A stretch of 35,571 bases of DNA from Rhodothermales bacterium (GTDB lineage: Bacteria; Bacteroidota; Rhodothermia; Rhodothermales; BA12). The stretch covers positions 1 to 35,571 of the forward strand of contig JACSSA010000077.1 of the NCBI GenBank assembly GCA_014879465.1, given 5' to 3'. This document shows positions 1 to 35,571 of the stretch, piece by piece. The notes beneath the pieces were generated by a model. It was not told where the DNA came from and made no database searches. It was given only the letters and a program-made list of their open reading frames with translations. The stretch's first letter is position 1. The number at the start of each line of letters is the position of its first letter. The position numbers and the translations under genes were made by a program.

Positions 1-816
1 GATCTTGCGCAGCGGCTCTTGCAGGTCGTGGCTGGCGACGTAGGCGAAGTCTTGAAGCTCGCGGTTGGACCGTTGCAGTTCTTCGGTAAGGCGCTGAAGG
101 CCCGCGTTGGCGTCTTGAAGCTCGTGGGTGCGCTCGTCTACAGCCACGGCGAGCCGTTCGTTGCTGGCGGCCATGCCTTCCTGCTCGATCCGTTGAAGCG
201 TTAGGTACCGCTCCACCAGCCGGTACAAGAACCCCACCATCACAAGGCCCATCAAGGTGGTAAGCCCAATCGTGCCCATCAGACGGTTGACGCTGGCCTG
301 CGAAGCCGCGCTGCGCACCACCAGCTGCGCCTCCTCGGCGCTGGACATTTCGTCCACGATGAGCCGCACTCGGGCGAGCAACGTTTGGCCCCGGCGGTCG
401 GCCATATACGGCTGAGCTGCCCGCAAGCCGTGCAGCCGGCTCAGCTGCACCACCGAATCCAGGCGGGCGTACTTGGCCGTCGCGGCCTCGCGCAAGAACT
501 CCGCCCTTTGCTGCTGTTCCGGGTTGTCTTGGGTGAGCGCCTCAATGCGGGCAAGGTGCGCATGGAGCGAGTCTTTGGCGCTGTAAAACGGCGTGAGGGA
601 CTCGGCTTGGCGGGTGTAGCCGTAGATGAACTTGGCCGCCTCGGCATTCACCAGCGCGCTGTTGAGGCCGCGCAGCTCGGAGATGATCTGCTGGGTGTGC
701 ACGACCCGCTGCTCGTTCTGGATCACCTGCGACGCCGCCTGCCACGACACGGCAGCGCTCGCCAGCAAGGCCAGTACGATAAGCCCAAAGACGATGAACA
801 GGCGGCGCGTGGTCAT
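1..816 (-). CDS. Sensor histidine kinase, N-terminal part (TM1 - periplasmic CHASE3-like sensor - TM2 - coiled-coil - HisKA H-box); partial, continues beyond window start
   Basis: Minus-strand ATG at 816..814 gives MTTRRLFIVFGLIVLALLASAAV (TM1), a ~170-aa Q/A/R-rich periplasmic segment, a second TM (IGLTTLMGLVMVGFLY), then ...ELQDFAYVASHDLQEPLRKI at the window edge, a classic H-box (SHDLxxPL). Absent from the supplied ORF track because it runs off the window. Read manually with no in-frame stops. Confidence 0.75.
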   Translation of the reverse strand, partial: MTTRRLFIVFGLIVLALLASAAVSWQAASQVIQNEQRVVHTQQIISELRGLNSALVNAEAAKFIYGYTRQAESLTPFYSAKDSLHAHLARIEALTQDNPEQQQRAEFLREAATAKYARLDSVVQLSRLHGLRAAQPYMADRRGQTLLARVRLIVDEMSSAEEAQLVVRSAASQASVNRLMGTIGLTTLMGLVMVGFLYRLVERYLTLQRIEQEGMAASNERLAVAVDERTHELQDANAGLQRLTEELQRSNRELQDFAYVASHDLQEPLRKI

Positions 817-942
817 GGCGGCGAACAAACCCTCAAGATAGCGTCTCGCTTCGCGCAACTTTTCCGGTATGCTCCGTACGAACCGGCCATGTCTTCCCGT
901 TGGGGAAGAAGAGGCTGGGGAGCCTCTTGGTGATGTGATGGA

Positions 943-982
943 GAATCCGCCCGGATGCGCCGCTGGCCGTCCGGGCGGATTC
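943..982. terminator. Perfect 12-bp inverted repeat (GAATCCGCCCGG...CCGGGCGGATTC, 16-nt loop) 6 nt downstream of the folA stop, with T-run GCGTTTTAC on the plus side. A second 7-bp hairpin AGAGGCTggggAGCCTCT lies at 911-929. Putative terminator of the minus-strand gcvP/mltD/phoD/folA gene string.
   Basis: Palindromes read directly from the sequence. The U-tract is on the plus side, so the orientation is ambiguous. Confidence 0.45.
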
Positions 983-987
983 GCGTT

Positions 988-1518
988 TTACGCCTTCCGC
1001 CGGTAGGTGACGAAGGCGAACCCCGGCCGCCCGTCCTCGGGCGGGTGCACGGTACGCGCCGTCTCCTCGAACACCGTCCCGACGAGGTGGGCGTACGGCG
1101 GGAAGAACACGTCGCCGTCGGGGGCACCGTCCACAAGCGTGAGTTCGAGCCGGTCGGCGAGCGGGAGGGTTTGGGTGTAGATCGTGCCGCCGCCTGCCAC
1201 GATCAGCACATCAAGATGCGCCAAGGCCGCGAGCGCCTCGTCCAGCGAACCGTAACGCTCCACACCGCCGGGCAGGTCGTCCATCGGGCGATGGCTTACC
1301 ACGACGGTCGTGCGGCCCGGCAACGGCCCGCCGAACTGGTGGACGAGTGCGTCGTAGGTGCGCCGCCCCATCAGCATCGTCTGGCCGAGCGTGTGGCGCT
1401 TGAAATGCTTCAAGTCGTCCGGGATATGCCACGGCAGGTCCAATCCTCGCCCAATCACGCGGTTTTTGGCTCCCAGCGCGGCAATCAAGACGATCTCCTT
1501 CGGTCGCGCCTGCTCCAT
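988..1518 (-). CDS. folA: Dihydrofolate reductase
   Basis: 176 aa. IAALGAKNRVIGRGLDLPWHIPDDLKHFKRHTLGQTMLMGRRTYD is the canonical DHFR N-terminal motif. The ATG at 1518 abuts the stop of the upstream phoD-like gene at 1519-1521. Confidence 0.9.
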   Translation of the reverse strand: MEQARPKEIVLIAALGAKNRVIGRGLDLPWHIPDDLKHFKRHTLGQTMLMGRRTYDALVHQFGGPLPGRTTVVVSHRPMDDLPGGVERYGSLDEALAALAHLDVLIVAGGGTIYTQTLPLADRLELTLVDGAPDGDVFFPPYAHLVGTVFEETARTVHPPEDGRPGFAFVTYRRKA

Positions 1519-2910
1519 TCAGTTTCTCGGATACGCCAAATCGGCGGCGCGGATGCTTCGCTCCCACAGCAGCGTACCGTCCACGCCGTAAGTGCGCATC
1601 GTGAGGGTGCGGTCGGTGCGCGGGCCGGTGAGCGTGAGCGTGCCGAAGTTGTGGGCGGTGACGAGCGTTCCGGGCACGCGGGTGGGGCTGTCCACTTCTT
1701 GGGGCGCGGGGCGGCTCGTTCCGGCGGTGAGGCTCGACGAGGTGAAGTCGTAGAGCGGGTACGCGCCGTCGCGGTCAAGGCGTTGCAGCTCGGTCATGTG
1801 CCGGTCGCCGCTCAGGAACACGACGCCGGGAATGCGCCGCCGGGCGATTTCGTCAAACAGCCGCTGGCGCTCGCGGGCGTAGGTGGCCATCGTCTCGTAG
1901 ATGGCGACGGGGTTGACGACCTGCCCGCCCACGACGACGAACTTGAACGGGGCCTTGCTCGTGGTCAGCGCGTCGATCAGCCACTGGAACTGCGCGTCGC
2001 CGAAAAACGCCTTCTCCGGGTCGTTCGTCGGGTAGCCGTCGGGGGCGCGGTGGTAGCGGTCGTCGGTGAGGAAAAACTCGGCGTCGCCCACCTGAAACTG
2101 GCCGAACACGCCGGGGGTCTCGGGCAGGCCGTACGACAGGTTGGCCCAGTAGCGTTTGAACAGACCAAGGGCCGCGCCCTTTTGCACATACGAACGGTCG
2201 GCGTCGTTGGGGCCGTAGTCGTGATCGTCCCAGATGGCGTAATGGGCGGTGGCGGCCAGCAACGGTTGCAGGTCGGGGAGGCTCCGGGCGTGTTGGTAGC
2301 GTCGGTCGATGCCCTCGGGCGTCCACCAATCGACTTCGCGGGTGTAGATGTTGTCGCCCATCCAGACCATCGCGTCGGGGCGCATCCGGGCGATGGTCTG
2401 GAAGATGGCGTAGTCGCTGCCGTAGGGCGTGCCGGGGCGGTCGTAGGCGGCCTCGTTGATGTAGGCGCACGAGCCGATGGCGACGGTCACGGTTGGCGGA
2501 TCGGTGCGCCATTGCCACAGCGGCTGCGTGGCGATGACGGTGGCGTATGGGCGTGGCATGGCCCGTCCGTTCACCACCAGGTCGTAGGCGTAGCGCACGC
2601 CCGGTTCGAGGCCCGACACGGGCAGGTGGGCGGCGTAGCTGCCGTCCGCCGTGGTCTCAACCGCAGGCGTGACCGTCCACGCGCCGGCCGTGCCCTCGGC
2701 GCGGTAGCGCACCTGCACGCGGGCCGGGCCGTCGGTCTGCGCCCACAGCATCGCGTCGCGCTGCGTCACATAGCCGAGCATCGGCCCGGAGATCAGTTGC
2801 ACGGCCGGGCGCGGCGTCGAGGCGGTGGCGCGGGAGCGTGTTTGCCCGGCGGCGGCGGGCGCGACCAGAACCAGCAGGGCAGCGGCGAAAAGCGGACGAA
2901 GCGGCATCAT
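1519..2910 (-). CDS. PhoD-like alkaline phosphatase / metallophosphatase, secreted
   Basis: Start chosen at MMPLRPLFAAALLVLVAPAAAGQ (signal peptide; ATG at 2910 and 2907). PhoD-family features include a WDDHDYGPND-type metallophosphatase motif, GDNIY and GDRH. The longer ORF extension up to 3030 has no signal-peptide logic. Confidence 0.8.
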   Translation of the reverse strand: MMPLRPLFAAALLVLVAPAAAGQTRSRATASTPRPAVQLISGPMLGYVTQRDAMLWAQTDGPARVQVRYRAEGTAGAWTVTPAVETTADGSYAAHLPVSGLEPGVRYAYDLVVNGRAMPRPYATVIATQPLWQWRTDPPTVTVAIGSCAYINEAAYDRPGTPYGSDYAIFQTIARMRPDAMVWMGDNIYTREVDWWTPEGIDRRYQHARSLPDLQPLLAATAHYAIWDDHDYGPNDADRSYVQKGAALGLFKRYWANLSYGLPETPGVFGQFQVGDAEFFLTDDRYHRAPDGYPTNDPEKAFFGDAQFQWLIDALTTSKAPFKFVVVGGQVVNPVAIYETMATYARERQRLFDEIARRRIPGVVFLSGDRHMTELQRLDRDGAYPLYDFTSSSLTAGTSRPAPQEVDSPTRVPGTLVTAHNFGTLTLTGPRTDRTLTMRTYGVDGTLLWERSIRAADLAYPRN

Positions 2911-3043
2911 CGAACCGAGGGGCAAGCCTCCAAGGTACGACGATGCGGCGTTCGCGCTTGTGCGGTCGATGCCGTCTAAACGCAGCGCGGCCCGGCGCTG
3001 CGCGAGGCAGGCCGGGCCGCAACGGTTCAATCCAACCGTCCGG

Positions 3044-5431
3044 TCACTTCACCTTGAGGCGCTGGCCGGGACGGATGTTGCTGTCCGACAAGCCGTTGAG
3101 GCGACGCAGTTCCGCCACCGTCAGGCCATACCGTTGGGCGATGGCCGTCAGGTTGTCGCCCGAGCGTACGGTGTGCGTCGTCGGCTGGGCCGCTTCGCGG
3201 GTGCGCGTGCTGCTGCGGCTCGTCCGCGCCGAGGCGGGCGGAGCCGTTAGGCGCAGGCGCTGGCCGCTGCGGACGGCCCCGTTTTCGGGCAGGTTGTTCC
3301 ACTCGCGCAGGTCGGCCATCGAAACGCCGGTCTCTTGGCTGATCTGCGAGAGCGTCTCGCCACGGGCCACGGTGTGCGTCGTGCGTGTGCGCGTGGTGGA
3401 CGCTTCGCGTGAGCGCGTCGGGGCGGGCGTGGTCGCTTCGGGCGTGCGCGTCGCGCCGTAGATGACGAGGCGCTGGCCGCTGCGCACCGACGAGCTGGAC
3501 AGCCGGTTCCATTGCCGGATCTGGCCCATCGTCACCCCGTGGCGCTCGGCGATCCCCGACAGGTTGTCGCCGCGCTGGACGGTGTAGACGGTGCGTGTGT
3601 TCGAAGGCCGAGTGGCTTCGGATTCGCGGGCACGCTCGGCTTGGCGAACGCGGTCGGCCTCGCGGGCACGGGCGGCTTCGCGGGTGCGGGCAGCCTCGGC
3701 CTCGCGCCGGGCGGCTGCCACGCGGGCAGCCTCGCCGTCGCGCTCCGACACGGTCGTTACCGGCACGTCCGGGCGCGGCGTTTCGGCCGTGCGTTCGGAT
3801 TGCGGCGCAGGCCGCGGGGCAGGGCGCGCCGTCCGGCTCGCCACCGTCCGGTCTGCCGGGCGGCTGCCGATGTTGCTCGTGGCGATGCGGGTGCGCGGGC
3901 GTACGGTGTAGCGCACCGACTGTACACCGTTGACCGACGCCGAGGCTACAGCGGTCGAGGCCACGGGAATCGTCAGCCGCATCCCCGGCTGGGCTTCGCC
4001 CGTCGGAAGGTTGTTGCGGTTGCGCAGCGCTTGCTCGCTCACGCCGTACTGGCGGGCGATGCGGGTGAGCGTTTCGCCCGATCCAACCGTGTAGTCCGTC
4101 TCGGCCACCGTCGTTTGATCGCCGGGGAGGCCGGTGTAGGCCGTCTGGAAACGCGAACCCGAACCCAGCGGGAGGCGCAGCGCGAACGTGCCGTTGGTGG
4201 CCGGAAGCTGCGGGCGGCGAAGGCTCGGGTTGAGCGCCCGAACCACGTCCTCGGTCGTTCCTGCCATCTCCGCTACGCGGGCGAGGCTGAGGCTTCCGCG
4301 AACCGGCACGACGTCGTACTCAAAGCGCGGGCCGGGAGTCGGCGCGGCAATGCCGTCGATGTCTTCGGCGTTGGAGACCACCAGCGCCGCCGCGATAAAC
4401 ATCGGCACATAGTTGCGCGTCTCGCGGGGCAGGTCTTGGTAGATGTCCCAGAACGTCGGGTTCTGCACGCCCCGGTTGCGGGCCGCCGAAAGGGCGCGGT
4501 TGATGCAACGCGGCGAGCAGTTGTAGCCCGCTATCGCCAAGTGCCAGTCGTTACCGTACTGGGCGTAGAGGTCGCGCAAGTGGCGAGCGGCAGCACGGGT
4601 GGACTGCTCCGGGTCCATCCGCTCGTCCACATACGTGTCCACGTTCAGGCCGTAGCCTGCGCCGGTGGCGCGGATAAACTGCCACATGCCCACGGCCTGC
4701 GCCCGCGACGTGACGCGGGGGTTGAGGCCGGATTCGATCATCGCGAGGTACTTCAGCTCGTCGGGCACCCCTTCCTCGTGGAAGATCTGCTCGATCATCG
4801 GGAAGTACGTCTCGGCGCGGTTGATCCAGCCGTTGACCGTGCGCTCGGGCGAGCGCAGCAGGTACGCGATGGACGCCTCCACGAGCGGGTGGCGCGTCAT
4901 CGGGATCGTCGCCTCGGCCACCGGCCGGAGGTCGGGGAGGACGACATCGGCCAGCTCGGGGTCGTCGAGCGCGTCGTTGAGTTCGGCGAAAACCTCGGCC
5001 CGAAGCTCAAAGATGTCGCCGCGCTGCACGGCCAGATCGTCGGGCGAGACGTGGTAGTAGCGCTCGTATTCGGTGACGAGGCTGCGGTAGATCTCGTTGA
5101 AGCGTGGGCCTTGGGCGCTCCGGCGGATGCCGTCTTGGCGCGCAAGGCGCGACAGGTCGGCCATGGCCAGTTCAAAGAGTCCGTCCACGGCTTGCCCGTC
5201 GTTGCGGGCTTGGGCGGTGAGAATGTCCGACTGGTACCGGTAGAGGCGGCTGAGCCGTTCGAGTACCTGGCTGTCCGAGAGCGTCGTGTCCTGCTCCGCA
5301 AGCGTGGCGGGAGCGGGGCGCGAGGCCGTCTGAACGATGCGGGTATTCGCCGTCGCGGTCGACTTGGGGGCCGAGCGGACGGTAGCGGTCTGGCCGCAGG
5401 CCGACAGCAGCAGGAGGGCGGCGGGCGTCAT
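3044..5431 (-). CDS. mltD: Membrane-bound lytic murein transglycosylase D-like lipoprotein: N-terminal SLT domain plus four C-terminal LysM repeats
   Basis: Start at MTPAALLLLSAC (lipobox; ATG at 5431). SLT catalytic region YLAMIESGLNPRVTSRAQAVGMWQFIRATG. Four LysM units (YTVGSGETLTRIARQYGV..., YTVQRGDNLSGIAERHGV..., HTVARGETLSQISQETGV..., HTVRSGDNLTAIAQRYGL...). An E/A/R-rich low-complexity linker separates them. Confidence 0.8.
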   Translation of the reverse strand: MTPAALLLLSACGQTATVRSAPKSTATANTRIVQTASRPAPATLAEQDTTLSDSQVLERLSRLYRYQSDILTAQARNDGQAVDGLFELAMADLSRLARQDGIRRSAQGPRFNEIYRSLVTEYERYYHVSPDDLAVQRGDIFELRAEVFAELNDALDDPELADVVLPDLRPVAEATIPMTRHPLVEASIAYLLRSPERTVNGWINRAETYFPMIEQIFHEEGVPDELKYLAMIESGLNPRVTSRAQAVGMWQFIRATGAGYGLNVDTYVDERMDPEQSTRAAARHLRDLYAQYGNDWHLAIAGYNCSPRCINRALSAARNRGVQNPTFWDIYQDLPRETRNYVPMFIAAALVVSNAEDIDGIAAPTPGPRFEYDVVPVRGSLSLARVAEMAGTTEDVVRALNPSLRRPQLPATNGTFALRLPLGSGSRFQTAYTGLPGDQTTVAETDYTVGSGETLTRIARQYGVSEQALRNRNNLPTGEAQPGMRLTIPVASTAVASASVNGVQSVRYTVRPRTRIATSNIGSRPADRTVASRTARPAPRPAPQSERTAETPRPDVPVTTVSERDGEAARVAAARREAEAARTREAARAREADRVRQAERARESEATRPSNTRTVYTVQRGDNLSGIAERHGVTMGQIRQWNRLSSSSVRSGQRLVIYGATRTPEATTPAPTRSREASTTRTRTTHTVARGETLSQISQETGVSMADLREWNNLPENGAVRSGQRLRLTAPPASARTSRSSTRTREAAQPTTHTVRSGDNLTAIAQRYGLTVAELRRLNGLSDSNIRPGQRLKVK

Positions 5432-5895
5432 CACGGTGGTGAGCGCGCGCAGAACAACCTTCTTTTGCACGAAGCCTGAGGGGTTTAGCTTGGAATAACA
5501 TTGCGCCGTAGAAGCGTCCGATGGACGTCGCAAGCGCGCGAAGTGCGACCAGAACGTTACGAACTGAGGGCTTCGGGTGCAACCCCTGTCCGTGTCTTTT
5601 TGGTCACAGATCAAGAAGATCGGCGCGTAAGTACTTGTTCTGTAATCTTTTCGGGTGGATTCTTCGCCAAGCCTTACCGGCCGGAATTCACGCAGCGCCT
5701 CCGTTACCTTTCGCGGCCTCCCGGCGAAGCCCGGCGTTCCGCACGGCCTACGCGGCGTCGCACTCCACCGGCTGCGCGGTCAAGCGGGTGTACCCGCTCC
5801 ACGCCCCGGCGGCACGTTGCAGCGTCGGCTCGCTTTCGTTTTGCGCCGCGAGGGCAGGGGGCAGCATCGATCGAACGGTTGCGGCTGCAAGGACG

Positions 5896-8766
5896 TCACG
5901 CCTCGTCTTCGGCGTATTCGGACATCGGCGGGCAGGTGCACACGAGGTTGCGGTCGCCGAAGGCGTCGTCCACGCGGCGCACGGTCGGCCAGAACTTGGC
6001 AGCCCGCACATACGCCGCCGGGTACGCGGCCTTCTCGCGGCTGTACGGGCGCTCCCACGCCTCGGCCAGCACCATCGTCGCCGGGTGCGGCGCGTTCTTG
6101 AGCACGTTGTCGGTGCGGTCGGCCAGCCCGAGGGCCACCTCCTGAATCTCGGCGCGGATGGCACGCATCGCCTCGACGAAGCGGTCGAGTTCGGCCTTGG
6201 ACTCGCTCTCGGTCGGCTCGATCATCATCGTGCCCACCACCGGCCACGACATCGTCGGGGCGTGGTAGCCGTAGTCCATCAGCCGCTTGGCGCAGTCCAC
6301 CTCGGAGATGCCGGTTTGGGCCTTGAGCGGGCGCAGGTCGAGGATGAACTCGTGGGCGCACCGGCCCTGCTCGCCGACGTACGCGATCTCGAAGTCGCCC
6401 TCCAGCCGCTTCATCAGGTAGTTGGCGTTGAGGATGGCCGTCTGGCTGGCCGCCTTCAGCCCTTCGGCTCCCATCATCGCGATGTAGGCCCACGAGATGA
6501 GCAGGATGGAGGCGCTGCCGTAGGGCGCGGCGGAGATCGCGGGGATGGCCTCGCTGCCGCCTGCGTCTTCCACGGCCACGCTGCCCGGACGGAACGGCGC
6601 GAGGTGCGCCTTCATCCCGATCGGCCCCATGCCCGGGCCGCCGCCGCCGTGCGGAATGGCGAACGTCTTGTGGAGGTTGAGGTGGCACACGTCGGCCCCG
6701 ATGTCGCCGGGGCGCACGAGGCCCACCATCGCGTTCATGTTGGCACCGTCGAGGTACACCTGCCCGCCCTTGTCGTGGACGGCCTCAATGACCTCGCGGA
6801 TGCCGCTCTCGAACACGCCGAACGTGCTCGGGTACGTCACCATGAGCGCGGCGAGGGTGTCGGCGTACTTGTCGGCCTTGGCGCGAAGGTCGTCGAGATC
6901 GACCGTGCCCTGCGGCGTCGTCTTCACCGGCACCACCGTCATGCCCGCCATCACCGCGCTCGCCGGGTTGGTGCCGTGGGCGCTGTCGGGAATGAGGCAG
7001 ACCGTCCGGTGCGATTCGCCGCGGCTCTGGTGGTAGGCGCGGATCACCATCAGGCCCGCGTACTCGCCCGACGCGCCGGAGTTGGGCTGGAGGCTCACGG
7101 CGTCGAAGCCCGTGATCTCGGCGAGCCAGTCCGACAGTTCGCCCATCATCCGGTGGTAGCCCGCCGCTTGGTCTTTGGGAACGAACGGGTGCAGGTTGGC
7201 GAACCCCGGCAGGCTCACCGGCAGCAGCTCCGACACGGCGTTGAGCTTCATCGTGCACGAGCCGAGCGGGATCATCGAGTGGGTGAGCGAGAGGTCTTTC
7301 TTGCTCAGGCCCGTCAGGTAGCGCATCAGGTCGGTTTCCGTCCGGTGCGCGTGGAAGACGGGGTGCGTCAGGTACGCGGTCGTGCGCGGCATCGGGCCGT
7401 CGTAGCCGGAATCCAGCCCATCGGCCCAGTCCTCGGCGGTCTGCTCGGACTCCGACGTTTCGAAGACGGCGAGCAGCGTATCGAGGTCGTCGAGCGTCAC
7501 CGTCTCGTCGAGCGCGATCCCGAACGACCCGTCGTCGAAGGCGCGGAGGTTGACGCCGTTGAGGTCGCACGCCTCGCGCACCTCGTCGGCGGTGAGGCCC
7601 TTGGGCTCCACGCGCAGCGTGTCGAAGAACGCGCCGTAGCGGACGGCGTGGCCGGCGGCTTCGAGGCCTGTTTTCAGGGTCTTGGCCGCGTCGTGCACAT
7701 ACGTCGCAATCGCCTTCAGCCCGTCGGGGCCGTGGTAGACGGCGTACGCCTGCGCCATCACCGCCAGCAGGACCTGCGCGGTGCAGATGTTGGACGTTGC
7801 CTTGTCGCGGCGGATGTGCTGCTCGCGGGTTTGGAGCGCCATCCGCAGTGCCGGGCTGCCGTCCTTGTCCACCGTCACGCCGATGATGCGTCCGGGGATG
7901 GTGCGCTTGAACGTGTCGGTGGTGGCGAAAAACGCAGCGTGGGGGCCGCCGTAGCCCATCGGCACGCCGAAGCGCTGGCTCGACCCTACGGCCACGTCCG
8001 CGCCCCACACGCCGGGGGCGTCGAGGAGCGTGAGCGTGAGCAGGTCGGTCGCCACCACCACAAACGCGCCCGCCGCGTGGGCGGCCTCGGCGAGGGCGCG
8101 GTAGTCCACCACCTCGCCGTCGGTGGTCGGGTACTGGAGAAGCACGCCGAGGGTGTTGTCGTCAAACGACACGTCGTCGTCGTCCTTCACGTCCACGGTC
8201 AGGCCCATCGGCGCGGCACGGCCCGCCACGACGTCGATCGTCTGCGGGTGGACGCGGCTGGACACCACAAAGCGCGTCCGTTTGGGGCTTTGCCGGGCGA
8301 TCATCAGCATCGCCTCCGCCGCCGCCGTGCCCTCGTCGAGGAGGCTGGCGTTGGCAATGGGCAGGCCCGTCAGGTCGGAGACGAGCGTCTGAAAGTTGAG
8401 CAGCGCTTCGAGCCGTCCCTGCGCAATTTCGGCTTGGTAGGGCGTGTACTGGGTGTACCAGTTCGGATTCTGGAAGATGTGCCGGGCGATGGGGCCGGGC
8501 GTGACGGTGCCGAAGTACCCTTGCCCGATGAACGTGCGCCGCAGCTCGTTCATCGCCGCGTAGCGCCGGGCCTTGGCCAGCAGGTCTTGCTCGGAGAGCG
8601 CGTCGGGTAGATCGAGCGCCCGCCCGAAGCGGATGCCCGCGGGCACGGTCTCGTCGGCGAGGGCGTCGAGGCTGTCGGCCTCAACGGTGGCGAGCATCTC
8701 GGCGAGATCGTCGGCAGACGGCCCGTTGTGGCGGTCGGCGAAGCGGTCGGGGTGCGTCAGGCGCAT
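5896..8766 (-). CDS. gcvP: Glycine dehydrogenase (decarboxylating), glycine cleavage system P protein (single-chain form)
   Basis: Start set at MRLTHPDRFADRHNGPSADDLAEML (ATG at 8766), which matches the conserved GcvP N-terminus (FxxRHIGP). The 68 residues upstream in the ORF track are leader, not coding. The PLP-dependent GcvP architecture runs the full length, ~956 aa. Confidence 0.9.
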   Translation of the reverse strand: MRLTHPDRFADRHNGPSADDLAEMLATVEADSLDALADETVPAGIRFGRALDLPDALSEQDLLAKARRYAAMNELRRTFIGQGYFGTVTPGPIARHIFQNPNWYTQYTPYQAEIAQGRLEALLNFQTLVSDLTGLPIANASLLDEGTAAAEAMLMIARQSPKRTRFVVSSRVHPQTIDVVAGRAAPMGLTVDVKDDDDVSFDDNTLGVLLQYPTTDGEVVDYRALAEAAHAAGAFVVVATDLLTLTLLDAPGVWGADVAVGSSQRFGVPMGYGGPHAAFFATTDTFKRTIPGRIIGVTVDKDGSPALRMALQTREQHIRRDKATSNICTAQVLLAVMAQAYAVYHGPDGLKAIATYVHDAAKTLKTGLEAAGHAVRYGAFFDTLRVEPKGLTADEVREACDLNGVNLRAFDDGSFGIALDETVTLDDLDTLLAVFETSESEQTAEDWADGLDSGYDGPMPRTTAYLTHPVFHAHRTETDLMRYLTGLSKKDLSLTHSMIPLGSCTMKLNAVSELLPVSLPGFANLHPFVPKDQAAGYHRMMGELSDWLAEITGFDAVSLQPNSGASGEYAGLMVIRAYHQSRGESHRTVCLIPDSAHGTNPASAVMAGMTVVPVKTTPQGTVDLDDLRAKADKYADTLAALMVTYPSTFGVFESGIREVIEAVHDKGGQVYLDGANMNAMVGLVRPGDIGADVCHLNLHKTFAIPHGGGGPGMGPIGMKAHLAPFRPGSVAVEDAGGSEAIPAISAAPYGSASILLISWAYIAMMGAEGLKAASQTAILNANYLMKRLEGDFEIAYVGEQGRCAHEFILDLRPLKAQTGISEVDCAKRLMDYGYHAPTMSWPVVGTMMIEPTESESKAELDRFVEAMRAIRAEIQEVALGLADRTDNVLKNAPHPATMVLAEAWERPYSREKAAYPAAYVRAAKFWPTVRRVDDAFGDRNLVCTCPPMSEYAEDEA

Positions 8767-9098
8767 AGAATAAAGAAGTCCGAAAGGCAATCCTTCGCTA
8801 CGATGGGGAGCGAAGGCGAAGGCGGTGGGGCAGGTCGCGTGCGCCAACCGAAGCGGCCCCGGCCCGGTTTCAATCGGAAGCGCTTCCGAGGGGCGTAGCG
8901 CTGGCCTTGAGAGCCATCCGGCGAGCGCTTTGCATTCCATCGGCTTAGAAGGCGGGGGCTTTCGCACAAGGCCGTAGCACGCCGGCGTGGTGTATCTTAG
9001 ACGCCTTTCGCTGTCCGCATGCTGCGTTCCATTCCGGCACGTTTCAACGTGGACGGGGTGGTGCGGCGGCTGCGCACCGGCGATGCCTTCCGGGTTCG

Positions 9099-10016
9099 AT
9101 GACGTTTGTCCTTCCGCTTGCCCACGGCCGTGCGCCGCTCAACGCCACACCGATGACCGTCGCGCCCGGCGGGCCGCTCGTCCGCGTTGGCGCTCTCGTC
9201 ATGGGGATTCTCAACCTCACGCCCGATTCGTTCTCCGACGGCGGCCAACTGGTCACGGTGGACGACGTGCTCCGCCGCGCCGAGCAGATGCTCGAAGACG
9301 GCGCGGCGATGCTCGATCTCGGCGGCGAGTCCACCCGTCCGCGCGGCACGGCCTACGGCGCGGGCGCGGCGGCGGTAGACGTGGACGAAGAGATCCGGCG
9401 CGTCGTCCCAGCGGTCGAGGCCATCGTGCAGCGGTTTCCAGAGGCGATCCTGTCGGTGGACACCTACAAGCCCGCCGTGGCTCGCGCCGCGTTGGAGGCC
9501 GGGGCGCACCTCGTCAACGACGTGACCGGGCTGCGGCTCTTTCCGGAGATGGCCGCCGTGTGCGCCGCCGCCGGGGCGTCCGTGATCGCGATGCACTCAA
9601 CCGGCGTGCCGGGGCAGATGCCGCATGTGGCTCCGGCCAGCGACATCGTGCAGACCGTCGGCGACGCGCTCGAAGCCGCCGTGGCCGCTGCCGAGGCGGC
9701 GGGCGTGCCGGGCGTGGCCGTCGATCCGGGCTTTGGCTTCGGCAAGACGCCCGACGACAACCTCCGGCTCATCCAAGCCACGCGTTCGTTCGTCGAGCGC
9801 TTTCGGCGGCCCGTCGTCGTAGCCGTCTCGCGCAAAGCGACGGTGGGCATCGTGCTCGGATCGTCCGATGCGCCTGCGCCGGTGGACGAACGGCTGTTCG
9901 GCAGCGTCGGCCTCGCGCTCGCCGCCGTGGCGGGCGGCGCGTCCATCGTCCGCACCCACGACGTCCGCCCCACCGTCGAGGCGCTCCGGGCGTTCGCGGC
10001 AGGCTGGGGCGGATGA
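9099..10016 (+). CDS. folP: Dihydropteroate synthase
   Basis: MGILNLTPDSFSDGG ... DLGGESTRPRG ... VNDVTG ... MHSTG motifs. The start could alternatively be the internal M at 9153 or 9201. Confidence 0.85.
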   Translation: MTFVLPLAHGRAPLNATPMTVAPGGPLVRVGALVMGILNLTPDSFSDGGQLVTVDDVLRRAEQMLEDGAAMLDLGGESTRPRGTAYGAGAAAVDVDEEIRRVVPAVEAIVQRFPEAILSVDTYKPAVARAALEAGAHLVNDVTGLRLFPEMAAVCAAAGASVIAMHSTGVPGQMPHVAPASDIVQTVGDALEAAVAAAEAAGVPGVAVDPGFGFGKTPDDNLRLIQATRSFVERFRRPVVVAVSRKATVGIVLGSSDAPAPVDERLFGSVGLALAAVAGGASIVRTHDVRPTVEALRAFAAGWGG

Positions 10017-10050
10017 GACCTATCTTGCCCTGTCTTTCTTACGCCCGGTT

Positions 10051-10854
10051 TTGGACGCGCTTCGCTGGCTGCTCGCTCAGGTTCGGATCCTCGACGTGGT
10101 CGAGGTGGCGTTCGTGGCGTGGCTGCTCTACCGCCTCTACCGGCTGATGCAGGGCACCATCGCCGTGCAGATCTTCTTCGGCATCCTCGCGCTGCTCGGC
10201 ATTCAGGCCATCGTGACGGCCCTTGACCTGACGATCCTCAGCGCCTTCTTCGATGCCTTCTCCAGCATCTTCGCCATCGCGCTCGTCATCCTGTTCCAAC
10301 CCGAACTGCGGCGGCTGCTGCTGATCGTCGGGCAAAACCCGCTCATCCGGCGCATTGTCTCGAACGTGCAAGCGAGCCGCACCGACACCGTCGACCTGCT
10401 CGCCGACGCGACGCTGACGATGGCGCGCAAGCGGATGGGGGCGCTGATTGCCGTGGAGCGCACCGCCGGGCTTCGGCAGTACATCGAAACCGGCACGCGC
10501 CTCAACGCCCACCTCGACGCCGACCTGCTCGTCACCATCTTCTACGGCCAAAACCCGCTCCACGACGGTGCGGTGATTGTGCGTGGCGACGTGATCGAGG
10601 CCGCCCGCTGCATCTTGCCCGTGACCCAGCAAGACCTCGATCCGCATCTTGGCCTGCGCCACCGTGCGGCCGTAGGCCTGACCGAACAAACCGATGCCGT
10701 ATGCCTCGTGGTGTCGGAAGAAACCGGTGCGGTGTCGGTGGCGGTCGGCGGTGTGCTCACACGATTTTCCGGCGGCGACGGCTTTCGTCGGTATTTGGGC
10801 GATGTGATGGGCACACGGCTTGAACCGGCGGAAACGGTGGCGGTTGAAGGGTAA
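10051..10854 (+). CDS. cdaA: Diadenylate cyclase (c-di-AMP synthase), three N-terminal TM helices plus a DAC/DisA_N domain
   Basis: DAC-domain motifs GALIAVERTAGL, GQNPLHDGAVIVRGD and RHRAAVGLTEQTDAVCLVVSEETGAVSVA. There is no in-frame ATG. TTG 10051 is proposed by alignment to the CdaA N-terminus (RILDVVEVAFVAWLLYRLYRLMQGTIAVQ). The start is uncertain by a few codons. Confidence 0.75.
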   Translation: MDALRWLLAQVRILDVVEVAFVAWLLYRLYRLMQGTIAVQIFFGILALLGIQAIVTALDLTILSAFFDAFSSIFAIALVILFQPELRRLLLIVGQNPLIRRIVSNVQASRTDTVDLLADATLTMARKRMGALIAVERTAGLRQYIETGTRLNAHLDADLLVTIFYGQNPLHDGAVIVRGDVIEAARCILPVTQQDLDPHLGLRHRAAVGLTEQTDAVCLVVSEETGAVSVAVGGVLTRFSGGDGFRRYLGDVMGTRLEPAETVAVEG

Positions 10855-10928
10855 AGCGGAGCTGCCGGCTTCGGCCGGTTGTGCGTTCAGCCCTCGGCCT
10901 TCTCTTTATCTCTTTTCTTGCCTTCCCG

Positions 10929-11603
10929 ATGCTTGCTCGCCTGGCGCTTCCCGACGAACGCGGCTACGACCGCCGCCGCGCGGCCCTCGTGGAGGCCCTG
11001 CGCACGAAGGGCATCGTGGACGAACGGGTGCTGGACGCCGTTCATCGTGTTCCGCGCCACCTGTTCGTCTGGGACAGTCAGCGCCACCTCGCCTACCACG
11101 ACGTCGCGCTGCCCATCGGCCACGGCCAGACGATCTCGCAGCCGTTCACGGTGGCCGTCCAAACGGCGCTGCTCGACCTTGCGCCCGGCGACCGCGTGCT
11201 GGAAATCGGCACCGGCAGCGGCTACCAAGCCGCCGTGCTCGCCGAACTCGGCGCGCGCGTCTACTCGGTAGAACGCCACGCCGACCTGCTCGCCCCCACC
11301 GAGGCGCTGCTTCAAACCCTCGGCTACCGCATCAAAACGAAGGCCGGCGACGGCTCGCTCGGCTGGCCCGAATACGCGCCCTTCGACGCCATCGTCGTCA
11401 CCGCCGGAGCCGTCGGCATTCCCGATGCTCTGCGCCGCCAGCTCGTCACGCCCATCTCGGGCGTCCGGCGGGGCGGGCGGCTCGTCATTCCCGTCGGCGA
11501 CGCCAGCGGCCAGACGATGCGTCGGCTCGTTCGTACCGGTGCGGATACCTTCGACGACGAAGCCTACGGCGATTTTCGTTTCGTGCCGTTTGTGCAAGGG
11601 TAG
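10929..11603 (+). CDS. pcm: Protein-L-isoaspartate O-methyltransferase
   Basis: VPRHLFV ... LPIGHGQTISQPFTVA ... VLEIGTGSGYQAAVLAEL are PIMT motifs. ATG at 10929. An upstream in-frame GTG at 10881 is possible. Confidence 0.85.
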   Translation: MLARLALPDERGYDRRRAALVEALRTKGIVDERVLDAVHRVPRHLFVWDSQRHLAYHDVALPIGHGQTISQPFTVAVQTALLDLAPGDRVLEIGTGSGYQAAVLAELGARVYSVERHADLLAPTEALLQTLGYRIKTKAGDGSLGWPEYAPFDAIVVTAGAVGIPDALRRQLVTPISGVRRGGRLVIPVGDASGQTMRRLVRTGADTFDDEAYGDFRFVPFVQG

Positions 11604-11668
11604 GCGACAGGCACGGGCGAAACTCCCTCCCGAGGCTTTTCGTACGCCCCACGCGTTACCGCCTGTCT

Positions 11669-12367
11669 ATGAAACGCCTACGTCCGGTCGGTGCGCCGCG
11701 CACGCTGTTTGTCGCTACCCTTGGTGGCCTGCTTGCAGGTATGGCCCTTCCCGCCTGCCGCCCATCTGAACCCGCGCTCTCCGACGAAAAGGGCATTCGA
11801 ACCGTCGTGACCGAGGTGGAGCCGGGGCGCTATGTGATCGAAGACGAGCAGGTGGTGGATACGCTCACGTCGGTGGTGGTGCGCAACCTCGACGGCACCA
11901 CGCGTCGCATCGACGACCCCGCTCAGTTTGCCTCGTTGCTCGCTCCGCCCGACAGCATCGCCGCGTTTCAGGTCCGCGCTGCGGCAGATTCCATGCGCGG
12001 CGGCGGCGCGTCGTGGGATGCGCCGCCCGCCACCGACGAGCAGGCTCGCTCGGGCCACACGGTGCACCGGGGCGGGATGCCGCTGGGAACGTTGCTCTTC
12101 TACACCCTCGCCATGAACGCGTGGCGGCCTGCCGTCTACCGTCCCATGGCCGGATACAGCGCTCCGCTGGTTGCCTACCGCTCCGGGGCCGTCCGCGACG
12201 AATCCCGCAGCAGCGGCTCGGTCTACGCGTCGTACGTCCGGTCGGGGCGTGCGGCAGGCGGCTACGACGATGCCGTCGCGCGGTCGTCGGCGCGGTCTCG
12301 CGCCAACCGTCCGTCGGGCGGTCGCTCCGGCTACGGTCGCTCCACATGGGGCCGTGGAGGCGGCTAA
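11669..12367 (+). CDS. Hypothetical lipoprotein with a Gly/Arg/Ser-rich C-terminal tail; possibly YgiB/YjfM (DUF1190)-like
   Basis: MKRLRPVGAPRTLFVATLGGLLAGMALPAC is signal plus lipobox. Codon usage is genome-like (high GC3). The C-terminus is GRSGYGRSTWGRGGG. The resemblance to the E. coli ygiB product (a lipoprotein encoded upstream of the ygiC GspS homologue) is from memory only, through an internal MAGY-containing hydrophobic segment, and is not verified. Confidence 0.5.
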   Translation: MKRLRPVGAPRTLFVATLGGLLAGMALPACRPSEPALSDEKGIRTVVTEVEPGRYVIEDEQVVDTLTSVVVRNLDGTTRRIDDPAQFASLLAPPDSIAAFQVRAAADSMRGGGASWDAPPATDEQARSGHTVHRGGMPLGTLLFYTLAMNAWRPAVYRPMAGYSAPLVAYRSGAVRDESRSSGSVYASYVRSGRAAGGYDDAVARSSARSRANRPSGGRSGYGRSTWGRGGG

Positions 12368-12371
12368 CGGT

Positions 12372-12593
12372 ATGCTCGATAGCGTCGGCCTTCTAAGCGT
12401 TTCGGTGTGGGCGGACGTGCAGGCGCGGTGGCCGGAGATGGCCGCTGCCGCCGAGGCGCAGGAAGCGGTTTTTCCTGCCGGAAGCTGCGACGCTGCCCGC
12501 GCTGCCGCCGTCGAACGTCTCGTCCAAACCTTTCCCAGCCTGTCCGTAGCTGCTGCCCGTCACGTCGTGGCGCTCGTGTCGGCGGCGGCGTAA
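12372..12593 (+). CDS. Small Ala-rich hypothetical protein (73 aa), 32 nt upstream of the ATP-grasp gene; coding status uncertain
   Basis: ATG at 12372 lies 5 nt after the lipoprotein stop. Product ends ...LVSAAA. GC3 is ~74%, lower than neighbouring genes at ~85-90%, so it may be non-coding. Confidence 0.22.
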   Translation: MLDSVGLLSVSVWADVQARWPEMAAAAEAQEAVFPAGSCDAARAAAVERLVQTFPSLSVAAARHVVALVSAAA

Positions 12594-12625
12594 CAGGGTG
12601 CCCGCCGGTCTTCCTTTCTGTTCCT

Positions 12626-13810
12626 GTGATCCCCGCTCCGATTCAGCTGCGCGACCTCTGGCCGCTTGCCCCCGACCATCTCGACGCCGCCGGGTGGGGC
12701 TGGCTCTACCGCGAAGCCGGGGCCGGGTACGTCGCGCCCGAGGCCGTTCGCGTGCGCGAAGAGGACGCCGATGCTCTGGCCGAGGCCGCCGACGTGCTCT
12801 ACGACCTGCTCGTGGAAACGCTCAACGACGTGATCGCCGCCGACCGTCTTGCCGCGCTCGGCCTGCCCGAACGCATCCACCGCCTCGTGCGCCACACGTG
12901 GGAAGACGACCGCCACTGGCATGTGCTCTCCCGCTTCGACCTCTCGGGCGGCCTCGACGCGACCGCGCCCAAGCTGCTCGAACTCAACGCCGACACGCCG
13001 ACGATGCTGCCGGAAACGTCCATCGTCCAATGGGCGCTCTTGAAGGCCAACCGCCTCGACGAGGCGGCGCAGTTCAACCTCGTCTACGAACGGCTCGTGG
13101 ACGCCCTGCGCCACTGGCGCGGCCTCTGGCCCGATCACGCCCCGCATCTCGCCGCCGTCTACGCCGCCGCCTCCGACGAAGACGCCGCCAACGCGCAGGT
13201 GGTGGCCGAAGCCGCCCGCGAAGCCGGGTTCACCGTCGCCCACGCCCTTCCCATTGATGCGCTCACCGTCTCGCCCGGCGAGGGCGTGTTTGTCGAACAC
13301 GACGGCGCGTGGACCCGCCTCGATTTCGTCTACAAGTTTGTCCCGTGGGAATGGATCGTGGACGACGAGCCGGAACTGTTCGGCCTGCTCGAAGCGCTAA
13401 TCCTTGATGACCTTGTGACCGTGGCCAACCCGCCGTATGCGCTGGCGCTGCAATCCAAGGCGCTCCTCGCCGACGCGTGGGAACGGATGCCCGGCCACCC
13501 GTACCTGCTGGAGGCCCATCGCACGCCGTTTGCCTCGCCCGAAGGCACGGTGGAAAAGGTGATTCTGGGGCGCGAAGGGGCCAACGTGCGCATCATCGCC
13601 CCCGACGGGCAGGTGCTTGCGGATGTCGACGGCACCTACGCCGATCAGCCGCGCATCTGGCAGGCCTACCATCCGCTCCCGCAGGACGCGCAGGGCCGGT
13701 CCTACCAAGCGGGCGTGTTCTTCTCCGGCGAAGCGTCGGGGTTGGGCATTCGGCGCGGCAGCCTCGTGCTCGACAACGGCGCCGAGTTCGTGGCCCATCT
13801 TGTGGAGTAA
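12626..13810 (+). CDS. Glutathionylspermidine synthetase-like ATP-grasp ligase (YgiC/YjfC-type, synthetase domain only, no CHAP amidase)
   Basis: GTG start at 12626, ~394 aa. Motifs LELNADTPT, DFVYKFVPWEWI, ANPPYALALQSKALLA, REGANVRI and QAYHPLP are characteristic of the GspS pre-ATP-grasp/ATP-grasp family (PF03738-like). Recognised by motif, not by search. Confidence 0.75.
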   Translation: MIPAPIQLRDLWPLAPDHLDAAGWGWLYREAGAGYVAPEAVRVREEDADALAEAADVLYDLLVETLNDVIAADRLAALGLPERIHRLVRHTWEDDRHWHVLSRFDLSGGLDATAPKLLELNADTPTMLPETSIVQWALLKANRLDEAAQFNLVYERLVDALRHWRGLWPDHAPHLAAVYAAASDEDAANAQVVAEAAREAGFTVAHALPIDALTVSPGEGVFVEHDGAWTRLDFVYKFVPWEWIVDDEPELFGLLEALILDDLVTVANPPYALALQSKALLADAWERMPGHPYLLEAHRTPFASPEGTVEKVILGREGANVRIIAPDGQVLADVDGTYADQPRIWQAYHPLPQDAQGRSYQAGVFFSGEASGLGIRRGSLVLDNGAEFVAHLVE

Positions 13811-13872
13811 GTTGGAGGCGGGCGCTCGGCCTGCCGCCGTCGCCCGTTGCTCTCCGCCCGTCCCCCTCTGCT

Positions 13873-14520
13873 ATGCTCACGCTCTACTGGGTTGCGTTCC
13901 TCGTTGGCGGTACGCTCGTTGCCCTCTCGCTCTTTGGCGGCCACGATGCTTCCGGGGGCGACGCCGGCTTTGACGCAGGGGGGCACGATGTGGCGCACGA
14001 CGCGCCGGCGGTGCTCGTGGACGGCGGCGAAGTTGAGGCCGAGGGCGTCGGGTTCTCGGACGTGCTGTCGCTGCGGTTTGTTTTCCTCTTCGCCGCCTTC
14101 TTCGGCCTCACCGGGCTGCTGATGCGGTTTGCCGCAGGCGTGGTGGAGCCGCTCGCCGGGGTAATCGCGCTCGTGATGGGCGTGCTCATCGGGCTGTTCG
14201 GCAACGTGTTCATCCGGCGCGTGGGGCAGGCCGAGGTGTCGAGCGCGGCGCAGCAGACGGACTTCGAGGGGAAGACGGCGCGGGTGGTGCTGCCGTTCGG
14301 CGGGGCCGACCGCGGCTCGATCACGCTCGTCTCCAAAGGCCAGCGGTATGTGCTTCCCGCCCGCGCCTTCGGCGGCGTCGAGCGCTACGACCGGGGCGAG
14401 GATGTGGTGGTGGTGCGCCTCGACGGACGCGTGGCCGAGGTGCTGCGCGTGGGCGGCTCACCGGCGGACGACGAGACGCTGCCGACGTCCGCGCCGCCGG
14501 CCCGTCTGGTGTCGGCCTGA
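13873..14520 (+). CDS. NfeD-like membrane protein (short form: N-terminal TM helices plus C-terminal OB-fold), YqiJ/YuaF-like
   Basis: Hydrophobic N-terminus LYWVAFLVGGTLVALSLFG, a second hydrophobic block, and a C-terminal beta-rich segment GKTARVVLPFGGADRGSITLVSKGQRYVLPARA typical of the NfeD OB-fold. It sits immediately upstream of a flotillin gene, the canonical NfeD-SPFH pairing. Confidence 0.7.
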   Translation: MLTLYWVAFLVGGTLVALSLFGGHDASGGDAGFDAGGHDVAHDAPAVLVDGGEVEAEGVGFSDVLSLRFVFLFAAFFGLTGLLMRFAAGVVEPLAGVIALVMGVLIGLFGNVFIRRVGQAEVSSAAQQTDFEGKTARVVLPFGGADRGSITLVSKGQRYVLPARAFGGVERYDRGEDVVVVRLDGRVAEVLRVGGSPADDETLPTSAPPARLVSA

Positions 14521-14626
14521 GGCACGGGTTCGGGCGCGTGGCGCGGCGCGGGCGATCCGCCGAAGCGGTTCTTCCGGGCGGTTCTGCCGGGGCGTCGTAT
14601 CTTGCTTCATTCGACCTTCGCGCGCT

Positions 14627-15922
14627 ATGCCCGTCCTCATCCTCGCGGCCATTATCCTGCTGGCCATCTTCGTCGTGCTCGGCCTCATCAAGGCCAATTT
14701 GCATGTGGCCGCGCCCAACGAGGTGCTCATCTTCTCCGGCAAGAAGCGGACGCTCCCCGACGGCTCGTCGGTCGGCTACCGCGTCATCAAAGGCGGACGA
14801 GGCTTCCGCATTCCGATCATCGAACGGGTGGATCGGCTCGACCTCACGACCGTCCCGATTGACCTGACGGTGTCCAACGCCTATTCCAAGGGCGGCATCC
14901 CGCTGCAAGTCCGCGCCATCGCCAACGTGAAGGTGGCGGCGACCGAGCCGGAGCTGAACAACGCGGTGGAGCGGCTGCTCGGCAAGAGCCGCGAGGAGGT
15001 GATGATGATCGCCAAGGAGACGCTGGAGGGCAACCTGCGCGGCGTGCTGGCGCTGCTCACGCCCGAAGAGGTGAACGAAGACCGCCTCAAGTTCGCCAAG
15101 GAACTGCTCGAAGAGGCCGACCAAGACCTCTCCGCCCTCGGCCTGCACCTCGACACGCTCAAGATCCAGTCGATGGACGACGACCGGGGCTACCTCAACG
15201 CCATCGGGCGGCAGCAGACGGCGCAGGTCATCGCCGCCGCCGAGGTCGTGGAGGCCGAGCGGATGGAGCAGGCGCGGACGGCGCAAGCCCGGGCCAACAA
15301 GGCCATCGCCGAGGCCGAAAACGAGGTGCGCATCACCAAGGCACAGCTTTCTGCCCAGTCGGAGTCGGCCGAGGCGCGGGCGTCGGTGGCGGCGCAGCTC
15401 GCGCAGGCCGAAGCCGAGCAAGCGCTGGCCGAACAGCAGATCGCCCTTGCCGAAAAACGGCAACGCGCCGACATCGTGGTGCGTGCCGAAGCCGAGCGTG
15501 TGGCGTCGGAGGAGCGGGCCAAGGGCGAGGCGGCCCGGGTGTACGAGCAGGGCAAGGCGGAGGTCGAGATTCTGCGGCAGAAACTGACGCTGTGGCAGGA
15601 CGCCGGCCCGGAAGCCGAGCGCCTCTTCCTCCTGCAGATGCTGCCCGACATCATGCGCGAGGTGCTCAAGACCGTGGAGGGCGTCAAGATCGACAAGCTG
15701 ACCGTGGTGGACAGCGGCTCCGGCACGGGGGGCGTTCCGGCGGTGCTGCACCAGATTGCCGGGGCCACGCCCGCGCTGCTCGAAAGCCTGAAAGCCTCGA
15801 CGGGCATCGACGTGGCGGCGCTGCTCCAAGGCCGGGCCATGCCGCCCTCGGCAGAACGCGGGCTGGCCGATACGCCCGTGGTGGTGGTGAAGAAGGACGA
15901 CGCCCCGCCCAAGCTGAAATGA
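14627..15922 (+). CDS. Flotillin-like SPFH/band-7 protein (YqiK/FloT-like)
   Basis: N-terminal TM MPVLILAAIILLAIFVVLGLI. SPFH domain PNEVLIFSGKK...RVIKGGRGFRIPIIERVDRLDLTTVPIDL. Long Ala/Glu/Gln-rich coiled-coil flotillin region (EAENEVRITKAQLSAQSESAEARASVAAQLAQAEAEQALAEQQIALAEKRQRADIV). Confidence 0.85.
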   Translation: MPVLILAAIILLAIFVVLGLIKANLHVAAPNEVLIFSGKKRTLPDGSSVGYRVIKGGRGFRIPIIERVDRLDLTTVPIDLTVSNAYSKGGIPLQVRAIANVKVAATEPELNNAVERLLGKSREEVMMIAKETLEGNLRGVLALLTPEEVNEDRLKFAKELLEEADQDLSALGLHLDTLKIQSMDDDRGYLNAIGRQQTAQVIAAAEVVEAERMEQARTAQARANKAIAEAENEVRITKAQLSAQSESAEARASVAAQLAQAEAEQALAEQQIALAEKRQRADIVVRAEAERVASEERAKGEAARVYEQGKAEVEILRQKLTLWQDAGPEAERLFLLQMLPDIMREVLKTVEGVKIDKLTVVDSGSGTGGVPAVLHQIAGATPALLESLKASTGIDVAALLQGRAMPPSAERGLADTPVVVVKKDDAPPKLK

Positions 15923-16566
15923 TAGGGCTTGGGACCTTGTGCTGCCGCAGCAGCCTTTTGCTCGCCGCCGTCGGGATGGCCGCGTGCCGCCCGCACGCCC
16001 GCACGCCGCCCGACCCGGTGGATCCGGACACGATCTGGAGCCGGGCGGAGGATTTCGCGCCCTACCTGCACCCGCGCCCCTCCGACTCGTCGCGCATCGA
16101 CACGGCGTGGGGGTGGACCCTCAGCCCCATCATTACCCCCGCTCCAACGCCGCCTCCACGCGCCGTCCTGCGCGAGGTCCGAACCTTCACCTTCGACGGG
16201 TTCGACCGCACCGTCTTCGAATACACCTTCGGCGACCCTGTGCCCGGCGTGTTCGCGAGCTACCGTGCTGCGCCGCGCCGCTGCTCCGACGCCGTGCCTG
16301 CAGACGTGCGGGCCACGGACACGCTGGTCGTGGTTGCCACCACCGCCCAGCAGTTCGATCCGGACAACGCCGCGCGCTCCTCGGTGCTCTTCACCGACCG
16401 CAGCGTGGACGCGCCCGCGCTGCGGAGCGTGATCATGGGGTGCGGGGGCGTGACCAACCAAGTGGCGTGGGCGCTCGGCGTGGACGGGCGTCAGCCGTTC
16501 CGCGTGTTCACGCTCGAAGATCCCGTGCGCGTGGTTGTGGACGTGCGCCATCCTCGTCAACCGTAG
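15919..16566 (+). CDS. Hypothetical lipoprotein, Pro-rich N-terminal region, C-terminal beta domain (AMIN/GerMN-like end motif FRVFTLEDPVRVVVDV)
   Basis: The ATG overlaps the flotillin stop (ATGA at 15919-15922). The signal LLLAAVGMAAC is a lipobox. The domain assignment is an inference from the C-terminal motif only. Confidence 0.55.
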   Translation: MIGLGTLCCRSSLLLAAVGMAACRPHARTPPDPVDPDTIWSRAEDFAPYLHPRPSDSSRIDTAWGWTLSPIITPAPTPPPRAVLREVRTFTFDGFDRTVFEYTFGDPVPGVFASYRAAPRRCSDAVPADVRATDTLVVVATTAQQFDPDNAARSSVLFTDRSVDAPALRSVIMGCGGVTNQVAWALGVDGRQPFRVFTLEDPVRVVVDVRHPRQP

Positions 16567-16579
16567 TCCTCTTTCTGCT

Positions 16580-16882
16580 ATGCCGTTTGGACGTTCGTGG
16601 GACGACTGGATTGCCGACTACGGCAAGAGCCACCGACATCCCGTCAACCGCCTCACCCACACCTTCGGCATCCCGATGATCGCCGTGTCGATCCCGCTGG
16701 GCGTCGCGTCCATCTGGCTGCCTGTTCTCCGGGGATGGGCGCTCGCGCTGTTCGGCGTCGGCTGGGCGCTGCAATTCCTCGGCCACGCCGTCGAGGGCAA
16801 GCCGCCGGAGTTTTTCAAGGACTGGCGCTACCTGTTCGTGGGCCTGCGCTGGTGGGCGGCCAAAGTCTCCGGCAAGGCATGA
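16580..16882 (+). CDS. DUF962 (Mpo1/YGL010w-like) small membrane protein
   Basis: HRHPVNRLTHTFGIPMIAVSIPLG ... FLGHAVEGKPPEF is the His-rich signature of the DUF962 family. 100 aa. Confidence 0.6.
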   Translation: MPFGRSWDDWIADYGKSHRHPVNRLTHTFGIPMIAVSIPLGVASIWLPVLRGWALALFGVGWALQFLGHAVEGKPPEFFKDWRYLFVGLRWWAAKVSGKA

Positions 16883-17595
16883 CAACCGCCTCCGACCTGC
16901 TCGCCGCGCTCCACGCCCGCGCCAACCCGAAGCGGGCCGATGCGCTGCAAGGCTTTTTCCAGACCGGCCCCGGGCAGTACGGCGAGGGCGATCGCTTCCT
17001 CGGCCTGCGCGTTCCCGACGTAAGGGCGGTGGCGAAGGAGGCGAAGGCGTTGACACTCGCCGACGTCGAAGCGCTGCTGGATTCCGAATGGCACGAGGCG
17101 CGGCTGGCGGCGCTCGCCGTGATGGTGAACCGCTTTCCCAAGGCAGGCCAGGCAGACCGGGAGGCGATGGTTGCGCTCTATCTGAGACGAACCGACCGTA
17201 TCAACAACTGGGATCTCGTGGACGTGTCGGCGCCGCACATCGTGGGGACGTACCTGCTCGACCGCGACGACGCCCTCGACGTGCTCGAACGCCTCGCCGC
17301 GTCGGAGAACCTGTGGGAGCGGCGCATCGCGGCGGTGGCCACGTTCGCGTTCATCCGCCAGCGCGACGTCGTGCCGACGCTCGTGGTGGCCGAGCGTTTG
17401 GTGAACGACCGCCACGACCTCATTCACAAAGCCGTCGGGTGGATGCTGCGCGAAGCCGCGCTGCGCGAATCGGCCCCGGTGGAGGCGTTTTTGGATCGCC
17501 ACGCTGCCACGATGCCGCGCACGATGCTGCGCTACACGCTCGAACGGTTTCCCGACCCGCTGCGCCGCCGTTACATGACGATGCGGGTGTCGTAG
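16879..17595 (+). CDS. DNA alkylation repair enzyme, AlkD/AlkC-like HEAT-repeat DNA glycosylase family
   Basis: The ATG overlaps the preceding stop (ATGA). The N-terminal motif LHARANPKRADALQGFFQTGPGQYGEGDRFLGLRVPDVRAVAKE and ~238-aa all-helical repeats match the AlkD-like family. Confidence 0.7.
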   Translation: MTTASDLLAALHARANPKRADALQGFFQTGPGQYGEGDRFLGLRVPDVRAVAKEAKALTLADVEALLDSEWHEARLAALAVMVNRFPKAGQADREAMVALYLRRTDRINNWDLVDVSAPHIVGTYLLDRDDALDVLERLAASENLWERRIAAVATFAFIRQRDVVPTLVVAERLVNDRHDLIHKAVGWMLREAALRESAPVEAFLDRHAATMPRTMLRYTLERFPDPLRRRYMTMRVS

Positions 17596-17623
17596 GTTAG
17601 AGGCAACCCTGCTGCAAAGACCC

Positions 17624-18106
17624 ATGGCCGACGAACCCGCCTTCTCGCACCCGACCCGCACCTACGAACGCGACGGTATGCGCGTGCTTTGGGAGCCGCG
17701 TCTGTGCATCCACTCCGGACGGTGCGTGCAGGCGCTTCCCGACGTGTTCAAGCCGAAGGACAAGCCGTGGGTGCAGCTGGAAAACGCCCCGAGCAACGAC
17801 GCCGTGGCCGACGCCGTGCACCGCTGCCCGACCGGGGCGCTGCGCTACGAACGCACCGACGGCGGCGAGCCGGAGGCCGAACGGATGCCCGAGCCGCCGT
17901 TTGCCGTGCCCTACAAAGACGGGCCGCTGCTCGTGCGCGGCGTCGTGGAGGTGCGCGGCCCCGACGGCGAGATCCAGCGCCGGGTGGAGCGGGTGGCGTT
18001 CTGCCGCTGCGGCGCGTCGGAGAACAAGCCGTACTGCGACGGCTCGCACCGCAAGGCCGGTTTCAAAGCCGACGGCATCACGGGCGTGCCGAAAGACCTC
18101 GGCTAA
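17624..18106 (+). CDS. Iron-sulfur protein: N-terminal divergent 4Fe-4S mono-cluster domain fused to a C-terminal CDGSH (mitoNEET-type) domain
   Basis: N-terminal RVLWEPRLCIHSGRCVQALPDVF...AVHRCPTGAL (Fer4_13-like). C-terminal CRCGASENKPYCDGSH (CDGSH motif). Confidence 0.75.
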   Translation: MADEPAFSHPTRTYERDGMRVLWEPRLCIHSGRCVQALPDVFKPKDKPWVQLENAPSNDAVADAVHRCPTGALRYERTDGGEPEAERMPEPPFAVPYKDGPLLVRGVVEVRGPDGEIQRRVERVAFCRCGASENKPYCDGSHRKAGFKADGITGVPKDLG

Positions 18107-19719
18107 GAGGCCGGCGGGGCGATGCCGCAGCCTCGGTAGAGCTGGTCGGCCCCGGCTTCGCTGCCCGGAGCCACCACCGCCGTAATCCGCACGAACGGGT
18201 CGAGGCGCGTGGACGCTGTCGGCACGAACGTGCGCGCGCCGTCGGTGATGCGCAGGAGGATAACGCCCGGCGGCAGGCCCAGTTCGGCGACGGTCTTGCC
18301 CGCGAACGGCGCGTGCGGCTGCACGTCGAGTTCGAGGATCGTCGGTTCGCGCAGGCCCTCGGAGAGGGCACCCTTGCCGAGGTCACGCTCCAGCAGCGAC
18401 TCGTAGATCGGAGCCGCGCCCAGCCCTTCGGCCACCCCGAAGGCGAAGAAGCCGCTCACCAGCAGCGGCAGCATCTGCCCGTAGTTGCCCGTCATCTCCA
18501 AGATGAGCACGATGCCCGTGAGCGGAGCGCGGACGATGGCGGTGAAGAGCGCACCCATCCCCACAACGGCGTAGACGCCCGGTTGCGGCACGAGGCCGGG
18601 GGCGATCTGCTGCGCGACCAGCCCGACGGCCAGCCCGATGAGCGCACCCAAGACGAGCAGCGGCGCGAAGATGCCGCCCGGTGCGCCCGTGCCGTAGGAG
18701 GCGAGCGTGAGCGCAAACCGGCCCATCAGCCACAACGGCACGGCGGCGAGCGCCACCTGACCGAGCAAGACCTCTTCGGCGAGGCGGTGCCCGTTGCCCA
18801 CCGCCAGCGGCGCGAACAGCGCCACCGCGCCCACCACCGCGCCCACAAGCGCCGCCAGCCCCACCGGGTGCTTCGCCTTCCCAAACCATCCGGACACGCG
18901 CAGCAGCGACCGATTGTAGACCGCGCCGAACAGACCGGCCAAGACGCCGACGACCACGAAAAACGGCAGCGCCTCCAGCGGCGGCGGCGGGTAGGACGGG
19001 ACGGTGAAGACGGGGAACGGCCCCGACAGGAACCGGGAGACGACGTTGGCCGCCGCTGCCGCCACGAATGCCGCGCCGAAGACGATGGGCCGGAAGTCGC
19101 GCTGGACTTCTTCGAGCACGAACACGAGGCCCGATAGCGGCGCGTTGAAGGCTGCCGCGAGGCCCGCGCCCGCGCCCGCCGCCGTGAGCGTGAGGCGTTC
19201 GCGGGGCGGGCTGCCCATCCGCCGCGCCACCTCGTCGCCCACCGCGCCGCCCATCTGCACCGTCGGGCCTTCGCGCCCCAGCACCAACCCGCCACCGATG
19301 GCGAGCACGCCGCCCACGAGCTTCACCGCGAGCAGGCGCATCGCCCGCATTGGGCGGAGCCGCAGCAGCACGGCCTTGAGATTGGGGATGCCGCTGCCCG
19401 CCGCCTCCGGCGCGAACCGCCGCACCAGCCAAACGGCCAGCGCCGCCGTGGCCGCCATCGTCGCGACCGGCGCGAGCCGCAGCAGCCCGTCGTGCGCGTG
19501 GCTCCACACCAGCAGCGCGTCGAGCGCGTTGCCCGCCCCGGTTAGCAGCATCCGAAACACCGACGCAAGCAGCCCCGAAAGTGCGCCCACGAGCGCCGCC
19601 CGCGGGTACATCCGCCGCCGCTGCCGCGCCACGTCGAGGTAATCGTCCAGCTCCGACCGCCGGTTGCGCAGCGTTCGCAATCGCACAAGGCGCAGATACC
19701 GTTCGGGCGTGAGGGCCAC
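18103..19719 (-). CDS. ClC-family chloride channel / H+-Cl- antiporter with C-terminal TrkA-C (RCK_C) domain
   Basis: GREGPTVQMG (GxEGP selectivity motif), GGIFAPLLVLGA (GxFxP), ~10-12 TM helices, C-terminal LELDVQPHAPFAGKTVAELGLPPGVILLRITDG (TrkA-C). GTG start at 19719. Overlaps the CDGSH gene by 4 nt (convergent). Confidence 0.85.
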   Translation of the reverse strand: MALTPERYLRLVRLRTLRNRRSELDDYLDVARQRRRMYPRAALVGALSGLLASVFRMLLTGAGNALDALLVWSHAHDGLLRLAPVATMAATAALAVWLVRRFAPEAAGSGIPNLKAVLLRLRPMRAMRLLAVKLVGGVLAIGGGLVLGREGPTVQMGGAVGDEVARRMGSPPRERLTLTAAGAGAGLAAAFNAPLSGLVFVLEEVQRDFRPIVFGAAFVAAAAANVVSRFLSGPFPVFTVPSYPPPPLEALPFFVVVGVLAGLFGAVYNRSLLRVSGWFGKAKHPVGLAALVGAVVGAVALFAPLAVGNGHRLAEEVLLGQVALAAVPLWLMGRFALTLASYGTGAPGGIFAPLLVLGALIGLAVGLVAQQIAPGLVPQPGVYAVVGMGALFTAIVRAPLTGIVLILEMTGNYGQMLPLLVSGFFAFGVAEGLGAAPIYESLLERDLGKGALSEGLREPTILELDVQPHAPFAGKTVAELGLPPGVILLRITDGARTFVPTASTRLDPFVRITAVVAPGSEAGADQLYRGCGIAPPAS

Positions 19720-19802
19720 CGACGCGAGGAAAAGACGACGCCCAACGTAGCCGCGAAACCGTTCAGCCGCCGTGAAGACGACGCAAGGCTCCGGCGAAGC
19801 CG

Positions 19803-21329
19803 TCAGACCAGCACGTCGCCGGTCATATCGTCCGGAATCGGCAGACCCATCAGGTGGAGGATCGTTGGGGCGACGTCGCCGAGCTTGCCGTCGCGGGGCG
19901 GGGCCGTCACGTCCGGGTGGACGATCAGGTGCGGCACGAGCGCCAGCGTGTGCGCCGTGTGGGGCGATCCGTCGGGGTTGCGCATCTTGTCGGCGTTGCC
20001 GTGATCGGCCAGCACCGTCACGGAATAGCCCTTCGCGAGGGCCGCCTCGATCACCCGCTCTGCCGCCTTGTCCACCGCCTCGATCGCCGCCACCGCCGCC
20101 TCGAACACGCCCGTGTGCCCAACCATGTCGGGGTTGGCGAAGTTGAGCACGACGAGGCCGAACGGCTGCCCGTTCGCGGCCCCCGCTTCGATCTGCTGCG
20201 CCACCGCCTCGCCGAGTTCAGGTGCGGACATCTCCGGCTGGAGGTCGTACGTTGCCACCTTCGGCGACGGGATCAGCACGCGCTCTTCGCCTGCGAACGG
20301 GTCTTCGCGTCCGCCGGAGAAGAAGAACGTGACGTGCGGGTACTTTTCCGTCTCGGCGGCGCGGAGCTGCGGCAGGCCCGCTTCGGCCACCACCTCGCCG
20401 AGCGTGTTGGTCAGGTTCTGCTTGGGGAAGACGACGGGCAATCCGAAAGCGTCGTCGTAGTGCGCAAAGCCGACGATGTCCACCTTCGGCAGCACCATCC
20501 GGCGGAAGCCGTCGAAGTCGCCCATCAGAAGCGCCCGCGTGAGCTGGCGGGCGCGGTCGGCGCGGAAGTTCGTCCACAGGATCACGTCGCCGTCTTTCAC
20601 GAGGCCGCGCTCGTCGATCAGGCGCGGGGCGATGAACTCGTCGGTTTCACCCGCCGCATACGCCGCCGCCACCGCCGCCTCTGGCGTCTCGAACCGTTCG
20701 CCCACGCCCTCGGTGAGCAGCCGGTAGGCCTTCTCGACGCGCTCCCAGCGCTTGTCGCGGTCCATCGCAAAGTAGCGCCCGACCACCGTGGCGATCTTCC
20801 CGACGCCAAGGGCGCGGGCTGCGTCGTCGAACCGCTGGAGATAGGACCGTCCCGCCGCGCCAGGGTCGGTGTCGCGCCCGTCGGTGAAGGCGTGCACCCA
20901 CACCTGGTCGGGGCCGAGGCCCTCGCGCTTGGCCAGTTCGAGCACGGCGAACAGGTGGCCGATGTGGCTGTGGACGCCGCCGTCGGAGAACAGTCCGAAC
21001 ACGTGCAGCTTGCTGCCTCGCGCCTGCACCGTCGCCACGGCCTCGCGCAGCACCGGGTTGTCGTAGAACGAACCGTCTTCGATGGACGCGTCGATGCGCA
21101 CGAGGTCTTGGTAGACGACCCGCCCCGCGCCGAGGTTCATGTGCCCGACTTCCGAGTTGCCCATCTGGCCCACCGGAAGCCCGACGGCCCGTTCCGACGC
21201 CCGAAGCCGTCCCCACGGATGCGAGGCGAACAGGCGGTCGAGGTACGGCTTCTTCGCCGCGTCGATGGCGGAAACGGACGGATCGTCGGCGAGGCCGTAG
21301 CCGTCGAGGATGACAAGCAGGTGAGGCAT
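19803..21329 (-). CDS. gpmI: 2,3-bisphosphoglycerate-independent phosphoglycerate mutase
   Basis: 508 aa. MPHLLVILDGYGLADDP...GNSEVGHMNLGAGRVVYQ is the canonical iPGM N-terminus. Full-length architecture. Confidence 0.9.
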   Translation of the reverse strand: MPHLLVILDGYGLADDPSVSAIDAAKKPYLDRLFASHPWGRLRASERAVGLPVGQMGNSEVGHMNLGAGRVVYQDLVRIDASIEDGSFYDNPVLREAVATVQARGSKLHVFGLFSDGGVHSHIGHLFAVLELAKREGLGPDQVWVHAFTDGRDTDPGAAGRSYLQRFDDAARALGVGKIATVVGRYFAMDRDKRWERVEKAYRLLTEGVGERFETPEAAVAAAYAAGETDEFIAPRLIDERGLVKDGDVILWTNFRADRARQLTRALLMGDFDGFRRMVLPKVDIVGFAHYDDAFGLPVVFPKQNLTNTLGEVVAEAGLPQLRAAETEKYPHVTFFFSGGREDPFAGEERVLIPSPKVATYDLQPEMSAPELGEAVAQQIEAGAANGQPFGLVVLNFANPDMVGHTGVFEAAVAAIEAVDKAAERVIEAALAKGYSVTVLADHGNADKMRNPDGSPHTAHTLALVPHLIVHPDVTAPPRDGKLGDVAPTILHLMGLPIPDDMTGDVLV

Positions 21330-21468
21330 AGGGGAAAACAGCGAGGTGCGGACGTCAAACGTAAAGACGACCCACCGGGGCGTCTCCCGTCGAAGGTCGA
21401 ACCGAAACGGGGCGAGATGGATGCCGCGTTGAGGAGAACGTCGCGAAATTTGGCCTTCGCCCCGCGTC

Positions 21469-22314
21469 CTACCCCACCCGCCAGTCGCGCACTTTGCGCG
21501 TCGAGCGGCCCGTCTTGGCGTCGTAGACGGTCATCGCGCCGGTAAACGGATCGGCCAGTTGCTCCGTGCCGTGGCGGTCGGTCTTGACCTTGGGCACGTC
21601 GAAATACCGTCCCGACGACGGCGAGAAGTAGCGGCCTTGCTTGGCGTCCAGCCCGTCGAGCGGCGGCGGCAGCGCTTGGAGCGCGTCGAAGAACGGGCAC
21701 ATCGCCGTCAGGGGGCAGGCGTCGCAGCGCGGCGAGCGGGCAAGGCAGGTGTAGCGCCCGTGCAGGATGAGCAGGTGGTGCGCCTCGTTCCAGTCTTCGG
21801 CGGGCAAGACCCGCGTCAGCGCATCTTCCACCTTGCGCGGCGTGTCGGCACGGTCGGGCACGAGGCCGAGGCGGTGCGCCACGCGAAAGACGTGCGTGTC
21901 GACGGCCAGTGCGGCCTCGTCGAACGCGACGGAGAGCACCACGCTGGCGGTTTTACGGCCCACGCCGGGCAGCGCCTCCAGCGCGGCGCGTTCGCGCGGG
22001 ACGTCGCCGCCGTGCTCGGCAACCAGCCGCTGCGCCAGCCCGACGAGGTGCTTGGCCTTGTTGTTCGGGTAGGTGACGGAGCGGACGAGCGCGAACACCT
22101 CCTCGACCGACGCCTCGGCCAGCGCGTCGGGCGTGGGAAAGGCGTCGAAGAGGGCCGGAGTGACGAGGTTGACGCGGGCGTCGGTGCACTGCGCCGACAG
22201 CACCACCGCCACGACGAGTTCGTACGGGTTCCGAAACGCCAACTCGGTTTCGGGGCGCGGAATGTGCTGCCGTAGCGTTTCTACGACGGCGCGGGCGCGG
22301 GCGGTGCGGGTCAC
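21469..22314 (-). CDS. nth: Endonuclease III (HhH-GPD, 4Fe-4S) with an unusual ~70-aa C-terminal extension
   Basis: VLSAQCTDARVN ... LPGVGRKTASVVL ... DTHVFRVAHRLGL ... CLARSPRCDACPLTAMC (Fe-S loop), followed by an extra tail ...GRYFSPSSGRYFDVPKVKTDRHGTEQLADPFTGAMTVYDAKTGRSTRKVRDWRVG. Confidence 0.85.
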   Translation of the reverse strand: MTRTARARAVVETLRQHIPRPETELAFRNPYELVVAVVLSAQCTDARVNLVTPALFDAFPTPDALAEASVEEVFALVRSVTYPNNKAKHLVGLAQRLVAEHGGDVPRERAALEALPGVGRKTASVVLSVAFDEAALAVDTHVFRVAHRLGLVPDRADTPRKVEDALTRVLPAEDWNEAHHLLILHGRYTCLARSPRCDACPLTAMCPFFDALQALPPPLDGLDAKQGRYFSPSSGRYFDVPKVKTDRHGTEQLADPFTGAMTVYDAKTGRSTRKVRDWRVG

Positions 22315-22364
22315 GGATCGAGGAGATGGGAAGACAAGATCGGAACCGAACGTCCCTTCTCCAC

Positions 22365-22403
22365 CGACGTTTGCTCCTCGACGTTTGCTCCTCGACGTTT
22401 CCT
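22365..22403. repeat. Tandem direct repeat, 3 copies of CGACGTTTGCTCCT (third copy truncated to CGACGTTTCCT), ending exactly at the ATG of the Lnb-like gene
   Basis: Read directly: ccac CGACGTTTGCTCCT CGACGTTTGCTCCT CGACGTTTCCT ATG. Confidence 0.8.
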
Positions 22404-23609
22404 ATGCGCCGCCTGTTCGCCCTGCTGACGCTGCTTCTCGCCGCCGCCGTTCGTGCGCAGGATGCGCCGCCCGACGTGCCGCTCCCGCCTCCGGCCTCCA
22501 CCGACACGGCCTCCACCGACACGGCCTTTGTGTCGATGATCACCGTGCTGCCGGGCGACCCGTCGTACGCCCGCTTCGGCCACACGGCGCTGCGCGTGTA
22601 CGACCCGGCGCAAGGGTTGGATCTGATGTACAACTACGGCACGTTCCGCTTCGACGCGACGTTCTTGCCCAAGTTCGTCTACGGCGCGCTCGACTACGAA
22701 CTGTCGGTGGTGGACTTCCCGCTGGCGCTTCGCCACTACGCCACCGTCGAGGAGCGCGGGGTGATCGAACAGCGGCTTCGGCTGAGCCGGGCGCAGCAGA
22801 ACAGCCTCGCCGCCTTTCTCGACTGGAACGCCCGCCCGGAAAACGCCGCCTACCGCTACCTCTTCCTCGACGACAACTGCACCACCCGCGCCCGCGACGC
22901 CGTCGAGCGCGTGCTTGGGCAGCCCATCGGTGGAACGACGGTGGGCCGAGACGGACATCCGACATACCGCGACCTGCTTCACCCCTACCAAACCGGCGCA
23001 CCGCTCTTGCTGCTCGGCACCAACCTCGGTCTTGGCGCACGGGTGGACGAATCGGCGTCGCCGCGCCACGCGCAGTTCCTCCCCGACGTGCTGATGCGCG
23101 ATCTCGACGCGGCCACCGTCGGCGGGCAGACGCTTGTCTCCCGCACCGACACGCTGGTCAACCTGCCACGCCCGGCGGAGACGGCGTTTCCGTGGACGTA
23201 CGTGCTGACGTTCGTCGTCTTGATCGTCGCCTTCGTTCAAACGCTGCGCACGCGGGCGGCTCCGGTCGTGACGCGCTTCGACCGGGCGCTCTTCGGCGCG
23301 ACGGGCGTGGCCGGGCTGCTCCTCGCGTTCCTCGTGTTCGTATCGCTCCACGACGTGACGCGCCCCAACTGGAACCTCGCGTGGGCGCTTCCCACGCACC
23401 TCGTCTACGCCTTCGCCGCCGGGCGCGGCTACCGCTGGCTCCGCCCCTACGCCTTCGCCGCCGGGATCGCGACCGCGTTGTTCGTGCTGGCCACGCCGGT
23501 GCTGCCGCAGGCGATCCCGCTCGACATTCTGCCGGTCGTGGCGGCGCTGGCGCTGCGGCTGTTCGCGCACGCCGGAGCGCTGCCGGGGCCGCGTTCGGTC
23601 GCCGCCTAA
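22404..23609 (+). CDS. DUF4105 / Lnb-like protein: periplasmic N-terminal domain plus C-terminal polytopic membrane domain (candidate Bacteroidota-type lipoprotein N-acyltransferase family)
   Basis: Signal peptide MRRLFALLTLLLAAAVRAQ. DUF4105-like core GHTALRVYDP...MYNYGTFRF...LDYELSVVDFP...YRYLFLDDNCTTRARD. C-terminal hydrophobic helices. An internal 15-bp x2 tandem repeat encodes TASTDTASTD. The family call is inferred from motifs. Confidence 0.65.
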   Translation: MRRLFALLTLLLAAAVRAQDAPPDVPLPPPASTDTASTDTAFVSMITVLPGDPSYARFGHTALRVYDPAQGLDLMYNYGTFRFDATFLPKFVYGALDYELSVVDFPLALRHYATVEERGVIEQRLRLSRAQQNSLAAFLDWNARPENAAYRYLFLDDNCTTRARDAVERVLGQPIGGTTVGRDGHPTYRDLLHPYQTGAPLLLLGTNLGLGARVDESASPRHAQFLPDVLMRDLDAATVGGQTLVSRTDTLVNLPRPAETAFPWTYVLTFVVLIVAFVQTLRTRAAPVVTRFDRALFGATGVAGLLLAFLVFVSLHDVTRPNWNLAWALPTHLVYAFAAGRGYRWLRPYAFAAGIATALFVLATPVLPQAIPLDILPVVAALALRLFAHAGALPGPRSVAA

Positions 23610-23712
23610 TCTGTCAACCTTCGGCGAAGGATAGACACACGCCGTCGAAGTCCGTATCTTGACCGTCCTGCCCGACCGGGGGCAGGCGCTTCCCTGTGAA
23701 GCGATTCCCTTT

Positions 23713-23786
<74 letters not shown>

Positions 23787-23792
23787 CCCTTA

Positions 23793-23828
23793 ACGGCTCG
23801 TCTGCATGGTCAGGCGGGCCGTTTTGTT
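23793..23828 (+). terminator. Putative intrinsic terminator after tRNA-Pro: imperfect stem (ACGGC..CTG/CAG..GCCGT) followed by TTTTGTTTG
   Basis: Stem-loop plus U-tract read from the sequence. Confidence 0.4.
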
Positions 23829-24035
23829 TGCGACGGATTCTCCGTTCGGAAGACGGCGCTTCGGGATGGAGCAGGCAGAGCGTGGCTACGCTGCGCCCGT
23901 CGCAATGGCCGATCAGGGCCGAAACGGCGAAGGCGGGACGGGTGGTGCGTCTACGGCATCGTCGAGAGGCCGGCCGGCGGCGCATGTTCAACGTGCGCGC
24001 GGTTTCTGCGCGGTGGCCCAACCGACTCCGTCGTG

Positions 24036-24086
24036 CCCAAAAGCAAAGACGCCCCGCTCGCCGAAGCGACGCGGAGCGTCTTGGGG
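24036..24086 (-). terminator. Intrinsic terminator after tRNA-Leu on the minus strand: ~14-bp imperfect stem (AAGACGCTCCGCGTCGC / GCGAGCGGGGCGTCTT) with UUCG tetraloop, followed by TTTGCTTTTGGG
   Basis: Read from the reverse complement of 24036-24086. Confidence 0.5.
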
Positions 24087-24170
24087 TGCCCGGGACTGGA
24101 CTCGAACCAGCACGCGATTGCTCGCACCACCCCCTCAAGATGGCGTGTCTACCAATTTCACCACCCGGGC
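24087..24170 (-). tRNA. tRNA-Leu (anticodon GAG), class II with long variable arm
   Basis: The reverse complement gives GCCCGGG-TG-GTGAAATTGGTAGACAC-G-CCATC-TTGAGGG-GGTGG-[TGCGAGCAATCGCGT]-GCTGGTTCGAGTCCAGT-CCCGGGC-A. Confidence 0.85.
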
Positions 24171-24186
24171 AGAAGTCAGTCAATCT

Positions 24187-24262
24187 TGGTGATCCCGGCA
24201 GGGCTCGAACCTGCGACCCGCTGATTAAAAGTCAGCTGCTCTGCCAACTGAGCTACAGGATC
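24187..24262 (-). tRNA. tRNA-Lys (anticodon TTT), 3' CCA encoded
   Basis: The reverse complement gives GATCCTG-TA-GCTCAGTTGGCAGAGC-A-GCTGA-CTTTTAA-TCAGC-GGGTC-GCAGGTTCGAGCCCTGC-CGGGATC-A-CCA. Confidence 0.85.
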
Positions 24263-24599
24263 GGGCCTCGCGATCAGCAAGGACACGCAGAATACGGCAA
24301 GGCCGCGGCGGTGCGCAAGCCCTGCCCTGTGAACCGTTGGTGCAGCCGCACGCGTTGCGGGACTTTCACGGGCGCTTCGTCGGGCAGGCCGAGCACGAGC
24401 GAAACACGCCGATTCGTTGTTCCGTACATCCTCGGCTTGCGTCGTTTTCGGGCTACGCAAGCGCCTTTCGAACGAGGAGCCGAGCGATGCCACGCGCGAC
24501 GCCTCACGTTCTTTCTCAATACCGCGAAGACTCACGCTGAATGCGGCCCCTTCCCCGAGGAAGGTGGACGCGCGCTAGCGGCTGACGTAGTGAGCTGAA

Positions 24600-24622
24600 G
24601 GACGCGAAATCGCATCGCGTCC
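24600..24622 (+). promoter_or_regulatory. Perfect 8-bp stem hairpin GGACGCGA-aatcgca-TCGCGTCC in the speH 5' leader. It overlaps an alternative GCATCG...CGATGC pairing (mutually exclusive structures).
   Basis: Palindromes read directly. Located ~125 nt upstream of the speH ATG within a 480-nt ORF-free leader. Confidence 0.35.
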
Positions 24623-24743
24623 CTGCCCTCCGATGCGTCAGGACTGCGGTTGTATGGGGGCGCCCTCACCCGGCGCTCGTTCCTGTACAATGTTTCTCCG
24701 TCGGTGGCACGGCGGGGGGTGCTTATCTCGGAGGGTAGATCCC

Positions 24744-25151
24744 ATGCATGCTCTTGGACGCCAGATCTTGGTCGAGTTCTACGACTGCGACCGCGACATT
24801 CTCACGCAAGGCGATGCCGTGCGCGACCTGATGATGGAGGCCACGCGCCAGTCCGGCGCGACCATCGTCACCGACACGTTCCACTCCTTCTCGCCCCACG
24901 GCGTCTCGGGAGTGATCGTGATCGCGGAAAGCCACGTCGCCATCCACACATGGCCCGAATACGGCTATGCCGCCGTGGACATCTTCACCTGCGGCGACAC
25001 CATCAACCCGTGGACGATCCAGAAGCACCTCGAAGAGGGCTTTTCGTCTCAGCGGGTCTCGTCGATGGAAATGCGCCGCGGCCTCTTCCCCGACGCCGTG
25101 CCGCACAAGCCGGTCGGGTTCGACATCGGGGCCGACCCGGTGCTCAACTGA
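24744..25151 (+). CDS. speH: S-adenosylmethionine decarboxylase proenzyme (small bacterial pyruvoyl-dependent type)
   Basis: HALGRQILVEFYDCD ... VIVIAESHVAIHTWPEYGYAAVDIFTCG, with an ES self-cleavage site. 135 aa. GGAGGG lies 8 nt upstream. Confidence 0.85.
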   Translation: MHALGRQILVEFYDCDRDILTQGDAVRDLMMEATRQSGATIVTDTFHSFSPHGVSGVIVIAESHVAIHTWPEYGYAAVDIFTCGDTINPWTIQKHLEEGFSSQRVSSMEMRRGLFPDAVPHKPVGFDIGADPVLN

Positions 25152-25308
25152 GGCCCTTTCCGGTGGGTTTTGGAACGTGCGCCTCGGACAGCCGTCCGGG
25201 GCGCACGTTTGCGTTTCGGGAAGACCGTTGATGGGCGGCTCGCGCCCAACCGCCAACCGCCAACGCCCACCGTATCTTCCCAGCCGTCTATTCTCAACCC
25301 TCCGCCCT

Positions 25309-26184
25309 ATGTCTGCCGAAGCCAAAACGTCGCTCTTTCAGTTCACCGAGTTCTGGGATGGGCGCTCCGGCATCTCGTTCGGCGTCGAAGGGTTGTTGAT
25401 GAGCGAAGAGAGCGAGTTCCAGCGCGTCGAGGTCGTCAAAACCGATGTGTTCGGCAACCTGATGCTGCTCGACGGCCTCGTGATGCTTACCGAGCGCGAC
25501 GAGTTCGTCTACCACGAGATGATCGCCCACCCGGCGCTCGGCCTCCACCCCAACCCCAAGCGCGTGCTCGTGATTGGCGGCGGCGACGGCGGCACCGTGC
25601 GCGAGGTCGTGAAGCACGGCTCGGTCGAACACGTCGATCTGGTTGAAATCGACGGTCTCGTCGTGGAGGCGTCGAAGCGGCACTTTCCGACCGTGGCCAG
25701 CGCCTTCGACCACCCGAAGTTGGGCTTGAAGATCGAAGACGGTCTGGCGTTCGTGAAAAACGCTGCGCCGGGATCGTACGACGTGATCCTCGTGGATTCC
25801 ACCGACCCGGTCGGTTTTGCCGAAGGCTTGTTCGGGCGCGCATTCTACGAGGACTGCGTCCGGGCGCTCGGCCCCGACGGCATCCTCGTCTCCCAGACCG
25901 AAAGCCCGTTCGACGAGCGGTTTCAGAGCCAGATTCAGGCTGCGCACCGCACGCTCGGCACGCTCTTTCCGCATGTGGCGCTCTACCTCGCCAGCATCCC
26001 GACGTATCCGATGGGCACATGGAGCTTCGTGATGGCCTCGAAGACGCGCCGCCCGGCGGAGGATTTCGACGAGGCCGAGGCCGAACGGCGGCTTGCACCC
26101 TTCGCCGACGGGTTGAAGTATTACCGTGCTCCGCTTCACCGCGCGGCCTTCACGCTTCCGGCCTTTGTGAACCGCCTGTTCTAA
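25309..26184 (+). CDS. speE: Spermidine synthase (aminopropyltransferase)
   Basis: FQRVEVVKTDVFGNLMLLDG ... YHEMIAHP ... KRVLVIGGGDGGTVREV ... DVILVDSTDPVG ... GILVSQTESPF. Full-length PABS fold. Confidence 0.85.
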   Translation: MSAEAKTSLFQFTEFWDGRSGISFGVEGLLMSEESEFQRVEVVKTDVFGNLMLLDGLVMLTERDEFVYHEMIAHPALGLHPNPKRVLVIGGGDGGTVREVVKHGSVEHVDLVEIDGLVVEASKRHFPTVASAFDHPKLGLKIEDGLAFVKNAAPGSYDVILVDSTDPVGFAEGLFGRAFYEDCVRALGPDGILVSQTESPFDERFQSQIQAAHRTLGTLFPHVALYLASIPTYPMGTWSFVMASKTRRPAEDFDEAEAERRLAPFADGLKYYRAPLHRAAFTLPAFVNRLF

Positions 26185-26185
26185 C

Positions 26186-27523
26186 GTGCGCCGCCCGAAG
26201 GGCGAGGTTCTCCTGCGGACGTTGCCCTTTGGACTTCGAACATCGCCCTTGTCCTCGACCAAGCTCTTCTCCGATCCCGTCCACGGCTTCCACGCCGTCC
26301 CGCGAGCGCTGCTGCCGCTGGTGGACGCGCCGGAGGTGCAGCGGCTGCGGCGCATCCGGCAGTTGGGCGTGGGCTACCTCGTCTTTCCGGGAGCCGAGCA
26401 CAGTCGTTTCGGGCATGCCCTTGGCACGATGGCGCTTTTGGGCGACGTGTTGACGTCGCTCGAAGCCAAGGGCGTGCGCCTGAGCAGCACCGAGCGCTTG
26501 GCCGCCCTGGCGGCAGCATTGCTGCACGACGTGGGCCACGGCCCGTTCTCGCACACGCTCGAGCACGACCTGCTCGCCGGCGCGCCGCACGAGGCGATGA
26601 GCCGCGCGCTGATCGGGCGGATGCAGCGACGGTTTGCCGCCGAAGGCTCGCCGCTGGCCGAGGTGCTCGCGCTCACCCGCCGCATCTTCGACGGCGCGTA
26701 CGAGCGGCCCTTCCTTCACGACCTCGTCTCCGGGCAACTGGACGTGGATCGGCTCGACTACCTCCGCCGCGACGCCTTCTACACCGGCGTGGTGGAAGGG
26801 CAGGTGGGGGTGGATCGGCTGGTGAAGACGCTGGCCGTCCTCGACGACGGCGCGGGCGAGCGGCTCGTCGTGGAGGCCAAGGGCGCGTACGCGGTGGAAA
26901 ACTTCCTCAACGCCCGGCGGCTGATGTACGGGCAGGTGTACCTCCACAAAACCGTGCTGGCGGGCGATCAGGTGCTGCGCGCGGCGCTCGCCCGCGCCAA
27001 AGCGTGCCTTGGCGATGCCGAGGTGGCTTCGGGAACGTCGGATGCGCTGCGCTTTTTCCTCGATGCCGCCGCGCCCGACCTCGGCAGCCCGGCGGTGCAG
27101 GAGGCGTTTCTCGCGCTCGACGACGCCGAGGTGACGGTGAGCCTCAAGCGCTGGCGGCGGGCTTCCGACCCTGTCTTGGCCGATCTCGCCGGTTCGTTTC
27201 TGGATCGGAGGCTTCCGGCGGTCACCCGTCTTCCTGCCGTCCCGGACGCTGACGAACGGTGGCGCTGGGTGGACGCGGTGGCGGCGCACCTTGCGGCGCA
27301 AGGCATTGGAGTAGAGCACGCCGCGTACTACCTCGCGTTCGGCGAGACCAAGTCTACCGCCTACGACCCTGACGTCGGTGCCATCCGGGTGCTTGAACGC
27401 AGCGGTTCGGTGCAGCCGTTCGTGGGCGAGCATCTCGGGACAGGGGGGAGCGGCCGGGGGGCGTACGTCGTCCATCCCAAAGGCGTTCGGCCCGCAGCGG
27501 ATACCGCCGGGGCCGAAGAGTAA
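26186..27523 (+). CDS. HD-domain phosphohydrolase (COG1078/dNTP triphosphohydrolase-like family)
   Basis: KLFSDPVHGF (typical N-terminal motif of this family), HSRFGHALGTMAL, LLHDVGHGPFSH (HD motif), DRLDYLRRDAFYTGV. The GTG start at 26186 is 1 nt after the speE stop. Alternative TTG starts at 26219 or 26249 would leave a short gap. Confidence 0.75.
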   Translation: MRRPKGEVLLRTLPFGLRTSPLSSTKLFSDPVHGFHAVPRALLPLVDAPEVQRLRRIRQLGVGYLVFPGAEHSRFGHALGTMALLGDVLTSLEAKGVRLSSTERLAALAAALLHDVGHGPFSHTLEHDLLAGAPHEAMSRALIGRMQRRFAAEGSPLAEVLALTRRIFDGAYERPFLHDLVSGQLDVDRLDYLRRDAFYTGVVEGQVGVDRLVKTLAVLDDGAGERLVVEAKGAYAVENFLNARRLMYGQVYLHKTVLAGDQVLRAALARAKACLGDAEVASGTSDALRFFLDAAAPDLGSPAVQEAFLALDDAEVTVSLKRWRRASDPVLADLAGSFLDRRLPAVTRLPAVPDADERWRWVDAVAAHLAAQGIGVEHAAYYLAFGETKSTAYDPDVGAIRVLERSGSVQPFVGEHLGTGGSGRGAYVVHPKGVRPAADTAGAEE

Positions 27524-27537
27524 AGCCGATCGTTGGG

Positions 27538-28113
27538 TCAGATGTAGAGGTGCGGGCGGAGCTTGTCGAGCGTCTTGTCGCCGATGCCGCGCACGTTGTT
27601 GAGTTCGTCCACGCTGCGGAAACGCCCGTGCTCGCGGCGGTAGTCGAGGATGCGCTGGGCCATCGCCTCGCCGATGCGGGGCAGCCGTTGCAGTTCGGCA
27701 GACGTGGCGGTGTTGAGGTTCATCCGTCCCGCAAAGGCCGGCTTGCGCTGGCTCCGGCGCTCGTGCGCGGTGGGAGCCTCTGTAGCCGCAGCCGCTTCGA
27801 CGGCTTGGGCGGACGAGGCTGGCAGCAGCGCGGCGACAGCGTCCATCTGCACCGGCGGCTCGGCGGCCACGGCGGCGCGGGCGCTGTCCTTCACCGCTTC
27901 CACCGACGCGGCAAGGACGGTCGGTGCGACGGCGCTGCGCACGGTGAACGTGGCATGCGCGTTTTGCTCGGACGCAGCAAGCGGCGCGGCGCTGGCCTTC
28001 TGCACCGACTGCGCACCGAGGCCGACGACGGCCAAGAGCACCAGCGTGGCGAGGGCGTTGAGTTCGGCGCGGGTGAGCGCCACGACGGTCTGAAGGCGGT
28101 AGAGGGCGGTCAT
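27538..28113 (-). CDS. comEA: ComEA-like competence protein (signal/TM anchor, Ala-rich linker, C-terminal helix-hairpin-helix DNA-binding domain)
   Basis: The C-terminal MNLNTATSAELQRLPRIGEAMAQRILDYRREHGRFRSVDELNNVRGIGDKTLDKLRPHLYI is a canonical HhH ComEA domain. Start set at MTALYRL (ATG at 28113). The ORF-track extension to 28470 is an Arg-rich artefact. Confidence 0.7.
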   Translation of the reverse strand: MTALYRLQTVVALTRAELNALATLVLLAVVGLGAQSVQKASAAPLAASEQNAHATFTVRSAVAPTVLAASVEAVKDSARAAVAAEPPVQMDAVAALLPASSAQAVEAAAATEAPTAHERRSQRKPAFAGRMNLNTATSAELQRLPRIGEAMAQRILDYRREHGRFRSVDELNNVRGIGDKTLDKLRPHLYI

Positions 28114-28247
28114 CGGTGGAGTAGGCTTGGCGGTGGAACGAGATGCGGTTCGCCGGGATAGAGTCGCACGCGCGCGCCGCATACCCTCGCGCACGAAATA
28201 TTTTGGAGGCGTTGGGGTTGACCCCACGCCGCCCGCTTTCCGTCCCA

Positions 28248-29189
28248 ATGCATCGTCTCCTTCCGTTCGTCCTCGTTTTTGCGGCCGCCTGCGCCGCTCC
28301 GAAACCCGCCGCCGACTCCGCCGCCCCGCCCGCCGCTTCGGCGGAGGAGCCGCACGACATGGCCGACTCGATGCACACCGAGCACGCTGCCGACCGGCCC
28401 ACGCCTTCGGGCGCGGTGCAACCGCCTCGGGTGCCAGTTGTCGGCGAGACGGTGAACTACATTGGCTCAAGGGGCTACTACGCCCGCCCGCGCAGCCGGC
28501 CCACCCGCGCCGGGCTGATCGTGGCGCACGAATGGTGGGGACTGAACGACAACGTCCGGCGCATGGCCGACCGGCTGGCCGGGGAAGGGTACCGCGTCCT
28601 CGCCATCGACCTGTACGCCGGGATGGTCGCCACCCGCCCCGACTCGGCGGCGGGCCTCTACCGCGCCGCCACCACCGACCTCGACGGGATGCGCGACAAC
28701 CTCCAGCGGGCGTACCGTTGGCTCACCGGCCCGCAGGGCGGTGCGACCGGCAAGGTCGGCATTCTCGGCTGGTGTATGGGCGGCCTCGTGGCCATCGAGG
28801 GCGCGATGACGCTGCCCACGCAGCTGGACGCCGCCGTGATCTACTACGGCGATATGTCCGGCGCGACCGTCGAACGCCTCCGTCCCATCCGGATGCCGAT
28901 TCTCGGGCATTTTGCCGAGCAAGACCGCGCCATCCCGCCCGACAGCGTCGCGGCGTTCGAACAGCGTCTTGCCGCTGCCGGACGCCCCGCCGACCTCACC
29001 GTGTACCCCGGCGTGGGGCACGGCTTCGCCAATCCGACCGGCCAGCGCTACGATGCCGCCGCCGAGGCCGAGGCGTGGACGAAAACCGTCGCCTTCCTCC
29101 GCCAGAACCTCCTGCCCACGCCCGCCCGCACGACGCGTCCGCGCACGACCCGCCCGCGCACCACGCGTCCGCGTGCCCGCCGCAACTGA
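28248..29189 (+). CDS. Dienelactone hydrolase-family lipoprotein with C-terminal basic (TTRPR)x3 repeat tail
   Basis: MHRLLPFVLVFAAAC lipobox. DLH-family motifs GLIVAHEWWGLNDNVRRMADRLAGEGYRVLAIDLY ... GILGWCMGG (nucleophile elbow G-x-C-x-G) ... HGF. Tail ...PTPARTTRPRTTRPRTTRPRARRN. Confidence 0.75.
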   Translation: MHRLLPFVLVFAAACAAPKPAADSAAPPAASAEEPHDMADSMHTEHAADRPTPSGAVQPPRVPVVGETVNYIGSRGYYARPRSRPTRAGLIVAHEWWGLNDNVRRMADRLAGEGYRVLAIDLYAGMVATRPDSAAGLYRAATTDLDGMRDNLQRAYRWLTGPQGGATGKVGILGWCMGGLVAIEGAMTLPTQLDAAVIYYGDMSGATVERLRPIRMPILGHFAEQDRAIPPDSVAAFEQRLAAAGRPADLTVYPGVGHGFANPTGQRYDAAAEAEAWTKTVAFLRQNLLPTPARTTRPRTTRPRTTRPRARRN

Positions 29190-29193
29190 TCCG

Positions 29194-29547
29194 ATGACCC
29201 ACGACGCCCTTCGCCGCGCCGCGATCGCGCTGCCGCACGCCACCGAAGACCAACCCTTCGGGCCGCACAACGTGGTGTTTCGCGTGGGCGGCAAGATCTT
29301 CGCCCTGCTCGCCCTCGACGCCTTCCCGCCGACGTTCAACTACAAGGGTGAGCCAGACGATCTCGTCGACCAGCGCGAGCGCTACGCCAGCGTGTCGGCG
29401 GGCTGGCACATGAACAAGCGGCATTGGAATACGGTCGTTGCCGACGGCGAAGTCCCCGCCGACGACCTGCGGGCGTGGCTGGCCGAGAGCCACCGCCTCG
29501 TCCACGCGTCGCTGCCCAAGGCCGTCCGAGCGGCTCTGCCGTTGTGA
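29194..29547 (+). CDS. YjbR/MmcQ-family protein (DUF419-like small DNA-binding fold)
   Basis: PFGPHNVVFRVGGKIFALLALD ... GWHMNKRHWNTVVADGEVP ... LVHASLPK aligns closely with E. coli YjbR. Confidence 0.65.
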   Translation: MTHDALRRAAIALPHATEDQPFGPHNVVFRVGGKIFALLALDAFPPTFNYKGEPDDLVDQRERYASVSAGWHMNKRHWNTVVADGEVPADDLRAWLAESHRLVHASLPKAVRAALPL

Positions 29548-30263
29548 CGCGCCGCGCCGCTTCGCCTGCCCCGCTCGACGTGCGGCTGCTCGACAACCAC
29601 CTGCTGGTCGTTGTCAAGCCTGCCGGGCTGCTCGCTCAGGCCGACCGCACCGGCGACCCGGACGTGCTCACGCTCGGCAAGGCGTTCGTGAAGGCGCAGT
29701 TTCAGAAACCCGGCGACGTGTTTCTCGGCCTTGTCCATCGGCTCGACCGTCCGGTTTCGGGGCTGATGGTGCTGGCCCGCACGAGCAAGGCGGCGTCGCG
29801 ACTCTCGGCGCAGTTTCGCGACCGCACGCTCGCCAAAACGTATGTGGCGGTGGTGGAAGGACGGCTCGACGGGGCGGGGACGATGGAGGACTGGCTGGTG
29901 AAGTCCGACGAGACGGTGCGCGTGGTGCGGGCCGGCGCGCCCGGAGCCAAGGCCGCCCGGCTCCGCTACGAGGCGCTCGCCCACGCCGACGGCTTGACGC
30001 TCGTCGGCATCCGCCTTGACACCGGGCGGGCGCATCAGATCCGCGTGCAGTTCGCATCGCGCGGGCATCCGCTGGCCGGCGACCGGCGCTACGGCGCGTC
30101 CCGTGGCTGGCCCGGCGGCCTCGCGTTGCACAGCGCCCGTTTGGCCTTCGCCCACCCGACCCGACCGGAGGCCGTCGACGTGCGCGCCGCACCCGCGTGG
30201 CCTGCGCCATGGGGCGAAGCCGCTGCCGCGTGGATCGCTGCGTTGCCAAGCTCCGACGGCTAA
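29544..30263 (+). CDS. RluA-family pseudouridine synthase (no S4 domain)
   Basis: The GTG start overlaps the previous stop (GTGA). LLVVVKPAGLL ... HRLDRPVSGLMVLART (catalytic Asp motif) ... RTHQIRVQ-like GRAHQIRVQFA. Confidence 0.8.
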   Translation: MTRRAASPAPLDVRLLDNHLLVVVKPAGLLAQADRTGDPDVLTLGKAFVKAQFQKPGDVFLGLVHRLDRPVSGLMVLARTSKAASRLSAQFRDRTLAKTYVAVVEGRLDGAGTMEDWLVKSDETVRVVRAGAPGAKAARLRYEALAHADGLTLVGIRLDTGRAHQIRVQFASRGHPLAGDRRYGASRGWPGGLALHSARLAFAHPTRPEAVDVRAAPAWPAPWGEAAAAWIAALPSSDG

Positions 30264-30420
30264 ACCGCCCCGATTCGTGCAGGGTGGATGAAAAACCCGG
30301 TTGGGGCGGAGCCTTCAACCCCCCTTCGTAACCCGTTTCGTTACTTGACGAGACCGGGGTAGTGCTGGAAGGTCTTCTGTGGCTTCCCCTCGTTAGTCTC
30401 CTCCGCCCGGACGTCTGTTC

Positions 30421-31464
30421 GTGATCGCTCCCGCCTCTACACATCGTTTGTATGCTCGCCCCGCCGACCGCGTCGGTGTGGTGCTGCTGACGGCAGGAGG
30501 CCCCGACCGAGGCGAGGAGGTGGCCGCGTTCCTGCAGCAGCGGCTGCGCGACCTGTGGCGCGTGCGTTTTCGGTGGCTCCCCGACCGGTTGTGCTGCGTG
30601 GTTGCCCGGTTCTGGGCGCGCCGCCGTGCGGCCTCGCTGGCCCAAAGCCTCGCCCTTGTGGGCGGTGCCGTCCCCGAAACCCGTCTTCTGGCGGAACTGG
30701 CCGAGCGGGTCGAAGAAACCCTTGCCGAGCACCACCCGCATGTCGCGTGGGAGGTCGTTTCGGCGTCGCGCTACGGTGCATCGTCGTTGGATGATGCGGC
30801 CGCTCGCCTTCGAGAAGCCGATGTGGAACGGATTGTGGCTGTGCCGCTCGTGTCGATGTGGACGGAGGCGCTTTCCGGAATGCTCGCCCGTGCGTGGACC
30901 GATGCGCAGGCCCTTGCGCAGCTCGGCGCGGTGCCGACGATGTGGGTGCGCGGCTTTGCCGACCGCGACGGATACGCCGATGCCATCGGCGAGCGCATCG
31001 CCGAGGCGATGCAGCGTTTTCCGCGTGCCGTGCGCCACGACGTGCAGGTGCTCTTTGCCGTCCACCCCGACGGGCAGACCGGCGGCGATCTGGCCGATTC
31101 ACCGTTTCAGACCATGGTCGAGCGGGTGGCCGAACGGTTGACCCGCCCGTCGTATGTCGCGGTTGCGCCGGTTTGGGGGGAGAGCCGAACGTCGTCGTCC
31201 GCCATGTCCGACGAGGTCGCGCGGCTGGTCCGCGAGGGTGTTCGGCATCTCGTTGTGGTGCCCATCGGGTTCGTGATCGATACGATGGACACGGTCTACG
31301 AGCTGGATCTTGTTCAGCGCCAAGAGGCCGAAAGCCTGGGCGTGATTCAGTACGAAGTAGCCGCCGCCCTCAACCTGCACGAAGCGTTCGTGAGCACCTT
31401 GGCGTCTGTCGTCTGCGATGCGGCCGGAATGACTACCGCTGCCGATGTCGCCCACGCGGCGTAG
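30421..31464 (+). CDS. hemH: Ferrochelatase-family chelatase (HemH/CpfC-like), divergent
   Basis: VGVVLLTAGGPD (cf. GVLLxNLGTP), LALVGGAVPE, QVLFAVHPDG (His-containing motif), VVVPIGFVIDTMDTVYELD (cf. VPVGFVADHLEVLYDND, where the usual Glu is Asp here). GTG start at 30421. TTG at 30448 is an alternative. Confidence 0.6.
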   Translation: MIAPASTHRLYARPADRVGVVLLTAGGPDRGEEVAAFLQQRLRDLWRVRFRWLPDRLCCVVARFWARRRAASLAQSLALVGGAVPETRLLAELAERVEETLAEHHPHVAWEVVSASRYGASSLDDAAARLREADVERIVAVPLVSMWTEALSGMLARAWTDAQALAQLGAVPTMWVRGFADRDGYADAIGERIAEAMQRFPRAVRHDVQVLFAVHPDGQTGGDLADSPFQTMVERVAERLTRPSYVAVAPVWGESRTSSSAMSDEVARLVREGVRHLVVVPIGFVIDTMDTVYELDLVQRQEAESLGVIQYEVAAALNLHEAFVSTLASVVCDAAGMTTAADVAHAA

Positions 31465-31471
31465 CAACCTC

Positions 31472-31864
31472 ATGCCTCCCGCCACCGCCGTCCTGCTCCC
31501 TCTCGCCGCCGTTGCGCCCGGCACGCCGGTGCGCGTGGTTGGTGACGATCCGCGCCACGCCGACGCGCTCGCCCAACTCGGCCTTGCGGTGACTTTCGAC
31601 GGGGCCGCCCCATGGGCCGTGGCGTGGCGCACGCTCGACAGTCTCGGCGATGACCGGCTGCGCACGCTGCGCGAGGCGCTGCTTCCCGGCGGCTGGATCG
31701 CTGTAGCCGTGGCCTCCGATACGGCGTCGCCAGCCGATCTCGTGATACGGATGGAAGACGTCGGTTTGGCCCTCGCCGACGCCCCCGCCGCCGAGGCCGA
31801 CGCCGATGGCGTGCGGGTGGTGCGCGGTCTGTTCCGGCGCGTCGATCCGGGCGTGATCGCGTGA
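31472..31864 (+). CDS. Hypothetical protein (130 aa), Ala/Asp-rich; faint resemblance to the C-terminal half of a SAM-methyltransferase fold (LLPGGWIAV)
   Basis: ORF immediately after hemH with genome-like codon bias. No strong motif. Confidence 0.3.
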   Translation: MPPATAVLLPLAAVAPGTPVRVVGDDPRHADALAQLGLAVTFDGAAPWAVAWRTLDSLGDDRLRTLREALLPGGWIAVAVASDTASPADLVIRMEDVGLALADAPAAEADADGVRVVRGLFRRVDPGVIA

Positions 31865-31949
31865 TCGGCCCGTCTTCCCTCCACCTTCTCCCACCTCGTC
31901 CCGTCGTCGCCCGTATCTTTGCTGGGCTACTCCCGACCCTTTTTTCCCA

Positions 31950-32519
31950 ATGGCAGACACCAGCGATTTCCGCAACGGCCTCGTGCTGCAGTGGAACAAC
32001 GACCTCTGGCAGATTGTCGAGTTTATGCACGTCAAGCCCGGCAAGGGCGGTGCGTTTGTGCGCTCGAAACTCAAAAACATTCGCACCGGCAAGGTGGTGG
32101 ACGAAACGTGGCGCGCCGGCGCGCCTGTCGAAACCGCCCGCGTGGAACGCCGCACCTACCAGTTCCTCTACGAGGACGAGATGGGCTTGCACTTCATGAA
32201 CACCGACACCTACGACCAGATTATGGTGCCGAGAGACGTGGTGCCGGGCCGTCCGTACCTCAAAGAGGGCGGCACGATTGACCTGCTCGTCCACGCCGAA
32301 ACCGAGAAGGTGCTCAACTCCGAGATCAGCCCGTCGGTGGAGCTGATGGTCACCCAGACCGACCCCGGAATGAAGGGCAACACCGCCACCGGCGCGACCA
32401 AGCCCGCCACCGTCGAGTCGGGCGCGACCGTGCAGGTGCCGCTTTTCATCAACGAGGGCGACGTGATCCGCGTCAACACCGGCGACGGCAGCTACATCAC
32501 CCGCGTTTCGGCGGCCTAA
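31950..32519 (+). CDS. efp: Translation elongation factor P
   Basis: 189 aa. FRNGLVLQWNNDLWQIVEFMHVKPGKGGAFVRSKLKNIRTGKV carries the conserved modified Lys loop (KPGKG). Full EF-P three-domain length. Confidence 0.9.
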   Translation: MADTSDFRNGLVLQWNNDLWQIVEFMHVKPGKGGAFVRSKLKNIRTGKVVDETWRAGAPVETARVERRTYQFLYEDEMGLHFMNTDTYDQIMVPRDVVPGRPYLKEGGTIDLLVHAETEKVLNSEISPSVELMVTQTDPGMKGNTATGATKPATVESGATVQVPLFINEGDVIRVNTGDGSYITRVSAA

Positions 32520-32761
32520 AACCGCGTCGTAGCCTTGCAAGGCACACCCGCGACCGGGCGATTCCGCCGTGTCGTGGCCTGAGCGACGAGAAAGCCGCCC
32601 GGACACCCGTCCTGATAACCGGGTGAGGGCTAAACCGCCCGCCCGGTTGTTTGGCGGAAGTGAACACCGTAAAGCTGTAATCCCTCGGTGTTGAACAGGC
32701 GATAGCGAGGAACGATGTCCCGTTCGTGCGTATCCTTGCGATTGTCTCACCCACGTTTCCG

Positions 32762-33334
<573 letters not shown>

Positions 33335-33455
33335 TTTTGCTGGTGGGTGATGGGTACGCGCCCTGTGGGCGCGGGGAGTGGTCAGAAGGTCGAAGCTGTG
33401 CTTGTCTGACAACCCGCCGCGCCGGAGGCGCGTCCCCACGACCAACTTCCCCGTT

Positions 33456-34805
<1,350 letters not shown>

Positions 34806-34880
34806 CGGCCGGCTGTTGGCGCTGCGGGACTGGCCCCGTATCTTCTCCTCGTTCGCCCTTCTGCTGCTCGCACCTCTACT

Positions 34881-35264
34881 ATGGCTTATCCTGCCGACCT
34901 CCGCTACACCCGTGACCACGAATGGGTTCGCCTCGATGCCGACGGGCAGACGGCGACCATTGGCATCACCGACTTTGCTCAGGGCGAACTCGGCGACATC
35001 GTGTATGTGACGATGCCCACGGTGGGCGCGACTTTTGCCGCGGAGGAAACGTTTGGGGATGTCGAGGCCGTCAAGACGGTGAGCGACTTGTTTATGCCGG
35101 TGTCGGGCACCATCGTCGCCGTCAACGAGTCTCTCAACGATGCGCCGGAGGCGGTCAATACGGATCCGTACGGCGACGGCTGGCTCGTCAAGATCTCGCT
35201 CGCGGATTCCGCGGAACTCGACGGCTTGCTCTCGGCAGAAGATTACGCCGCGCATGTGGGGTGA
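34881..35264 (+). CDS. gcvH: Glycine cleavage system H protein (lipoyl carrier)
   Basis: YTRDHEWVRLDADGQTATIGITDFAQGELGDIVYV ... GDVEAVKTVSDLFMPVSG. The lipoyl-Lys is in the EAVKT motif. Confidence 0.9.
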   Translation: MAYPADLRYTRDHEWVRLDADGQTATIGITDFAQGELGDIVYVTMPTVGATFAAEETFGDVEAVKTVSDLFMPVSGTIVAVNESLNDAPEAVNTDPYGDGWLVKISLADSAELDGLLSAEDYAAHVG

Positions 35265-35361
35265 GGCGGTTCGCTCTGTTGGTTGGGAACTCGGCCGCGC
35301 CCGGTTCTTGGCCAGAGAGGCTCCGTGAGGCGGCCCGACCAAGGACGAAGAACCATGCACC

Positions 35362-35562
35362 ATGAACAGTCCCCGCCCCAACCCGAACGTCTACATCGTC
35401 CTTGGCTCGGTTTTCCTCGTGCTGGCGGCGGTCAACGGCTACCTCGCGTGGATCAGTCCGGCCGAGTCGCGGGCGATGAAGGTTGGCGTGGCGGTCGTGT
35501 TTGCGGTGCTGGGCGTGCTGCGGATCCTGCGCGGCATCACCGCCAAACGCCTGCCGCCGTAA
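35362..35562 (+). CDS. Small hypothetical two-TM membrane protein (66 aa)
   Basis: Two hydrophobic helices (VYIVLGSVFLVLAAVNGYLAWI and VGVAVVFAVLGVLRIL) with a basic C-terminus. Codon bias is genome-like. Confidence 0.35.
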   Translation: MNSPRPNPNVYIVLGSVFLVLAAVNGYLAWISPAESRAMKVGVAVVFAVLGVLRILRGITAKRLPP

Positions 35563-35571
35563 GGTTCGCGG

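Follow-up and report, generated by a model that had tools for sequence, protein, structure and literature searches.

A UPF0323 lipoprotein and a YgiC/YjfC-type ligase encoded beside an NfeD-like/flotillin pair in a Rhodothermales genome

Gene content of the region

The window, i.e., the whole stretch of DNA that was analyzed (35,571 nt), belongs to a Rhodothermales MAG contig and carries six co-directional ORFs on its plus strand (Table 1). All six had been placed at these coordinates in the initial annotation, and family matches indicate that the identities given to them were essentially right. The successive gene gaps are 4, 32, 62 and 106 nt (the earlier range of 5-107 nt was off by one; the measured range is 4-106 nt), after which the flotillin gene and that of the second lipoprotein (lipo2) overlap by 4 nt (ATGA). 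The translational coupling proposed for this last pair depends on the start codon: the overlap exists with the start at 15919 and vanishes with the start chosen by NCBI (TTG at 15958, 202 aa), where 35 nt separate the two genes. The GC3 value is 0.72 for the small ORF and 0.79-0.90 for the other five genes.

Table 1. Genes of the cluster and polyamine genes in the window
Feature	Coordinates	Strand	Remarks
Lipoprotein 1 (lipo1), UPF0323 family	11669-12367	+	232 aa
Ala-rich small ORF	12372-12593	+	73 aa; annotated by NCBI
YgiC/YjfC-type GSP_synth ligase	12626-13810	+	GTG start, 394 aa; identical to NCBI call P0001
NfeD-like 3-TM protein, YqiJ/YuaF-like	13873-14520	+	215 aa
Flotillin	14627-15922	+	431 aa; NCBI name "flotillin family protein"
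Lipoprotein 2 (lipo2), AMIN-like domain	15919-16566	+	215 aa
speH	24744-25151		AdoMet_dc, E = 3e-40
speE	25309-26184		

The polyamine genes speH and speE are indeed present about 11 kb from the ligase gene, as had been noted; they lie 8.2 kb past the cluster end, beyond eight unrelated genes, some of them on the opposite strand, and three tRNAs, and share no operon-type linkage with the cluster.

The last gene of the cluster matches the AMIN-like family PF24837 (E = 7e-19); L006 and L098 also carry it behind their flotillin genes. The strains L088 and L089, although 98% identical to the window, have lost it by deletion, with a remnant of about 60 nt of its 3' end left in place, and no such gene follows that of the flotillin in L004, L092-L095 or L099. 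Thus, lipo2 is a dispensable, strain-variable accessory gene.

The 73-aa ORF has a counterpart of the same length in L098 (69% amino acid identity), and the nucleotide differences between the two are distributed over the three codon positions as 15/14/32; this is probably a real coding gene. A search of 1.84 billion representatives returned only one homologous cluster, and L001, L006 and L007 lack the ORF, their lipoprotein and ligase genes being separated by only 3-118 nt. It is, therefore, lineage-restricted, at about the genus level, and stands outside the conserved lipoprotein-ligase pair. The short distance of 32 nt to the ligase gene downstream, and the apparent coding constraint, would fit a RiPP-like pair in which the ORF encodes a ribosomal peptide that the ATP-grasp enzyme takes as its substrate; this is the least probable of the readings considered here. 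The ORF is limited to the window species and L098, the lipoprotein-ligase pair does without it in at least 70 other loci, and its C-terminus varies (SAAA versus SAPEA); GSP_synth enzymes are also not known to belong to the graspetide-type ATP-grasp enzymes.

The ligase and its lipoprotein partner

In a Pfam search, the GSP_synth domain (PF03738) spans residues 18-393 of the ligase (E = 9e-90), and no amidase domain was found. The closest PDB entries are YgiC (7uk8, 4e-31) and YjfC (7uk6, 2.5e-27), with Gss at 9.5e-13, and the NADTPT and GREGAN motifs have the YgiC/YjfC forms. The original assignment to the synthetase-only, YgiC/YjfC-type GspS proteins without an amidase is borne out by this domain coverage and by the PDB matches. 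The enzyme keeps the equivalents of Gss R316, D318, E330, E391, K498, K533, R538 and R598; its E185 corresponds to Glu391, which binds spermidine in E. coli Gss.

The retained E185, the presence of speH and speE in the same window and the source annotations ("glutathionylspermidine synthase family protein") could all be explained if the ligase were an ordinary glutathionylspermidine synthetase whose Gsp serves redox protection, the flanking genes being irrelevant. We consider this highly improbable. The ligase scores 77.5 bits against the Gss equivalog NF007801, whose cutoff is 882, lacks the amidase domain and is far nearer to YgiC/YjfC than to Gss. It has NADTPT and REGAN where Gss has NADSAS and RCGSN, and Gss residues D387 and D389 are replaced by Ala and C338 by Met. 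Furthermore, YgiC and YjfC lack Gsp synthetase activity, according to Sui et al. 2012, as cited in PMC12506659 and PMC11762307.

The view that YgiC and YjfC have no demonstrated substrate, on which the initial annotation drew, is outdated, since peptide-spermidine ligase activity was described for them in 2023 (Pederick et al. 2023, Biochemistry 62:899, as cited in PMC11762307), and the RefSeq name for both proteins is now peptide--spermidine ligase. According to the literature, the E. coli homologues join spermidine to peptide carboxylates in vitro; their physiological substrate is still unknown, according to PMC11762307. Judged by its sequence, the window enzyme is probably a peptide-polyamine ligase. 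No signal peptide, TM or hydrophobic segment was found in it, and it is predicted to be cytoplasmic. It would activate the C-terminal carboxylate of a peptide or protein as an acyl-phosphate, and would then amidate it with a polyamine; spermidine is possible in this role, because SpeH and SpeE are encoded within the window. The product or target may act with the lipoprotein in some envelope function.

The signal peptide of the first lipoprotein (lipo1) ends in LPAC. The protein further has an N-domain that is small, acidic and beta-rich and covers about residues 40-92, a hydrophobic patch rich in Gly (PLGTLLFYTLAMNAW), and a tail of the Arg/Ser/Gly type that ends in GGRSGYGRSTWGRGGG. For its cluster representative P0122, which is 98% identical, there is a precomputed match to PF26303 (UPF0323), a family also matched on L002, L003, L007 and L098; the AF2 model of lipo1 is confident only at residues 42-91. 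A family HMM detects a lipo1-family member at 73 of 87 ligase loci from Rhodothermota, Bacteroidota and Campylobacterota. The lipoprotein gene lies on the same strand, at most 400 nt upstream of the ligase gene, in 61 of these 73. Loci with the pair span Rhodothermales, Cytophagales, Chitinophagales, Saprospiraceae and Campylobacterota. A deeply conserved and near-obligate lipoprotein-ligase pairing is, therefore, strongly supported. This part of the initial proposal stands, and parallels ygiB-ygiC and yjfM-yjfC.

The ligase-adjacent lipoproteins have a conserved C-terminal tail, ...RSGF/YG...GG; the protein ends in GG in 38 of 73 cases and in a Gly/Ser pair in 60 of 73. It should be noted that direct modification of lipo1 by the ligase has a topology problem, because the ligase is predicted to be cytoplasmic and mature lipo1 has no convincing TM segment: no segment reaches KD >= 1.6, and the median KD of the central patch in the family is 0.82.

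The flotillin pair and the ligase neighborhood across genomes

The NfeD-like protein has three hydrophobic segments, a loop rich in acidic residues and His, and a beta-rich domain at its C-terminus. The window protein itself has no Pfam match; of nine orthologues, seven match PF01957 below threshold only (E of 4e-4 or weaker), the one in L093 has a weak NfeD_TM match, and the family profile aligns with residues 20-190 of E. coli YqiJ at 16.8 bits. The earlier NfeD call holds in the sense of a YqiJ/YuaF-like 3-TM flotillin partner, whereas the NfeD signal itself is weak and below the Pfam threshold. Its gene immediately precedes that of the flotillin in seven of nine loci, a DUF3667 gene intervening in L093 and L099. 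The flotillin consists of an N-terminal membrane anchor, a Band_7 domain (E = 8e-24; 85 bits versus a cutoff of 23.6) and a Glu/Ala-rich coiled-coil region; it scores 18 bits against Flot (PF15975), under the cutoff, and 192 bits against FloT (NF058507), whose cutoff is 700. Its best 120 matches are 68-98% identical, and the organism-named ones among them are from Rhodothermales.

The initial annotation proposed that the six genes may form one envelope system, in which a flotillin/NfeD scaffold organizes a ligase that transfers a polyamine onto the lipoprotein tail or a small peptide. The genes are tightly spaced and co-directional, and no terminator-like site was found in the intergenic regions of the cluster, so that co-transcription across the ligase-NfeD boundary is possible. 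Conservation of this neighborhood in related genomes, on which the proposal depended, was not found for the flotillin half: tblastn with the window flotillin and NfeD-like queries, a search that distant SPFH proteins (stomatin, HflK/C) may escape, detected neither gene within 10 kb in any of the 80 genome loci outside the clade that carry ligase orthologues of 39-48% identity. Both are also absent within 10 kb at L001, L002 and L003, and L001, with a ligase 63% identical to that of the window, has a ferritin gene downstream instead. Conversely, five other Rhodothermales loci (L092, L093, L094, L095 and L099) have the NfeD-flotillin pair, with flotillins 72-83% identical to that of the window, and no ligase.

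Adjacency of the ligase and the flotillin is confined to the window, L088/L089, L098, L006 and L004/L005, whose ligases are 60-96% identical. L098 and L006 retain the arrangement. In L004/L005 the ligase gene is followed by a lipoprotein paralogue, then by NfeD and the flotillin, and the upstream context differs; that the adjacency survives this local rearrangement is an observation against separate modules. The housekeeping genes folP-cdaA-pcm adjoin the ligase pair in L007 and L098, and the flotillin pair without a ligase in L093. Being kept beside either pair, they are as "linked" to it as the flotillin is, and the ligase-flotillin adjacency looks inherited together with folP-cdaA-pcm synteny in one small Rhodothermales group.

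In L092, a lipoprotein-family paralogue lies directly upstream of NfeD-flotillin with no ligase nearby, which hints at a real lipoprotein-flotillin connection in Rhodothermales. In two related genomes the paralogue that directly adjoins NfeD-flotillin is tail-less, the tail being found on the ligase-adjacent lipoproteins; this difference, as well as published operons of a GspS-like ligase and a DUF1190 protein with PspA or Band-7 proteins (PMC11237479), would be in line with one system. Nevertheless, one system is unlikely overall: the flotillin half is separable in both directions, lipo2 is deleted in near-identical strains, the small ORF is missing from three lipoprotein-ligase loci, and the topology problem applies here as well. 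The lipoprotein-ligase link is what survives of the original idea. Because the two halves are side by side only in one small Rhodothermales group, a single "microdomain ligase system" draws little support from their distribution.

On balance, we favor, with reservations, two independent and separately conserved two-gene modules that became neighbors by inherited synteny in one Rhodothermales clade. The first would comprise the UPF0323 lipoprotein and the YgiC/YjfC-type ATP-grasp ligase. The second would be a widespread membrane-scaffold pair, the YqiJ/YuaF-like NfeD protein and the flotillin, here with the strain-variable AMIN-like lipoprotein, and the 73-aa ORF would be a genus-level addition.

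Comparison with known systems

In E. coli, the lipoprotein genes ygiB and yjfM lie, as had been claimed, immediately upstream of the synthetase-only GSP_synth ligase genes ygiC and yjfC, as in the window. YgiC and YjfC align end to end with the window ligase, at low identity, and NADTPT and REGxN are common to all. YgiB, YjfM and lipo1 are also built alike, with a lipobox, a small N-domain, a hydrophobic patch rich in Gly and Met, and a Ser/Thr/Arg/Gly tail, and a tail motif is common to YjfM, which ends in ...SRGGYGRSSSARGHWGG, and lipo1. However, the N-domains of YgiB/YjfM (DUF1190) have no detectable homology to that of lipo1 (about 4 bits with the UPF0323-family HMM). The contexts differ as well: ygiBC is part of the tolC operon, and yjfMC is found with the PspA homologue yjfJ and with yjfI, yjfK and yjfL, whereas the window has the NfeD-like and flotillin genes.

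The UPF0323-GspS-like pair of Bacteroidota and Campylobacterota shares the lipoprotein family PF26303 and the gene order with the window; among the Campylobacterota loci, L071, L073, L077, L083 and L087 have members according to the lipo1-family HMM. Unlike the window, these loci have no flotillin/NfeD gene. We take Cj0371 of C. jejuni to be a UPF0323 member and Cj0372 to be the ligase. Experiments have tied Cj0371 to chemotaxis and virulence (PMC4944492, PMC6104132), a link that is not transferable to the window organism.

For the second pair, the closest parallels are yqiJ-yqiK of E. coli and yuaF-floT of B. subtilis, in which the gene of a protein with 3 TM segments and a C-terminal beta-domain likewise immediately precedes that of a Band_7/flotillin protein with an N-terminal anchor; such an abbreviated NfeD-flotillin operon is widespread (PMC11237479). 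Compared to these, the window has the sub-threshold NfeD signal, a flotillin under the FloT equivalog cutoff, and an AMIN-like lipoprotein appended in some strains of the lineage.

The operons described by Ravi et al. 2024 (PMC11237479) in other phyla resemble the window in that a membrane-scaffold or remodeling protein is encoded next to a lipoprotein and a peptide ligase of the GspS-related ATP-grasp type, a Band-7 protein taking the place of PspA in one variant. All of their other defining genes are missing in the window (the CesT/Tir-PspA dyad, YjfL/DUF350, DUF2491, the K+ channel, and the Band-7-2TM-SHOCT fusion), the AdoMetDC gene is inside their operons and 8 kb away in the window, and the SPFH protein of the window is, unlike theirs, a flotillin with its own NfeD partner. 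These operons indicate that a recurring link between the ligase system and a membrane scaffold exists in other phyla.

Organization of the cluster and identity of the ligase

The six co-directional ORFs that the initial annotation had placed at 11669-16566 are present by ORF calling in the window (Table). The gaps between consecutive genes are 4, 32, 62 and 106 nt, without terminator-like hairpins in any of them, and the flotillin and lipoprotein 2 genes overlap by ATGA. The overlap depends on the start chosen for lipoprotein 2: with ATG 15919 the signal peptide is more complete and the gene overlaps the flotillin stop codon, whereas the NCBI start, TTG 15958 (202 aa), leaves a 35-nt gap instead. 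In the window, a contig of a Rhodothermales MAG with a GC content of 69%, GC3 is 0.79-0.90 in five of the cluster genes and 0.72 in the small ORF. Rfam, repeat and promoter scans of the cluster returned nothing relevant. Downstream lie, in order, genes for Mpo1-like, DNA-alkylation-repair, Fer4_19/CDGSH, ClC channel (-), iPGM (-), HhH-GPD glycosylase (-) and Lnb-like membrane proteins, three tRNAs, speH and speE. The Fer4_19 and CDGSH domains are fused in one iron-sulfur protein, the gene for which is convergent with that of the ClC channel.

Table. Coordinates of the features discussed, in the window and in comparison loci from other genomes
Feature	Sequence	Coordinates	Strand	Remarks
folP, cdaA, pcm	window			upstream neighbours of cluster
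Lipoprotein 1	window	11669-12367	+	232 aa
Tail motif of lipoprotein 1	window	12290-12367
Small ORF	window	12372-12593	+	73 aa
Ligase	window	12626-13810	+	394 aa; GTG start; 100% identical to NCBI protein
NfeD-like protein	window	13873-14520	+	215 aa
Flotillin	window	14627-15922	+	431 aa
Lipoprotein 2	window	15919-16566	+	215 aa
Fer4_19 + CDGSH protein	window	17624-18106		fused
ClC channel	window	18103-19719	-	with TrkA_C domain
Three tRNAs	window	23712-24262	+, -, -	Pro(CGG) (+); Leu(GAG), Lys(TTT) (-)
speH	window	24744-25151		downstream of the tRNAs
speE	window	25309-26184		after speH
ygiB, with tail motif	L096	2245-2916
yjfM, with tail motif	L097	8388-9026
Small ORF	L098	4484-4705		73 aa
Tail-less lipoprotein paralogue	L092	5650-6213		directly before NfeD-flotillin
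Tail-less lipoprotein paralogue	L004	9297-10025		same as L005 4011-4739
folP-cdaA-pcm synteny	L093	1890-8263		flotillin pair after pcm; ligase absent
folP-cdaA-pcm synteny	L007	4414-9209
folP-cdaA-pcm synteny	L098	2011-8299
folP-cdaA-pcm synteny	L001	8001-15986		inverted, ~4.5 kb downstream of ligase
DUF3667 gene	L093	5964-6875		between NfeD-like and flotillin genes
DUF3667 gene	L099	5329-6231		between NfeD-like and flotillin genes
Segment with strain indel	window	15891-16577		686 nt
Segment with strain indel	L088/L089	9265-9410		145 nt

The ligase had been described as a synthetase-only ATP-grasp enzyme of the YgiC/YjfC type, lacking the amidase, and both the domain search and the PDB matches bear this out. 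PF03738 (GSP_synth) covers residues 18-393 of 394 (301.9 bits versus a cutoff of 29.3, E=9e-90), and no further domain, CHAP amidase included, was detected by domain search. Among solved structures, E. coli YgiC (7uk8, 4e-31) and YjfC (7uk6, 2.5e-27) are the nearest; Gss, the bifunctional glutathionylspermidine synthetase/amidase of E. coli (9.5e-13), and trypanothione synthetase are far weaker PDB matches, at about 1e-13 to 1e-12. Identity with bifunctional Gss was rejected: NF007801 scores 77.5 bits versus a cutoff of 882, over the synthetase part only, and the amidase domain is absent. When the ligase is aligned with Gss, YgiC and YjfC, the counterparts of Gss R316, D318, E330, E391, K498, K533, R538 and R598 are retained (R103, D105, E119, E185, K278, K311, R316 and R376 in the numbering of the ligase); Gss E391 is key for spermidine binding (PMC6272389). 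The motifs NADTPT and GREGAN have the YgiC/YjfC forms, as opposed to NADSAS and GRCGSN in Gss, and Gss D387 and D389 are replaced by Ala.

In Gss, the Gly carboxylate of glutathione is converted to an acyl-phosphate, which is then attacked by N1 of spermidine (PMC6272389). According to PMC11762307, YgiC and YjfC do not make Gsp (Sui 2012, cited there), they have peptide-spermidine ligase activity (Pederick 2023, as summarised there), and their physiological substrate is unknown. RefSeq likewise names both proteins peptide--spermidine ligase. In view of that summary and the RefSeq name, the earlier statement that YgiC and YjfC have no demonstrated substrate is outdated. ATP-dependent spermidine-peptide ligation is demonstrated for the E. 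coli enzymes alone; by analogy, we infer that the window ligase would carry out the same chemistry, joining a polyamine to a peptide or protein carboxylate. Since SpeH and SpeE are both encoded, the organism is able to make spermidine.

Lipoprotein 1, its C-terminal tail and the ligase

An alignment of ligase homologues was scanned against one genome per species, giving 80 loci with 10-kb flanks and ligase identities of 39-48%, from Cytophagales, Chitinophagales, Saprospiraceae, one Rhodothermales genome and five Campylobacterota. With a family HMM, a member of the lipoprotein family was found in 73 of 87 ligase loci: two are downstream, and the others are upstream in the same direction, 61 of them at no more than 400 nt and 10 at a greater distance. 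Two of the 14 loci without a match are on contigs that end just upstream. The proposed link between lipoprotein and ligase is thus upheld by a pair that is kept across most loci. Ligases of this type and their partner lipoproteins span E. coli, Helicobacter, Campylobacter, Bacteroidota and Rhodothermota.

Lipoprotein 1 aligns along its whole length with the pre-ligase genes of relatives, and its assignment to UPF0323 (PF26303) comes indirectly, through precomputed matches of related proteins: two cluster representatives that are 98% (P0122) and 72% (P0274) identical to it, and the orthologous ligase neighbours in L002, L003, L007 and L098. A Pfam scan was blank for lipoprotein 1 and for the orthologues bearing PF26303 alike, apparently because it did not include the PF26303 model. 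No Pfam match to DUF1190 was obtained for lipoprotein 1, and the DUF1190 proteins YgiB and YjfM reach no more than about 4 bits with its family HMM, i.e., no significant homology; architecture and tail motif are all that lipoprotein 1 has in common with them. A hydrophobic segment (residues 12-30) ends in LPAC, the Cys of which is invariant in the family alignment, although Pro at -2 is atypical for a classical lipobox. In the AF2 model (6-sequence alignment, pLDDT 45), moderate confidence is reached just at residues 42-91, which are modelled as a small beta domain, and the remainder is modelled as disordered.

The ligase-adjacent lipoproteins share a conserved tail, ...RP.GGRSGF(F/G)..., with a Gly-Gly C-terminus in 38 of 73 and a Gly/Ser pair in 60 of 73; in the cognate lipoprotein of the window ligase it reads ...SGYGRSTWGRGGG. 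YgiB (...SSRSMGG) and YjfM (...ARGHWGG, the C-terminus being ...SRGGYGRSSSARGHWGG) have the same kind of tail although they are not detectably homologous to the UPF0323 proteins. The UPF0323 form, ...RP.GGRSGF/YG...GG-COOH, and the DUF1190 form, ...RGGF/YG...GG-COOH, reduce to a common motif, R-S/G-G-F/Y-G/F ... G-G-COOH, found in the window, in the ygiB and yjfM loci and in the 73 loci. A Gly-Gly tail in two families without detectable homology is what a functional tie between tail and ligase would predict. The canonical tail is absent from two lipoprotein paralogues that are adjacent to flotillins.

One reading of this association, which we consider improbable, is that YgiC/YjfC-type ligases have the tail as their physiological acceptor, possibly with a tie to flotillin. 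The terminal Gly carboxylate of the tail would then be amidated with spermidine, as Gss does with the Gly carboxylate of glutathione, yielding an envelope protein capped with a polyamine; within this Rhodothermales clade, either the lipoprotein so modified or the tail-less paralogue might work with the NfeD-flotillin scaffold. Topology stands against the tail as a direct substrate: the ligase contains no hydrophobic segment and is therefore predicted to be cytoplasmic, whereas mature lipoprotein 1 is without a convincing transmembrane segment. A transmembrane helix in its central hydrophobic patch, which would place the tail in the cytoplasm, was rejected, as the KD(17) family median of 0.82 is too low and no 19-residue stretch in the mature window protein has KD of at least 1.6. 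The charge asymmetry of lipoprotein 1 (-3 in the N-domain, about +9 in the tail) would fit an in/out topology.

The small ORF matched no family by domain search, and only one homologous cluster was found among 1.84 billion protein representatives. Its counterpart in L098, a locus with a flotillin 89% identical to that of the window, has equal length and 69% amino acid identity. The nucleotide differences between the two are distributed as 15/14/32 over the codon positions (chi-square ~10, p ~0.006), and this bias toward third-position substitutions suggests that the small ORF is probably coding. There is no room for it in L001, L006 and L007, which have ligases 60-64% identical to that of the window.

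The NfeD-like and flotillin genes and their adjacency to the ligase

The flotillin has a Band_7 domain (85.1 bits versus a cutoff of 23.6) and an N-terminal membrane anchor (residues 3-21, KD 3.46). Scores are below cutoff for the Flot domain (18 bits versus 27) and for the FloT equivalog model (192 versus 700), so the protein is a flotillin-family member and not a FloT equivalog. Three hydrophobic segments are present in the NfeD-like protein, the C-terminal part of which is rich in beta structure. PF01957 gave no match in the window protein and is sub-threshold in seven of nine orthologues (best E 3.8e-4); the family profile matches E. coli YqiJ over almost its full length (16.8 bits) and, in PDB, an NfeD structure, 3cp0, at a weak E=0.28. 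A single-sequence AF2 model (pLDDT 54) returned noise only from Foldseek against PDB (E >3). In all relatives examined, the NfeD-like gene precedes the flotillin gene, directly so in the window, L004, L006, L092, L094, L095 and L098, and with a DUF3667 gene in between in two Rhodothermales, L093 and L099.

Lipoprotein 2 contains an AMIN-like domain, PF24837, at residues 83-211 (68.7 bits versus a cutoff of 27, E=7e-19). Its gene is almost wholly lost in L088 and L089, two strains that share 98% identity with the window, in which 686 nt are reduced to 145 nt and ~60 nt of the 3' end are left; the flotillin C-terminus differs as well. Lipoprotein 2 is thus not an essential component. A metagenome scan with the flotillin returned same-species contigs only and served strain comparison rather than breadth. 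Over 9099-15890, divergence between the window and L088/L089 is 0.3-1.1% in folP, cdaA, pcm and lipoprotein 1 and 2.2-4.6% in the ligase, NfeD-like and flotillin genes, which suggests a recombination tract from near 12.6 kb to the lipoprotein 2 indel.

The initial annotation had tentatively combined all six genes in a single microdomain ligase system. Its lipoprotein-ligase part stands, and its flotillin part is weak: in tblastn with the window proteins as queries, flotillin and NfeD-like homologues were found in none of the 80 ligase loci within the 10-kb flanks, and five flotillin loci are without the ligase. Searches of all loci with E. coli YqiJ, YqiK, YjfI-M and YgiB by tblastn gave no match, even beside flotillins, and are too insensitive to count. 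Among the best 120 flotillin matches (68-98% identity), the organism-named ones are Rhodothermales. The window order, including the 73-aa ORF, the AMIN-like gene and the ligase, recurs in L098; the ligase is absent from L092 (flotillin 83%; lipoprotein paralogue-NfeD-flotillin, no ligase within 7 kb), L093 (78%; folP-cdaA-pcm ... NfeD-DUF3667-flotillin), L099 (78%; NfeD-DUF3667-flotillin), and L094 and L095 (72%; NfeD-flotillin alone).

Among loci with ligases 60-64% identical to that of the window (L001, L004-L007), L006 has the window order through Mpo1-like and CDGSH, L004/L005 have ligase-lipoprotein paralogue-NfeD-flotillin, L001 has lipoprotein-ligase-ferritin, and L007 has folP-cdaA-pcm-lipoprotein-ligase, followed by the end of the contig. 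The CDGSH gene of L006 is downstream of the cluster, as in the window. Adjacency of ligase and flotillin is confined to a shallow clade, in which folP-cdaA-pcm is kept beside the ligase pair, the flotillin pair or both, a pattern expected from inherited gene order. This, and the deletion of lipoprotein 2 in the near-identical strains, argues against an integrated six-gene envelope system including the flotillin scaffold. Three points are in its favor: the adjacency outlasts rearrangement in L004/L005; a tail-less lipoprotein paralogue of a second UPF0323-like subfamily directly precedes NfeD-flotillin in L092 and L004/L005; and published operons join GspS-like/DUF1190 genes to PspA-CesT/Tir or Band-7 (Ravi et al. 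2024, PMC11237479). Because of these points, we regard the integrated system as unlikely but do not dismiss it.

Comparison with known systems

In the operons of Ravi et al. (2024, PMC11237479), GspS-like ATP-grasp and DUF1190 genes are joined to PspA-CesT/Tir, with one variant having a Band-7 protein instead. No CesT/Tir-PspA, Band-7-2TM-SHOCT, YjfL/DUF350, DUF2491, K+ channel or DUF1190 gene was detected in the cluster or its neighbourhood; with YjfL, DUF2491, the K+ channel, PspA and SHOCT missing, the cluster falls outside the definition of the PspA/Band-7 polyamine operon in that paper. A general theme, i.e., a ligase and a lipoprotein beside a membrane scaffold, is all that the two have in common. 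Among the literature matches listed, no publication unites flotillin, NfeD and glutathionylspermidine.

If the link between tail and ligase, or that between paralogue and flotillin, is functional, polyamine conjugation would be joined to the biology of the envelope or of membrane scaffolds; if both fail, the cluster is ordinary synteny. The locus does not establish a new system: lipoprotein 1 and the ligase are a further UPF0323/GspS-like pair, the counterpart of ygiBC and yjfMC, and the NfeD-like protein and flotillin are a further pair of the yqiJK/yuaF-floT type.
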